DNA of 42,886 nucleotides from a virus, in IMG/VR virus record IMGVR_UViG_3300045988_122335, positions 1 through 42,886 of that record; one strand, written 5' to 3'. A program made the position numbers and the translations under genes. Under the pieces are notes generated by a model. That model did no database searches and was not told where the DNA came from. It saw only the letters and a program-made list of their open reading frames with translations. Numbering within the stretch: position 1 is the stretch's first letter; every line of letters starts with the position of its first letter. Below are positions 1 through 42,886 of this stretch, piece after piece.

Positions 1-119
1 ACTTTTTTTAATGGCATTTTGTTTAACTTATATCTTTCCCAAATAGTACCCTCAATATAGTATTTTCTAATTGTTTAATAATATCCCCGCCGTAGGCATT
101 TCGGGTTATGTCGATAAAT
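1..119. repeat. Terminal direct repeat, copy A (identical to 42768..42886)
   Basis: The first 119 nt (ACTTTTTTTAATGGCATTTTG...GTCGATAAAT) recur base-for-base as the last 119 nt. This implies a circular or terminally redundant genome, or an assembly overlap. Unique length is 42,767 bp. Confidence 0.9.
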
Positions 120-682
120 TCTTGAACAGTAAACATATCGTGTTCGAGGTCATAGCCGCCATTTTTGACAAATGAATTTCTGCCCATTTCGCACGAGCCA
201 GTCAGTCGATTATGCCAAAGATAAAAGTCTTTTGCAGGATATTTTTTGTTGAGGTCTGAAAATTCTTTGAGAAATAACTCAATAGCCTCGTCAGTGTCTA
301 TATCCTCAAAAATTTTATCTTCCAAATCTTTAAGCGCTTTTTCCAAAGTCTCGCCGTGCGCGAATTTGTTGTGCCCCTTGACTATATAACAGGGCGATAA
401 ACTTAAATCACTATTTAATATAAATCCTTTAGCAACATTGCCTTTAATATGTTTAATTACGGTAGGTATACTATCAATTTGATAAACAATATCACCATTT
501 ATTGACTTTATGCCGTCGCCGTAGCCGTAGCCGGAGCCGTAGCCGGAGCCGTCGCCGTAGCCGTAGCCGGAGCCGTAGCCGTAGCCGGAGCCGTAGCCGT
601 AGCCGGAGCCGTAGCCGGAGCCGGAGCCGTAGCCGTAGCCGTTGTTGACAGACAAAAATTCTTTTATTTTTACCTCTTCCAT
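23..682 (-). CDS. Hypothetical phage protein: N-terminal Gly/Tyr/Ser low-complexity repeat plus conserved globular C-terminal domain
   Basis: 219-aa ORF. Residues ~15-57 are (GYGS/GYGYGS)n. The C-terminal part (CYIVKGHNKFAHGETLEKA...WHNRLTGSCEMGRN) is non-repetitive. Its start overlaps the upstream gene in an operon-like way. On the circle it sits directly upstream of the RecT-like gene. Confidence 0.7.
   Translation of the reverse strand: MEEVKIKEFLSVNNGYGYGSGSGYGSGYGYGSGYGYGSGYGYGDGSGYGSGYGYGDGIKSINGDIVYQIDSIPTVIKHIKGNVAKGFILNSDLSLSPCYIVKGHNKFAHGETLEKALKDLEDKIFEDIDTDEAIELFLKEFSDLNKKYPAKDFYLWHNRLTGSCEMGRNSFVKNGGYDLEHDMFTVQEFIDITRNAYGGDIIKQLENTILRVLFGKDIS
512..643 (-). repeat. In-frame tandem DNA repeat (GCCGTAGCC / GGAGCC units) encoding the (G-Y-G-S)n tract
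   Basis: Visible run gccgtcgccgtagccgtagccggagccgtagccggagcc... All units are multiples of 3 nt. Confidence 0.85.
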
Positions 683-957
683 TCGCCAACACCTTCAATA
701 GATTTAATTGCGGCTTTACTGCAAGGTATAATTTCTATAACACCCAATATTGCAATTTCGGGAACAACAACAGTAAATTTGCAAGATGAAGCGGCGTGCG
801 TACCGTCGACTGCTAATTGTGATAAACTCGCAGCGCCGTCCCAATACCATAAACGGCGACAATTAGTTAATGTAACCTCTGAACCGTTTTTCTCTTTTAG
901 TGTTCCGAAAAACACTCCAGCTCTGTCTGCTCTTATAATTACTTTTTTACCAATCAT
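670..957 (-). CDS. Conserved hypothetical phage protein
   Basis: 95-aa ORF. The motif ARRLWYWDGAASLSQLAVDG resembles a small protein family often found next to phage recombination genes. No function is known to me. Confidence 0.6.
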   Translation of the reverse strand: MIGKKVIIRADRAGVFFGTLKEKNGSEVTLTNCRRLWYWDGAASLSQLAVDGTHAASSCKFTVVVPEIAILGVIEIIPCSKAAIKSIEGVGEWKR

Positions 958-971
958 TTCAAAGTCTCCTT

Positions 972-1724
972 TTATTTGTTTTTAATTTTTAATTTTTTAG
1001 CAAATGCCTTGTGTAAAGTTAAACAAGCATAGAACAATGACAAATCGTCCTCATATGGTGTCAGCTTATATTTGCCGTCTTTTTTAAGGTGAAGAATACC
1101 TAAAAAGCCCACAGTAGTATCTAGCAACCTTTGGGAAAATATAAACCTCGGACATAATAAATTTGAATATGCAGGTAATTGTATCTGTGCAAGCTGCTTT
1201 TTCACTGTACTGCTTGTTTTCAAATCTATTATCGCATACTCGCCGATACAATTTGAAATATCCGTTTTGCAATGTTTTTTGACGGCTTTTGCAAAGTCCT
1301 CATCAATCACATATACTCTGTCGAGAGTTCCCGCATAGCCTGTTTCTTCATCGGCGAGCGGTTTTTCAATATAGGTATATTCCTTGATATTAAAGTCTTT
1401 ACGGAATTTGACATAGGCATTAAGATATTCCACATATTCGGGCGAAATTTCACATTTGCCTGTTTTGTCTAATTCTTCTGTTGCCTTATGCACCGACGTA
1501 CCACGCTCGCAAGCCTTGTCAAGCACATATTTGGATATATCGTTGCCGTATACTTCACGGCTTGCAAACCTTGATATTTCGGAAACAGAGGGCAATTCAA
1601 TACCGTCAAGTTCGTACCTATGACCCTCATCGAAGAATTTTAAATTTTTCAAGGTCAGTTTTCCCCCATTCGTCTGCAAGGTCTTCTTTGTGCATATCAA
1701 TATATTTTGCTTTCTGCTCTGCAA
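972..1724 (-). CDS. PD-(D/E)XK (RecB/Cas4-like) phage exonuclease
   Basis: Motifs GHRYELDG..PSVSEI, GTSVH, GTLDRVYVI and AIIDLKTSS match the G-x-D ... (D/E)-x-K nuclease core. The true start is probably the TTG at 1652, which follows GGGGGA by 9 nt. This would shorten the overlap with the upstream ORF from about 98 nt to 26 nt. Confidence 0.7.
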   Translation of the reverse strand: MQSRKQNILICTKKTLQTNGGKLTLKNLKFFDEGHRYELDGIELPSVSEISRFASREVYGNDISKYVLDKACERGTSVHKATEELDKTGKCEISPEYVEYLNAYVKFRKDFNIKEYTYIEKPLADEETGYAGTLDRVYVIDEDFAKAVKKHCKTDISNCIGEYAIIDLKTSSTVKKQLAQIQLPAYSNLLCPRFIFSQRLLDTTVGFLGILHLKKDGKYKLTPYEDDLSLFYACLTLHKAFAKKLKIKNK

Positions 1725-2139
1725 TCATTTTTGGGTTTGCAATTTCGATAAACTTTAAGACCAATTTTAACAGAGAATTGATTTTGTCAACATTGCCGAA
1801 TACTGCCAAGGCAAACTCATTTATATTGCCTTTTGTAGTTATCTTTTGCGCAAAATCGAACAAATCATCAGTGCTGTCAAAATTATACGCTATGCACTTG
1901 TCGCACAAGCCGTTAGTCAGTTCGTCCTCGGTGAAGTATTCCTCACACTCATTGCAAGGGAACGCTTCCTCAAACTCATCAATTCCACAATAAGGGCAAA
2001 TGCCTATTGAATATGCTGCTTGACCTTCCCCATACGGTACAAATTGTTCGCTTGTTTCGGGATTTTCAAATGTTCGACCACAATTTTTGCATTTAAACAT
2101 TGCTTGCCCCGTTTCTGCACTTTTCGTGTTCTTTCTCAT
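1627..2139 (-). CDS. Cys-rich zinc-ribbon protein, function unknown
   Basis: CxxC pairs (CKNCG, CPYCG, CNEC, CDKC). The start is possibly M14 (ATG at 2100), preceded by GGGG. Confidence 0.55.
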   Translation of the reverse strand: MRKNTKSAETGQAMFKCKNCGRTFENPETSEQFVPYGEGQAAYSIGICPYCGIDEFEEAFPCNECEEYFTEDELTNGLCDKCIAYNFDSTDDLFDFAQKITTKGNINEFALAVFGNVDKINSLLKLVLKFIEIANPKMIAEQKAKYIDMHKEDLADEWGKTDLEKFKILR

Positions 2140-2356
2140 AGGCTTTTGTCAACATTTCCAGTTTAGAATTATAATGCACTGGTAAAATAGCCCTTATGGT
2201 ATCCGAAGACACATAAAAATCAATGTTTTCGTTGATATAATTAAATCTCACGTTTGCAAATAGAGCTTCTGTTAACAACTCACATTTAACAGCATTTTCT
2301 ATAAGTGTCTCATATCTTACACGTGGTAGTGTAACTGTATCAAAACGTTGTTCCAT
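2093..2356 (-). CDS. Hypothetical protein
   Basis: 87-aa ORF, tightly packed in the early operon. Its ATG directly follows the stop of the upstream gene. Confidence 0.5.
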   Translation of the reverse strand: MEQRFDTVTLPRVRYETLIENAVKCELLTEALFANVRFNYINENIDFYVSSDTIRAILPVHYNSKLEMLTKAYEKEHEKCRNGASNV

Positions 2357-2560
2357 TTATTTCTCCCTCTTTCCTTTTGGTACGTCCGGCACCTTATAAG
2401 TCAGCTTGTAAATTTCCTGTTGCAATTTAATGTTTTCGCTTTGAAGTTTTTGACAGCGTGATTTAATTGAACAATATGCGTAATGCCATTTATGCACTAA
2501 CACATAAGCTATACATACAGCTATTACTGCTAATATTGTTACTATTATAGCCCAAATCAT
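2357..2560 (-). CDS. Small membrane-anchored protein (one N-terminal TM helix plus coiled coil)
   Basis: MIWAIIVTILAVIAVCIAYVLV is hydrophobic. Its ATG abuts the TAA of the AbrB-like ORF (TAAATG). Confidence 0.55.
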   Translation of the reverse strand: MIWAIIVTILAVIAVCIAYVLVHKWHYAYCSIKSRCQKLQSENIKLQQEIYKLTYKVPDVPKGKREK

Positions 2561-2725
2561 TTAATTCCCCACCTTTCTAAGAATTATTTGTTTCCCCACG
2601 GTCTCTGCCGTAATCAGCACTGTATCACCGCCGTCAATGCCAAGGGCTTCCCTTATTTCTTTTGGCAAATTGACTGTGACATTAGTACCACTTTTCTGTA
2701 CTTTTGCCGTTGCTTGCAATTTCAA
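2561..2725 (-). CDS. AbrB/SpoVT/MazE-type looped-hinge-helix DNA-binding protein (54 aa; not in the ORF track)
   Basis: My own translation of the minus strand gives (TTG)MKLQATAKVQKSGTNVTVNLPKEIREALGIDGGDTVLITAETVGKQIILRKVGN*. The RBS AAAGGGGGT lies 6 nt upstream of the TTG. The motif VxLPKEIREALGIxxGDxV is a classic SpoVT-AbrB signature. It is the first gene after a consensus promoter. Confidence 0.7.
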   Translation of the reverse strand: MKLQATAKVQKSGTNVTVNLPKEIREALGIDGGDTVLITAETVGKQIILRKVGN

Positions 2726-2755
2726 TTTTTGACCCCCTTTCTTTATTGCAAACTA

Positions 2756-2784
2756 ATTATATCACACTGAAAATAGTTTGTCAA
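2756..2784 (-). promoter_or_regulatory. Sigma-A/sigma-70 consensus promoter of the early operon
   Basis: The minus strand reads TTGACA-aactattttcagtgtga(17)-TATAAT. The -35 lies inside a 27-bp block duplicated at 36306-36332. Confidence 0.7.
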
Positions 2785-2823
2785 GAATATTTTTAAATAT
2801 TTTCAAATATTTTTTAGGATTAG

Positions 2824-2857
2824 AGAGAAAAAGAAAAAGCACCCCAAAATGGAGTGC
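2824..2857 (-). terminator. Rho-independent terminator ending the post-lysis cargo operon
   Basis: Minus-strand RNA GCACUCC-AUUUU-GGGGUGC (7-bp stem with one G.U pair), followed by UUUUUCUUUUUCUCUC. Confidence 0.6.
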
Positions 2858-2917
2858 CTTTCCCATTCAAAAGGAAATGAATTTGTAAGTATAGTATAAG
2901 CTATAAAGGGCTAAAAG

Positions 2918-3361
2918 TCAATAGCCTTTTACAGTTTCCATACACCTTTTGAGGGTTTCCCGTTCCTCAGGGGTTTTAGCTGCCGCCAAAATTTCGTCAA
3001 AAGCACGGTTCATAGTGTCACGGCTTTCATCACGGCTATACCTATTGGCATAACCACGGCGTTCGCTATAATCGTTGTCGGACGAATAATTTTCGCCGTC
3101 ACGGCTATAATGACCTCTGACATAATGCTTACGAGCGTATGACGAGCCGTCATCATAATTGCCATAACTGCCCTTTGCCATCCACATACCGTCACGGCTA
3201 TACTCACGATTGTACTGTTCGTCTTCGAGCATTTCAATCTTGTCAATATTTTTAATCGTGTCGGTCATTTTGTGGATAACATCAAGGGAGTTCATAGAGA
3301 TATTGCCTTTTTTCTCGTATTCTTCGAGTTCTTTCAAAAGCATTTCTTTAATCTTATGCAT
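2918..3361 (-). CDS. Hypothetical protein, helical N-terminus plus Tyr/Ser/Arg/Asp-rich low-complexity middle
   Basis: 147-aa ORF with a repeated YSRD/YSxxxxY pattern. It is the last gene of the cargo cluster. Confidence 0.6.
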   Translation of the reverse strand: MHKIKEMLLKELEEYEKKGNISMNSLDVIHKMTDTIKNIDKIEMLEDEQYNREYSRDGMWMAKGSYGNYDDGSSYARKHYVRGHYSRDGENYSSDNDYSERRGYANRYSRDESRDTMNRAFDEILAAAKTPEERETLKRCMETVKGY

Positions 3362-3377
3362 ATATTCTGCTCCTTTC

Positions 3378-3809
3378 CTACGCTATGCGTTCAAATAAGA
3401 TGTTTGCGTTCGTGAGGTCGATTGCGGTTGTTGCACTGACATTCTTAATAGAAACATTCACGCAACAGCCACAAGGTATTTCAACAAAGGTTGTTGCCGA
3501 AACATTAAAAAAGTTGCCGATTGCCGCAGGGGTTACGGTTGCCGTTGAATTACCGAGAGCCTCACCATTTACCGATAAAGCTATTGAAATAGGCTCAACA
3601 GTGCCGCCGGCGGCTATTGCAATATTACCCGTAAAGTTTACCTTATAAATGGCTCTGCAACCATTATAAGCACCTTTAAGTGTGAATATACCGCTATCGT
3701 CACGGTGGCATATATAACCTTTTTTGCAACATCTATTTCCGTTTGCGAATAATGCATTGCCGTTTACTGCCAAAGTTTGAGAAGCAACGGCACTATATTC
3801 TGCTGCCAT
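3378..3809 (-). CDS. BclA-C-terminal-domain-like (C1q/TNF-like jelly-roll) protein, no collagen stalk
   Basis: The sequence pattern (QTLAVNGNALF..., IFTLKGAY..YKVNFTGNIA..., ISIALSVNGEALGNST..., VSIKNVS...IDLTNANILFERIA) matches the strand pattern of BclA-CTD-type proteins. This call is by eye only. Confidence 0.5.
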   Translation of the reverse strand: MAAEYSAVASQTLAVNGNALFANGNRCCKKGYICHRDDSGIFTLKGAYNGCRAIYKVNFTGNIAIAAGGTVEPISIALSVNGEALGNSTATVTPAAIGNFFNVSATTFVEIPCGCCVNVSIKNVSATTAIDLTNANILFERIA

Positions 3810-3931
3810 AAAATCAGTCCTTTCATAAATAAAGCGGTAAAGTATATTGCACCTCTACCGCTCTTTAACATTATCAGCTATTTAAAGCTGAACATCTCGC
3901 AAGGTGCGAAAAGTAGTTTATCCGTATTTAA

Positions 3932-4582
3932 TTAAAAACCGCCACAACCGCTGTTGCAACCGTATGAAGCCGCCCACGGATTACACGAGGGGTAAGCAGG
4001 TATCGGCATAGGACGGAGAGAATTGATGATATACTGGTTCTGAGCAGACTGTGAAGCTGCCAAGCGTAAAGCCTGATTTTCGTCACGCAATGTCTGCGTT
4101 TTTTCAGTATTCATATAATCAATTATACGGTCGCCAAGTTTGTCAATAGCCTGTAAAGTATTGCAGTTATAAGCCTGTGCGTCAAACCTATTCTGCAAAT
4201 TCATTTTTTCAACATCACAGCAACAGCTTGAAATCTGCTGTTGAATAGCGTTGGTGTTCATTACAGACTGCGTATTAACATCCTTTATAGCGGCTCTTGT
4301 ATCACAGCAACACTCTGCCAACTGATGAGAGATGTCATTTGCGTGCTGTGCCGCCTGATAGCCGAGGGTACAAATAGCATTATCAATGCCCCTAAAGTTT
4401 TGATTTATTGTGTTGTTAAGGGCATAGGTGCTGTCTGACAGCCCATAGGTCTGTTGGTCGAGTTTGCTAATGAGGGTCTGCTGGTCTACTGCGGCTCTTA
4501 CATCAGCCTGTGTAGCACAGTCGGACGCGCCATAGCCACCGTTGCCACCAAAACCGTTTCTGCCCCAGCCGAATAAAAGCAA
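3932..4582 (-). CDS. Gly-rich / Cys-cluster coiled-coil protein, unknown function
   Basis: 216 aa with a TTG start and a weak RBS. Gly-rich N-terminus (GWGRNGFGGNGGYG), two internal CCCD clusters (AECCCDTRAAIKDVN and SSCCCDVEKMNLQN), and a Cys/Gly C-terminus (SYGCNSGCGGF). Confidence 0.5.
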   Translation of the reverse strand: MLLFGWGRNGFGGNGGYGASDCATQADVRAAVDQQTLISKLDQQTYGLSDSTYALNNTINQNFRGIDNAICTLGYQAAQHANDISHQLAECCCDTRAAIKDVNTQSVMNTNAIQQQISSCCCDVEKMNLQNRFDAQAYNCNTLQAIDKLGDRIIDYMNTEKTQTLRDENQALRLAASQSAQNQYIINSLRPMPIPAYPSCNPWAASYGCNSGCGGF

Positions 4583-4854
4583 GACTATAATCCCATTTTG
4601 TTATCGTAAAGGCTTTTTATCCTCTACTTCTTATGCTTTCTATTTGCATAAGTTCAGCATAGCTTTTCAACCATTTTCCAATAGGTATATTTGTCAAATG
4701 GTTGTTGCGGTCTCGTGGGAGAATTATATCTTTTCATCTCCTATGCGTTGCCCCTGACTATACTTTGTATAGCCTTCGGTTCGGATTAGCATTTCAGCTT
4801 TCCCGTTTAATACCGCAATTTTCGATACAAGTCACCTTGTAAAGTGGCAGATTT

Positions 4855-4947
4855 CTACCAAGCGTCATTGCCCCACATTCCGTTATTGCCGTTAGAATTG
4901 CCAGTAGCGGCGGCTATATCGCTTAAACTATATCCGCTTTCTGTCAT
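4855..4947 (-). CDS. 30-aa peptide ORF (MTESGYSLSDIAAATGNSNGNNGMWGNDAW), not in the ORF track
   Basis: ATG at 4947, preceded by ATAGGAGTGATTTTTT. Stop is TAG at 4855-4857. Confidence 0.4.
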   Translation of the reverse strand: MTESGYSLSDIAAATGNSNGNNGMWGNDAW

Positions 4948-5013
4948 AAAAAATCACTCCTATTTTATTTAAAATATATGCTAAATCAAGCCGCGCGCAC
5001 TTGATAAAAGCCG

Positions 5014-5226
5014 TTATTTGCCCATAAACCGCACTATCTGTTGTGCCTGTTGTGAAAGCTGATTAAAGGTCTGCTGTGACATCTGCCCTGAATTGAGCAG
5101 ATTTTGAACAATATCTCGGGGATTGCCCTGTAAAGTTTTACGCAATTCCATAGCCTGATTTATTATATTAGCATATGGGTTAGGTATCATATTGTTGCCA
5201 TAGCTATTAAATATAGAATTAGGCAT
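5014..5226 (-). CDS. Hypothetical Gln/Asn-rich small protein
   Basis: 70-aa ORF placed 2 nt after the upstream stop. Confidence 0.5.
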   Translation of the reverse strand: MPNSIFNSYGNNMIPNPYANIINQAMELRKTLQGNPRDIVQNLLNSGQMSQQTFNQLSQQAQQIVRFMGK

Positions 5227-5228
5227 AA

Positions 5229-5747
5229 TTATTCCTCCGATTTTTTACTGTTTTTTGTCGGTGCGGGAACAGGTTTAGCCGATAAATCATTGATTTTATC
5301 TTTTAATGTGCTAAATTCGCTCAAAATGTTATCAAATTTGCCGTTTAGAGCGTTTATTCCGTCAAGGGTGGGTTGATTGTTGCCTTTGCTGTTAAAACCC
5401 TCTGTAGGCTGTTTCTCGGCATTTTCGTTACATTCGATATATTCAAGTTTTCTCATAGAGGGAACGCCCTGACCGTTGACAGACTTAATGTATATCTTAG
5501 GTAAGTTTTTATCCCATAGTGTGACCGTGTTATTCGGTGCGACTGGGTATGACGTAGCCTCGTTCTCATTCAGCACCCATATAAAATCATTTGTAATGCT
5601 TTTTTCGGGTGTAGGTGCGGTCGGCATAGGCTGTGCCATAGGTGGCTGATAATACATATTCTGATTATCAACAGGTGCTTGAATGGGCGGCTGCATAGGA
5701 TTAAAATAACCCATTCTGTAAAAAGGTGCGTAATTTCCGTAAGCCAT
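5229..5747 (-). CDS. Hypothetical protein with Pro/Gln-rich N-terminus
   Basis: 172-aa ORF in operon context. Confidence 0.55.
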   Translation of the reverse strand: MAYGNYAPFYRMGYFNPMQPPIQAPVDNQNMYYQPPMAQPMPTAPTPEKSITNDFIWVLNENEATSYPVAPNNTVTLWDKNLPKIYIKSVNGQGVPSMRKLEYIECNENAEKQPTEGFNSKGNNQPTLDGINALNGKFDNILSEFSTLKDKINDLSAKPVPAPTKNSKKSEE

Positions 5748-5750
5748 AAT

Positions 5751-6134
5751 TTAACCCTCGTCTTTCTTAAAGTAATATTCAGGAATTTCATTCCCGCTAT
5801 TCCAAATATCAAAATATTTGCCGTCTTTAACGCATAGGGCGTGTGTGCCGGTACCGAGAATGAATGTCCCCTCGGGATTGTCTTTGCAAAAGTCCTCAAC
5901 GGTGTAACAGTCACAATCATTAGGAATAGCATATCTCTTATAGCCCTTGTCTTTCAAATATGAAGCCCATACACCGTTACCGCTCGGCATATCGCAAAGC
6001 ATAGCGCCTTGTAGGCATAGTCCCCAATAAGTTGTATGCCAATCTTGATTGAGCGCCGTACTTATTGCTCTTATCACACAATCTCCAGTGCGGCGATTAA
6101 GAGGATTTACATTAACCTCGTTAAAATATTCCAT
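5751..6134 (-). CDS. Hypothetical protein with a possible papain-like Cys/His signature
   Basis: 127 aa. GDCVIRAIS (Cys19) and GTHALCVKDGKYFDIW (His98, Asp) are candidate catalytic residues. RBS is AAGGTGGTG. Confidence 0.55.
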   Translation of the reverse strand: MEYFNEVNVNPLNRRTGDCVIRAISTALNQDWHTTYWGLCLQGAMLCDMPSGNGVWASYLKDKGYKRYAIPNDCDCYTVEDFCKDNPEGTFILGTGTHALCVKDGKYFDIWNSGNEIPEYYFKKDEG

Positions 6135-6146
6135 AATAGCACCACC

Positions 6147-6305
6147 TTAAACGCTATCTTTCATTTCCATTTCAAGTTTTAATAATGCACATTCGTAAAG
6201 TTCTAACAATTTTCCCTGTTCTTTGGCTTGCTCTATGCGGTCAATTACTTCTTTTCTTGTCATACCATATTTAGCCTGTAATGCCGCTTTTAAAATATCA
6301 TTCAT
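6147..6305 (-). CDS. 52-aa hypothetical protein, not in the ORF track
   Basis: ATG at 6305, preceded by AAAGGAGTGATTATCA. Translation is MNDILKAALQAKYGMTRKEVIDRIEQAKEQGKLLELYECALLKLEMEMKDSV*. Confidence 0.5.
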   Translation of the reverse strand: MNDILKAALQAKYGMTRKEVIDRIEQAKEQGKLLELYECALLKLEMEMKDSV

Positions 6306-6382
6306 TGATAATCACTCCTTTGTTTATATTATAACTCTAAATAAAACAAAAAAATCGCACGATAAACGCACGATTTACGCAT

Positions 6383-6427
6383 AAAAACTCCCCCACGGCA
6401 AAAGTATTTAAAAATACCGCAGGGGAG
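6383..6427 (-). terminator. Rho-independent terminator after the sigma-like HTH gene
   Basis: Minus-strand RNA CUCCCCUGCGGUA...UGCCGUGGGGGAG (13-bp stem with G.U pairs), followed by UUUUUAU. Confidence 0.55.
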
Positions 6428-6469
6428 AAAGAAAGGAGGTTTCCACCATTTGTGGAATGACCGACATAT

Positions 6470-6670
6470 TCAAATTTCTTTTAAGATTTTCTTACAAATA
6501 GAATTTATCCGTTTTGATACCGTTCTATCACAAATATTTAACTTAATGGCAATTTGCGTTATTGAATAACCTTTTCGGCGCAAATTGAGTATTTCGATTT
6601 CTTCTTTGCTAAACGGACAACGTTCAAGAAATCTTTGGTATTCATCGTATGAAAAGTCAAACTTATTCAA
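6470..6670 (-). CDS. Small sigma-70 region-4 / LuxR-type HTH transcription regulator
   Basis: 66 aa. EIEILNLRRKGYSITQIAIKLNICDRTVSKRI is a typical region-4 HTH. Confidence 0.6.
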   Translation of the reverse strand: MNKFDFSYDEYQRFLERCPFSKEEIEILNLRRKGYSITQIAIKLNICDRTVSKRINSICKKILKEI

Positions 6671-6751
6671 CGCCGCACCGTCCTTTTCAGGCGGGTAATT
6701 GTAATTTTGCGCTTTATTCTTTTGCGATTTTTAGGCTTTATTCTTATGCTT

Positions 6752-7033
6752 TTAACTTTTTGGCGTACCATGGTCTATATCTCCGTCATTACCAACAAAA
6801 TTAGCATAACCATTTCCGCTCACAGTTTGCTCAACATCGTTTACGGAAATATCGCTTGTTAAAACTACATATACAATGCCGCTTAATACTGCAAGCAAAG
6901 CTAAAAATGTTACAAGCCAAGCAACAAACCACCGTTTGGATTGTTTGCGTGTATCTTGCACAAGCCGCATTGCAAGGCTTTCTTCAACCTTTTGCTTGCC
7001 TTTTTCTGCGACCTCTTGACAATTACAAGGCAT
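6752..7033 (-). CDS. Membrane protein (single TM), lysis-cassette associated
   Basis: The TM segment is WFVAWLVTFLALLAVLSGIVYVVL. It lies immediately after the XhlA-like gene. Confidence 0.55.
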   Translation of the reverse strand: MPCNCQEVAEKGKQKVEESLAMRLVQDTRKQSKRWFVAWLVTFLALLAVLSGIVYVVLTSDISVNDVEQTVSGNGYANFVGNDGDIDHGTPKS

Positions 7034-7252
7034 TTATATCACTCTCCCGATAAAATTGACTATCTCGGCAGCTAATATAGTTGTAGCAAGCCCAGTGATA
7101 AGCTTAACTATATTGAATAAGGTTTTAATGCGTTCATTTATCTTTGCATTATCCAATTCATCAAGACGGACACGCTCTGCCAAATCATTATAATCTTTAG
7201 CGATACTGGCTCTGCGTGATTCGCACTCTTTTTGTGTAACAAAATCTGCCAT
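7034..7252 (-). CDS. XhlA-like small membrane protein (N-terminal coiled coil, C-terminal TM)
   Basis: 72 aa. The architecture resembles PBSX XhlA. It is adjacent to the holin. Confidence 0.45.
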   Translation of the reverse strand: MADFVTQKECESRRASIAKDYNDLAERVRLDELDNAKINERIKTLFNIVKLITGLATTILAAEIVNFIGRVI

Positions 7253-7461
7253 TATTCATCACCCTTAACTTCGGGCAATCCAGCAAAGCTATTAAGGATT
7301 GAAAGAAGTCCCGCAAGGATTGAAGCTGATACAACCACTTTCCAATCAACCGAGGAAATAACCGCCGATGTGCCTATAGTGGCAACAGCCGTCTGGCATA
7401 CGGTTTTCAAGGCTCTCACACCCGCCGCTTTGAACCACTGCTTTGTAAATATCTTTTTCAT
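7252..7461 (-). CDS. Holin (LL-H / phi-LC3-like small holin)
   Basis: 69 aa. Contains the W..AGVRALKTVCQTAVATIG...W motif, two hydrophobic segments and a charged C-terminus. It lies directly downstream of the endolysin. Confidence 0.65.
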   Translation of the reverse strand: MKKIFTKQWFKAAGVRALKTVCQTAVATIGTSAVISSVDWKVVVSASILAGLLSILNSFAGLPEVKGDE

Positions 7462-7465
7462 AATA

Positions 7466-8392
7466 TTACCTCACTTCAATTTGTATGCCGTCAATCTCTT
7501 GCCCGAGTATTCCAGCATATCCATTATTGCTGTCTTTGGTGTTATAGCCTGTTACCCAAGGCAACCAAGCATTTCTGCGGCGCAAATGCGCTCTGTATCT
7601 GATTGTTTTGCCTGTATCGGTTTTCATCATAAGACCGTCAATTGGCTTATTGTAAAGACCTGCATAATCGGAACGATTAACCACTTCAGGCAACCATTTA
7701 CCGCCTTTATAATGCACGGCATAGGTTATATTGCCCTTTGAAAGATTGGCGAATACACAACATACATCGTGACCGAACAACCCGGCATAATCTTCCGTAT
7801 TCTTGACATTCGGCAACCAAACGTTTTTAACATCATCCCATATTTGATAGATTACATCTATCTTTGTGGGTTGAGGTGCAGGAGTAGGCTTAACAGGTTG
7901 CACAGGTTCACCCATTTTCGACTTAATGAGATTAAGGAAATTATCCCAACCGTATTCATCGAGTATTCTATGTGGGCAATGCTTGTGATTGCCGTAGTCC
8001 TGATGTTTGGTGACCCTATCAATACCCCAACCGTAGTCCTTTAAAAGCTTTGCGGTAAGTTCTGCGGCATTATCAAGCGCCTTTAACCAACGCTCACCGC
8101 CCGATTTTGAATAGCATATCTCAATGGCTATTCCCTCACGGTTTCCCTTGCCGTTGCCATCACTTGCGTGCCAAGCATTGCGATTAAGGTCTATACCTTG
8201 AACAGCCTCTTTATCATCAACCGCAAAATGGAAAGAAGTCTCCATATTATTACGGTGCATATAGGCTATTTCATTTTCGGCGCTTGCGTCATTCGCCGTG
8301 TTGTGCATGACTATCAGTGTCGGTGTCATAGCATAAGGGCATTTAATACTAATTTTATCCACAGGGCAATCAATTTTTCTAATTGTTACCAT
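7466..8392 (-). CDS. Endolysin: N-acetylmuramoyl-L-alanine amidase (Amidase_2/PGRP fold) plus repeated C-terminal wall-binding modules
   Basis: Catalytic motifs IVMHNTAN, FHFAVDD, AWHA, GIAIEICY and HQDY..HKHCPHR. The C-terminus carries three WLPxV..DYAG(L/I).G repeats. Confidence 0.85.
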   Translation of the reverse strand: MVTIRKIDCPVDKISIKCPYAMTPTLIVMHNTANDASAENEIAYMHRNNMETSFHFAVDDKEAVQGIDLNRNAWHASDGNGKGNREGIAIEICYSKSGGERWLKALDNAAELTAKLLKDYGWGIDRVTKHQDYGNHKHCPHRILDEYGWDNFLNLIKSKMGEPVQPVKPTPAPQPTKIDVIYQIWDDVKNVWLPNVKNTEDYAGLFGHDVCCVFANLSKGNITYAVHYKGGKWLPEVVNRSDYAGLYNKPIDGLMMKTDTGKTIRYRAHLRRRNAWLPWVTGYNTKDSNNGYAGILGQEIDGIQIEVR

Positions 8393-8422
8393 TTTTTCAA
8401 CTCCTTTTATAATTCTATTTTA

Positions 8423-8450
8423 ATTATATCATTTATTTTTAATAAATCAA
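8423..8450 (-). promoter_or_regulatory. Candidate promoter in front of the lysis cassette
   Basis: The minus strand reads TTGATT-16 nt-TATAAT. It lies between the fibre gene stop and the endolysin RBS. Confidence 0.4.
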
Positions 8451-8459
8451 GTTATTTTT

Positions 8460-9836
8460 TTAATTGCCGTCATATGTTCCTAAAATACCAAGAATTTTGA
8501 CACCTTTTTTAATATTTTCAGGCTTTATATTACTATCTATTGTACTATCTACACTTGGTTGATACACTTTTGTTATACCATTTTTATCAGTAGAGGGCAA
8601 TATCTCTTTATAGAACCCTCCCGTTACTTGTTCAAATAATACTCCTGCATTATCTGTTAAGAGCGTTGTGACGGGATATAGATTTGTTATACCCGTAACC
8701 TCGCCTGTTGCTGTCGGGGTATATATTTGCCCTTGATAAGGTTCATAAGCAGTTGCTGTTGAGCCAAGCTCTAACTTTACATTTTCAAATGTCATAGTTA
8801 CACCAATAGGTGCATTGTATGAAGCATAAAAATTCAATGAATATGTTTTACTTTCTGTTACCGTAAAGCTATTGTCGATAATACCTTTATAAGCGTTATT
8901 TATAATAAATTTATTATTTTCATTATCATATACAGCCCAACCACCTTTATAACTTGTATCTGAACAGGCTACAGTACCACTACAATAATAAGTACCTGCT
9001 GGTAAATAAATATAGCTTCCCACGTTCATTGTTTTTGATGTTGCAGCAGTTTTAAAAGTAAACCCATTAGTTGTTTGAGTTAATTCTACTACACTTGTGC
9101 CAGCTGTTAAAGTAGATTTATTAAATAAATTCTTACCGCACCTTGTTACAGTAACAGTTGAGAAATCTGAAATGTAAGGAGTGTATGCAGTAGCGGTTGA
9201 GCCGAGTTCCAACTGGGGCTTTAAAGTGCCGCTTACAGTTCGGTTTGCCGGAATAACAAGATAACAATTTGTATTGTTTATGTTTTTTGTCGGAGTAAAT
9301 GTTGTGGAAGTGTCTGTTAATAACGGTATATAAGCAGACTGCCCTTGCGCTGAGTCGTAAATAAAGATTGTAGCGCTGCCTCCGAAAGAATAATTTCCGC
9401 TTGCAGATAAAGTATAAGTTACCCCTTGTTTTAAGTTCATAGCTTTGTAAACAAAATAAAATGTTGCTTGACCGGTCGAAGTTCCGCTAAAACTTATACT
9501 ACCATCTGCATTAACCGTAAAAGTAATTCCATTGAGTGTTTTTGTTGTATCAAAGTAGGGGTACGGTATTAAATTTTTACTACCCAATTTAGCATTTAAT
9601 GTTTTAGGTGTATTATCAGGATATTTCAACCGCACACCAATTTTATGCTCACTAAGAACATTAGTAAAATTTTCTAATATTCTTTCTTCGCCTTTGAGAT
9701 TTTCTATTTGTGCGGCTTTATCAACAAGGTCTTTATATTTTTCAGTAGCCGTTGCTGTGATACCTTTTGCGGTAATTATTTCAGCTAATCTTTTCTGTTG
9801 ATTTTTGGCGTCTTGTAAATAACCTGCTGTTGACAT
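8460..9836 (-). CDS. Tail fibre / receptor-binding protein with two lectin-like modules
   Basis: 458 aa. Two modules each end in the signature LELGSTATAY(T/E)PY. The start overlaps the upstream stop (TAATG). Confidence 0.7.
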   Translation of the reverse strand: MSTAGYLQDAKNQQKRLAEIITAKGITATATEKYKDLVDKAAQIENLKGEERILENFTNVLSEHKIGVRLKYPDNTPKTLNAKLGSKNLIPYPYFDTTKTLNGITFTVNADGSISFSGTSTGQATFYFVYKAMNLKQGVTYTLSASGNYSFGGSATIFIYDSAQGQSAYIPLLTDTSTTFTPTKNINNTNCYLVIPANRTVSGTLKPQLELGSTATAYTPYISDFSTVTVTRCGKNLFNKSTLTAGTSVVELTQTTNGFTFKTAATSKTMNVGSYIYLPAGTYYCSGTVACSDTSYKGGWAVYDNENNKFIINNAYKGIIDNSFTVTESKTYSLNFYASYNAPIGVTMTFENVKLELGSTATAYEPYQGQIYTPTATGEVTGITNLYPVTTLLTDNAGVLFEQVTGGFYKEILPSTDKNGITKVYQPSVDSTIDSNIKPENIKKGVKILGILGTYDGN

Positions 9837-12322
9837 TATGCAATTACCTCCTCATCTGTCGGTTCTTCATCACTTTGTGTTGATACATCATTGAACATTG
9901 TGGCAAGAATAGAGTTTATATTACCTATTGCATCATCTACATATTTTTTATTAACAACGGCTGTATTATTTGTTCCAACATTGTCAACTGACATATTCTT
10001 AGCTGACAAACTTCCATCAATATTAACATACTTATTAGAAGATTGCGTTGAGCCTTTAATAAGGTTGCCAATATTTAACTGATAATCTCCAGTTTCTTCT
10101 CCGTCTACACCGTTGCCAATTAAGATACAATTTTTATTAGCTTTTAAATTATTACCGGTATAATAACCTATTATAGTATTCTTAGTTGCATCATCTTGAA
10201 GATTTTTACCAGAATTAGCACCCATAACAACTTGGGAATTACCTCTTCTACCCGAGTCAGTACCAATTATAACATTGTTAGAACCGGTAATTCTATAACC
10301 AGCATTTCTACCAATAGCAATATTATCAAGAGAATTTGAGCCATAGGTTAAACTATTAAAACCAATAGCAATATTGTAATTACCTTTATTTTCAGTATTA
10401 TTACCTGCTATAGCGTTGTGACCAATGGCAATATTTTCGTTACCACCGTCAATATGGTATAATGAAGAACCACCTATACTAATATTACTATTACCAGACT
10501 TACTGTTTAATTGACTATCTGCACCGATAGCAATATTATAATTACCAGTTCTATTTTCTCTTAAACTATGCGTTCCTATTGCTATATTACGTTGACCTGT
10601 CTCAATATGTCTACCAGCTAATGCACCAATACCAATGTTTCTTGAACCCGCATTAACAAACTGTAAGGCTTCAAAACCTATACCAGTATTCCAAAAACCA
10701 GAAGTATTATTAGCTAAGGCATTATATCCAAAGCCAACGTTTCCATTACCTGTAGTATTGTAAGAACCACTGCCAACACCTATAAAAGCATTAGATTTAT
10801 TAACTGTATCAGCTCTTACTTCAAATGATGTTGAACCATTGCTATCAGTGATTTTATATTTACCTACATAAGTACCAGTTATTTTGTGTAATTTAATATT
10901 AGAAATAGTCCCAGTAAATGTAGAACTTGGTATAAATTCAAGATAGATTGTACCGTCTGTGCTACCTTTTGATTTAACACCAATATTTAATGGTTCTTCC
11001 TGACCGTATAAATTGAATAAATCAGAATTGCCTATACGAACCATTATATTATCAACGGTTGGAGCTATACTACAATTAAAGGTTATATCATACAAAGTTC
11101 CTTCAGCTGTATAGTCGCTCCCTGTTATGGGGTATTTCAAAATACTTGTATTACCTGAAGTATGTGTAAATCCTGTTGTAGCATTGCCAGTCCAACCATC
11201 TGTTACCCAAGTACCTGTTTGTGCTGTGATTATTTCTGTACTATCTATTTGAGCGTGTTCTTCAGCTTCAGTAGTTGTTATATTTCCAACAGTGTCATTT
11301 ACATATTTCTTTGTAGCATAATCACTTAAATCAACCATACCTGCTAATACATCATACTTATACTCAGTACTTGTTGTATTAACTATAACTACATTCGTTC
11401 CTGCCGGATAGGTCTTGCCAACGCCCTCGACAAAGTTTGAATTTGTGGTAAACTCACTTTCGATATTGTAGACAAAGCCCTCGGTTTCTTTACTCGGTGT
11501 AGGCAAGTCAGCTATTGTTGGTATAGAACCTTTAGCCTTGTAAACTGATGATACTTGTGTAGCTATTGCATTTTCAACAAAGCCCTTATTTACAGCATAA
11601 TCTTTTTGTGATGAAGATGTCGGGTTTTTGATATTGGTAAAAAATATGCCGTCATTTTGAATTATTATTTTCCCAACAGTATTACCGTTAACATCTTTAA
11701 GGTCAAGTTCTCTATCGCTTGCACCGTCAACAATGTCAGCAAAATAATCTTGCTTCTCAAGTAAGGAATTTTCAACATCTTTACTGTTCGCTTTTTCTGA
11801 CAACGCTTTTGTAACGATTTTATTCTGTACTGCGTTTTCAGAAGTTGTGGACAATCCATCGTCAATAGTTATTTCGGGTACATTGGCAGATATAACATTA
11901 TTGCCGTCAATGGTAATGTTATCGCCCGCTGTAAGTTTGTCTTGCTTTGATTGTTTCAACTGTTCAATTTCGCTTGGCGTATAAGGTTTTGGCTCTGTTC
12001 CGATTGTATCAGTGCCATACTTAACCTTTATATCCTCGCTCCAAAGTGTTGGCAGGACGGTATCAGTTTTAGTGCCGAATATACCAATTCGGAATGAGCC
12101 ACTTTCAGCCATAACCTCATACGGTATAGTAACAGTATTAGATAGTTTATCTAATATAATATTTATGGGCTGACCGTGACAGCGTTTGAAAACGGCAGTA
12201 ACGGCATAGTCTGTCCAAAAATCGTCAAGACCAATTTGACAAGTTTTGCCTACCGTCCCTCTTACAAATTCCTCGGCAGTAACAATGTCTATATTTTTTT
12301 CGTGTACTTGTAATGTCAACAT
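9836..12322 (-). CDS. Large tail fibre / baseplate upper protein with beta-helical NIAIG repeat region
   Basis: 828 aa. Position is right for a fibre. It has more than 10 repeats of N(I/N)(A/S/G)IG.x(A/S) resembling YadA-head or fibre repeats. The N-terminus has a ...LWSEDIKVKYG pattern. Confidence 0.7.
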   Translation of the reverse strand: MLTLQVHEKNIDIVTAEEFVRGTVGKTCQIGLDDFWTDYAVTAVFKRCHGQPINIILDKLSNTVTIPYEVMAESGSFRIGIFGTKTDTVLPTLWSEDIKVKYGTDTIGTEPKPYTPSEIEQLKQSKQDKLTAGDNITIDGNNVISANVPEITIDDGLSTTSENAVQNKIVTKALSEKANSKDVENSLLEKQDYFADIVDGASDRELDLKDVNGNTVGKIIIQNDGIFFTNIKNPTSSSQKDYAVNKGFVENAIATQVSSVYKAKGSIPTIADLPTPSKETEGFVYNIESEFTTNSNFVEGVGKTYPAGTNVVIVNTTSTEYKYDVLAGMVDLSDYATKKYVNDTVGNITTTEAEEHAQIDSTEIITAQTGTWVTDGWTGNATTGFTHTSGNTSILKYPITGSDYTAEGTLYDITFNCSIAPTVDNIMVRIGNSDLFNLYGQEEPLNIGVKSKGSTDGTIYLEFIPSSTFTGTISNIKLHKITGTYVGKYKITDSNGSTSFEVRADTVNKSNAFIGVGSGSYNTTGNGNVGFGYNALANNTSGFWNTGIGFEALQFVNAGSRNIGIGALAGRHIETGQRNIAIGTHSLRENRTGNYNIAIGADSQLNSKSGNSNISIGGSSLYHIDGGNENIAIGHNAIAGNNTENKGNYNIAIGFNSLTYGSNSLDNIAIGRNAGYRITGSNNVIIGTDSGRRGNSQVVMGANSGKNLQDDATKNTIIGYYTGNNLKANKNCILIGNGVDGEETGDYQLNIGNLIKGSTQSSNKYVNIDGSLSAKNMSVDNVGTNNTAVVNKKYVDDAIGNINSILATMFNDVSTQSDEEPTDEEVIA

Positions 12323-12336
12323 TTATATCACCTACT

Positions 12337-12930
12337 TTAAGCCGTTCTGCGCCATATATAAGCACCATAATATGGCGGCATATTATTGTGGGCTTGACCG
12401 TTGCCCGTACTACTGGTGTTTAAAGCCGGGGACACCATTGCAGCAGACGCCATTTCTTTACGCGCCGGGTCTGCACCGACATTCCCTATTTTCGTGTTCC
12501 AAACCATGACCGCGCGGTTTTCCGTGTGCGCGTGTGCAGGTATTTCGTCAACCGTCAGCATGTGAGCCTTCTCTCCGCCTGTGCAGCCTGCTGCTTCGCC
12601 GTCTTCAATGCCCCATATAAACGCACCCTTTATGCGCTCCCATGTGCCGCCGAATAAGTCCGCTGGTGACGTTGTTGCTGTGCTTAAATATATGCTACCG
12701 ATAGGATGAGCCATTAGCAACAATTGCGTTATGGATATAGAGCCTAACTGTATGCCACTTTCTAAAGTTTGAATTGCTTCGGCATTTGCGGCAATGGCTA
12801 ATTCGTTTGCATTGCCCTGACCGCTACAATCCTCTATCCCTTTTTCCATACGGTTAAGCTGTGTGGCAGTTATCGGTGTTGCCGTACTTGGCGCGTCCTG
12901 CCAGTTTGTTTTAGTATAACTTGTTGCCAT
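12337..12930 (-). CDS. Tail-collar-domain fibre / baseplate protein
   Basis: Motifs HPIGSIYLS...PADLFGGTWERIKG and GGEKAHMLTVDEIPAHAH are typical of the phage tail-collar domain. I prefer the ATG at 12930 (RBS AAGGAG 8 nt upstream) over the track start at 12939. Confidence 0.65.
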   Translation of the reverse strand: MATSYTKTNWQDAPSTATPITATQLNRMEKGIEDCSGQGNANELAIAANAEAIQTLESGIQLGSISITQLLLMAHPIGSIYLSTATTSPADLFGGTWERIKGAFIWGIEDGEAAGCTGGEKAHMLTVDEIPAHAHTENRAVMVWNTKIGNVGADPARKEMASAAMVSPALNTSSTGNGQAHNNMPPYYGAYIWRRTA

Positions 12931-12942
12931 TATATACACTCC

Positions 12943-14256
12943 TTAATTAGATGTTATTTCACTGCTAACCGTTGCTCTTAGGGCATTTATGCCCGAAACG
13001 GAGCAGTTTAAAATCGGAATAATTATTGTTCTGCCGTCCGTGGTTGTTACCTGAATATTATCGCCCGGTTCAAGAAATGGTGCATAAGTATAATCTAAAT
13101 TAGCCACAACATATTTAGAATTTAATAAATATGCGCAAAGATTATTCCTAACATATTTTCTATATTCTATCCACGTTGAAGACCAGTAAATATCCGAAAA
13201 CGCATTATCGCACATTGTTGAGTCAAAATTATATGCGGGAACTGCGTCATATGCGCCCATTGGGTTTGCCCACAATGTATCAACTTTTGCAAAATTGCCT
13301 GACGGTGTAGTATACCATATATTAACTTTATAACAGGCATAAGCGGTATTCTCTAAATCATCATAGTTTATATTTATAAAATATGGTAATTCATAAATAG
13401 GGTTTACTGGCGTTACTTTAAGCAATGGATATAAAGTATTTGACGGATATAATGTTGAAGACGGGTAAACCATATCTATAACATTGTCTATTCTTACAAA
13501 TTCTATTTCATCAGTCAAATACGGTTGTGGCGTGTTTATAAAGGTCTGTTCGTCCGTAAATTTGTGTTTGGCAATTTTTATATGTGCGCCTATAATGTTC
13601 CCTACATATTTTAAAAAATCAGAAATTAAAATTTCGGTTACGGCGTTGGGGTCGGAAGTGTTGGGTTGACCGTTTGTAGTATTACCACTCTTTTTAAATT
13701 TGGCAAGTCCTAAAACGGGGAATTTAGCTTTTGCTTTTTCAATATCACAAAAGAATACGCCCGATGTTACCACCATTTGTAAAAAATCGGACAAAACTAT
13801 TTCTTCGCCTGTAGTATATTGATTATAAATATAGGCATAATTGGCATTAAGCCTTTGCGATAATATGCTTGATATTGTGGCTGATATTGTACGCCTATTG
13901 TCGGTAAATTTTTCTTTTTCAACAAAGCCTTGCATATATACAACATATTCAGTGCCAATTTTCTGATAAACAACGCAATATTTACCTAAATAGCGTTCGC
14001 CCTCATAAGCCCATTGTATTGTCATTTGAGGTAACACAAAAGTGCCAAACTCAAAAGTGTTACTGTCTACAATTCCCTCGTTAAATTGCATACTTTCACT
14101 TATTATCTGTTCGCCTGTTATTCGCTTCACAATCTTATGATAAGTATCGCCCTCAATATCGGGGTTGTCTACTAAATCATAAATCGCAACCGTTAAAGGC
14201 TTTTCCACGCTATCCTGAAAGCATAATGCCTTATTTTCGGCAGATAAATCTACCAT
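12943..14256 (-). CDS. Tail-associated / baseplate hub (Tal-like) protein
   Basis: 437 aa. Called by its position downstream of the tape measure and the Dit-like gene. Confidence 0.5.
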   Translation of the reverse strand: MVDLSAENKALCFQDSVEKPLTVAIYDLVDNPDIEGDTYHKIVKRITGEQIISESMQFNEGIVDSNTFEFGTFVLPQMTIQWAYEGERYLGKYCVVYQKIGTEYVVYMQGFVEKEKFTDNRRTISATISSILSQRLNANYAYIYNQYTTGEEIVLSDFLQMVVTSGVFFCDIEKAKAKFPVLGLAKFKKSGNTTNGQPNTSDPNAVTEILISDFLKYVGNIIGAHIKIAKHKFTDEQTFINTPQPYLTDEIEFVRIDNVIDMVYPSSTLYPSNTLYPLLKVTPVNPIYELPYFININYDDLENTAYACYKVNIWYTTPSGNFAKVDTLWANPMGAYDAVPAYNFDSTMCDNAFSDIYWSSTWIEYRKYVRNNLCAYLLNSKYVVANLDYTYAPFLEPGDNIQVTTTDGRTIIIPILNCSVSGINALRATVSSEITSN

Positions 14257-14268
14257 AAAAACGCCCCC

Positions 14269-14688
14269 TTAATATTCGATAAATGCAAGCCGTACCTTAT
14301 CCATAAGCACCTCACCATTGCGAATAAGCAAGGGTGTAAATGTTATATCGGGCATATAAAACCCCCCTTGTTCATATGTGTGTGTATCAAAGCAATAATG
14401 AATAATTTTCAGCTTTCGTTCCTTTGCGTTTATAATACCACTATTTAAGATATTTTGCAAGGACAATAGTTCCCTTTCAAATAAGGGTGGTGTATTCCAT
14501 TCCAGTTTTGACCTTGTGTGGTCTAAAGTGTTGCGGTGTAGTTTGCCCAAATTGTCTTGATAACTGTCAAGGTCTTGCCGTTGGTTCGGAGTGGAAACAT
14601 AGCTTGTTAAAGATATATACTTATTCGGTATAGGTACAGCCGTGTTATCACTCGCCCTTATTACTTTTACAAAATATGTGTCAAACAT
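14269..14688 (-). CDS. Distal tail protein-like small tail component
   Basis: 139 aa, immediately downstream of the tape measure. Confidence 0.45.
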   Translation of the reverse strand: MFDTYFVKVIRASDNTAVPIPNKYISLTSYVSTPNQRQDLDSYQDNLGKLHRNTLDHTRSKLEWNTPPLFERELLSLQNILNSGIINAKERKLKIIHYCFDTHTYEQGGFYMPDITFTPLLIRNGEVLMDKVRLAFIEY

Positions 14689-14705
14689 ATGCTTCCACTC
14701 CTAAA

Positions 14706-17177
14706 TTAAAATGCACTTGCGCCAGTGCGCCGTTTAAAATTATTGTTTTGGTTTCTAACAGCCGTGAATACCTCTCTGCCGTCAATCTGTACCGTGATAG
14801 GCTGACTGCCACCACTTGTTTTGCCCATAGCGTCCACAACGGCATTATATACGCCAAGGGAAACAGCTTGAACAATTTGGTCATTATTGGCTACCGCTGC
14901 TCTGCCACCGATAGAGCCTACCATTTCAGGTCCGGCTTCTCTTGCTATAAACATTTGACCCGAACTGACAAAGCCACCGTCAGCTTTTTTTGTAAAACCC
15001 GAGCCACGTTTTTTCCATAAATTCTTTACAACATCTGAAAAAGTTTTGTCCGATTTCAAACTGCCCCAATCGCCCGAAAAGAATTTTTTAAATATTTGTC
15101 CCAATTCGGAAAATGCTTTTTTCGTATCATTTACAAACGCCGTCATAGCATTATCGACTTCTGTTGTATCAAAGCCCATAAACTTTAAAGTCAATCCTGC
15201 AATCCCAGTTGAAATATTTATCCAAGTTATAGGACTTAATAATTTACCTATAAGCGTTACAAGTGATTTGCCCAATTTTTCCCATTCGGCAGGATTATTA
15301 AACAGGTCATAAATTGCATTAGTGACTTTTTTAAGATTTTCGGGGTCACTGATTTGGTCTGCAATCGAACCAAAAAAATCAAAAACTCCTGACGCAAAAT
15401 TTAAAATCAACTTGCCCAAACTATTCCAATCTATATTTTCAATTAGATTAAATAATTCTGTCGCCAATGTATTTCCGAACTCTGCAAAATCAAAATTAGA
15501 AATAAACCCGAGTCCGAATTGAATAACATTACTGATTTTTTTGCCAAGATTTTTGCCTATGTGATTTTGATTGACTTTATCAACAATACCGTTAATCTTA
15601 CGAGCCAATAAAGAACCCGCCATATTCCAATTGCCATATTGTATACTGGAAATGATTGCTCCTAATATTCCGCCTTTTGTTTGAACATTAGCGATTTCAA
15701 ACATTTTAGAATAATCGTCACCAGCAGTAGCCGAGCCGCCCATATTGCTTGTAATATTATTGATTTCATCAAAACTCGCCAGTGCATTACGGTTAGCCTT
15801 TGCGGTTTCGTTTGCGGCTTTGGCATATTCTTTTTGATATTTGATAGCCTTTTTAAAAGTTTTCTGCCCTGTAAGTGCGGCAAATATTTCAGCTAAACGG
15901 TTAGCCATATCAGCCAATCTATCAACAGCTTGCTCAATGGCTGGTGTAAAGTAATTGATTATCGGTGCTGTTGCCGCTCCTATGGCATTTTTAAGATACA
16001 GAAAACTTGTAGATAGCCTATCCAAACTATTGGCAAATCTGCCGTCAATGGCTTTGCTATACTGATATAAATTAGCCGTTCCCTCTTGTATACTCTTTGT
16101 AATGGTTTGGAATACAGATGATAACACACGGTATATCAAGAAAAATTGAATACTATCCGAAATTCTCCGCAATAGTTTATGAACGCCTGTAAGGGATTTA
16201 TGTGCCTTATTGGAACGCTTAGAAATATCACTTAATGATTTTTTACCGTTTTTGCCGATTTTATCAAAATTCGCGGAAAGTTTGGCAGTAGACTTTACCA
16301 GTGGAGCTACCGCTGTCTCGGATTTTTGTGCGCCAGTTGCGAAATCCATAAGATTAACCGTATTGCTTTTAGCTTTTGTACGCTCTAACTCACGATTCAA
16401 TTGCTCAATTCGTTTTAAAAGATTTTGAACGGTTGGATTTTCGTAACCCTCACCAGCACCTGCTAATTCTCGCAGCTCTGCGTTCGCATTTTCCAATTCT
16501 GCCGATAGATAATCAATTTTAGCAGCGCCCGAAGTTAAATAATCAATATTAACGGCTGCCTTTTTAGTTTCCTCTTGCGTTTTTTCTAATTGTGCGACAA
16601 CTTTTCGCATATGTTCAGAAATAGGAGCAAAATTTTGCTCGGCAGTTTCAATCCAAGAAAGGTCAGGCAATGGCACAGCAGTAAGTGCCTTAATTTTCTC
16701 TTGCGTTTTTGCAAAGGTAGCCGCCAAAGAATTAAATGTAGTTGTGCCCTCTTTGCCTTGTTTTGCAAGTTCAACCATTTTAGCCCTTGCGCTTTCGAGT
16801 TTGAGCTCGTATCTACCTAATTCAGTAGCCGACTTTTCAATAGTTCGCTCTACTATTGAATTGGCTTCAGCTTGTGAATGAGTGGACTTAGCCAATTCTT
16901 TATTTATTCTATCGACAGATTGTAATTGTTTTAGAGCATTTTTAGCCACATCAATGTTTTCAAGAGATTTGCCCTCGGATTTTAGTTTTTCACCCGCATT
17001 GACAACCTCTTGAAAAAGCCTCTCTAAAACTTCTATTTTTGAAAAGTTCCAACCTTTTTCAACAGTCTCTTGGAATTTTTCAAGCTTTTTATCGACTTCA
17101 TCAATCTTTTCACTTGAATTTTTTGTATCGACTTCTATGTCAATGCCAATTCTATCAACATCATATTCATTTGCCAT
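14706..17177 (-). CDS. Tape measure protein
   Basis: 823 aa. Long coiled-coil N-terminal half and Gly/hydrophobic central region. It sits in the canonical position after the chaperone pair. RBS is AAGGTGGTGA. Confidence 0.85.
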   Translation of the reverse strand: MANEYDVDRIGIDIEVDTKNSSEKIDEVDKKLEKFQETVEKGWNFSKIEVLERLFQEVVNAGEKLKSEGKSLENIDVAKNALKQLQSVDRINKELAKSTHSQAEANSIVERTIEKSATELGRYELKLESARAKMVELAKQGKEGTTTFNSLAATFAKTQEKIKALTAVPLPDLSWIETAEQNFAPISEHMRKVVAQLEKTQEETKKAAVNIDYLTSGAAKIDYLSAELENANAELRELAGAGEGYENPTVQNLLKRIEQLNRELERTKAKSNTVNLMDFATGAQKSETAVAPLVKSTAKLSANFDKIGKNGKKSLSDISKRSNKAHKSLTGVHKLLRRISDSIQFFLIYRVLSSVFQTITKSIQEGTANLYQYSKAIDGRFANSLDRLSTSFLYLKNAIGAATAPIINYFTPAIEQAVDRLADMANRLAEIFAALTGQKTFKKAIKYQKEYAKAANETAKANRNALASFDEINNITSNMGGSATAGDDYSKMFEIANVQTKGGILGAIISSIQYGNWNMAGSLLARKINGIVDKVNQNHIGKNLGKKISNVIQFGLGFISNFDFAEFGNTLATELFNLIENIDWNSLGKLILNFASGVFDFFGSIADQISDPENLKKVTNAIYDLFNNPAEWEKLGKSLVTLIGKLLSPITWINISTGIAGLTLKFMGFDTTEVDNAMTAFVNDTKKAFSELGQIFKKFFSGDWGSLKSDKTFSDVVKNLWKKRGSGFTKKADGGFVSSGQMFIAREAGPEMVGSIGGRAAVANNDQIVQAVSLGVYNAVVDAMGKTSGGSQPITVQIDGREVFTAVRNQNNNFKRRTGASAF

Positions 17178-17213
17178 ATAATCACCACCTTAATGGTTAT
17201 TATTTAATATATA

Positions 17214-17938
17214 TTATCTTTTACCTAAATTCTTAAAGAATATATAGGCTTTCAACCTCTCGGCTTTCAACTGTTCCTCGGTCATACATTCCTCGGATTG
17301 TGCCTTAAAATCGTTTGTAAACGGTTTTTCGGGATAGTCAGGTATTTTATTGGCTGTGTTCTTATCCGCCAATGTAGCCACCAAAATGGACGAATTAAGG
17401 GCGTTCTTGAACCATGCACCTAATTCCCACCGTTCTTGTGCCTTTATTTTTTGCTTTTGCTCGTAAGCCTCAAAGTCAATTTGAATTGTTTTAGGTGTAA
17501 GCCCCCAAAAGTCGGAACGATAACCGCCTATTACTAAATATGGGAGTAACCATTCGTGATTAACCCACTCTTTGATACTCCCATACTCCTCAATAGTTTT
17601 TTGCTTTTTTGCGGTTGAGTTTATTTCTCGCTCGTTGCAGTTTCCTTTTTTTCCACCGACTGTTGGGTTGCGCGAAAAAAATCACTTTCGACTAAAGCTT
17701 CCATAAGTGGCACACAATCGTCAAACGAGCCACCGTTTTTAAGATGTGCCATAATCTCCGCTCCTGCCTGTTCAACAGTAATGTCGCCAAACCACGCTAA
17801 AAGCGCTCTAAATGCTGACATACTGGACTTTTTGAGAGCGGGAACACTCAATCCTAATTCTTCAAGCTCACATATTGCGTTGAAGTCAATCACCTTGTCG
17901 AGATTGTAGTCCTTGCCATTTATTGTTATTTTTTTCAT
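17214..17938 (-). CDS. Tail assembly chaperone, -1 frameshift-extended product (lambda GT analogue)
   Basis: The -1 frame is open from the slippery site to a TAA at 17214-17216, about 130 codons (...KKGNCNEREINSTAKKQKTIEEYGSIKEWVNHEW...KAYIFFKNLGKR*). It has no start codon of its own. Confidence 0.7.
17621..17938 (-). CDS. Tail assembly chaperone (lambda G analogue)
   Basis: 105 aa, between the major tail protein and the tape measure. It contains the slippery heptamer near its 3' end. Confidence 0.75.
   Translation of the reverse strand: MKKITINGKDYNLDKVIDFNAICELEELGLSVPALKKSSMSAFRALLAWFGDITVEQAGAEIMAHLKNGGSFDDCVPLMEALVESDFFRATQQSVEKKETATSEK
17645..17651 (-). promoter_or_regulatory. -1 programmed ribosomal frameshift slippery heptamer A_AAA_AAG
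   Basis: The minus strand reads GTG GAA AAA AAG GAA. The zero-frame phasing is X_XXY_YYZ, the same heptamer as in dnaX. Confidence 0.7.
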
Positions 17939-17988
17939 AATTAACTCCTCGGTTATAAAAAATGTTCAATCTTTGACTGATTATTTTA

Positions 17989-18486
17989 TCAAGTGTCGTT
18001 GTTGAGCAATGACTGCGCGGAATAAGTCGGGTCGTCGGCAAATTCGGGTTCGCCAAGAGGTGTAACATAAACTTCCGTCTCGTTAAGAGCATTTGTTTCC
18101 AATTCGGGTATACCCATACGCGCAGGCTGAACAGGCAAATAAACGGCTTTGTCAATGCCGGGTATATCTACACAAAACCAAGTTTTTTTACTTAACTTAA
18201 TAGCGACTTCGTAAGCGTCAACCATAGTTTCCCAAACGTTTAAAAGTTCTTGTGTGAGGTTCGCTCTAAACGGTAATGCGCCGCCAAGGTCTTTCAACAG
18301 CAATACTGACGTAGTAAATTCTTTGTTATCAAAAGTAGTAGCGTCTGCCGTATTCGGTGACGGGTTAAATGACGGGATAGACTTTAAATCGGGTATATGT
18401 GTATAGCCCGTTGTAGGTCTTGTACCTGCCGTTGTCTCTACCGCATAAGACACTTTAATGCCTACCGTAGATAATGCAATTCCCAT
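17989..18486 (-). CDS. Major tail protein
   Basis: 165 aa. Called by position and by the N-terminal pattern VSYAVETTAGTRPTTGYTHIPDLKSIP typical of siphovirus tail tube proteins. Confidence 0.7.
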   Translation of the reverse strand: MGIALSTVGIKVSYAVETTAGTRPTTGYTHIPDLKSIPSFNPSPNTADATTFDNKEFTTSVLLLKDLGGALPFRANLTQELLNVWETMVDAYEVAIKLSKKTWFCVDIPGIDKAVYLPVQPARMGIPELETNALNETEVYVTPLGEPEFADDPTYSAQSLLNNDT

Positions 18487-18506
18487 AGTTATAACTCCTT
18501 TATAGA

Positions 18507-18944
18507 TTATTTATTAACAGTAAGATTAAATCTTAATATACTGTAATAGGTTGTAGTGCCGTTTTCATAGGGCGTACTATTCGTCCATTGCGCACGGCGT
18601 GCATTTAAAATTTTCGGTATGTTTTCTTTGATAGTGTTCTTTGCAAACCAAGTGCAAAGTTTCTCACTTAACAGACTGCAAGATTTTTGCGCATTGTATT
18701 TTTTACCGCCGATATTCATTTGATTAGCCATAACAATTATTTGCAAATAGACATCTGCAACTTGTTCGCCCTCAAATGTAGTGGCTCGGTCAAGCTCCGC
18801 ATTATCCATAATGGCAAGTAATATTTCGGGTGGGTTAGGTTTAGAACCATAAGAATATTGCTCTTTAATGCCGATTGACATACTCAATTCTTTATCTTCG
18901 GCTATTCTGCCATTGATATAGCTCTTTAGTTCGTCTATAAGCAT
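18507..18944 (-). CDS. Tail completion / tail terminator protein
   Basis: 145 aa. Called by synteny. Confidence 0.45.
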   Translation of the reverse strand: MLIDELKSYINGRIAEDKELSMSIGIKEQYSYGSKPNPPEILLAIMDNAELDRATTFEGEQVADVYLQIIVMANQMNIGGKKYNAQKSCSLLSEKLCTWFAKNTIKENIPKILNARRAQWTNSTPYENGTTTYYSILRFNLTVNK

Positions 18945-18947
18945 TTA

Positions 18948-19451
18948 TCACACATCCTTTTCGTCTAAATACTGCTTAATGGCTTTTGTAGCTCCACCTT
19001 TTCTAATATGCTCGGCGGTGTGCCACATTTGTGCTTGTGCTTTCCAACCCTCGGAAAAGTTGTTGCCCCAAAACCACCCTTTAACATTGTTGACGGTAGC
19101 TTTTGTGTCGGGATTATCGTAATAATATTCCCAACCGTTTGTGGTGTGGGTTTTGCCTGCGCTCTCAAATGTTATCGGCTCTGTAGGCAAATTTCCCTCA
19201 TAAGAACCTTTGCCTACCAAACCTGTGCCATATTCAAGAAATGCAACTTGTTTGCCCTCGGCGGTTATCTTTGCTTTCCCATTGCCAGTGTTTTCAGCGC
19301 TAACCATTATGCTATCGCCGCTGTAAAGCGATTGAGCATAATCACTCCCATATTTGGAAATAGCTAAGGCAAGTTCGTCACTTGTTGTCTGTTTAAGCTT
19401 TTGCAATCGGTTTCTAAAATTTGTTATGCCAGTTACAGTAACCTTGCTCAC
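18948..19451 (-). CDS. HK97 gp10-like head-tail joining protein
   Basis: 167 aa. Called from the ...VAFLEYGTG... motif and its position. Confidence 0.5.
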   Translation of the reverse strand: MSKVTVTGITNFRNRLQKLKQTTSDELALAISKYGSDYAQSLYSGDSIMVSAENTGNGKAKITAEGKQVAFLEYGTGLVGKGSYEGNLPTEPITFESAGKTHTTNGWEYYYDNPDTKATVNNVKGWFWGNNFSEGWKAQAQMWHTAEHIRKGGATKAIKQYLDEKDV

Positions 19452-19810
19452 GGTTCTATCATCTCCAATGTGATTGTATAGGATATTAAGTGATTAAGAA
19501 CGGCAGTAACCATAGCGTTTGCACCGTCACCGTTGATATAATTCTTATCGGCAGTATTCGGCTCGTTGCCCTCGATGTAAAGCAAATCGCCCTCATTGAA
19601 TACATTATCAAAATAAGGCTTTTTAGCTTTCATATTCCAAATTCGGCTCAACTTTTCACCATACTGCAACGTGGCAAGATAACCGCTTGCAGAATTGATT
19701 GACAAATAGTTAAAGGCAAGTTTATATTCTTTCGGGGCTTCGTAAACTACTATGCCCTCGCCGTTCTCACCTATTTTCTTGCAAAGCCATATTGACTGCC
19801 CAATTTTCAT
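19448..19810 (-). CDS. Head closure / head-tail adaptor protein
   Basis: 120 aa. Called by synteny. The ORFs overlap (ATGA-type coupling). Confidence 0.45.
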   Translation of the reverse strand: MKIGQSIWLCKKIGENGEGIVVYEAPKEYKLAFNYLSINSASGYLATLQYGEKLSRIWNMKAKKPYFDNVFNEGDLLYIEGNEPNTADKNYINGDGANAMVTAVLNHLISYTITLEMIEP

Positions 19811-20160
19811 TGCTCAACCACCGACTTCGTAATAGCTTTTGCTTTAGGTGTAATAGTAGATAACAGTGTTCTTGAAATATGCGCGCTGTCAAAAGTAAAA
19901 CTCATACCATTTTCGGAATATGCCGTAACAGAAGACAGCCCGTCACGCTCTAATGTTTCTTGCATTATATTACGCACAATGCTGACATCTCGTGCGTATT
20001 CTTCGGGTATCTCCATTATTGTACGGTCAAAAGGAAAGGACAGCGACAAATATAAATTCAATGAGCAGCGGTATAAATCGTCAACTTGTTCTTCCGTCAA
20101 ATAGCTATACTTTTTATGGAAGTCCTCTTTCATTACACTTACTAAATCATTTACTTTCAT
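19807..20160 (-). CDS. Head-tail connector (gp6/gp15-like) protein
   Basis: 117 aa, the first gene after the capsid gene. Confidence 0.45.
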   Translation of the reverse strand: MKVNDLVSVMKEDFHKKYSYLTEEQVDDLYRCSLNLYLSLSFPFDRTIMEIPEEYARDVSIVRNIMQETLERDGLSSVTAYSENGMSFTFDSAHISRTLLSTITPKAKAITKSVVEQ

Positions 20161-20191
20161 AAGTCGCTATCCTTTCAAAAAATTATAAATA

Positions 20192-21151
20192 TTATTCCTT
20201 TTTAGGCTTAATCTTAATGCCTTTGAGTACAGCCGCTTTAAGAGTGTTCTTAAGGACAGTACCGGCAACAAGCTCAACCTCGCCTTTCTTAACTGCTCCG
20301 GGAGCGGTCATATCGGGCATATAGGTATTGATTACGTTGTTGCCAACGGGGGAAATGCCGTGGAAAGCGTCAAGCCCGAGAGCAACAGCATATATAGCGG
20401 TTGTACCCTCGGCAGTAGCTGACGGAGTAGAGGTCGGTATAACATCAACAGTCTTTGTGCCATTGTAATAACCGCCAACATCCATAAGCGGAATATCGTT
20501 GTAAGCCTCAACGGTTCTACCAAACGCGTCTTCACTGCGGGTGTAATAACCAGCTCTACGAGCGGCACTTCTTAACTTAGAAAGCATTTCTCTGTTCATA
20601 AGCAACATAGAGGGCTTGCCGTCAACTGCCGAAATAACAGTATCCAGTTCATCGAGGAACGCTGAATAATTGTTATCCATATTTGCTGAGGTGGTAAGGT
20701 CTACCGCGCTTGTAAACTCATTTTCAGTACCCTCAAGCGCTTTAGCAAGTCCGCTGGTAGTGTCGTTGATAGCCTTGTTATGGAAAAAGTTAGCGGTTGC
20801 TTTAATCTTCTGCTCAGCCTGAAAAGCAAGCTCATCAACAGCACCGCTTGTGTTCTGGAGAACACGGTCAACCTCAAACGAACCACCCATAATTTCAGCC
20901 TTAGCGGTCTTTTCCACGCGCTTAGCTTCACCGGGGGTGTACTCCGAGTTGATAGCGCGAACAGCCGCGGTGGACGGGGTTTTAAGCTGAATATAACCAT
21001 AAGTCAGCGTTGAACCACCTGTGCCAGGGGAAATTGCGTTGTCAAATATCAGCGCGTCAAGCAAAAGTGACGAACGCCTAAACATATCGATTATCTGCTG
21101 GTCTACTTTATCAGCCATACCAACTTTGGCTTCTGCGAGTGTAATGCTCAT
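20192..21151 (-). CDS. Major capsid protein (HK97 fold)
   Basis: 319 aa, downstream of the scaffold gene. Sequence character is typical of capsid proteins (...TYGYIQLKTPSTAAVR...GGSFEVDR...). Confidence 0.8.
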   Translation of the reverse strand: MSITLAEAKVGMADKVDQQIIDMFRRSSLLLDALIFDNAISPGTGGSTLTYGYIQLKTPSTAAVRAINSEYTPGEAKRVEKTAKAEIMGGSFEVDRVLQNTSGAVDELAFQAEQKIKATANFFHNKAINDTTSGLAKALEGTENEFTSAVDLTTSANMDNNYSAFLDELDTVISAVDGKPSMLLMNREMLSKLRSAARRAGYYTRSEDAFGRTVEAYNDIPLMDVGGYYNGTKTVDVIPTSTPSATAEGTTAIYAVALGLDAFHGISPVGNNVINTYMPDMTAPGAVKKGEVELVAGTVLKNTLKAAVLKGIKIKPKKE

Positions 21152-21165
21152 AATTGTTTGCTCCT

Positions 21166-21684
21166 TTATTTATCGTATTTTTCGTGTAGGGCTTCTACCA
21201 ATGAGGCAGGCTCTACATCAAGTTTGCCATTGCCTGCGGCGGGCGGATTGACATTATTTTTAATATCCTGCGCCGCTGATTTCTTAGAGGCACTTTCCAC
21301 TCTGTCGGACATAACCTTTGCAAAAGCGGACGGTGACTGTTCATTTTCCATAAGGTATTTGATTTCCTCGCTGGAAAAGCCATTGTCAACAAGCTGTTCT
21401 TTAGCTTTGAGAGCAGCAAGTTCTTTTTCCATTGCTTGCACTCTTGCTATTTCAGCCGCCGAGGTTTCAGCCTGTTTTTCTTCCTCTGTCTGCTTTGAAG
21501 CCTTATAATCGCCATATTCTTTTTTAATAGATTTTAACGCATTTTCGGCTTCTGTCAGTCTGCCTTTAGCGACATAATCGCCCTTTGATAGGTCGGCTAA
21601 CTTCATTTTGGATATGATTTCGCCAATTTCCTCGGCAGTCATACCCTCTTTGTAGGCTTCGCCTAACAGTTCTTGTAGTGTCAT
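21166..21684 (-). CDS. Scaffolding protein
   Basis: Highly charged and helical (AEIARVQAMEKELAALKAKEQL). Preferred start is the ATG at 21684, preceded by AGGAAAGAGGAACT. The track start at 21756 lacks an RBS. Confidence 0.7.
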   Translation of the reverse strand: MTLQELLGEAYKEGMTAEEIGEIISKMKLADLSKGDYVAKGRLTEAENALKSIKKEYGDYKASKQTEEEKQAETSAAEIARVQAMEKELAALKAKEQLVDNGFSSEEIKYLMENEQSPSAFAKVMSDRVESASKKSAAQDIKNNVNPPAAGNGKLDVEPASLVEALHEKYDK

Positions 21685-21791
21685 AGTTCCTCTTTCCTGT
21701 ATCAGCCTTAATTTGTAAATCCGCAGTCGGCGCTGCGCTTGATACATTCCTACCATAAACGCTGATAGGGGAGCGAATTTATAAAAATGCC

Positions 21792-23423
21792 TTATTCGGC
21801 AATTTTATCATTGTTCGGGTCAATTTGCTCATTCTGAACATCTTGACTTTCGGAATTGTCCGCATTAGCCACCGCATTTAAAACGTTGTTTTCAGCGGTT
21901 TTGCGTTCTTCCTCTTTTTTCTTGTTCACATTATCAATCCACTTTTGAGCGTCAGCACACGGGTCAAGTGACAAGTTTATATATTTAAGAATAAGTTCCT
22001 CGGGCATACCAATGTTATAAAGATTAGCAGCACTTTGTGTCTTACTCAAAATATCGTCATTCGGATTGATATTGTAGTGTATCTCAATCTGACTTGCGGT
22101 CAATTCATTAACTTTTGTTTGCGGTACAGTGTGGCAAACCGCTATAAGCTGTTTAAGTAACTGATAATCGGTCTTTTCGCAGCCTATTATATCACCTTTA
22201 ATAATGGTGTAGGCATTTTCCCAACCGCCACCTAAAAGTCTTGCTTTGCCAGTATCACCACCGCTTGAAGTAACGCCACTTGCAAGCGGAACGCCCGCTA
22301 TATCATAAGCCTTTGATACTCTTTGCTCATAGAATGTATTTATATCCTGCTGGCTGAATTGAATGTCAACCGTGCTGAAATCCGCGGGAGTTTCAGGATT
22401 GTTTGTTGAAATAAGAACCGCGCCACCGGCTATCATTTGGTCTACCGTGTCTTGGTCTGCTTCGACATTCTTAAATACATACAATTTGTTGGCGTTATCA
22501 TAAACACAGTCGGCACAGTTTGAAACAACCATATTGATAGCGTTAAATAGGCTTAAATTAAGCTCTATTATGCCTATACGCTCTTTGTTGAATATATGCT
22601 CTATAATCGGCAGATAACGATAACTTTCGGGCTGTGGGTGTATTTCGGGCACATTTGAGCTTATAGTAATGCAATTTGGAAACGCCACATTGCTATACAC
22701 GAAAACATTATCCCTTGTATAAACAGTGATTATATATCGTCTTCCGACATTGTTAAATAACGCATTATCGGTAATATCGGCTATATTTACGCAGAAAAGC
22801 TCTATTTCACCGACATATGAAGAATATACAACAAAGTTTTCAAGCGGGCTAACACAATTCATAGCAAACGGTGCTTCGGTATCTTTGTCATAGTCTATCG
22901 AATATGTACCGTCTACATTTATAATGTCAGTCCTCGGCTGAACAAATGATGTGCCTACGCCATATTTAAACGCGTCCTTTTTAATTTCCATAAATTCAGT
23001 ATGAAAACCACTATCGGACAAAAAGCGGTCAAATATGTGCAAATCATCATTGCAATTATCACTTTTATGCGAAAACTGCATTTTATCGCCCAACATAAAG
23101 TTTACTTTAAAGTCAACCTGCCGTTTTGCGTGATTTTCAACGATTTTACTGTTGTAGTTAGACACATACGGTCTTGTTTTTGCTAAAATATCCTGCTTGC
23201 CCTCGTAAACATCAGAATAGTATTGTATTTTCTTAATATTTTCTTTATGCGCTGCAAGGCATTGATTGAGATAGTTTTTAAATACTGCAATAGTCTGTTC
23301 GGGTGTGCGTATTTCGTCAGGCTTTATTGGAATTTTTATCTTTTTAATACCCTGATATGAAAATTTCAAATTATTCACTCCAAAAACAAAAAATGCAAAG
23401 CCACAGCTTTTGTGACCTTGCAC
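21792..23423 (-). CDS. Portal protein
   Basis: 543 aa, positioned after terL. A likelier start is the TTG at 23369 (GGAG 8 nt upstream). Confidence 0.75.
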   Translation of the reverse strand: MQGHKSCGFAFFVFGVNNLKFSYQGIKKIKIPIKPDEIRTPEQTIAVFKNYLNQCLAAHKENIKKIQYYSDVYEGKQDILAKTRPYVSNYNSKIVENHAKRQVDFKVNFMLGDKMQFSHKSDNCNDDLHIFDRFLSDSGFHTEFMEIKKDAFKYGVGTSFVQPRTDIINVDGTYSIDYDKDTEAPFAMNCVSPLENFVVYSSYVGEIELFCVNIADITDNALFNNVGRRYIITVYTRDNVFVYSNVAFPNCITISSNVPEIHPQPESYRYLPIIEHIFNKERIGIIELNLSLFNAINMVVSNCADCVYDNANKLYVFKNVEADQDTVDQMIAGGAVLISTNNPETPADFSTVDIQFSQQDINTFYEQRVSKAYDIAGVPLASGVTSSGGDTGKARLLGGGWENAYTIIKGDIIGCEKTDYQLLKQLIAVCHTVPQTKVNELTASQIEIHYNINPNDDILSKTQSAANLYNIGMPEELILKYINLSLDPCADAQKWIDNVNKKKEEERKTAENNVLNAVANADNSESQDVQNEQIDPNNDKIAE

Positions 23424-23442
23424 TTGATACTTTTAACCCGTC

Positions 23443-23643
23443 TTAGGGCTTATTTGTCATTTTCTGCACCGAATAACTTATTTTTCTCTTGCAGTTCGGG
23501 CAAATAATGTTTTGATTGCTATTTTGTATGTTAAAATCTACATCAAATCCATATTTTACATAGACTTTTATAGATTTTGTATGGCACATAGGACATTCTT
23601 TTACTACCAAAACACTGCCCCCTTTTAATTCTATTATATGCAA
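23443..23643 (-). CDS. Small zinc-ribbon protein between terL and portal
   Basis: CPMCH...CPNCK. The true start is probably the internal TTG after AAAAGGGGGC, giving about 55 aa. Confidence 0.5.
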   Translation of the reverse strand: MHIIELKGGSVLVVKECPMCHTKSIKVYVKYGFDVDFNIQNSNQNIICPNCKRKISYSVQKMTNKP

Positions 23644-23660
23644 TGTTGCAAATTTGTCAA
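23633..23660 (-). promoter_or_regulatory. Near-consensus promoter immediately after the terL stop
   Basis: The minus strand reads TTGACA-16 nt-TATAAT. Confidence 0.45.
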
Positions 23661-23668
23661 GTATTTTT

Positions 23669-25999
23669 TTAATTTGCTCGTCTGCGATTAAGAATTGTGA
23701 TGGAATTTTGCCGCTTTTTGAAAGATAAATATTTTTGAGCGTACATTGCTATCACATCGGCACTATCATCATAGGCATTGTGCGCCGTATATGAAAACGA
23801 GGTGAGGTACTTCATAAACTTGCCAAACTCAGAGCCTTGCGCATACATTCCAAATTCGGGGAACACAATGCACGATTTAATAGTCGCCTCATTATCGTAT
23901 ATTTTATCTTCTTTATGCTTATAGCTATATACTTCTGTAATATTACAATAATCTATACCTCTTTCGTAAAGCATACCACGCAATAGTGTGGCAAGGCTTG
24001 TATCGGTATTCCGCTCTATGTGCAATCGGGTAATGTGGTGCTGCTCTATTTTACGAATTATAGTAGGATATATCTTTTCCATAGGTTTCATTTCAAATAT
24101 ACAGTCTTTAAGATAATGTTTATCGCCTATAGGAAGACAAATAGCCATTGCTATATAGTTTGCGCCAGTACGCGCAGGGTCAAGCATAGCCCAACAGCTT
24201 TCCTCGTCTTTTTCTTCCTCAATATGTGGTATAGCCTTATATGTTAATAGATTATCATAGCTAAAAGCACAACCCTCAATAGGCATAGGCTCTTGCATAT
24301 CCATAGCCATAAAAGTATTATAGTCAGCAAGTCTATCTGCACGAGCTTTCTCGGTTGTGTACTTATGCGGATATGTGCTTTCGTCAGTGTCCCAGTCAAG
24401 TTTAGGCACAGAAACAAAAACAGATTTATATTTCGCATTGAATTTTGTGTATTTGTTGATTTTACTCTGTTTAGCCGTATCACCGCCATATTTGCGCTTT
24501 ATCGTAGACAAAAAGTCATAAATATGGTAGGTAGTGCCACTGAAAACCTCAAAACTGTTATTATCGTCATATTTTCGCTTTTCCCATTGGGCTTGATACT
24601 GCTCTATATCTTTTTCGTGCATATTGATATTGCCCTTATCTTTTGACCGTGTAATATCATCGTAAAAGCGGTATTTATATCGTCCACCGTCCACAGGGGT
24701 ATCTTTATTTGCTAATAGGAACGATGTACCTTTAATACTGCCGTGAATAAGCAAGCGTGCCACCTGATTATTGCCACCCTCACGTCGAACATCAAATATT
24801 TTGTCCTTGTCACCCTCAAATTGAGCATAATAAGGGAATACTTTGGCATAATTGGGCTTGCACATATATTTTACCAATTTTGCGGACATATCGGTTATCA
24901 ATGAGGGGTTTCCGACTATTTTTAATACATCTGCATTTATATCTACACCAAATATATAAGCTATCAAAACGGTATCGGCATAGCTATTATGTGATACTAT
25001 GCCATTTGCAATAAAATTGTGCGTTTCTTCGACTTCAATATCAACCATATCAGTTAAATCTTCGTCAAATTCTATGCTTTTTATTTTTTGCCATACAAAG
25101 TTATTTGAAAGAACCTCTTTAATCAATCCCGTTTTTTCTAAAAATTCATTAACTTCATCGCCATAATTAAACGGCGGACAAATTTCAAAAAGGCAATCAC
25201 TCAAAGCTATATCTTTACACATTTTATAACCTTTATCGGTATACAATCTATGTTCGGGGCTACAAACTATCGCTTTGCCGTCATTAAGTTCAATTCTAAC
25301 TTGTTTTTTCTCTGTTTTCCATTTGTTTGTTATTTGTCTTACGACAGCCTTATTTTCTTTCATAGAATACACAAAATCGCCAATATTAACATCTTTGATA
25401 GGTTTATACCCCTGAATGGTTAAAATAGGCGTATCAGCTTTTAGGCATTTCCCAAACCCCGTAGGGCATTGCTTTTCAAGGTATTTCACAGTGCCGTCAA
25501 GCACCATTTTATCGGCATAATACCAAAATCCCTTAAAACAATTAAGGTTATATTTCCATACCTTATCATTTTCAGGCATACCCCACTCCATATAAAGTGC
25601 AAAGTGTTCTATGTTGCGGAAAGCCGACAAAGCGTAGAAATTCTCATACAATTTGCCGTATTCGGTATAATTCTCTTGTAATTTCAGCAGCCGAGCCTTG
25701 TTTTCCTCGGTGAATTTCTCTTTTTTGAGTTTATCAGCCAAAACAGCCATTTTTTTCAGTTTATCACGCAATGTAGGCAAAACAAATTTGCAGACATACT
25801 CAATGTGCTTGCGGATTTCGTCATCGCCCTCGTTATCACGCAACTGCGCCAAATAACCGTGTATCTGCGAGTGCATAGTGCGATATAAATTATCGCTGAC
25901 AGCTAAAACATACTCATCACTGTCTAAATACTTTGCATTTTTGCGCATTTCGCTAAACGTAACGCAGCTTTCACGAACAATCTCACCGATATTATCCAT
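23669..25999 (-). CDS. terL: Terminase large subunit, interrupted by a mini-intein in the Walker A motif
   Basis: 776-aa ORF. The extein junction restores PTGFGK|SYADTVL (Walker A GxGKS). The C-terminal nuclease-type region is present. RBS is GGAGGTG. Confidence 0.85.
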   Translation of the reverse strand: MDNIGEIVRESCVTFSEMRKNAKYLDSDEYVLAVSDNLYRTMHSQIHGYLAQLRDNEGDDEIRKHIEYVCKFVLPTLRDKLKKMAVLADKLKKEKFTEENKARLLKLQENYTEYGKLYENFYALSAFRNIEHFALYMEWGMPENDKVWKYNLNCFKGFWYYADKMVLDGTVKYLEKQCPTGFGKCLKADTPILTIQGYKPIKDVNIGDFVYSMKENKAVVRQITNKWKTEKKQVRIELNDGKAIVCSPEHRLYTDKGYKMCKDIALSDCLFEICPPFNYGDEVNEFLEKTGLIKEVLSNNFVWQKIKSIEFDEDLTDMVDIEVEETHNFIANGIVSHNSYADTVLIAYIFGVDINADVLKIVGNPSLITDMSAKLVKYMCKPNYAKVFPYYAQFEGDKDKIFDVRREGGNNQVARLLIHGSIKGTSFLLANKDTPVDGGRYKYRFYDDITRSKDKGNINMHEKDIEQYQAQWEKRKYDDNNSFEVFSGTTYHIYDFLSTIKRKYGGDTAKQSKINKYTKFNAKYKSVFVSVPKLDWDTDESTYPHKYTTEKARADRLADYNTFMAMDMQEPMPIEGCAFSYDNLLTYKAIPHIEEEKDEESCWAMLDPARTGANYIAMAICLPIGDKHYLKDCIFEMKPMEKIYPTIIRKIEQHHITRLHIERNTDTSLATLLRGMLYERGIDYCNITEVYSYKHKEDKIYDNEATIKSCIVFPEFGMYAQGSEFGKFMKYLTSFSYTAHNAYDDSADVIAMYAQKYLSFKKRQNSITILNRRRAN
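24986..25447 (-). mobile_element. Mini-intein (154 aa, no homing-endonuclease domain) in the terL P-loop
   Basis: Starts with CLKADTPILT (block A, Cys1 = residue 185). Block B is GKAIVCSPEHRLYT and block F is DMVDIEVEETHNFIANG. It ends IVSHN (residue 338), followed by +1 Ser. Confidence 0.85.
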
Positions 26000-26057
26000 T
26001 TATAGCACCTCCGCCATTTTTTATAATTATAGCAAATAAGCCAAACAATTTCAAGTG

Positions 26058-26105
26058 TATAAAAAGCGACCGCCCAGCAGAGAGGTGTACAACTGCCAAG
26101 CGGTC
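26058..26105 (-). terminator. Intrinsic terminator-like hairpin in the terL leader (T2)
   Basis: Minus-strand RNA GACCGCUUGGCAG-13 nt loop-CUGCUGGGCGGUC (13 bp including 3 G.U pairs), followed by GCUUUUUAUA. It lies between promoter P2 and the terL RBS. Confidence 0.55.
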
Positions 26106-26167
26106 AAAGAAAGGAGATAATGAAAACGTCTAAACAAAACTTAAAAAGCTTATCAGAGTTCAAATAC

Positions 26168-26196
26168 AATATACCACATATTTTCTCATTTGTCAA
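26168..26196 (-). promoter_or_regulatory. Promoter P2 upstream of terL
   Basis: The minus strand reads TTGACA-aatgagaaaatatgtgg(17)-TATATT. Confidence 0.6.
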
Positions 26197-26200
26197 TAGC

Positions 26201-26229
26201 AAAAAAGCAATAACCATTACAGCTATTGC
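26201..26229 (-). terminator. Intrinsic terminator T1
   Basis: Minus-strand RNA GCAAUAGC-UGUAAUG-GUUAUUGC followed by UUUUUU. Confidence 0.55.
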
Positions 26230-26264
26230 CTTTCCGCTATATCCAAAATTATTACTGCATAGCC

Positions 26265-26293
26265 ATTATATCATACCCATTACTATTTGTCAA
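26265..26293 (-). promoter_or_regulatory. Promoter P1 (perfect consensus), overlapping the last codons of the 26283..26567 gene
   Basis: The minus strand reads TTGACA-aatagtaatgggtatga(17)-TATAAT. Terminator T1 lies about 40-60 nt downstream. Confidence 0.6.
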
Positions 26294-26567
26294 GCTCTAA
26301 TAAAAACGCAACATTGCAAGCAATATGGTACAAGTGCGGCAAGCCACTATCCTCATCAACCCCGTGCGGCTCTTTTAGCCATTTGCATATGTGCCGCATT
26401 AAAGCCGCCCTATATCGTTTAGGGTCAACATTCTTATAACTGCCCTCGCCATATTTTTCAGCACCGTGTGTCATAACAATGCCCACAGCCTCTATTATCT
26501 CCGCAGGCACTAAATCCAACCTCGGCTTGCCACCGTCGTGCTTTAATCCGTCTGTAACAACATCCAT
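26283..26567 (-). CDS. dATP/dGTP pyrophosphohydrolase-like (DUF5664-type) protein
   Basis: Motifs KHDGGKPRLDLVP, THGAEKYGEGSY, RYRAALMRH and DSGLPHLYHIACNVAFLLE are typical of this phage family. RBS is GAGGTGG. Confidence 0.7.
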   Translation of the reverse strand: MDVVTDGLKHDGGKPRLDLVPAEIIEAVGIVMTHGAEKYGEGSYKNVDPKRYRAALMRHICKWLKEPHGVDEDSGLPHLYHIACNVAFLLELDK

Positions 26568-26611
26568 TATAATTCCACCTCTCTTAAATATCAGCCATAA
26601 GCCATACCGCC

Positions 26612-26641
26612 ATTATAGCACCCCGCCCCGGCGCTTGTCAA
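26612..26641 (-). promoter_or_regulatory. Dedicated promoter of the pyrophosphohydrolase-like gene
   Basis: The minus strand reads TTGACA-18 nt-TATAAT. Confidence 0.55.
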
Positions 26642-26912
26642 CCTTTGCATAAATTCTGCATTTTTATTCATTTTCTATGCACAAACCAGCAAAAAAACAA
26701 CTTTGTAAATTTTTAAAATCGGGAGGGGTAACCCGACCGCCGGCTGACATTTTCGGAATAGGGTTCGGGGTGGGTTTTGTTCCCGGGGCGCCTAAAAATA
26801 AAGGTTTTCCCGTTTCAAATACGAACGAATACGAAACAAATACACCGAGGCGGCAATATTTATCATACTTTGTCGTACTCGGTAGTATAAAAGGCGATAA
26901 CATTACCCCCCG

Positions 26913-26947
26913 ATAATTTAATTATCTTTACATTTCAATTAAATTAT
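26913..26947. repeat. Perfect 11-bp inverted repeat (ATAATTTAATT - 13 nt - AATTAAATTAT) in the AT-rich non-coding region
   Basis: Read directly: 26913-26923 is the reverse complement of 26937-26947. Confidence 0.7.
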
Positions 26948-27075
26948 ATAGTTATGTGCTTTTAATAAGTATGTGCAATATATAAATATATTATAATATA
27001 GTCTTGTGCTTATGCGTATGAGCTTATACAGACAATAACAATATAATAACACGGTGCAAGGCTTAGGGCTATTAT

Positions 27076-27140
27076 AGAGCATTTTAGGGGGTTTATATAA
27101 TACTGTGGTATACTCTGCATATTATGAATAAATAGGCATA
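27076..27140. repeat. Left inverted-repeat block flanking the plus-strand cassette
   Basis: AGAGCATTTTAG (27076-27087) and TAAATAGGCATA (27129-27140) are exact reverse complements of 29327-29338 and 29305-29316. Their order is mirror-symmetric. Confidence 0.7.
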
Positions 27141-27173
27141 TTAAAACATTTATTTTAATATTAAAAATTTTAC

Positions 27174-27202
27174 TTGACAAATATATAATATAGTGATATA
27201 AT
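27174..27202 (+). promoter_or_regulatory. Perfect consensus promoter of the plus-strand cassette
   Basis: TTGACA(27174-27179)-17 nt-TATAAT(27197-27202), with an AATATTAAAAATTTT tract just upstream. Confidence 0.7.
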
Positions 27203-27235
27203 AAAGACAACGAAAGGAAAGGAGAAAAAAACAAG

Positions 27236-27352
27236 ATGAAAACGGAAGATATTAAAAATCTATTGCATTTGATTATTGAACTTCTGAAACGTTGTAAAAC
27301 GGTTGAGGAAGCTATAAAAGCAATTTGCAACGCTTACGACATCCACGAATAA
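27236..27352 (+). CDS. 38-aa helical micro-protein, first ORF of the plus-strand cassette (not in the ORF track)
   Basis: RBS is GGAAAGGAGA. Translation is MKTEDIKNLLHLIIELLKRCKTVEEAIKAICNAYDIHE*. GC-rich hairpins GCCGGG-8 nt-CCCGGC and AGCC-TTTCG-GGCT follow. Confidence 0.5.
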   Translation: MKTEDIKNLLHLIIELLKRCKTVEEAIKAICNAYDIHE

Positions 27353-27427
27353 CAAACGCCGAGCCGGGCGGCATAACCCGGCAGCCTTTCGGGCTTGTTG
27401 ATAAAATAATTAAAAGAGGTTTTAAAA

Positions 27428-27664
27428 ATGGAAAGATGCACACAGAAACAATTGAAAAATCTTGTGAACACTGGCGCGGCTGTTGATATTACCCGCGGAA
27501 ACAACGAAACCCGCGAACAAATAATCAATGAAGAAGAATATTATACCCAAATAGGATATAGCGCGGGCGTTTATGGTTGTAATGGTGTGTTGTTAAAAGG
27601 TCATAAAACGGGCAAATTATACGCAGTTACGAGCAGAACAAACGCAATATATATTTTTAATTAG
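27428..27664 (+). CDS. Hypothetical protein (78 aa)
   Basis: RBS is AAGAGG. The conserved-looking core IGYSAGVYGCNGVLL...TGKLYAVTSR reminds me of small proteins on Firmicutes mobile elements, but I have not verified this. Confidence 0.6.
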   Translation: MERCTQKQLKNLVNTGAAVDITRGNNETREQIINEEEYYTQIGYSAGVYGCNGVLLKGHKTGKLYAVTSRTNAIYIFN

Positions 27665-27761
27665 CAGAGTGGCGGCGGCTTTGGCTGCCGTTAATGCGGC
27701 AGGGCATACGGTCACAAGCCCCGAAAGCCTGAAAGCATAATTTTATATTGAGGTGTAAAAA

Positions 27762-28148
27762 ATGAAAACAAACAACAAAAAAGCACGCGAGAACATACGC
27801 AAATACATTATTGCAAACTTTACCCCGGAGGGCTACACGGACAACCCCCCGCAGGAGTTCCCCGAAATAGCCCGCTTTATTTTATCCACTTTCAGAAAAG
27901 AAAAATATAACACCCCGGAAGACTTCCGATATTATCGGAAAAATGAACTTGCAGCTTTTGCGGATTGGTGCGCGGGGCTTTGCGGTGTTCTTGATACTTG
28001 TTATTTTTATAACCGTTCCGCCGTTGGTGACCTCGGCGCAATTCTTAAAGAAACAGAAGAAGAAAAAGCGCGCTATACAGAAGAACAAGCCGAAAATACA
28101 TTAACTTTTTTAATTTATCGCGAGTTAATAAAAGGGGCTACAGAATAA
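27762..28148 (+). CDS. Hypothetical protein (128 aa)
   Basis: RBS is GAGGTG. Its stop overlaps the start of the ATPase gene (TAATG). Confidence 0.6.
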   Translation: MKTNNKKARENIRKYIIANFTPEGYTDNPPQEFPEIARFILSTFRKEKYNTPEDFRYYRKNELAAFADWCAGLCGVLDTCYFYNRSAVGDLGAILKETEEEKARYTEEQAENTLTFLIYRELIKGATE

Positions 28149-29140
28149 TGTATAACGGTGAACAATTGGCGCAGGCGCTGACCGTTTTCGGTCTGCCCTG
28201 CGTTTTTAAAGAAATGAAACAAACCCCACGAAATACAATATATTATTTTGATTTTACGGACTGGACCAAAGTCACAGCGGGCAGGCGTAAAGCAGCGCTC
28301 GACCGTATTTCTTTATATGCTAAGCGTCAATTTAATTATATTGACAGTAATATATCACATTTTGCAATATATCACGCTGAAGACAATTATAATATTGTTC
28401 CGCTTTTCGGGCTTGCCTTGCCTGATGATAATAACTATAAATTCATAGCAGGCATAAACGAGGACGGCGAACAAGTCAATATTTCATTAGACGAAACGAC
28501 ACATGCACTAATCGCAGGCACTACCGGCAGCGGTAAAAGCGTATTTTTGAAAAGCCTTTTATATTCTTTGTTGACTACAAATAACCCCGATAAAGTAAAA
28601 TGTGCTATTATAGATAAAAAGCGCAGTTTGAACTATTGGAGCAGGGCGGCGCATTGTTTTAAAGTCGTTAATGATGATATTTCGGCAATAGCTTTATTAA
28701 ATATTTTTCAAAAGGAAATGTATAACCGATATGAAGAATTACAGCGCCGAGGGCTTGAAAAAAATATCAGGTTGTTTCCTAAATTGGTATTGATAATTGA
28801 CGAGCTGGCGGATTTAATGCTGACCGACCGCAAAGCAGAAATTGAAAACAAGCTTGTTTCGCTTTGTCAGCTCGGGCGCGCTGCTGGTATTCATTGCGTA
28901 CTTTGCACCCAGTCGCCCCGCGTTGCCGTTGTCAGTGGTTTAATTCAAGCGAACACCCCGACAAAGATTATATTTAAAACAGCCAACACGCGGGAAAGCG
29001 TGTTGTGTTTGGGTCATTCGGGAGCGGAAAAGCTGCTTGGGAATGGTGACTGCCTTATAAAATTACCCGATAAAGTAAAAGATATTAGAGTGCAAACACC
29101 GTTTGCAAGTGATGAAGACTTTAGAAACTGCATAGAATAG
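28148..29140 (+). CDS. FtsK/SpoIIIE-family DNA translocase ATPase, motor domain only (no TM segments, no gamma domain)
   Basis: Walker A is LIAGTTGSGKSVFL and Walker B is LVLIIDELADLM. Also present are LGRAAGIHCVLCTQSP, IQANTPTKIIFKT and GAEKLLGNGDCL. The N-terminus resembles the FtsK alpha subdomain. Confidence 0.85.
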   Translation: MYNGEQLAQALTVFGLPCVFKEMKQTPRNTIYYFDFTDWTKVTAGRRKAALDRISLYAKRQFNYIDSNISHFAIYHAEDNYNIVPLFGLALPDDNNYKFIAGINEDGEQVNISLDETTHALIAGTTGSGKSVFLKSLLYSLLTTNNPDKVKCAIIDKKRSLNYWSRAAHCFKVVNDDISAIALLNIFQKEMYNRYEELQRRGLEKNIRLFPKLVLIIDELADLMLTDRKAEIENKLVSLCQLGRAAGIHCVLCTQSPRVAVVSGLIQANTPTKIIFKTANTRESVLCLGHSGAEKLLGNGDCLIKLPDKVKDIRVQTPFASDEDFRNCIE

Positions 29141-29150
29141 AGGTATAGAA

Positions 29151-29267
29151 ATGATTTTTAGCGTTTTAGCTTATATTTTAGTAGTCGGTATTGATTGTAT
29201 ATTCTTCGAGTGTACGAAAGCAGGGCAGAAGATAGCCAATAAAATCTACAAGAAAATAATAAAATAA
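29151..29267 (+). CDS. 38-aa small hydrophobic protein, last ORF of the cassette (not in the ORF track)
   Basis: Translation is MIFSVLAYILVVGIDCIFFECTKAGQKIANKIYKKIIK*. The start lies 10 nt after the ATPase stop, with AGAGGT upstream. Confidence 0.4.
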   Translation: MIFSVLAYILVVGIDCIFFECTKAGQKIANKIYKKIIK

Positions 29268-29275
29268 TGCTTTTG

Positions 29276-29306
29276 ACCGTCCGCAGCTTGTGGGCGGTTC
29301 TTTTTA
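29276..29306 (+). terminator. Rho-independent terminator of the plus-strand cassette
   Basis: CCGUCCGCA-GCU-UGUGGGCGG (9 bp including 2 G.U pairs), followed by UUCUUUUUAU. Confidence 0.6.
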
Positions 29307-29338
29307 TGCCTATTTAAAACTATGCTCTAAAATGCTCT
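29305..29338. repeat. Right inverted-repeat block flanking the plus-strand cassette
   Basis: TATGCCTATTTA (29305-29316) and CTAAAATGCTCT (29327-29338). A local direct repeat ATGCTCT-AAA-ATGCTCT is also present. Confidence 0.7.
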
Positions 29339-29432
29339 GTATTGCGTTTTAATGTTTACACTAGTATTTATATTCCGAAATAATAAAAAAGCCGTACAAC
29401 CCCAAAAGAAACAATATTTTTAATATTCTAAA

Positions 29433-29473
29433 GCAAAAAGAAACTGCCGAAAGTGTTTTTAAACTCTCGACAG
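29433..29473 (-). terminator. Rho-independent terminator of the recombinase operon
   Basis: Minus-strand RNA CUGUCGAGAGU-8 nt loop-ACUUUCGGCAG (11 bp including 2 G.U pairs), followed by UUUCUUUUUGC. Confidence 0.55.
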
Positions 29474-29480
29474 TCTTTTT

Positions 29481-29951
29481 TTATTGTTCCGATGTGGCTT
29501 GTAGTTCGGCTTGCAACCTCTCAAATACTGCTTGCCGGCTGATGTGGTGTCTTCTTGCTATTTCCGATATATCGCCCCATATCGCTTTGCCCTCTCTACG
29601 CATAAGAGCGGCTTTTTTTATTTCCTCGCATAGTTCCGCTTTTGGCGGTCGTGTTTTAATATTACAATAAGCATTTAAAGTATATCTCACATTATACCGG
29701 GATATATTTAATTTATGGGCTATCATATCCACATTATGCAGTCCACTTTCCCACAAGGCTTTTATTTGCTCCTTGTTGGCTGTGCCGTCGTCGCTTACCA
29801 CTCTGCCTCGCCTTATTGTTCCGCCGTTTGCCTTTATTGTATTGACAACATAATATCGCGATAGCCCTACAATATCAGCAGTTCTTGTCACTGTATAGCC
29901 CTTATAATGGCATATCATAATATCGTCTATTTGGCTTTGTTTTAGTTTCAT
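29481..29951 (-). CDS. DNA-binding protein with three HTH-like repeats
   Basis: 156 aa. Three segments resemble HTH motifs: TRTADIVGLSRYYV, VDMIAHKLNISRYNV and SEIARRHHISRQAV. Confidence 0.6.
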   Translation of the reverse strand: MKLKQSQIDDIMICHYKGYTVTRTADIVGLSRYYVVNTIKANGGTIRRGRVVSDDGTANKEQIKALWESGLHNVDMIAHKLNISRYNVRYTLNAYCNIKTRPPKAELCEEIKKAALMRREGKAIWGDISEIARRHHISRQAVFERLQAELQATSEQ

Positions 29952-30190
29952 TCAGTTATTGCTCCTGTTGGGTCTTCAAGCCAGTAAACGCCTATAACCG
30001 TATTGCGCCCATAACGGGTTTTAACCGCTTTATCACGGCGATTTATTATATAGCCCTTGTTGCGTAAATGGTATATAATTCCGCTTAGCCTTGTTGCGCC
30101 GTAAAGTTCTATTGCCTGCATTGAAGTTAATTCTCTGCCTGATAATAAATGCTCTAATATGGCTTTTGTTTGCGTGTTGTCGTGTACCAT
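29948..30190 (-). CDS. Winged-helix DNA-binding protein (HTH_39-like)
   Basis: 80 aa. The pattern ILEHLLSGRELTSMQAIELYGATRLSGIIYHLRNKGYIINRR...RYGR...YWL is typical of this family. Confidence 0.6.
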   Translation of the reverse strand: MVHDNTQTKAILEHLLSGRELTSMQAIELYGATRLSGIIYHLRNKGYIINRRDKAVKTRYGRNTVIGVYWLEDPTGAITE

Positions 30191-30789
30191 TATTCTGCCC
30201 CCTTTAATATTCTGCTTACCGTAGCTATGCTTATATTTAATATATTGGCTATGTCTCTGTAACTCTTGTGTTCAGCTTTCAAATTAACCACTTGTTGCCG
30301 AATTTCGTCTGATATTGTTTTCGGTCTGCCGAGTGTAACACCCTGTTGTTTTTTTCTTTGCAACGCGTTGGATGTATTATAGCCTATTTGTCTTTTCAAA
30401 AATTCGTCTTGTATAAAGAATTGAGATATAGTCATCCAAGTATACGGGTTCATTTTTTCCCCGCCCTCTAATGTTATGCCATTGCTCAAAAACTTTACAG
30501 TTGCTTTTTTCTGTTGTGTTATTAAATCAAGCATTTCAAAGCAATCAATATAATTTCTGCCAAAGCGTGATGTTTCGGTAAGGCAAACAATGTCTGTTGG
30601 TTCGAGGCATTCAAGCATTTTGTTAAACTGCTCACGCTGATTACCTTTAACGCCGCCGCTGATATGTTCCTCAAAAATCATATCAAACTCATATCCGCTA
30701 TTTTCAAGCAAATACATCTGTCGCTCATAATCTTGTTTCGCTGATTTTTCGGTTGTAGATACTCTACAATAAGCTATTACTTTGCACAT
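30190..30789 (-). CDS. Small serine recombinase, resolvase/invertase family
   Basis: 199 aa. N-terminal catalytic domain with IAYCRVSTTEKS (active-site Ser), a GG...QREQF segment and ETSRFGRN. C-terminal HTH is SYRDIANILNISIATVSRIL. Confidence 0.85.
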   Translation of the reverse strand: MCKVIAYCRVSTTEKSAKQDYERQMYLLENSGYEFDMIFEEHISGGVKGNQREQFNKMLECLEPTDIVCLTETSRFGRNYIDCFEMLDLITQQKKATVKFLSNGITLEGGEKMNPYTWMTISQFFIQDEFLKRQIGYNTSNALQRKKQQGVTLGRPKTISDEIRQQVVNLKAEHKSYRDIANILNISIATVSRILKGAE

Positions 30790-30855
30790 TCTTATTTCCC
30801 TTTCTTACGGTATAAATAAAAGCCTATAATATATTACTTTTCTAACCGCAATTAT

Positions 30856-30884
30856 ATTATAAGCCTTTATGTAACATTTGTCAA
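30856..30884 (-). promoter_or_regulatory. Perfect consensus promoter of the recombinase operon
   Basis: The minus strand reads TTGACA-aatgttacataaaggct(17)-TATAAT. Confidence 0.7.
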
Positions 30885-30900
30885 GCAAAATATTTAATCT

Positions 30901-31071
30901 TTAAATGATTATTTCCAATAAAAAATAGGCAAAGGCAAAATCAACCATTGCTTGTGATAGAAAAAATGCCGTAATATAAGCGGGCGCTTTAGTCTTAAAG
31001 CCCATTACAGATAATGCCAAGCCCATAATGCCTATTGTTATGCCAAATATAGCTAATATTGTTTTAAGCAT
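30901..31071 (-). CDS. 56-aa two-TM membrane protein (not in the ORF track)
   Basis: The ATG lies 1 nt after the stop of the upstream gene. Translation is MLKTILAIFGITIGIMGLALSVMGFKTKAPAYITAFFLSQAMVDFAFAYFLLEIII*. Confidence 0.45.
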   Translation of the reverse strand: MLKTILAIFGITIGIMGLALSVMGFKTKAPAYITAFFLSQAMVDFAFAYFLLEIII

Positions 31072-31072
31072 T

Positions 31073-31705
31073 TCATTCCCCTTTCTTGTCTAACAGAGCT
31101 TTCATATTTGCTAATTCTTTTAGTTCATATCGGAATTGCCCCTCGTTCAATGCGTCACTTGCCTTATCGAGTATACTTTCCGCGTCGCCTATTTGTACCA
31201 ATTCGTGACCGTAGCCGCCCTTGCTCTTTAACCGTAGCTTGCTTGTTGACTCTTTCTGTTGACCTTGTTCGGCTGCTGAAAGAGTAAAGTTTATTAAATC
31301 GGCTTCAATATCACCGCATACTTGCTTGACATCATCAGCCGCATTGTTGCGCAAATGCTCAAACGCCGATACACTTATTCTTGCAAACGCCAAAAATTCA
31401 AGTTTATTCGGCGTATATGATATAGCCATATTTATATATGTCATAAGTGATAAATAGGCATTATAGATATTATAAATATCATCTGCCGACAGTTTAAGGG
31501 CAATATCATTTGTGACCGTGCGTTCCTGCCGGAGAATTTCGCCAAGTTTTACTCTCACACGGTATTCAAGAGTATCAGCTAAATACTTTTCGCCTTGCCT
31601 TGATTTATTCATAATATCCGAACGGCATATCTTGATAAATTCTTCAAGCTGCGACTTTATTGTTTCAACTTTAGCTTGATATTTTGTTAATACTTCATTA
31701 TCCAT
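31073..31705 (-). CDS. Candidate terminase small subunit (gp3-like)
   Basis: 210 aa. The pattern YTPNKLEFLAFARISVSAFEHLR...ADLINFTLSAAEQG...LRLKSKGGYGHE resembles the HTH plus oligomerisation core of P22-gp3-type TerS. It sits directly after a late-regulator-like HTH gene. Confidence 0.4.
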   Translation of the reverse strand: MDNEVLTKYQAKVETIKSQLEEFIKICRSDIMNKSRQGEKYLADTLEYRVRVKLGEILRQERTVTNDIALKLSADDIYNIYNAYLSLMTYINMAISYTPNKLEFLAFARISVSAFEHLRNNAADDVKQVCGDIEADLINFTLSAAEQGQQKESTSKLRLKSKGGYGHELVQIGDAESILDKASDALNEGQFRYELKELANMKALLDKKGE

Positions 31706-31706
31706 A

Positions 31707-32168
31707 TTATTCGCCTGCCAATTCTACATACTGCCCGTAGCTCAAACAAGTATTATGCTCTTTGTTGTATTTTGCCCGTTCTTTTTCAATGACTTTCAGC
31801 GATTTAAACTTATATTTTGTTTTTTTAGATACAGGGCATGAGTTTTTTGAACGAAACATTTCTTTTTGCCGTTCGTAATTTTCTTGTCTGCTTTTGTTTT
31901 TGCATTTTGGGCATTTATGGCTTGATTTTGTATAAAACTTGCCACCACATTCGCAGCACAACTTTGAATTTATGTTTTTTTCGATAAGTTTGTTTAAAAC
32001 GAGTATGTCGCTCAAAATTAAAGCTTTATTCCACCCAGTGTCTTTCGCAATATCATCTACGCTCATATTGTGCGCAAAATATAATCTTACAAGCTTTCTT
32101 TGCCTGCCACCATTAGTATAATCTAACAGTTCGGATATACCACTGTCGTCTATTAAAATTCTATCCAT
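31707..32168 (-). CDS. Sigma-region-4-like HTH plus zinc-ribbon protein (candidate late-gene regulator)
   Basis: RQRKLVRLYFAHNMSVDDIAKDTGWNKALI is HTH-like. CCECGG...CPKC forms a zinc ribbon. Its position immediately upstream of the candidate terS is typical of RinA/ArpU-type regulators. Confidence 0.5.
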   Translation of the reverse strand: MDRILIDDSGISELLDYTNGGRQRKLVRLYFAHNMSVDDIAKDTGWNKALILSDILVLNKLIEKNINSKLCCECGGKFYTKSSHKCPKCKNKSRQENYERQKEMFRSKNSCPVSKKTKYKFKSLKVIEKERAKYNKEHNTCLSYGQYVELAGE

Positions 32169-32473
32169 TATTCCAAAATCTCCTCAACATTGATTCCGCT
32201 TTCTTTAAGCTTTTGTTCGCATAACCACCATGTACAATCTCCACCCATTTCGTACTTGTCTTCAAGGTCAATTTGAGCATTTTTAAGTTTGTCCGCAAAC
32301 TTTTGGAGCCGTTCTTGCCCAAAGCCATAATCAAAGCGGAGAATATATAAAATCTGCACCGCCACTTGGTGATTAAAACGCCCTAATAATTTCAAAAATT
32401 CCTTTTCGCATTCAGCTTTTAGCGCTTTTCTCTGTGCGCTTGTAGGTTGTTCTTTATTTAGCCTTACTTTCAT
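32168..32473 (-). CDS. Hypothetical protein
   Basis: Preferred start is the ATG at 32473, after GGGGGA. The track start is 32515. Confidence 0.5.
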   Translation of the reverse strand: MKVRLNKEQPTSAQRKALKAECEKEFLKLLGRFNHQVAVQILYILRFDYGFGQERLQKFADKLKNAQIDLEDKYEMGGDCTWWLCEQKLKESGINVEEILE

Positions 32474-32741
32474 TATCAATATTCCCCCATTTCGTTTTGT
32501 GTGCCGCTTCTTCATAGCATTTTAACAATTCATATTCAATTATATCAATAAATGCCAACTCTATCATTTTAAAAGAAATGCGTTTGTCTATCACAAAACT
32601 TTTATTGTAACCCGCCTTAGACACTTCTATAATCAATTCGTCTGAAACATCTGGAATATCTACGGTTGGAATAACTGGTCTCATTGTCACTTGAAGACCC
32701 TCTTTTGCCATTTCAAATATTATCTTTGAAAATTCGTTCAT
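32454..32741 (-). CDS. Hypothetical protein
   Basis: 95-aa ORF with overlapping start and stop in an operon context. Confidence 0.5.
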   Translation of the reverse strand: MNEFSKIIFEMAKEGLQVTMRPVIPTVDIPDVSDELIIEVSKAGYNKSFVIDKRISFKMIELAFIDIIEYELLKCYEEAAHKTKWGNIDNESKAK

Positions 32742-32902
32742 TTTGTTTTGCCTTTCTTACGCTTATTATTAAAATTATAAAATTTTGTTGTGCTATATTT
32801 TGTCGCTCTCGGAAGATGTTTAAGGCGTTCTAATTCCTTGTTCGTTTCTGCCACAACCTTTTGAATGTGCCTAACCATTTCCACAGTATAATAGTCATTC
32901 AT
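32738..32902 (-). CDS. Small basic protein
   Basis: Preferred start is the ATG at 32902 (GGAGGGG upstream, ATGA overlap with the preceding ORF). The track start is 32935. The C-terminus is Lys-rich. Confidence 0.5.
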   Translation of the reverse strand: MNDYYTVEMVRHIQKVVAETNKELERLKHLPRATKYSTTKFYNFNNKRKKGKTK

Positions 32903-33042
32903 TTCATCCCCTCCAACGCTTTTTCCGCTCTGCATATCACCGCCGAGCAGGAAACATTGTAGTGCCTTTCACAAAAGGCTTTCAACTGTTCCCATAGGTC
33001 AGCAGGGATATATACACCGTGTTTGTTTCTATCTTTGTTTAT
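32899..33042 (-). CDS. Possible ribbon-helix-helix-like ORF lacking a canonical start codon
   Basis: An open frame encodes ...NKDRNKHGVYIPADLWEQLKAFCERHYNVSCSAVICRAEKALEGMK*. Its stop overlaps the next ATG (ATGA). The only start candidate is the ATA at 33040-33042, after AGGAG. Confidence 0.3.
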   Translation of the reverse strand: MNKDRNKHGVYIPADLWEQLKAFCERHYNVSCSAVICRAEKALEGMK

Positions 33043-33236
33043 TTTGCTCTCCTCTCAAAATATTCCTTTGCCTTTTCGGGATTATAATTACACTCGTCAT
33101 TGTCAAACGAAATTATTGCACCGCATTTTTGACATTTGAAAAACCAAAACGGTAAATGTGTCACACCGTGCGTAATATTTATTTCTCCACCACAAAACGG
33201 GCAAGGTGATGTTTTAATTCTTGCTTTTACTTTCAT
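33039..33236 (-). CDS. Lar-family restriction-alleviation-like zinc-ribbon protein
   Basis: MKVKARIKTSPCPFCGGE...FFKCQKCGAI...KAKEYFERRA matches the Lar pattern (CPFCGG ... C..CGA ... W/F-N/E-RR). The ATG at 33236 overlaps the upstream stop (ATGA). The track start is 33278. Confidence 0.55.
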   Translation of the reverse strand: MKVKARIKTSPCPFCGGEINITHGVTHLPFWFFKCQKCGAIISFDNDECNYNPEKAKEYFERRAK

Positions 33237-33493
33237 TCTATATAACTCCAATCTAACGCTTGACCGCAATTCGAACAATATTTAGGGTAATATGAATTTC
33301 CCCCTATCAAAGAACCTTTCCCACAAACAGGGCAATTATAAGACTTAATTCCACTCGGATATATAAGGTCTAAAATCGGTGTTTTTGGCATTTGTTTTTT
33401 AAGGGCAATAATAGTAGTTTCCAAAGCTTCACTACATTTATCTCGGTATATGCAACCGTGTTCAATCGTGTTTATTGTTTCTTCGTTTGTCAT
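33233..33493 (-). CDS. Zinc-ribbon protein, paralogue family member 2 (CGQALDW family)
   Basis: MTNEETINTIE...IIALKKQMPKTP...CPVCG...YCSNCGQALDW. Confidence 0.6.
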   Translation of the reverse strand: MTNEETINTIEHGCIYRDKCSEALETTIIALKKQMPKTPILDLIYPSGIKSYNCPVCGKGSLIGGNSYYPKYCSNCGQALDWSYIE

Positions 33494-33630
33494 TCTGTAT
33501 CACTCCTACTAACATCAACAGCTTTTCTGCAAGCTTCTTCAACCATCTTAAATAATTGTTTATCATCTGTTTCAAATTGAATTGAATAAATATTTTTCTC
33601 GTTATCTATTTGTGTGTTAAAATATGTCAT
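33490..33630 (-). CDS. 46-aa hypothetical protein (not in the ORF track)
   Basis: ATG at 33630 after AAAAGGAGAG. The TGA overlaps the next ATG. Confidence 0.45.
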   Translation of the reverse strand: MTYFNTQIDNEKNIYSIQFETDDKQLFKMVEEACRKAVDVSRSDTE

Positions 33631-33645
33631 TCTTCAGCTCTCCTT

Positions 33646-33840
33646 TTAATGTCTAACTAATTTTGCAAATTCACCTATACTTGTGTTCTTTGGTATGCGT
33701 CCATAATAATAGTAACTATAACAGTCTTTTAATGCTAAATTAAACAGCGAATTATCACGACAACACAAGCAAGGATAACTGCATCTTGGTAAATTATGTT
33801 CTTCATCAAAAACAAAAGCACAATCTCTACAAGTTCTCAT
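33646..33840 (-). CDS. Cys-rich small protein
   Basis: 64 aa with 8 Cys (CRDC...CSYPCLCC). Confidence 0.5.
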   Translation of the reverse strand: MRTCRDCAFVFDEEHNLPRCSYPCLCCRDNSLFNLALKDCYSYYYYGRIPKNTSIGEFAKLVRH

Positions 33841-33846
33841 TCTGTA

Positions 33847-34110
33847 TTACCCAAAATCTAATGCTTGCCCACAGCAATCACAATATTTATGACTATTATT
33901 GCTTGTAAAATCTATATCTTCAATACAGTGATTACATATAGGACATAATACATATCCCTCATCAATTTTTACTTTCTTTGGTATCTGCTTTTCAAGTGCC
34001 TCTATTGCCATATTTAATGCTTCTGTTATGTAAATTGAAAATGGTTCTTTGCAACTGTGGAGTTCATTATGAATTTTAATTCTTTTAATTGATTCTTCGT
34101 AATCAAACAT
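33847..34110 (-). CDS. Zinc-ribbon protein, paralogue family member 3 (CGQALDF)
   Basis: ...AIEALEKQIPKKV...CPICN...YCDCCGQALDFG. Confidence 0.6.
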   Translation of the reverse strand: MFDYEESIKRIKIHNELHSCKEPFSIYITEALNMAIEALEKQIPKKVKIDEGYVLCPICNHCIEDIDFTSNNSHKYCDCCGQALDFG

Positions 34111-34747
34111 CGCCGTTTTCCACCTCTTCCTCTACATAGCACCAGCTTTGCGGCGGTCTTGTCATAGGTTGCCCTATGTCCTTAACATCACATATACCGT
34201 CAATGCCCATATATAAGCAATCCCCGCAATTCTTTTGGTCGCAATGCGTTTTTCCAAAAGCCATAAAATCATCTAAATCTTTTGGCTTGTCGTAAATAAC
34301 AAGGTCGGAGATATGCCATCCAAATAATTTGCTGCCGTTGGCATAATTTTTAAGCTCACCGAGCGATAATCGGCATTTATTTAAGTAATCATAATCCAAA
34401 TTGTAAGCTGTCAAATTATCATCTACGCGCCGTAACTTCATATCGCTGTTGTTATACCCGCAAACCGCCAGTCGGTCTATTTTGTTACATATAAATTCGC
34501 CTATGACTTTGCCGCTTAATGTAGTATTTCCGACACGCTCAAGTTCGTTTTGGTATTTTTTGTTTGTTGCAACATATATTTTACTGTTATAGTGCGACCT
34601 TGTTAGCAACTCAGACAGAGTACAATAAATATAGCACTTGAACGGCGTATCGCATTTCGGTCTTGTTTTTCTGACCTCTATTGTTTTCTTACCGCTTGCT
34701 ATCAGCTCGCACCATTTTGGTTTAATACTAATCAAAACACTTTTCAT
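34103..34747 (-). CDS. ASCH (PUA-like) domain protein with Cys-rich C-terminal extension
   Basis: The N-terminus ISIKPKWCELIASGKKTIEVRK is the ASCH signature. The C-terminus is HCDQKNCGDC...RPPQSWCYV. Confidence 0.7.
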   Translation of the reverse strand: MKSVLISIKPKWCELIASGKKTIEVRKTRPKCDTPFKCYIYCTLSELLTRSHYNSKIYVATNKKYQNELERVGNTTLSGKVIGEFICNKIDRLAVCGYNNSDMKLRRVDDNLTAYNLDYDYLNKCRLSLGELKNYANGSKLFGWHISDLVIYDKPKDLDDFMAFGKTHCDQKNCGDCLYMGIDGICDVKDIGQPMTRPPQSWCYVEEEVENGDV

Positions 34748-35442
34748 ATCTTTACACCATCCATTTCCGCCCGCAAACTTTCTTTGATGTAATAGTCAAC
34801 GCCGATTTTCTTGCAAAGCGCCTCGGCTTTTCTCCCAAATTCCGCCCAATTTATATCTGACTTGTGGTAGTTCAGTTTTCCAATTTTCACCTTATCGGCA
34901 ATCGCCGCTACCAAGTGCAGATTGATAAAAAACTCTCTTTCGTTCGTTACAGGCTCGAAAGAAATCCAAGTTTTAATTCCTCGGCTATGCGCCTCCGCAA
35001 GAGCGTCAACTCTCGCTTTCCACAAAGGGTCTTTTCCATTCCCGATACCGTCAAGGGTGATACCGTACCAATCGTTCTCATCGAGCAAATCGAAATCCCT
35101 GCTCCCGTCACCTTTGGTGAGTATCTGCACATTGTTTCCACTTTCCTTAATGGCTTTGATTATCTCTTGTGTGGGTGTTGTATCGTAACCGGTCGGATAA
35201 GGGTCACAGGTAAAGCAGAGATGAATAAGTTTCCCGGTTATCTTCTCTTTTTCAAGCTGTTGCTTCGTTGCTTTGACTATATCAATTCTCGGCTCTACAT
35301 TTGTGTGAAATGCCTCACGGTCTTTATGCAGAACATTCGGGGCGAAACAGTAAAAACAGCGGTGCGGACAGCCCGTGTAAATATTCAGCGCATAGTCGCC
35401 GTATTCTTTTGCTTTGCCTTTCGGCTCATATATTGGTTTCAT
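34744..35442 (-). CDS. Radical SAM enzyme (SplB / DNA-photolyase-like small rSAM)
   Basis: IYTGCPHRCFYCFAP contains the CxxxCxxC cluster motif. Preferred start is the ATG at 35442, after GGGAGGG. The track start is a TTG at 35448. Confidence 0.75.
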   Translation of the reverse strand: MKPIYEPKGKAKEYGDYALNIYTGCPHRCFYCFAPNVLHKDREAFHTNVEPRIDIVKATKQQLEKEKITGKLIHLCFTCDPYPTGYDTTPTQEIIKAIKESGNNVQILTKGDGSRDFDLLDENDWYGITLDGIGNGKDPLWKARVDALAEAHSRGIKTWISFEPVTNEREFFINLHLVAAIADKVKIGKLNYHKSDINWAEFGRKAEALCKKIGVDYYIKESLRAEMDGVKI

Positions 35443-35444
35443 AT

Positions 35445-35531
35445 TCAATCCCTCCCGTTAGCACTCAGTATTGCACATATTGCAAAGCCTATCAGTGCGC
35501 CAATTATAAGTCCAATTATAAAGTTAATCAT
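35445..35531 (-). CDS. 28-aa hydrophobic micro-ORF (not in the ORF track)
   Basis: Translation is MINFIIGLIIGALIGFAICAILSANGRD*. Its start overlaps the stop of the preceding micro-ORF (ATGATTAA). Confidence 0.35.
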   Translation of the reverse strand: MINFIIGLIIGALIGFAICAILSANGRD

Positions 35532-35649
35532 TTTCTTTGTACCTCTCCCAATTTTCAAATTCTACACAGCTTGCGCACGGCATATCCGAACGGTCATTAT
35601 CGTAATATGCGCAATCCTCACAACACATTGGCTCATTCAAATTATCCAT
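35524..35649 (-). CDS. 41-aa Cys-rich acidic micro-ORF (not in the ORF track)
   Basis: Translation is MDNLNEPMCCEDCAYYDNDRSDMPCASCVEFENWERYKEND*. The ATG lies 5 nt after the upstream stop. Confidence 0.4.
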   Translation of the reverse strand: MDNLNEPMCCEDCAYYDNDRSDMPCASCVEFENWERYKEND

Positions 35650-35654
35650 ACCTA

Positions 35655-36158
35655 TCACCACACAAATTCAGGGTGTTCTTTCATAAAAGGTTCAACGACA
35701 CTTTTAATTGCCTTTTCGGCAACTCCCAAAGCTGAAAAATACACTTCTTGGTGTTTAGCTACTTTAGTACTCGACGCATCAAAACCTCCAGCCATTGTAT
35801 TTTTAAAAATATAATAATGGTTTCTGTCGCCGTCCCATTCTACATCTTCTGCCTCGTTATCGTAAGCATATTTAAGAAGTTTGCGATTTAATAACTCGTG
35901 AAGATATACTTGAATGGCAAAGTCTTTATCATTGAAGTAACCACAGTTTCTATAGTAACGATTATCCACTCCGTCTTTTACATCTTTAAAATCTTCTGTG
36001 CCATACCCAGTGACTACAAAATATTTTTCTCCAAATTTCACTCTATCAAATGGGTTATTCCTTTTTTGCTCAATCCTCTCTGCCCAAATACCGAGTGTCT
36101 CTAATTGTTCCTTAGAAACCTCTACCTTTTTACCGTTGATTACAATGTAGTTTTCCAT
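35655..36158 (-). CDS. Hypothetical protein
   Basis: 167-aa ORF, the first gene after the promoter at 36285-36313. RBS is AAGAAAGGAAG. Confidence 0.6.
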   Translation of the reverse strand: MENYIVINGKKVEVSKEQLETLGIWAERIEQKRNNPFDRVKFGEKYFVVTGYGTEDFKDVKDGVDNRYYRNCGYFNDKDFAIQVYLHELLNRKLLKYAYDNEAEDVEWDGDRNHYYIFKNTMAGGFDASSTKVAKHQEVYFSALGVAEKAIKSVVEPFMKEHPEFVW

Positions 36159-36284
36159 TTTTTATCTTCCTTTCTTAATAAGAACGCCCCCACAAATGAT
36201 ACGGCACTTGCAGGAGCGTTTATTCTATGCGGCATTACCCGGTTATAGACTATTTAATTGTTCAGAGCCGTATCTCTGTTAATT

Positions 36285-36313
36285 ATAATAGCATATAGTA
36301 ATTTATTTGTCAA
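36285..36313 (-). promoter_or_regulatory. Promoter sharing a 27-bp block with the early promoter at 2756-2784
   Basis: The minus strand reads TTGACA-17 nt-TATTAT. The stretch 36306-36332 is identical to 2777-2803. Confidence 0.65.
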
Positions 36314-36338
36314 GAATATTTTTAAATATTTTTTGGGG

Positions 36339-36662
36339 TTATAACATTTCTCCAAATATTGCTTCTAATACAGCCACTACAATTGAATTGCCTGCTTGCT
36401 TATATAACTGGCTATTTAAATTTACTTGCGCAGCTTTTTCAAAATCTTCATCGTCAAAATCCATAAGCCTAAAACATTCTTTGGGGGTCAGTTTACGGAT
36501 TCGCACCTTTTCTTTAATTTTAGGTTCGGAATTGCCGCCCTGACAGGTATGTATAGTCGGGCTAACTCCGTCCGTGGCATAAACTCTTTTGCAGTTTTCG
36601 TTTATCTTATCCCACTTCCCACCTTGCATTGTTCCGTATAATTTACAATTTATTTTTTCCAT
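36339..36662 (-). CDS. C5-cytosine DNA methyltransferase, C-terminal fragment (one target-recognition segment plus motifs IX-X)
   Basis: Contains RVYATDGVSPTIHTCQGGNSEPKI, RIRKLTPKECFRLMDF (motif IX) and AGNSIVV (motif X). It is in the same frame as 36744..37568 but separated from it by two stop codons. Confidence 0.75.
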   Translation of the reverse strand: MEKINCKLYGTMQGGKWDKINENCKRVYATDGVSPTIHTCQGGNSEPKIKEKVRIRKLTPKECFRLMDFDDEDFEKAAQVNLNSQLYKQAGNSIVVAVLEAIFGEML

Positions 36663-36743
36663 TCCAATACCCCGTTTGTAGTCTGATTCCCAAGTCCCTT
36701 ATAATCTCTTGCCATAAGTGTGTTTGCAATATTGACTACCTTT

Positions 36744-37568
36744 TCAATTTGTTTGCCTTGTTTCGATAATAATATCCCAACTGTGCCTGTCTGTGCTTGC
36801 CCGTCCGCTTGAGCGAATTGTGTGGCTAATCTCTCTCTCTACATTAACAGTTTGTAAACACTTTTCGACCTTGTTTTCAGATATATAATATTTTTCTTCG
36901 ACATTCTTATCCAATAAATCTTTTAACCGAGTTTTTAAAGGCTTTGGTTGCGGAAATTCGTAATAGAAATCGCCGAGCAAGCTAACGCAAAATGTACGAT
37001 TGCGGTTTTGCGGTACGCCAAAATCTTTAGCGTTTAAATCTTTATACCAACTCTTGTAGCCCAAGCTTTCAAGTTTTTGCAGCCAACTGTTAAAGTCTGC
37101 TATATTTTTCTCTGCGTGTACCTGTGGAACATTTTCCATGAGCAACACTTGCGGAAGCTCGTTACATTCGTCCAATAACCTTTCGACTTCCCACAACAGC
37201 CCCGACCGTGTACCGCTGTTCTTCGACATCCCCTGTTGTCTGCCGGCAATGCTCAAATCAGTGCATGGGAACGAATAAGTCAATATGTAGCAGTATTTAT
37301 TGGTATCGATTATACCCAAATCATCGGCAGTAATTTGCGTTACATCGCTTGTCTCGAAATTCGTGCCGTGGATTGCGTTATAGCTCTTGATTGCGTATTT
37401 ATCAAACTCACATACTCTGTAATGCTCAAACGGTACACCGAGCCGTTCCAAAGCCTTTGCTTGCGCTCCTATCCCGGCGAACAGCTCAATCAAACGAATA
37501 GGTTTATCAATCCTAAACTTTTTAGCGCCGTCAAACATTCCTATTTGTGAGCCAAACCAATCGCTCAT
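36744..37568 (-). CDS. C5-cytosine DNA methyltransferase, N-terminal fragment (motifs I-VIII plus one target-recognition segment)
   Basis: Contains ELFAGIGAQ (motif I), SFPCTDLSIAG (IV), LLMENVPQV (VI) and QNRNRTFCVS (VIII), then SHTIRSSGRASTDRHSWD. Confidence 0.8.
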   Translation of the reverse strand: MSDWFGSQIGMFDGAKKFRIDKPIRLIELFAGIGAQAKALERLGVPFEHYRVCEFDKYAIKSYNAIHGTNFETSDVTQITADDLGIIDTNKYCYILTYSFPCTDLSIAGRQQGMSKNSGTRSGLLWEVERLLDECNELPQVLLMENVPQVHAEKNIADFNSWLQKLESLGYKSWYKDLNAKDFGVPQNRNRTFCVSLLGDFYYEFPQPKPLKTRLKDLLDKNVEEKYYISENKVEKCLQTVNVEREISHTIRSSGRASTDRHSWDIIIETRQTN

Positions 37569-37598
37569 TTAATTTTACACCTCTTACCATTTCATAAT

Positions 37599-37838
37599 TT
37601 AATTGTCTTTTTCTTTCAAAAGTTCCAGCCTTGCCATTATTTCAAGCAGCATTTCGTTTTGTTGCTCAAATCTTGTATTGATTTCCCGTAATAAATACTC
37701 CGCCTGTTTGTCATTAGCCTTTTGCACATCATTATGTGCCGACTGTTCCCTATTCTCATTAAGGTTAGCTACTGCCAATAATAGAGACAGTGCATTTATA
37801 ATATCATTACTGTTAATATTATCGTTGTTTTGGTACAT
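37599..37838 (-). CDS. Hypothetical coiled-coil protein
   Basis: 79-aa ORF. Confidence 0.5.
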   Translation of the reverse strand: MYQNNDNINSNDIINALSLLLAVANLNENREQSAHNDVQKANDKQAEYLLREINTRFEQQNEMLLEIMARLELLKEKDN

Positions 37839-37921
37839 TTATTTATCCCTCTCTTTCTTTTCATAAAAACGTAAAAGCCAATGGCACGATATACTTAACA
37901 GTAGTGCCTTGAAAAATTCTT

Positions 37922-38278
37922 TCATTTATCCTTACCCCAACTCACATAATACATATGGTGCAATTCATTATCCAACTCAACCCTAAACCCTTTTTCTTTA
38001 AGCCATTTTAAATTATCCTCGTAGTTTATTCCCATTCGTATATCAGTTTCCCCTCTTTTTATAAAGTCGTTTATATACTCTTTAATCAAATTCCTTTCTT
38101 TTCTTTTTTGAGCTAAACGAGCTTTTTCCATTTTGCGCAGACAATTTTCAGCATTAAACGAACAGATAAAAAAAGTTTTAATCTTAGCCAATAATCTAAA
38201 TAAATCGCCGTCCAAGGTGGAAATTACAAGGGTTGCATAACATATACTGATAAATACCCACAATATTATTTCTGTCAT
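37922..38278 (-). CDS. Hypothetical protein with N-terminal TM helix
   Basis: 118 aa. IILWVFISICYATLVIS is hydrophobic. Confidence 0.5.
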   Translation of the reverse strand: MTEIILWVFISICYATLVISTLDGDLFRLLAKIKTFFICSFNAENCLRKMEKARLAQKRKERNLIKEYINDFIKRGETDIRMGINYEDNLKWLKEKGFRVELDNELHHMYYVSWGKDK

Positions 38279-38499
38279 TCTGTATCACTCCTTACCTCGT
38301 CAAACAATCTATTAAAAGCGGCATAGGTAAGTCTTATTCTTTGTCCTTTCTTTGCTAAAACTACATATCCGCCACCCTGATTTGTTATAGTCCATTTTTG
38401 GCTTGGGTCTATCTGCAAATACAAGGTAACTCCAAAACAATCACCATACAAATGCCCTGATTCGTTTATCTCTTTCTTTGGTATTGCTACCCTTTTCAT
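38275..38499 (-). CDS. Hypothetical protein
   Basis: Preferred ATG is at 38499 (GGGGGA upstream, ATGA overlap with the preceding stop). The track start is 38532. Confidence 0.5.
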   Translation of the reverse strand: MKRVAIPKKEINESGHLYGDCFGVTLYLQIDPSQKWTITNQGGGYVVLAKKGQRIRLTYAAFNRLFDEVRSDTE

Positions 38500-38717
38500 T
38501 TGGTATCCCCCCAATCCAAAGCTTGACCACAATATCTACAATAAGGGCTTGAACCCACCAATGTTTTACAAGTCGGGCATACTATTTCACTTCTTGTTTT
38601 AGTTGGCTTTTTCGGTATCTGCTTTTCAATGGCAGAGATAGCTATATCTAAACTTTTGCCGCCAATAATAGGCTGTATGTTTTCGCGAATGTCAATTATC
38701 GCTTCTTCGTTTGTCAT
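38496..38717 (-). CDS. Zinc-ribbon protein, paralogue family member 1 (CGQALDW family)
   Basis: MTNEEAIIDIRE...AISAIEKQIPKKP...CPTCK...YCRYCGQALDW. Confidence 0.6.
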   Translation of the reverse strand: MTNEEAIIDIRENIQPIIGGKSLDIAISAIEKQIPKKPTKTRSEIVCPTCKTLVGSSPYCRYCGQALDWGDTK

Positions 38718-38729
38718 TCTTCCTCACCG

Positions 38730-39182
38730 TTACCTTTCTTTTTTATGCCTTTTTTTATGGCAACTTTTGCATAATGTGATAAGATTTTCGGGTTCATCAC
38801 CCCCACCATTGCAAACAAATTTGATGTGATGAACATTAAGATTTCCGTTATCTATCGGAATATAAATACCGTGTTCGTTTTTAAATGCGTTAAATTCTCC
38901 GCAATCTTGACAAGTGAAATTATCCCGGTAGAGTATTCGCAATGAATAACTGTCACGACCTCTATTCCATACGGTCATATTATTAAACAATCTGCTACAT
39001 TCTTCCGAGCAAAAAGATGTTCTTCTCCCGCTTAATTCTTTACCACACCACCTGCAATGTTTTGGTTTAACGTATTGAGGTTTACGAAAATATACCCTTT
39101 CGCCCCATTGCTTACTTGCTTCTGACATTGAAGGGAAAGGTCGTCTTGTCCCGTCCCTTTCCCAATATTTTTGGTACATCAT
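38730..39182 (-). CDS. HNH endonuclease with N-terminal zinc ribbon
   Basis: NVHHIKFVCNGGGDEPENLITLCKSCHKKRH is the HNH core. CRWCGKEL...CSEEC forms a zinc ribbon. Confidence 0.8.
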   Translation of the reverse strand: MMYQKYWERDGTRRPFPSMSEASKQWGERVYFRKPQYVKPKHCRWCGKELSGRRTSFCSEECSRLFNNMTVWNRGRDSYSLRILYRDNFTCQDCGEFNAFKNEHGIYIPIDNGNLNVHHIKFVCNGGGDEPENLITLCKSCHKKRHKKER

Positions 39183-39382
39183 TCCTCACCCCCTTGCTCA
39201 AAAAATCTACAAGCAAAATCTTTTAATCTAATATCGGTTGCCGCACTGCCTGTTATACCCATTATTTTACACTTATAATGGCTATGCATACCGCATTGTA
39301 ACTTTATGCAATATTGGCAATCTTTACATCTGTGCCAAGTATCATATCCCGCTCCCATTCTGAATTTGTTTTTAATCGTCAT
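39179..39382 (-). CDS. Cys-rich small protein
   Basis: The ATG at 39382 overlaps the upstream TGA. The track start is 39388. Contains CKDCQYC...C...C. Confidence 0.5.
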   Translation of the reverse strand: MTIKNKFRMGAGYDTWHRCKDCQYCIKLQCGMHSHYKCKIMGITGSAATDIRLKDFACRFFEQGGEE

Positions 39383-40245
39383 TCCCATTTTTCAATCCCC
39401 TTATTAAGCATTTGTTCAAATAAATCAATATCATAAGCTGCAAAGTTCGGCGCTTCAATATGTGCGGCGCAATCATAATTACCGTCAAGTACTTTCACAA
39501 AATTGTTATCTTTTATGAGCCAATCAAAATTTGCTTGCCAACTGTGATTATTATTTCCCTTTAAAAAATTGCTCGTTTCAGCTTTAGTAAAAACAGTTCG
39601 TATTTGTTCAATATCATATTTGTTTACAAGTGATTTTATGGCGGTTTTTCTCGCATTTGATACAGTTTTCACTTTTGGCAATGATACGCAAATTTCGTTG
39701 TATAAGCCAATAATATCGGCAATAATGTTTTCTTTTTTATCTTTTTCTTTATTAGATATATTATTATTTTTATTATTTTCAAGCATTTCTATTTTTTTAT
39801 TTAAGCACTTAATATGTTCTTTTAAAGCATTTGTCTCTTCAATGCTACTTGTTGGTTTTGAGAGTTGTTGGTTTTGAGAGTTCTTGCTATCTATAATTTT
39901 AATTTCAATATCTTCCGCAGATTTTTGCGAAACAATATAGCAGACTTCAATGTGCCAACCGCTTATTTTTTTCTGATTTCTCGCCTGCACAATATTTATT
40001 AAACCATTTTCTTTTAATGTTTGTTTTGTTTTTCTTATTTTTTCACTGCCCCATTTTAAGCATTTTTTTACATATTCATCACTTGCTTTTATAACATTCG
40101 TTTTTTGCCATTTTGCCGTTTTGTAATAGAATAAATACAAAGCTATGCAATCCGCAGAGTTCTCAAATTGGTAAATTTTATCAACTGTTGCTTTATGCAA
40201 AATAAGTAGATTATCCGAAATATCATTTAGTTTTAATTCTACCAT
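39379..40245 (-). CDS. Replisome organiser / replication initiator-like protein (winged-helix N-terminus, phage conserved C-terminus)
   Basis: 288 aa. The C-terminal pattern IIGLYNEICVSLPKVKTVSNARKTAIKSL...NFDWLIKDNNFVKVLDGNYD is typical of DnaD/Phg_2220_C-type proteins. Confidence 0.6.
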   Translation of the reverse strand: MVELKLNDISDNLLILHKATVDKIYQFENSADCIALYLFYYKTAKWQKTNVIKASDEYVKKCLKWGSEKIRKTKQTLKENGLINIVQARNQKKISGWHIEVCYIVSQKSAEDIEIKIIDSKNSQNQQLSKPTSSIEETNALKEHIKCLNKKIEMLENNKNNNISNKEKDKKENIIADIIGLYNEICVSLPKVKTVSNARKTAIKSLVNKYDIEQIRTVFTKAETSNFLKGNNNHSWQANFDWLIKDNNFVKVLDGNYDCAAHIEAPNFAAYDIDLFEQMLNKGIEKWE

Positions 40246-40378
40246 ATTAACTCCTTATAAACAAAATCCGTATGCCCCTAATAGTTGCGGTATTAGAGAC
40301 ACGCGGAATTGTGGCTGTTATTCAGTTTTAATCGTTATCCGACCGCAACTCGAATAACAACCTTTTGTTGATACAATC

Positions 40379-40407
40379 ATTATATCACATATAAGTCATA
40401 AAGTCAA
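40379..40407 (-). promoter_or_regulatory. Promoter upstream of the replication gene
   Basis: The minus strand reads TTGACT-17 nt-TATAAT. Confidence 0.55.
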
Positions 40408-40616
40408 TATCTTTTACGCTTGGTTTTGCGGTTATATCGCTCCACAAAATCAATTTTCATTCCCCGGACATCGTTTTCGGATTTAACCTTGACTTTAATT
40501 TCGGCACACTTTTTGTCTCGCTCAAACTTCCAATTTTTATATATTGTGCAATATGTATGGCACGATGAGCTTCTGTCCATGCAGCCAAAACATGGAGCAT
40601 TATCATATAAAAGCAT
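40404..40616 (-). CDS. Cys-rich small basic protein
   Basis: The ATG at 40616 follows GAGGTGG. The track start is a GTG at 40625. Contains CFGC...C..YC. Confidence 0.5.
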   Translation of the reverse strand: MLLYDNAPCFGCMDRSSSCHTYCTIYKNWKFERDKKCAEIKVKVKSENDVRGMKIDFVERYNRKTKRKRY

Positions 40617-40737
40617 TATAACCACCTCGCAAACGCTCTCTAAATTGCCCTGTGAACGATTTTTAGTTTAAGATAAGTATTTTATAGCCCAAAGAATAAA
40701 AACCGTCACAGAGCCTAAAAGAATTAAGATTTTGGCA

Positions 40738-41178
40738 TTACCACGGCAAATCTCCCGAGCCGTCAAGTATGCTGTCTAACTCATTGCCCGAATTTTTAGC
40801 ACTTACACCCGCATTGTTGAGATTGTTTGAGATTGCATTGAGCGGGTCAGCCCGAACATCAACATTAGCCGATTTCTTGTTTTCGGCAAAATAGAAGTTA
40901 TTGACATTGACCTCATATGCCGTGCGGTTGTTGCCGTCTTTGTCTTGATACTTTCGGGTATACAATGAGCCGTCTACGGCAATAAGCTGCCCCTTTTTAA
41001 CATACTTGCTCATTACCTCTGCGCCTTTATTCCAAATCGTGCAAGGTATGAAATCTGTTGTATCTTCGCTATACTTACGGTCAACCGCGAGCGTGAAAGA
41101 ACATACAGATTTCCCGCTTGTTGTAGTTTTAAGCTCTAAATCACTGGTTGTGCGTCCTAACAACTGAATGTTATTCAT
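40738..41178 (-). CDS. ssb: Single-stranded DNA-binding protein
   Basis: OB-fold core is MNNIQLLGRTTSDLELKTT.SGKSVCSFTLAVDR...IWNKGAEVMSKYVKKGQLIAVDGSLYTRKY. The tail is flexible and ends in GDLPW. Confidence 0.85.
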   Translation of the reverse strand: MNNIQLLGRTTSDLELKTTTSGKSVCSFTLAVDRKYSEDTTDFIPCTIWNKGAEVMSKYVKKGQLIAVDGSLYTRKYQDKDGNNRTAYEVNVNNFYFAENKKSANVDVRADPLNAISNNLNNAGVSAKNSGNELDSILDGSGDLPW

Positions 41179-41191
41179 AATTTATCCCCCT

Positions 41192-41731
41192 TTATACACT
41201 TTCGTGTAATATATATTGGTTTAATACTGCCTTGCAAATAGACCATATCATCAGCCCCATTTCTTCCTTAGGCAAAAAGCAGATTTTCAAGCCATAGTTA
41301 GCCATTATAGTACACATAGTATTGTAAAAAGACTTTTCGTTATAATCATTACGATAGTTATGTGTGACTATATCGTGCCAACCACCGACCTGTTCCACTA
41401 ACAAAAACTTATTGTGAATATGCTGCATACGCTTTAGCTCATAGTGGAAAGCCTCGTTGTTGAGACTTCCCGCCAATTCTGTAAGGCTGTTTTTGCGTTC
41501 AATGGAAAGTTCGTCAGTGAAATATGTGTCTTTTTCAAAGCCTAAATCAAGGTTTTTCGGTATCATAAAGCAGTAATCTCCTGTTTTTAATGAACGGTCA
41601 ATGTACTTTATGCCATGTTTGTCAAAATAAGCCTTAATATGTTCGTTCTTTTGCTCGTTTGTAGTGCAGACAATAGTAAGACTTTTTACAAGCTCTTGCC
41701 ATTCTTTTTTGGTGTAATATGGTTTAATAAT
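41192..41731 (-). CDS. ERCC4/Mus81-type (XPF-family) nuclease, likely with a non-canonical start
   Basis: The frame is open upstream of the first ATG (41566) and encodes IKPYYTKKEWQELVKSLTIVCTTNEQKNEHIKAYFDKHGIKYIDRSLKTGDY. Together with ...SIERKNSLTEL this gives the GDY-ERK nuclease motif. The only start candidates are ATT at 41731 or 41728, after GGGGG. Confidence 0.55.
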   Translation of the reverse strand: MIKPYYTKKEWQELVKSLTIVCTTNEQKNEHIKAYFDKHGIKYIDRSLKTGDYCFMIPKNLDLGFEKDTYFTDELSIERKNSLTELAGSLNNEAFHYELKRMQHIHNKFLLVEQVGGWHDIVTHNYRNDYNEKSFYNTMCTIMANYGLKICFLPKEEMGLMIWSICKAVLNQYILHESV

Positions 41732-41739
41732 ATTACCCC

Positions 41740-42066
41740 CTAAATAAAATCGCTATCGTCACTGTCAAGGTCACTGGTTAATCCCTCAAAGTCCGCTGTC
41801 GGGCTTGCCCCTGTATTCCTCAATAAAGCTGATATGGAAAAATTATCATAATATTTATCCCCAACCTTATTTGTCTTAATATTGGCTGACTTTATTTCAA
41901 GTATTTCTACCATATCACCGACCTTGCACTTAAAATCGTGATTTTCAGCCCATATTGCAAGCTTTTTATTGCCCTCGGCTTTGAAAAAACACCAATCGCC
42001 TTTTGAGCCTGTGCCGGACCGTGTATCAGCCACGGTCAGTACTGCGCCCTTTTCTATTTTTGCCAT
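41740..42066 (-). CDS. Hypothetical OB-fold-like protein with acidic C-terminal tail
   Basis: 108 aa. The predicted beta-rich core and the tail DLDSDDSDFI are reminiscent of SSB C-terminal tips. Confidence 0.5.
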   Translation of the reverse strand: MAKIEKGAVLTVADTRSGTGSKGDWCFFKAEGNKKLAIWAENHDFKCKVGDMVEILEIKSANIKTNKVGDKYYDNFSISALLRNTGASPTADFEGLTSDLDSDDSDFI

Positions 42067-42069
42067 ATA

Positions 42070-42744
42070 TTATTGCTCCTTATTTAATTCGATTGTAACT
42101 GTTTGCGGGGTATCAGCTTGATTTGAATAATCAGTATATCCGTAAACATCTTGTATTTCATCTTGTGTTTGATAGCCATACAAAACTTCGGGGCAATATG
42201 CTCTTGCAAAAAAGCTGGCGGTTCTGTACCTCATCATCTGTTGCGGGTAAACTTGCCATTTTGAGCCTTTTTTATCATACCACCCCTCTTTTTTGGCAAG
42301 GTCTATTGATATGACTTCCGAAGTTAAAACCTCGTTATCGGATAACCTTGTGGCTTGCGCATAACAAGCCGTTTTTTCTTTGTTAAAAACAAACTTCAAA
42401 GGCGTGAATTTATGACAATTATTTATTGCCATAATAGCATACTGACCCGACCAACCAATTTGACCGTATACCGAATACATATTGTTGAGTATCATTGCCA
42501 AAGGCTGATTTGAGCGAATGGCAATATCCATAGCTACAAGTATATCTCCTGCTCTGCCCTTAAATCGTTCGGGTATGCTATTACCCTGTGCTAAATTATT
42601 TGCAAGTTTAAATTGGAATTTCATTTGTGCCGTATCGTTCCAAGCTAAACCGCAACTATCGGTTGTTGACATACCGAGACTTGAATTATCAACGGTATTT
42701 TCTTCGGAAATTTCCGAGGTTTCAATTATGTTTTCTTTTTCCAA
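42070..42744 (-). CDS. RecT/Redbeta-superfamily single-strand annealing protein
   Basis: 224 aa with a TTG start after AAAGGAG. The pattern GSKWQVYPQQMMRYRTASFFARAYCPEVLYGYQTQDEIQD parallels the W...P.RML..KA...AR conserved core of Bet/RecT. Confidence 0.6.
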   Translation of the reverse strand: MEKENIIETSEISEENTVDNSSLGMSTTDSCGLAWNDTAQMKFQFKLANNLAQGNSIPERFKGRAGDILVAMDIAIRSNQPLAMILNNMYSVYGQIGWSGQYAIMAINNCHKFTPLKFVFNKEKTACYAQATRLSDNEVLTSEVISIDLAKKEGWYDKKGSKWQVYPQQMMRYRTASFFARAYCPEVLYGYQTQDEIQDVYGYTDYSNQADTPQTVTIELNKEQ

Positions 42745-42767
42745 ATCTTAAATCTCCTTTATAAAAA

Positions 42768-42886
42768 ACTTTTTTTAATGGCATTTTGTTTAACTTATAT
42801 CTTTCCCAAATAGTACCCTCAATATAGTATTTTCTAATTGTTTAATAATATCCCCGCCGTAGGCATTTCGGGTTATGTCGATAAAT
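42768..42886. repeat. Terminal direct repeat, copy B (identical to 1..119)
   Basis: See copy A. It includes a duplicate of the 3' end of the 23..682 gene. Confidence 0.9.

Follow-up and report, generated by a model that had tools for sequence, protein, structure and literature searches.

The window, i.e., the whole stretch of DNA analysed (42,886 nt), holds the complete, circular, 42.8-kb genome of a siphophage, a gut phage. The cassette described here is the only credible plus-strand unit genome-wide, as the original prediction had it, and the remaining genes all lie on the minus strand. It lies in a slot of variable content, with the last part of the early operon, comprising recombinase and helix-turn-helix (HTH) genes, on one side and the packaging genes on the other. 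Its features are as follows.

27174 to 27202, plus strand: σ70 consensus promoter with an extended -10 element (TGATATAAT); TTGACA-17-TATAAT, 12/12 match, with TG extension
27236 to 27352, plus strand: p38a, a predicted helical micro-protein of 38 aa; its ORF has an AGGAGA ribosome-binding site
27358 to 27383, plus strand: H-type RNA pseudoknot motif of 26 nt, GCCG-A-GCCGGG-CGGC-AUAA-CCCGGC-A, conserved and covarying
27428 to 27664, plus strand: p78, a small α/β protein of a gut-phage family (137 homologues)
27663 to 27724, plus strand: twister-P5 ribozyme, starting inside the p78 stop codon
27762 to 28148, plus strand: p128, an all-helical protein from a gut-phage family with high conservation; its stop codon shares one base with the start codon of the FtsK-like gene
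28148 to 29140, plus strand: FtsK/SpoIIIE-like α+β motor ATPase of 330 aa, without membrane anchor or γ domain
29151 to 29267, plus strand: p38b, a predicted single-pass membrane peptide of 38 aa with a basic C-terminus (Kyte-Doolittle 18-residue maximum 2.49)
29275 to 29306, plus strand: intrinsic terminator, a T run preceded by an 11-bp stem (29275-29299) with 6 GC pairs (fold z = -2.6)

All five predicted ORFs (38, 78, 128, 330 and 38 aa) are present, but the claim that all five are translationally coupled did not hold. The sole overlap is the single base shared by p128 and the FtsK-like gene (ATAATG), which suggests translational coupling of these two; p38b follows closely, after a gap of 10 nt. 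The other two junctions are structured spacers of 75 and 97 nt. The cassette had also been described as richer in G+C than its surroundings, a supposed sign of foreign origin. Its G+C content is ordinary (0.40 versus 0.38 for the genome, the 82nd percentile among windows of equal size), and only the two RNA spacers, at 0.47 and 0.51, are clearly richer than the genome. The GC-rich hairpins reported in those spacers are indeed structured and GC-rich, and can now be identified as the twister-P5 ribozyme and the H-type pseudoknot.

Both predicted transcription signals were recovered. The description of the cassette as accessory and modular, with a promoter and a terminator to itself, is supported. 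The promoter is invariant in five close relatives (L001-L005), and a distant relative, L009, carries a similar one (TTGACAAAT...TAGTGTATAAT). The terminator is also conserved in relatives, the loop being the only part that has changed. The 60 nt around the promoter (27144-27203) are 75% similar, as the reverse complement, to the promoter region of the neighbouring recombinase operon (30855-30914). A strong σ70 promoter opposite all of the lytic genes is also compatible with expression from a prophage.

The 330-aa protein matched Pfam FtsK_SpoIIIE (PF01580) with an E value of 3.6e-30 (105.5 bits against a cut-off of 24), PHROG 1358 at 1.2e-56, and the solved FtsK motor (PDB 2iuu) at 5e-33, the last alignment ending at residue 329; its score against the NCBIfam FtsK equivalog was 119 bits, where the cut-off is 1566. 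In a family alignment the Walker A (GTTGSGKS) and Walker B (DELADL; IIDELADL in the window) motifs are invariant, and there is an α-like N-terminal domain. The α-like and β domains fill all 330 residues, and a membrane anchor and a γ winged-helix domain are absent. To this extent the complete α/β motor of the original prediction stands. However, its arginine-finger region is not canonical: distant family members have TQRP, the arginine of which we take to be the FtsK arginine finger, whereas the window clade has TQSPR or TQTPR, with the arginine two residues later. Because of this shift (to TQSPR), ATPase activity is not guaranteed. We found 6067 FtsK-like homologues, many of them on contigs of about 40 kb. 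Among GenBank phage records 366 have such a homologue, the closest copy being no more than 41% identical. FtsK-like genes of phages are already catalogued (PHROG 1358 and 3551), and the cassette ATPase is one more phage copy.

The four small proteins differ in how widely they are distributed. The p38a peptide was found only in the closest relatives, where 24 of its 35 substitutions fall at third codon positions. The AlphaFold model of p78 had a pLDDT of 90.8 but did not match any PDB fold with an E value below 0.1. The p128 protein matched PHROG 11100 and has 676 homologues, the best 120 of the 676 being 72-95% identical; its model (pLDDT 79) likewise matched no PDB fold. Peptides that can be aligned with p38b adjoin the FtsK-like gene in two distant relatives, on its 3' side in L008 and its 5' side in L009, and p38b was not found in the wider FtsK-like family.

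The spacer downstream of p78 contains a twister-P5 ribozyme (Rfam RF02684), scoring 51.8 bits (E = 6e-9) where the gathering score is 37.6. When aligned to the covariance model its core elements (GCAGAG, UAAUGC, GCA and CGGUC-CAAGC-CCG) are all present. The ribozyme occurs in L001, L002, L003 and L005, and has been lost together with p78 in L004. Elsewhere, in L219, a twister whose P5 stem differs in sequence lies 3' of a p78 homologue, and ribozymes (hammerhead II, pistol and twister) lie beside p128 or p78 homologues in L217, L219 and L222. Ribozymes of these kinds are known to cluster near phage-like genes (PMC8782182, PMC6765202, PMC11061315), and the present cases agree with that.

The pseudoknot was found in its exact pattern on 53 viral contigs, and both stems covary in a set of over 80 distinct copies from phage contigs. 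These copies are intergenic, just 5' of a Shine-Dalgarno sequence and start codon. In the window lineage 44 nt separate the pseudoknot from the start codon downstream, and a competing hairpin (27377-27393) follows the motif. No match was obtained among Rfam families, and the leader pseudoknot may be a new class of RNA, lying upstream of start codons in many phage contigs.

Comparison of relatives showed that the parts of the cassette have separate histories. In L002, p78 and p128 are replaced by a gene encoding 145 aa, while L004 lacks p78 and the twister. In phages with 40-67% identity the FtsK-like gene is the only shared part of the cassette, with different partners in the same genomic slot; the slot and the convergent layout are the same in L008, L009 and L150. 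In many of the viral contigs surveyed, the final gene in a plus-strand series of small genes is an FtsK-like gene of 330-390 aa, and in at least seven it faces a gp3-type small-terminase-like gene. The p128/p78 pair recurs across the gut-phage loci surveyed, usually without an FtsK gene and sometimes flanked by hammerhead, pistol or twister ribozymes. Of 74 p128 loci, about 40 have a p78 homologue directly 3' of p128, and 8 hold an FtsK-like gene. The cassette is therefore a mosaic of three kinds of parts: p38a with the conserved leader pseudoknot; the p78/p128 gene pair with the twister ribozyme, a pair that circulates widely in gut phages; and the soluble FtsK α/β motor with the 38-aa membrane peptide. 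Separate histories of the parts are supported, and the argument for foreign origin from G+C content is not. The statement that no system of this composition had been described did not survive, because short FtsK-like genes are recognized accessory genes of phages (PMC3335513; PMC4113786) and the three small proteins are not fixed partners of the ATPase.

We consider it more likely than not, at roughly 0.6, that the region is an autonomous accessory operon driven by host RNA polymerase, with modular parts around an FtsK-type ATPase that would function in handling phage DNA late in the early phase. Judging from its sequence signals, transcription would start at the 27174 promoter and stop at the 29275 terminator. 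The twister, if it behaves like other members of its family, would cleave the transcript between p78 and p128, separating a p38a-p78 RNA from a p128-FtsK-p38b RNA with a structured 5' end carrying a 5'-OH. By homology, the ATPase would form a hexameric ring that pumps double-stranded DNA. Without a γ domain it would neither read guides of the KOPS/SRS type nor activate a Xer recombinase, and without membrane segments it would be soluble, or tethered through p38b. Our best guess from homology and gene position is that it handles phage DNA late in the early phase, shortly before packaging, e.g., by clearing or moving replicated DNA, and that DNA inversion is not its role. The FtsK/SpoIIIE ATPase of phage Fah is listed as a delayed-class gene (PMC4113786). 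A more elaborate scheme, which we regard as quite doubtful, is that the operon is a ribozyme-processed unit for a split pump. The 38-aa peptide would tether the FtsK motor at the membrane, and p128 and p78 would help to move or exclude DNA (e.g., in superinfection exclusion or in capturing the phage genome in forespores). The pseudoknot, of the general form GCCG-A-stem-CGGC-N4-stem, would then be a new ribozyme-associated class of RNA controlling processing, stability or translation downstream.

Other roles can be weighed against this reading. The cassette might be a moron-type exclusion or defence module of a resident phage, in which the FtsK-like pump would block or expel foreign DNA entering the cell, possibly with p38b holding the pump at the membrane. 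Its own consensus promoter and terminator, opposite all of the lytic genes, fit this idea, as does the PHROG class of the FtsK-like families ('moron, auxiliary metabolic gene and host takeover'). PADLOC returned matches to the FtsK-like parts of SspH (the C-terminus, 1.4e-41) and mad8 (5e-25), but no other Ssp or MADS component was found among the other nine neighbouring proteins. A homologue with 67% identity lies in a Clostridia MAG between a RES-domain gene on one side and host-type metabolic genes on the other. In most of the phages surveyed, however, the FtsK-like gene just closes the early operon, and we recognized no integrase or repressor in the genome that would point to lysogeny. We therefore judge a defence role to be unlikely.

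A second possibility involves the operon that converges on the cassette, which has the following features.

29476 to 29441, minus strand: terminator of the recombinase operon, from sequence
29481 to 30789, minus strand: operon encoding a 199-aa serine recombinase, an 80-aa winged HTH protein and a 156-aa multi-HTH protein, from Pfam and PHROG matches
30884 to 30856, minus strand: consensus promoter of the recombinase operon, from sequence match

The 199-aa protein matched Pfam Resolvase (3.2e-21) over residues 4-151, with an HTH over residues 154-197, and has the catalytic motif YCRVST (the serine being that of RVST) at residues 7-12, in agreement with a small serine recombinase; HTH_39 and HTH_7 were also matched in the operon. 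In PHROG it matched 'DNA invertase' (2e-40), and the Mpi invertase model scored 65 bits against a cut-off of 272. If the phage were maintained as a plasmid-type prophage, the recombinase could resolve multimers while the FtsK-like pump segregated the genome at division or into forespores. A complete genome with a resolvase-family recombinase and no recognizable integrase would suit such a lifestyle, as would two convergent units with similar consensus promoters, and FtsK/SpoIIIE homologues in Bacillus phages have been proposed to act in DNA translocation or host sporulation (PMC4113786) or in lysogeny (PMC3335513). Against this, no partition or replication-control genes were identified in the genome, our search found no close prophage, a pump without a γ domain has no known way of choosing direction, and outside the nearest clades the resolvase and the ATPase are not linked. 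Plasmid-like maintenance is thus rather improbable.

The original prediction also described two pairs of 12-bp inverted matches bracketing the cassette, and gave an invertible or excisable element as one possible role.

27076 to 27087, no strand: A-left 12-mer, AGAGCATTTTAG
27129 to 27140, no strand: B-left 12-mer, TAAATAGGCATA, lying some 40 nt 5' of the -35 element and holding one copy of the 9-mer AATAGGCAT
29305 to 29316, no strand: B-right 12-mer, TATGCCTATTTA, the exact reverse complement of B-left, holding a copy of AATAGGCAT and overlapping the T run of the terminator
29327 to 29338, no strand: A-right 12-mer, CTAAAATGCTCT, the exact reverse complement of A-left

Both pairs are exact and mirror-ordered, and a 199-aa serine recombinase operon does lie 143 nt from the right-hand repeats. 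The 199-aa recombinase might therefore recombine the 12-mers and flip the 2.2-kb unit in the manner of Gin or Hin, and its PHROG match to DNA invertases and the presence of serine recombinase genes, in different orientations, beside related cassettes in L153 and L154 lend this some appeal. The claim that such matches are very unlikely by chance was partly upheld. Dinucleotide shuffles of the two flanking intergenic regions gave a probability of about 0.001 for two or more 12-mers, but this was a post hoc test, and the cassette-flanking regions of L009 also share several 12-mers, scattered and non-collinear.

Invertible segments of the Gin/Hin type have two inverted crossover sites, each made up of two half-sites around a central core. 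On reading the sequence we found no dyad partner beside either 12-mer. The A pair drifts independently across the five close relatives: A-left is mutated in L001, L002, L003 and L005, substitutions in A-right are independent of these, and in L004 the A-left block is deleted although the cassette is kept. The B pair belongs to an over-represented family of 9-mers (six copies of AATAGGCAT versus 0.77 expected), and the A and B blocks are spaced unequally, by 41 nt on the left and 10 nt on the right. L008, L009, L150 and L151, all of which have recombinase homologues, showed no sites of the form AATAGGCA at the equivalent flanks. The cassette has one orientation in the five close and two distant relatives (L001-L005, L008 and L009), and neither junction predicted for the inverted form matched metagenome contigs, a weak negative since assemblies collapse minor variants. 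Inversion would also have no evident switching effect, since the promoter, being inside the B pair, would travel with the genes. The 12-bp matches were rejected as recombination sites; the inversion model is very improbable and can be set aside. The B pair probably marks sites bound by a regulator that the cassette has in common with the recombinase promoter region. Because a serine recombinase adjoins p128 or FtsK cassettes in several phage backbones (the window, L008, L009, L153 and L154), in varying relative orientation, it may nevertheless have a functional link to the cassette.

Conjugative transfer of the TraB/TcpA kind, also suggested originally, is scarcely credible: matches to TrwB_AAD_bind and plasmid TraB models were weak and far under the family cut-offs (TraB, 23 bits versus 800), and although TcpA coupling-protein structures (6o1w-6o1z) were matched at 5.5e-13, the best plasmid matches were at most 34% identical and annotated FtsK, the ATPase has no membrane domains, and the gene belongs to an entire tailed-phage genome that encodes packaging machinery of its own.

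The preferred reading, an accessory operon around an FtsK-type motor, can be set beside several known systems. With Gin/Hin/Cin-type segments the cassette shares a small serine recombinase with a C-terminal HTH beside a segment flanked by inverted matches. In place of hix/gix-type sites, however, it has two separate, unconserved 12-mers without dyad structure; only one orientation was seen, and neither a switchable promoter nor a gene fusion is evident. It resembles phage morons in having its own promoter and terminator, in running opposite to its neighbours, and in a content that varies among relatives, but differs in that its G+C is not distinct and its slot and ATPase are conserved across divergent phages, beyond what would be expected for a recent insert.

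Like the cellular FtsK/SpoIIIE motor (PDB 2iuu, 2ius), the 330-aa protein has a RecA-type β domain, Walker A and B motifs and an α-like N-terminal domain; it lacks the N-terminal membrane domain, the linker and the KOPS/SRS-reading, XerD-activating γ domain. Its closest counterparts are the FtsK/SpoIIIE-like proteins of tailed phages (PHROG 1358 and 3551; gamma-like phages of the Bacillus cereus group, cluster J mycobacteriophages and Staphylococcus phages), which are also short motors in an accessory position. The cassette copy differs in its limited identity (at most 41%) to any of these in GenBank, in having TQSPR for TQRP, and in its setting: it belongs to a convergent operon apart from the other genes, which has a promoter to itself, encodes a micro membrane peptide and has upstream genes punctuated by a ribozyme. 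According to PMC3335513 and PMC4113786, these phage proteins have yet to be studied functionally. Of the phage accessory genes whose function has yet to be tested, those for FtsK-like motors rank among the most widespread. The genome described here, small and complete, supplies the motor with a promoter of its own, a potential membrane partner and a transcript of defined organization, and so offers a convenient system for such a test.

Finally, the cassette resembles the twister and RAGATH-type RNAs near phage genes in its above-gathering twister-P5 and in the ribozyme-flanked p128/p78 homologues found elsewhere. It differs in that the accompanying pseudoknot matches no Rfam family, and in that the ribozyme, beginning in a stop codon, lies within a defined operon of a complete phage genome. 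A twister in a mapped operon allows the old question of what purpose self-cleaving ribozymes serve in phages and bacteria to be put to a concrete example.

The plus-strand cassette at about 27.1-29.3 kb is a phage FtsK-like accessory gene, of a kind already known, carried in a ribozyme-bearing mosaic operon. By its gene content and ends, the window itself is a complete siphophage genome: bases 1-119 are identical to 42768-42886, indicating a circular assembly and a complete genome of ~42.77 kb (about 42,767 bp). By PHROG and Pfam, the minus strand encodes RecT, an exonuclease, an SSB, a replication initiator and a DNA methyltransferase, as well as a large terminase with an intein, portal, major head protein, tape measure and endolysin; no integrase or repressor was recognised among the remaining genes. 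As predicted originally, the cassette is the only credible plus-strand unit, since every plus-strand ORF of at least 80 aa outside 27.2-29.3 kb overlaps a minus-strand gene. Used as a DNA query, the 5.8 kb around the cassette matched GenBank phages only by chance, over 50 nt, and when genomes were scanned for related prophages and for a host, almost all matches were distant ones of FtsK type (31-41% identity); the host remains "Clostridia-like" on the basis of one MAG. The intein lies in the terminase gene at 23669-25999 on the minus strand (Pfam Intein_splicing, 3.6e-16, residues 210-338), and the insert is polymorphic in close relatives: L001 lacks window positions 24989-25463, while L003 and L004 have ~700 extra nt at 25147.

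The features of the cassette outside its reading frames were as follows.

Control and RNA elements of the cassette
27174-27202, plus strand: promoter, 12/12 match with TG extension
27358-27383, plus strand: predicted H-type pseudoknot, 5'-GCCG-A-GCCGGG-CGGC-N4-CCCGGC-A, in the p38a-p78 spacer
27663-27724, plus strand: twister ribozyme, type P5 (51.8 bits; gathering score 37.6; E = 6e-9)
29275-29299, plus strand: terminator, 11-bp stem

The 12/12 promoter, the terminator and all five ORFs (p38a, p78, p128, the 330-aa FtsK-like ATPase and p38b, numbered by length in aa) were present as claimed. Translational coupling, which had been proposed for the whole series, is suggested for p128 and the ATPase gene, the only overlapping junction, where a single base is shared in ATAATG, but p38a-p78 and p78-p128 are separated by spacers of 75 and 97 nt. 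The cassette had also been described as more GC-rich than its surroundings; we rejected this, because its G+C content (0.40; genome mean 0.38) falls at the 82nd percentile for windows of equal size, with only these two spacers, at 0.47 and 0.51, standing apart. The GC-rich hairpins noticed in the spacers do exist, and proved to be structured RNAs, i.e., the twister and the pseudoknot.

The 330-aa protein is an FtsK/SpoIIIE motor, as first proposed, on the evidence of Pfam (3.6e-30), PHROG 1358 (1.2e-56) and solved FtsK structures (5e-33). The family alignment showed an alpha-like N-terminal domain plus the Walker A and Walker B motifs, with no further parts, and a change from TQRP in distant relatives to TQSPR in the window clade. 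In a Clostridia MAG (GCA_017938445.1; L006, 5042-7005), a 67%-identical FtsK-like gene directly follows a 302-aa RES-domain gene, the two lying between uncharacterised minus-strand genes and corrinoid methyltransferase-type host genes. By homology, the ATPase would form a hexamer that uses ATP to pump double-stranded DNA; it has neither a sequence-reading domain nor a membrane anchor of its own. The published work that we found on phage FtsK-like proteins offers speculation rather than a tested function: their role is stated to be unstudied, the ideas being lysogeny, DNA translocation and sporulation (PMC3335513, PMC4113786).

In many of the viral contigs surveyed, an FtsK-like gene of 330-390 aa is the last in a run of small genes, and in at least seven it faces a gp3-type small-terminase-like gene. 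Given that its gene usually closes an early operon, beside packaging genes, the ATPase would most likely handle phage DNA before packaging. A role of the cassette in exclusion or defence is a live rival; here, the PADLOC matches of the ATPase were limited to the FtsK-like portions of SspH and mad8, and none of the partner genes of those systems was found beside it. Plasmid-type maintenance is also a live rival and conjugation an unlikely one, the plasmid homologues of the ATPase being no more than 34% identical to it.

That the cassette is an invertible or excisable unit, the headline of the original prediction, also appears unlikely. The four 12-mers on which that reading was built are exact, both in the A pair (27076-27087 and 29327-29338) and in the B pair (27129-27140 and 29305-29316). 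Two or more shared inverted 12-mers arose in only ~0.1% of dinucleotide shuffles of the two intergenic regions, so that, although the test was post hoc, the coincidence is not trivial. However, the A and B blocks are 41 nt apart at the left and 10 nt apart at the right, and neither 12-mer has a dyad partner. The A arms drift separately, with mutually independent substitutions in close relatives, and one relative, L004, has lost a 53-nt block including the left A arm while keeping the cassette. All five close relatives, from one metagenome (IMG sample 3300045988) and with 92-97% DNA identity to the window, have the cassette in the same orientation. In L009, a more distant phage with a 45%-identical ATPase, the two flanks of the cassette have several 12-mers in common, in no collinear order, which indicates that intergenic DNA of such phages readily shares short words. 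Neither predicted inverted junction had a match in the metagenome contig collection, a weak negative because assemblies collapse minor variants. The observation was largely accurate, but the inversion reading is not supported.

Conservation of the B arms carries little weight, since the DNA in which they lie, close to the promoter and the terminator, hardly varies at all. The arms contain a 9-mer, AATAGGCAT, of which the genome has six exact copies (0.77 expected), a count reached in none of 100 shuffles.

2000, 24278, 27131, 29306, 31028, 31453: exact copies of AATAGGCAT

Four of these form a cluster at 27.1-31.5 kb, by the cassette and by the promoter of the 199-aa serine recombinase, whose minus-strand operon converges on the cassette. 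Two AATAGGCA sites lie upstream of that promoter, at 30924 (a near-copy of AATAGGCAT with one mismatch) and 31028 (an exact copy), and the pair is kept in relatives with only ~85% local identity to the window. From this distribution we infer that both B arms belong to a small set of sites bound by a protein, making the copies candidate regulator-binding sites. The cassette promoter region (27144-27203) and the recombinase promoter region (30855-30914) are 75% identical over 60 nt in mirror orientation, and a 21-nt imperfect palindrome (30813-30833/30853-30873) overlaps the -10 element and 5' UTR of the latter; the likeness and the palindrome suggest common control or autoregulation. Upstream of the recombinase, a 210-aa protein (31073-31705, minus strand) resembles AimR weakly (Pfam E = 0.012, short of the cut-off) and has homologues adjoining the recombinase in three other contigs (L009, L150 and L151); its gene is followed by a 56-aa hydrophobic ORF (30901-31071, minus strand).

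The composition of the cassette varied even among the close relatives. L002 has an unrelated 145-aa gene in place of p78 and p128, with a twister directly before the FtsK gene, and L004 lacks both p78 and the twister. More distant phages have only the ATPase in common with the window cassette. In L008 (ATPase 67% identical) and L009, a minus-strand terminase is followed by a plus-strand cassette converging on HTH and resolvase genes, with small genes different from those of the window. In L150, whose recombinase is 75% identical to the window's, a distant FtsK-like gene lies ~4 kb past the recombinase and converges on the early operon. The ATPase gene of L010 (40%) runs in the same direction as those after it. 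The surveyed FtsK-like viral contigs had no resolvase homologue near the ATPase gene.

None of the four small proteins gave a significant match in Pfam, NCBIfam or PADLOC, and the sole PHROG match was of p128 to PHROG 11100, of unknown function. Structures were predicted for p78 (pLDDT 90.8) and p128 (pLDDT 79), and a PDB fold search with these models yielded nothing significant. The p128 family comprises 676 proteins, the best 120 of them at 72-95% identity, and the p78 family 137. Although a p78 homologue directly follows p128 in ~40 of 74 p128 loci, an FtsK-like gene, in a 250-aa form, occurs in only 8 of the 74, and p38a, p78, p128 and p38b occur in none of the surveyed FtsK-like viral contigs. 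On these grounds we rejected a dedicated partnership of p128 and p78 with the ATPase; judging from their distribution, the p78/p128 pair and the ATPase are independent modules, joined by happenstance in the window. A small membrane peptide of the p38b type adjoins the ATPase in L008 and L009, but a general partnership with short FtsK-like genes was rejected, since alignable peptides were confined to the nearest clade (the window group, L008 and L009). The other hydrophobic small ORFs matched near FtsK-like genes look incidental.

The most novel thing found was the unannotated pseudoknot motif, of which the window copy reads GCCGAGCCGGGCGGC-AUAA-CCCGGCA. Its exact pattern was present in 53 viral contigs and the motif overall in more than 80 (L012-L064, L329-L456); the same element, with a longer loop, occurs in the leader of the L009 cassette (5349-5378). 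The copies are intergenic, usually directly before AGAAAGG (SD) and a start codon, with an SD-like sequence and ATG within 25 nt in 34 of 52 distinct copies, and the phage genes downstream are diverse. When the 6+6 stem was left free and the flanks fixed, 39 of 112 distinct matches were fully complementary, in nine stem versions, and all others formed 0-4 pairs. With the 6+6 stem fixed, 31 of 44 distinct copies had a 5' tetranucleotide complementary to the first four bases of the loop, and this pairing came in four versions (GCCG/CGGC, ACCG/CGGU, CCCG/CGGG and GCCC/GGGC). This covariation of both stems is the pattern predicted for an H-type pseudoknot. Rfam 15 gave no match to it, with E-value limits of 10 for the window and 1 for 12 further loci, and a literature search with the literal sequence returned nothing relevant. 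One contig, L037, has a near-threshold twister near two pseudoknot copies. The motif may belong among the RAGATH-type RNAs, a group that for the most part lacks a known function (PMC11061315). A hairpin at 27377-27393 on the plus strand (CCCGG...CGGG) reuses the 3' strand of the main stem and could be a competing alternative fold upstream of p78.

The twister begins inside the p78 stop codon, in the p78-p128 spacer, and is kept in L001, L002, L003 and L005. Ribozymes also flank p128/p78 homologues in other contigs.

Ribozymes around p128/p78 homologues
L219, 3814-3879
L219, 4628-4689
L217, 4370-4436
L222, 1189-1260

In L219, a type II hammerhead immediately precedes p128, and p78 is immediately followed by a twister whose P5 hairpin is unlike the window's in sequence; L217 and L222 have one pistol ribozyme each. 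From these neighbourhoods, the p128/p78 pair looks like a 'ribozyme-associated' gene set. The function of such ribozymes is unknown, although processing of polycistronic RNAs has been suggested, and the clustering around p128/p78 follows the pattern already known for these ribozyme classes near phage-like genes (PMC8782182, PMC6765202).

Follow-up and report, generated by a model that had tools for sequence, protein, structure and literature searches.

A split phage C5-cytosine methyltransferase gene with target-recognition modules in two reading frames and a candidate (GA)n frame selector

The stretch of DNA analysed here (the window; 42,886 nucleotides) carries on its minus strand a C5-cytosine methyltransferase gene that is broken in its variable region, where three segments resembling target-recognition domains (TRDs) are spread over two reading frames. 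Such a locus raises the question of whether it encodes a natural two-subunit enzyme, is a decaying multispecific methyltransferase, changes its product by recoding or phase variation, or reflects sequencing indels, all of which had been considered in the original prediction. As a phage genome, the window is complete and circular; its genes for terminase, portal, capsid, tape measure and lysin are intact, and no other long gene in it is broken. Base-identical DNA is present in three independent assemblies from different projects (ENA ERZ27260840, Logan SRR28428399 and ERR1137635), and the same architecture recurs in dozens of relatives. Although low-complexity runs are found at or close to both frame changes, as would be expected if sequencing or assembly indels had interrupted a single gene, the identical sequence in three assemblies and the intact large genes led us to reject this explanation, which we regard as vanishingly improbable.

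Two open reading frames and three recognition modules

The gene comprises two open reading frames on the minus strand, the coordinates of which, like those of the +1 frame and the A6 run discussed below, could be confirmed as originally given. ORF-N (37568..36744, 274 aa) encodes motifs I-VIII followed by the first TRD-like segment (TRD1) and ends in a TGA at 36746-36744, and ORF-C (36662..36339, 107 aa) starts with an ATG at 36662-36660 and encodes another such segment (TRD3) together with motifs IX-X (36506-36342). The two share one reading frame and are separated by an 81-nt gap that had been described as holding two in-frame stops; one stop indeed lies in the gap, while the second is ORF-N's own TGA. 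Against the Pfam profile PF00145, ORF-N covers positions 2-228 (E = 1.4e-50) and ORF-C positions 224-322 (E = 2.1e-13). Motifs I (FxGxG), IV (PC), VI (ENV), VIII (QxRxR), IX (RxxTxxE) and X (GN) are present in canonical order, so that motif content and order place the gene in the PF00145 C5-cytosine DNA methyltransferase family; motif IV of ORF-N reads PCT instead of PCQ, and all catalytic motifs are intact by Pfam and alignment. Our best reading is that ORF-N and ORF-C would together form a functional C5-cytosine methyltransferase, its activity being predicted from pN/pS values of 0.08-0.12 on the catalytic parts.

Three modules were distinguished in and around the break, all on the minus strand. 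TRD1 (ISHTIRSSGRASTDRHSWDIIIETRQTN, 36747..36830) lies in the frame of ORF-N (frame A). In the +1 frame (frame B) the same DNA forms an open 30-aa spacer (RERLATQFAQADGQAQTGTVGILLSKQGKQ, 36749..36838), which is open in all clade members and less conserved as a peptide than TRD1. Frame B is open over 36838..36653, reading RERLATQFAQADGQAQTGTVGILLSKQGKQIEKVVNIANTLMARDYKGLGNQTTNGVLEWKK, and encodes TRD2 (IEKVVNIANTLMARDYKGLGNQTTNGVLEWKK, 36653..36748) before a TAA at 36652-36650; in the window genome, TRD2 is thus out of frame with ORF-N. TRD3 (INCKLYGTMQGGKWDKINENCKRVYATDGVSPTIHTCQGG, 36653-36534) lies within ORF-C. When compared by BLASTP with the variable regions of intact single-chain homologues, TRD1 (E = 2e-9), TRD2 (E = 5e-19) and the start of TRD3 (E = 2e-5) each found matches, and the three TRD-like segments are thus beyond chance. 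TRD2 also aligns with the M.SPRI TRD segment AVSHTLSASDWRGLNRNQKQNAVVE, and TRD3 with motifs IX-X can be aligned to residues 307-387 of M.MpeI. Relatives with another TRD3 allele contain a G7-G9 tract in the TRD3 region; at this site the window reads CAGGGCGGC and therefore has no tract.

The comparison with orthologues that had been proposed did recover intact single-chain versions, in which one frame holds the three modules in differing combinations. The window gene shares with multispecific enzymes of the M.SPRI type the presence of several tandem TRDs between motifs VIII and IX, but not their location on one polypeptide in one frame, because TRD1 and TRD2 are in different frames and TRD3 is in a separate ORF. 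TRD1 and TRD2 are predicted to act as independent recognition modules, although TRD1 may instead belong, as its proximal half, to a bipartite TRD. To address whether TRD1 is independent or such a half, we modelled the intact homologue P0015, a single chain with TRD1-like and TRD3-like segments, using AlphaFold2 (pLDDT 84, pTM 0.86); the TRD1-like stretch had a pLDDT below 50.

The break itself follows the pattern known from M.AquI, with motifs I-VIII on one polypeptide, motifs IX-X on the other and the interruption in the variable region. Eight of the nine clade genomes compared keep the split (L131 is the fused exception), and equally 8/9 keep the ORF-C ATG and a Shine-Dalgarno-like (SD-like) GGGG or GGAG 7 nt upstream of it. 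By direct reading, this site is GGGG at 36670..36673 on the minus strand of the window and GGAG in L004; it also belongs to the conserved N-G-V codons of TRD2. A separate translation start for the small subunit, as in M.AquI, is therefore present at the sequence level, and judged from these start signals the gene is two separately translated units, ORF-N and ORF-C. The own ATG, the SD-like site and the constraint on motifs IX-X (pN/pS 0.08), although these are never joined to ORF-N, support the proposal of a natural two-subunit enzyme.

The (GA)n tract where the frames part

Where motif VIII gives way to the variable region, and exactly where frames A and B part, lies the tract A(GA)5 (AGAGAGAGAGA, 36840-36830, minus strand; SSR1), read as codons GAG AGA GAG A.., which is the candidate frame selector. 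It was absent from the original prediction. SSR1 is the sole (AG/CT) repeat of at least five units in the 42.9-kb window, and such a repeat was present in 10/300 Markov simulations; other repeat tracts in the window include TGTGTGTGT at 14377-14385 and ATATATAT at 17207. When the unit number was varied in silico from n = 3 to 9, this in-frame repeat set the frame with three outcomes: n = 5 or 8 led into TRD1, n = 3, 6 or 9 into TRD2, and n = 4 or 7 to an immediate stop.

The same outcomes are found among natural variants. Where the flanks are identical, L131 has (GA)3, L134 has (GA)4, the window has (GA)5 as do L004 and L005, and L135 has (GA)6, a unit-number polymorphism among otherwise near-identical genomes that was compared between assemblies; inside the gene, the differences between L135 and L136 are confined to SSR1 and SSR3. 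Database products correspond to frame A (269-276 aa; P0008, P0009, P0036, P0077 and P0091), frame B (299-307 aa; P0002, P0003, P0005-7, P0069 and P0111) and frame C (246 aa; P0010), and the frame states, including the stop state, recur across several sublineages. Together, these comparisons of sequences demonstrate that, among close relatives, the length of (GA)n selects whether the predicted product continues into TRD1, into TRD2 or to an immediate stop. The layout itself (TRD1 in frame A and TRD2 in the +1 frame, each with its stop) is conserved at 78% N-core identity. The more distant lineage L139/L140 has the tract (AG)11; over 2868 nt these two genomes show 0 mismatches, and each of three poly-G tracts differs between them by one single-G indel. 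Measured against known phase-variable tracts (GA)5 is near the lower limit of length, so the switching rate may be low; with this short tract and a TRD3 devoid of poly-G, the window genome would represent the least mutable end of the device.

A survey of related genes from phages and prophages, about 90 in number, placed this tract in a broader context. Runs of at least seven G numbered 49 in the variable regions (0.85 per kb) against 4.9 expected, with 0.043 per kb in the flanks, and (AG)n tracts of at least four units numbered 20 against 4.3 expected, the enrichment in variable regions being approximately 20-fold for poly-G and 5-fold for (AG)n. Counted over all repeat types, simple sequence repeats (SSRs) were weakly enriched (117 vs 71 expected), owing to the abundance of poly-A in AT-rich DNA; by type, the signal is that of poly-G and (AG)n. 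The presence of SSRs is associated with broken frames (Fisher p = 2e-6), 40 of the 54 broken loci have TRD-like segments in at least two frames, and poly-G and (AG)n tract lengths differ between otherwise identical genomes. A DNA search among GenBank phages returned no close relative of the window (best match 67% identity over 43% of the query), and the best matches in genome collections were Clostridia MAGs and one Gastranaerophilales (Cyanobacteriota) MAG, at 60-67% identity over the aligned segment.

We tentatively consider, as a reading that could well be right but to which we would not commit, that a large phage and prophage C5-methyltransferase family encodes arrays of TRD cassettes in different frames, parted by hypermutable repeats including poly-G, (AG)n, (GACAA)n and others. 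It would extend over gut and rumen Clostridia and Treponema, and to Streptococcus prophages as well, whose members have their junction at an A6 run rather than at an enriched repeat. Replication slippage would continually reshuffle the cassettes that are translated, giving many methylation specificities per phage population and thus a combinatorial contingency locus against classical and methylation-dependent restriction, of which the window gene would be a simple three-state member.

Selection and competing explanations

Comparison with relatives yielded pN/pS values of 0.12 for the N-core and 0.08 for motifs IX-X, and of 0.36, 0.32 and 0.32 for TRD1, TRD2 and TRD3, respectively. Among genomes in which the respective module is out of frame, pN/pS was 0.33 for TRD2 and 0.18 for TRD1, and deep comparisons of TRD2 gave 0.16-0.20 at pS of approximately 0.8-0.9; the values for the short TRDs derive from few sites and non-independent pairs, and TRD1 overlaps another open frame, which distorts its synonymous rates. 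These substitution patterns demonstrate purifying selection on all modules, even those out of frame, and for this reason the earlier suggestion of a decaying multispecific methyltransferase finds no support. A pseudogene, that is, a once single-chain multispecific enzyme inactivated by random indels that broke its frames, would fit a gene in pieces and the existence of intact single-chain homologues, and some lineages do decay, as indicated by an in-frame TAG in TRD3 and substitutions in motif IX of L131. Against this stand the low pN/pS in catalytic parts (0.08-0.12) and TRDs (0.2-0.4) at pS up to 0.9, the persistence of frame layout and stops across lineages down to 78% identity, and the integrity of every catalytic motif, and we judge inactivation of the window gene to be very unlikely. 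Programmed ribosomal or transcriptional frameshifting, which would join the frames into a single-chain enzyme bearing two or three TRDs by a +1 shift near the TRD1 end or at (GA)n and a -1 shift on A AAA AAT, appears less far-fetched but still unlikely. The ORF-C ATG lies 7 nt upstream of the TRD2-frame TAA, and the A6 run (36653..36658, minus strand) is inside this stop/start overlap (ATGGAAAAAATAA), such that a -1 slip would geometrically join TRD2 to ORF-C just past its ATG; in L131/P0001 an extra base at the junction indeed brings TRD2 and TRD3 together in one frame, and RNA polymerase slippage can arise at repeats. However, the homopolymer is not conserved: the junction in relatives reads AAACGATAA, AAAAGATAA or AAAAAGATAA, and AAACGA or AAAAGA replaces A6 where the stop/ATG overlap is the same, so the overlap is kept even without the A-run, which fits a conserved two-subunit split and not slippage. 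We found neither a conserved slippery heptamer nor a stimulatory structure downstream, since the RNA 3' of A6 forms no stable fold (MFE -3.4 kcal/mol, z +1.2; 182/200 shuffles fold at least as well) and the fold 3' of (GA)n is not significant (z -1.4). A6 is moreover short for transcriptional slippage, and poly-A tracts are not enriched across the related methyltransferase family. Slippage at A6, including -1 programmed frameshifting, was rejected on these grounds; of the earlier proposal of recoding or phase variation, it is phase variation, at (GA)n (36840-36830), that is supported.

The more serious rival is a fixed two-subunit methyltransferase that does not switch, in which the present ORF-N and ORF-C alone matter, TRD2 (or TRD1) is a relic of evolution and the (GA)n differences are ordinary indels at a slippery spot. 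It accommodates the conserved split and ORF-C start, the shortness of (GA)5 and A6, and the loss of the TRD3 poly-G tract from the window allele, which suggests stabilisation; likewise, the evidence for switching consists of (GA)n differences between assemblies and not within a population. It accounts poorly for out-of-frame modules that, whichever state the genome is in, stay open and are subject to purifying selection, for the recurrence of both states and the stop state in several sublineages, for the longer (AG)11 tract of a diverged lineage that shares the dual-frame layout, and for a family-wide SSR enrichment located exactly in the variable region. We therefore doubt this explanation while granting it appreciable weight, and favour, as the moderately probable one, a naturally split, multispecific, phase-variable C5-cytosine methyltransferase of a tailed, gut-type phage whose N-subunit is switched by (GA)n.

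For such a switched enzyme, slipped-strand mispairing at (GA)n as the phage DNA replicates would generate subpopulations with different N-subunit ends, namely TRD1 at n = 5 (as in the window genome), TRD2 at n = 6 or 3, and no TRD at n = 4. Each N-subunit would assemble with the constitutively made C-subunit, as M.AquI and complementing M.SssI fragments do, and we infer by this analogy that the ORF-N and ORF-C products can form an active enzyme. A switched N-subunit with a constant C-subunit implies progeny phage that differ in the sequences methylated, which could hedge the phage's bets against the restriction enzymes of its host as well as against methylation-dependent restriction; the repeat thus probably allows protective DNA methylation to vary within the phage population.

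Comparison with known systems

Against restriction-modification, methyltransferases carried by phages are among the main counter-defences, and methylation also exposes phage to methylation-dependent nucleases. If the switch operates as proposed, a stochastic choice of TRD would let a phage lineage hedge both threats without gene gain or loss, and would carry the idea of phase-variable methyltransferases over from bacteria to phages; it would also broaden ON/OFF switching into a choice between recognition domains in overlapping frames, and single repeats into repeat-punctuated cassette arrays. Routine annotation treats split methyltransferase genes as pseudogenes or as two CDS with no relation to each other, Streptococcus Javan prophages being an example, and metagenome consensus sequences hide repeat heterogeneity, so the anti-restriction capacity of phages may be underestimated. 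A full-text literature search, including reviews and preprints, returned no description of repeat-switched TRDs in phage C5-methyltransferases.

With respect to the split, M.AquI is a natural two-polypeptide C5-methyltransferase, and fragments of M.SssI, M.HhaI and M.BspRI complement each other (PMC3404938). The window gene is likewise divided in the variable region, with a large subunit of motifs I-VIII together with a portion of the variable region and a small subunit of the distal variable region and motifs IX-X; M.EcoHK31I is a looser two-polypeptide parallel. The likeness to M.AquI is one of split architecture, from which subunit assembly in the window enzyme is extrapolated, and a repeat-controlled alternative C-terminus, which the window gene has, is not described for M.AquI or M.EcoHK31I. 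The Bacillus phage enzymes M.SPRI, M.Phi3TI and M.Rho11sI are similarly phage-borne, without cognate nuclease, and have an enlarged variable region with tandem TRDs as well as very similar motifs IX-X, but they are single polypeptides with TRDs in one frame and no repeats, in contrast to the two frames and two ORFs found here.

Repeat-driven switching has precedents both in bacteria and in phages. Type I hsdS (NgoAV, poly-G) and Type III mod phasevarions change specificity by SSRs (PMC9577141, PMC7383803) and share with the window gene an SSR inside the specificity-determining gene and, on the reading favoured here, a stochastic change of methylation pattern; they are, however, N6-adenine systems, bacterial and chromosomal, with separate S subunits, and none has recognition domains in overlapping frames. 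Phage contingency loci include poly-G tracts in Campylobacter phage receptor-binding proteins and loci in T2/T4, and a poly-G tract in the Bordetella phage BPP-1 methylase gene was noted but not studied (PMC12633550). Like the window gene, these are phage loci with hypermutable repeats, for which bet-hedging would be the common use, although they mostly affect host-range proteins and no TRD switching is described there.

M.MpeI belongs to the same enzyme family and is the closest solved structure (best PDB match, E = 3e-50). In Mycoplasma, phase variation of M.MpeI-like CpG methyltransferases is brought about by poly(G) or poly(GA) tracts located mid-gene (PMC9465063), and as in these M.MpeI/M.SssI genes, GA and G repeats lie mid-gene in the group studied here and tract length decides whether the frame continues. 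The Mycoplasma genes are chromosomal, single-TRD and ON/OFF, whereas the window gene is phage-borne and consists of two ORFs; the frames that follow its repeat encode two different conserved TRDs, giving three outcomes in place of ON/OFF, and its relatives, unlike the Mycoplasma enzymes, carry several repeats between several TRD cassettes. On our best reading, a repeat-switched split phage methyltransferase would thus be added to the split, multispecific and phase-variable kinds already known.

Anatomy of the split gene and its dinucleotide tract

The original prediction placed a split C5-cytosine methyltransferase on the minus strand with three target-recognition (TRD)-like segments, and its open reading frames, frames and segments were confirmed at the same coordinates. 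ORF-N (37568..36744, 274 aa) carries motifs I-VIII (the N-core) and TRD1, covers PF00145 profile positions 2-228 (E 1.4e-50) and ends, in frame A, with ..VNVEREISHTIRSSGRASTDRHSWDIIIETRQTN-TGA. ORF-C (36662..36339, 107 aa) lies in the same frame, carries TRD3 and motifs IX-X, and covers positions 224-322 (E 2.1e-13). Two in-frame stops had been assigned to the 81-nt gap; one is located there and the other is ORF-N's own TGA. The +1 frame (frame B) is free of stops across 36838..36653 and encodes TRD2 in the peptide RERLATQFAQADGQAQTGTVGILLSKQGKQIEKVVNIANTLMARDYKGLGNQTTNGVLEWKK-TAA, with the ORF-C ATG (36662-36660) 7 nt upstream of this TAA, within ATGGAAAAAATAA. The TRD1-, TRD2- and TRD3-like segments each match variable regions of intact single-chain homologues (E 2e-9, 5e-19 and 2e-5, respectively). 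M.SPRI, a multispecific Bacillus phage enzyme, has one TRD that aligns with TRD2 of the window, and ORF-C closely resembles its motifs IX-X. Motif IV (37271-37263, ORF-N) reads FPCTDLS, i.e. PCT in the window clade versus PCQ in nearly all homologues; the variant is conserved under purifying selection and is therefore presumably tolerated.

The exact point at which frames A and B part is an A(GA)n tract after motif VIII that had been overlooked (SSR1, AGAGAGAGAGA, 36840-36830, minus strand, read as GAG AGA GAG A). No other (AG/CT) repeat in the window reaches five units, and such a repeat was present in 10 of 300 Markov simulations. The nearest proteins in databases (85-95% identical) form three classes by C-terminus, because the number of SSR1 units varies in their DNA: ..VNVERE-ISHTIR.. 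ending in QTN* (269-276 aa), ..VNVERE(R)-LATQ..NIANTLMARDYKG..WKK* (299-307 aa) and ..VNVERD* (246 aa). The flanks (ctgttaatgt / ttagccacacaatt) are identical throughout, and the number of GA units is 3 in locus L131, 4 in L134, 5 in L004, L005 and the window, and 6 in L135; at this position, (AG)11 is found in a lineage whose N-core is 78% identical. Editing the window tract in silico led to TRD1 with n=5 or 8, to TRD2 with n=3, 6 or 9, and to an immediate stop with n=4 or 7. L135 and L136 have the same sequence throughout the gene except at SSR1 and at a further repeat, SSR3. Likewise, across 2868 nt the only differences between L139/L142 and L140/L141, from different samples, are a single G in each of three poly-G tracts (G9, G7, G7 vs G8, G8, G8). 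Phase variation, one of the readings initially considered, is thus seen as repeat-length polymorphism among relatives, at the (GA)n tract and not at the A6 run (36653-36658).

Relatives with the TRD3 allele SPTLTTCGGGNQEV carry a G7, G8 or G9 tract there, and ORF-C is intact only with G8; the TRD3 allele of the window (SPTIHTCQGGNSEP, CAGGGCGGC) has no G tract.

Recoding, sequencing error and decay as alternatives

A -1 slip on the A6 run had been proposed as a route from TRD2 into ORF-C. In eight of the nine clade genomes compared, the frame B stop overlaps the ATG of MEK(I/T)(N/K)CKLYG, and an SD-like GGGG/GGAG is found 7 nt upstream of the ORF-C ATG in the genomes keeping this junction, which fits a conserved two-cistron arrangement and favours the two-subunit reading also put forward originally. 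The A-run itself varies among clade genomes (AAAAAATAA, AAACGATAA or AAAAGATAA) with the overlap kept, one genome has AAAAAGATAA, which fuses the frames, and no RNA structure was found downstream of the run. Programmed slippage on A6 was consequently rejected. Sequencing indels, a further early reading, are excluded: the exact ORF-N protein occurs on 8 contigs, and the DNA of the split region is base-identical across assemblies of three different projects.

Decay would explain a broken frame, and occasional decay does occur, as L131 combines a TRD2-TRD3 fusion with a TAG in TRD3 and an altered motif IX. For the window clade, selection argues against it. Against nine to ten relatives (pS 0.3-0.9), pN/pS was 0.12 for the N-core, 0.08 for motifs IX-X, and 0.36, 0.32 and 0.32 for TRD1, TRD2 and TRD3. 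Among genomes with the module out of the N-core frame, it was 0.33 for TRD2 (0.16-0.20 in deep comparisons) and 0.18 for TRD1, values that come from few sites and non-independent pairs yet are mutually consistent. Out-of-frame TRD1 and TRD2 remain open in every case compared, and in L138/P0004, a natural variant, TRD1 shares its frame with a TRD2 allele. Selection has acted at the protein level on modules that individual genomes do not read, as recurrent switching, and not decay, predicts. The window methyltransferase is neither a pseudogene nor an artefact.

In L131, L132 and L133, the CAG (Gln) at window 36547-36545 is TAG, inside an otherwise in-frame TRD2-TRD3-IX-X fusion whose motif IX reads RKLIPKEY. 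The TAG may simply be a nonsense mutation in a decaying copy, or conceivably is read as Gln.

Genome context

Positions 1-119 and 42768-42886 are identical, an assembler k-mer overlap indicating that the phage genome is complete and either circular or circularly permuted, with a length of about 42.8 kb (42.77 kb); terminase, portal, major head, tape-measure and endolysin genes are all intact. The methyltransferase sits within a RecT/SSB/DnaD-like/HNH replication module. Directly past the ORF-C stop lies a promoter-like site (36285-36313, minus strand; near-consensus TTGACA-17-TATTAT with upstream TG), so the gene ends its transcription unit, and the 167-aa and radical-SAM-like ORFs next downstream may start a new one. 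The region 34103-35448 (minus strand) encodes a 234-aa radical-SAM-domain protein (assigned to PF04055 by precomputed calls of the collection; phrog_13321) and a 214-aa protein (phrog_3136), and could represent a further module for modifying DNA or nucleotides; PAPS-reductase-like genes adjoin the methyltransferase in relatives. A perfect (AGCCGT)3 repeat at 625-642, within ORF 23-682, is in-frame and hence not a frame switch. In a short block at 26120-29140, genes run on the plus strand, against the orientation found elsewhere in the genome; one of them encodes an FtsK/SpoIIIE-like ATPase (28148-29140).

Repeats across the family and a model for switching

The family-wide repeat pattern is more striking than the window itself. 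Intact single-ORF versions, which the original prediction suggested looking for among orthologues, do exist in related genes: of 90 such genes, none identical to another, taken from viral, metagenome and genome collections, a rough automatic classification scored about 35 as intact and the others as broken. These counts are approximate, since an intact database protein is encoded by at least one locus of the broken class (L113). Variable regions hold 49 poly-G tracts of at least 7 (0.85 per kb vs 0.043 per kb in flanks; 4.9 expected), with lengths peaking at 7-9, and (AG) repeats of at least 4 units number 20 vs 4.3 expected; neither poly-A enrichment nor poly-C on the coding strand was found in family genes. 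Arrays of tetra- and pentanucleotide units were seen as well ((GACAA)11-12, (AACAG)8, (GACA)7). Broken frames associate with repeat presence (Fisher p=2e-6), 40 of 54 broken loci have bona fide TRD-like segments in two or three frames, and in intact homologues TRD1-, TRD2- and TRD3-like modules combine variously in one frame. Long TRD-region repeats, including (AG)20 followed by A9, were seen in L007/L118, L014, L017 and L081, and two related Treponema-associated loci differ by (GACAA)12 vs (GACAA)11 inside the TRD region.

In Streptococcus Javan prophages, whose genomes come from cultured isolates, the homologous gene is split in a comparable way, with two annotated CDS, a TRD in the third frame and an A6 run at the junction, which is not an enriched repeat type. 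In phage Javan117 (L144, record 9253-10572), the CDS are annotated 'type II R-M methylation subunit' and 'DNA-cytosine methyltransferase'; there and in other Javan prophages, the third-frame TRD-like segment lies between both CDS, with the A6 run at the first junction.

Gene anatomy, repeat polymorphism with its frame consequences, and selection on every part were shown, and on balance we favor a switch-plus-split model for the window methyltransferase. Through (GA)n slippage in replication, phage genomes would arise that encode an N-subunit terminating in TRD1, in TRD2 or directly behind motif VIII. ORF-C, an intact small domain of TRD3 and motifs IX-X, would be translated separately and then assemble with the N-subunit, and the set of methylated sequences would consequently differ between repeat states. 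TRD1 may be an independent TRD, or it may form a bipartite TRD together with TRD3, of which it would be the proximal half; in an AlphaFold model of a single-chain homologue, pLDDT was below 50 in the TRD1-like stretch. More speculatively, because the TRD2-state stop overlaps the ORF-C start, translational coupling could alter the C-subunit level in that state. With its short tract and no poly-G, the window gene appears to be a comparatively stabilised three-state member.

Two-subunit C5 methyltransferases (M.AquI, M.EcoHK31I) and multispecific tandem-TRD phage enzymes (SPR, phi3T, rho11s) are known, and in Type I systems such as NgoAV, specificity is changed by repeats. The closest solved relative of the window enzyme is M.MpeI. 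Mycoplasma CpG methyltransferases of the M.MpeI family undergo ON/OFF phase variation through a mid-gene poly(G) or poly(GA) (PMC9465063). Reports of phage contingency loci are only recent and concern mainly receptor-binding proteins; a poly-G tract in the methylase gene of phage BPP-1 was noted but not studied (PMC12633550). Among the papers searched, an incomplete set, we came across no account of a repeat choosing which of two TRDs encoded in overlapping frames is used, or of phage methyltransferases with TRD arrays punctuated by repeats; an earlier description elsewhere is possible. The split, the tandem TRDs and repeat switching are each known individually, and repeat-selected TRDs in overlapping frames would be an apparently new combination of them.
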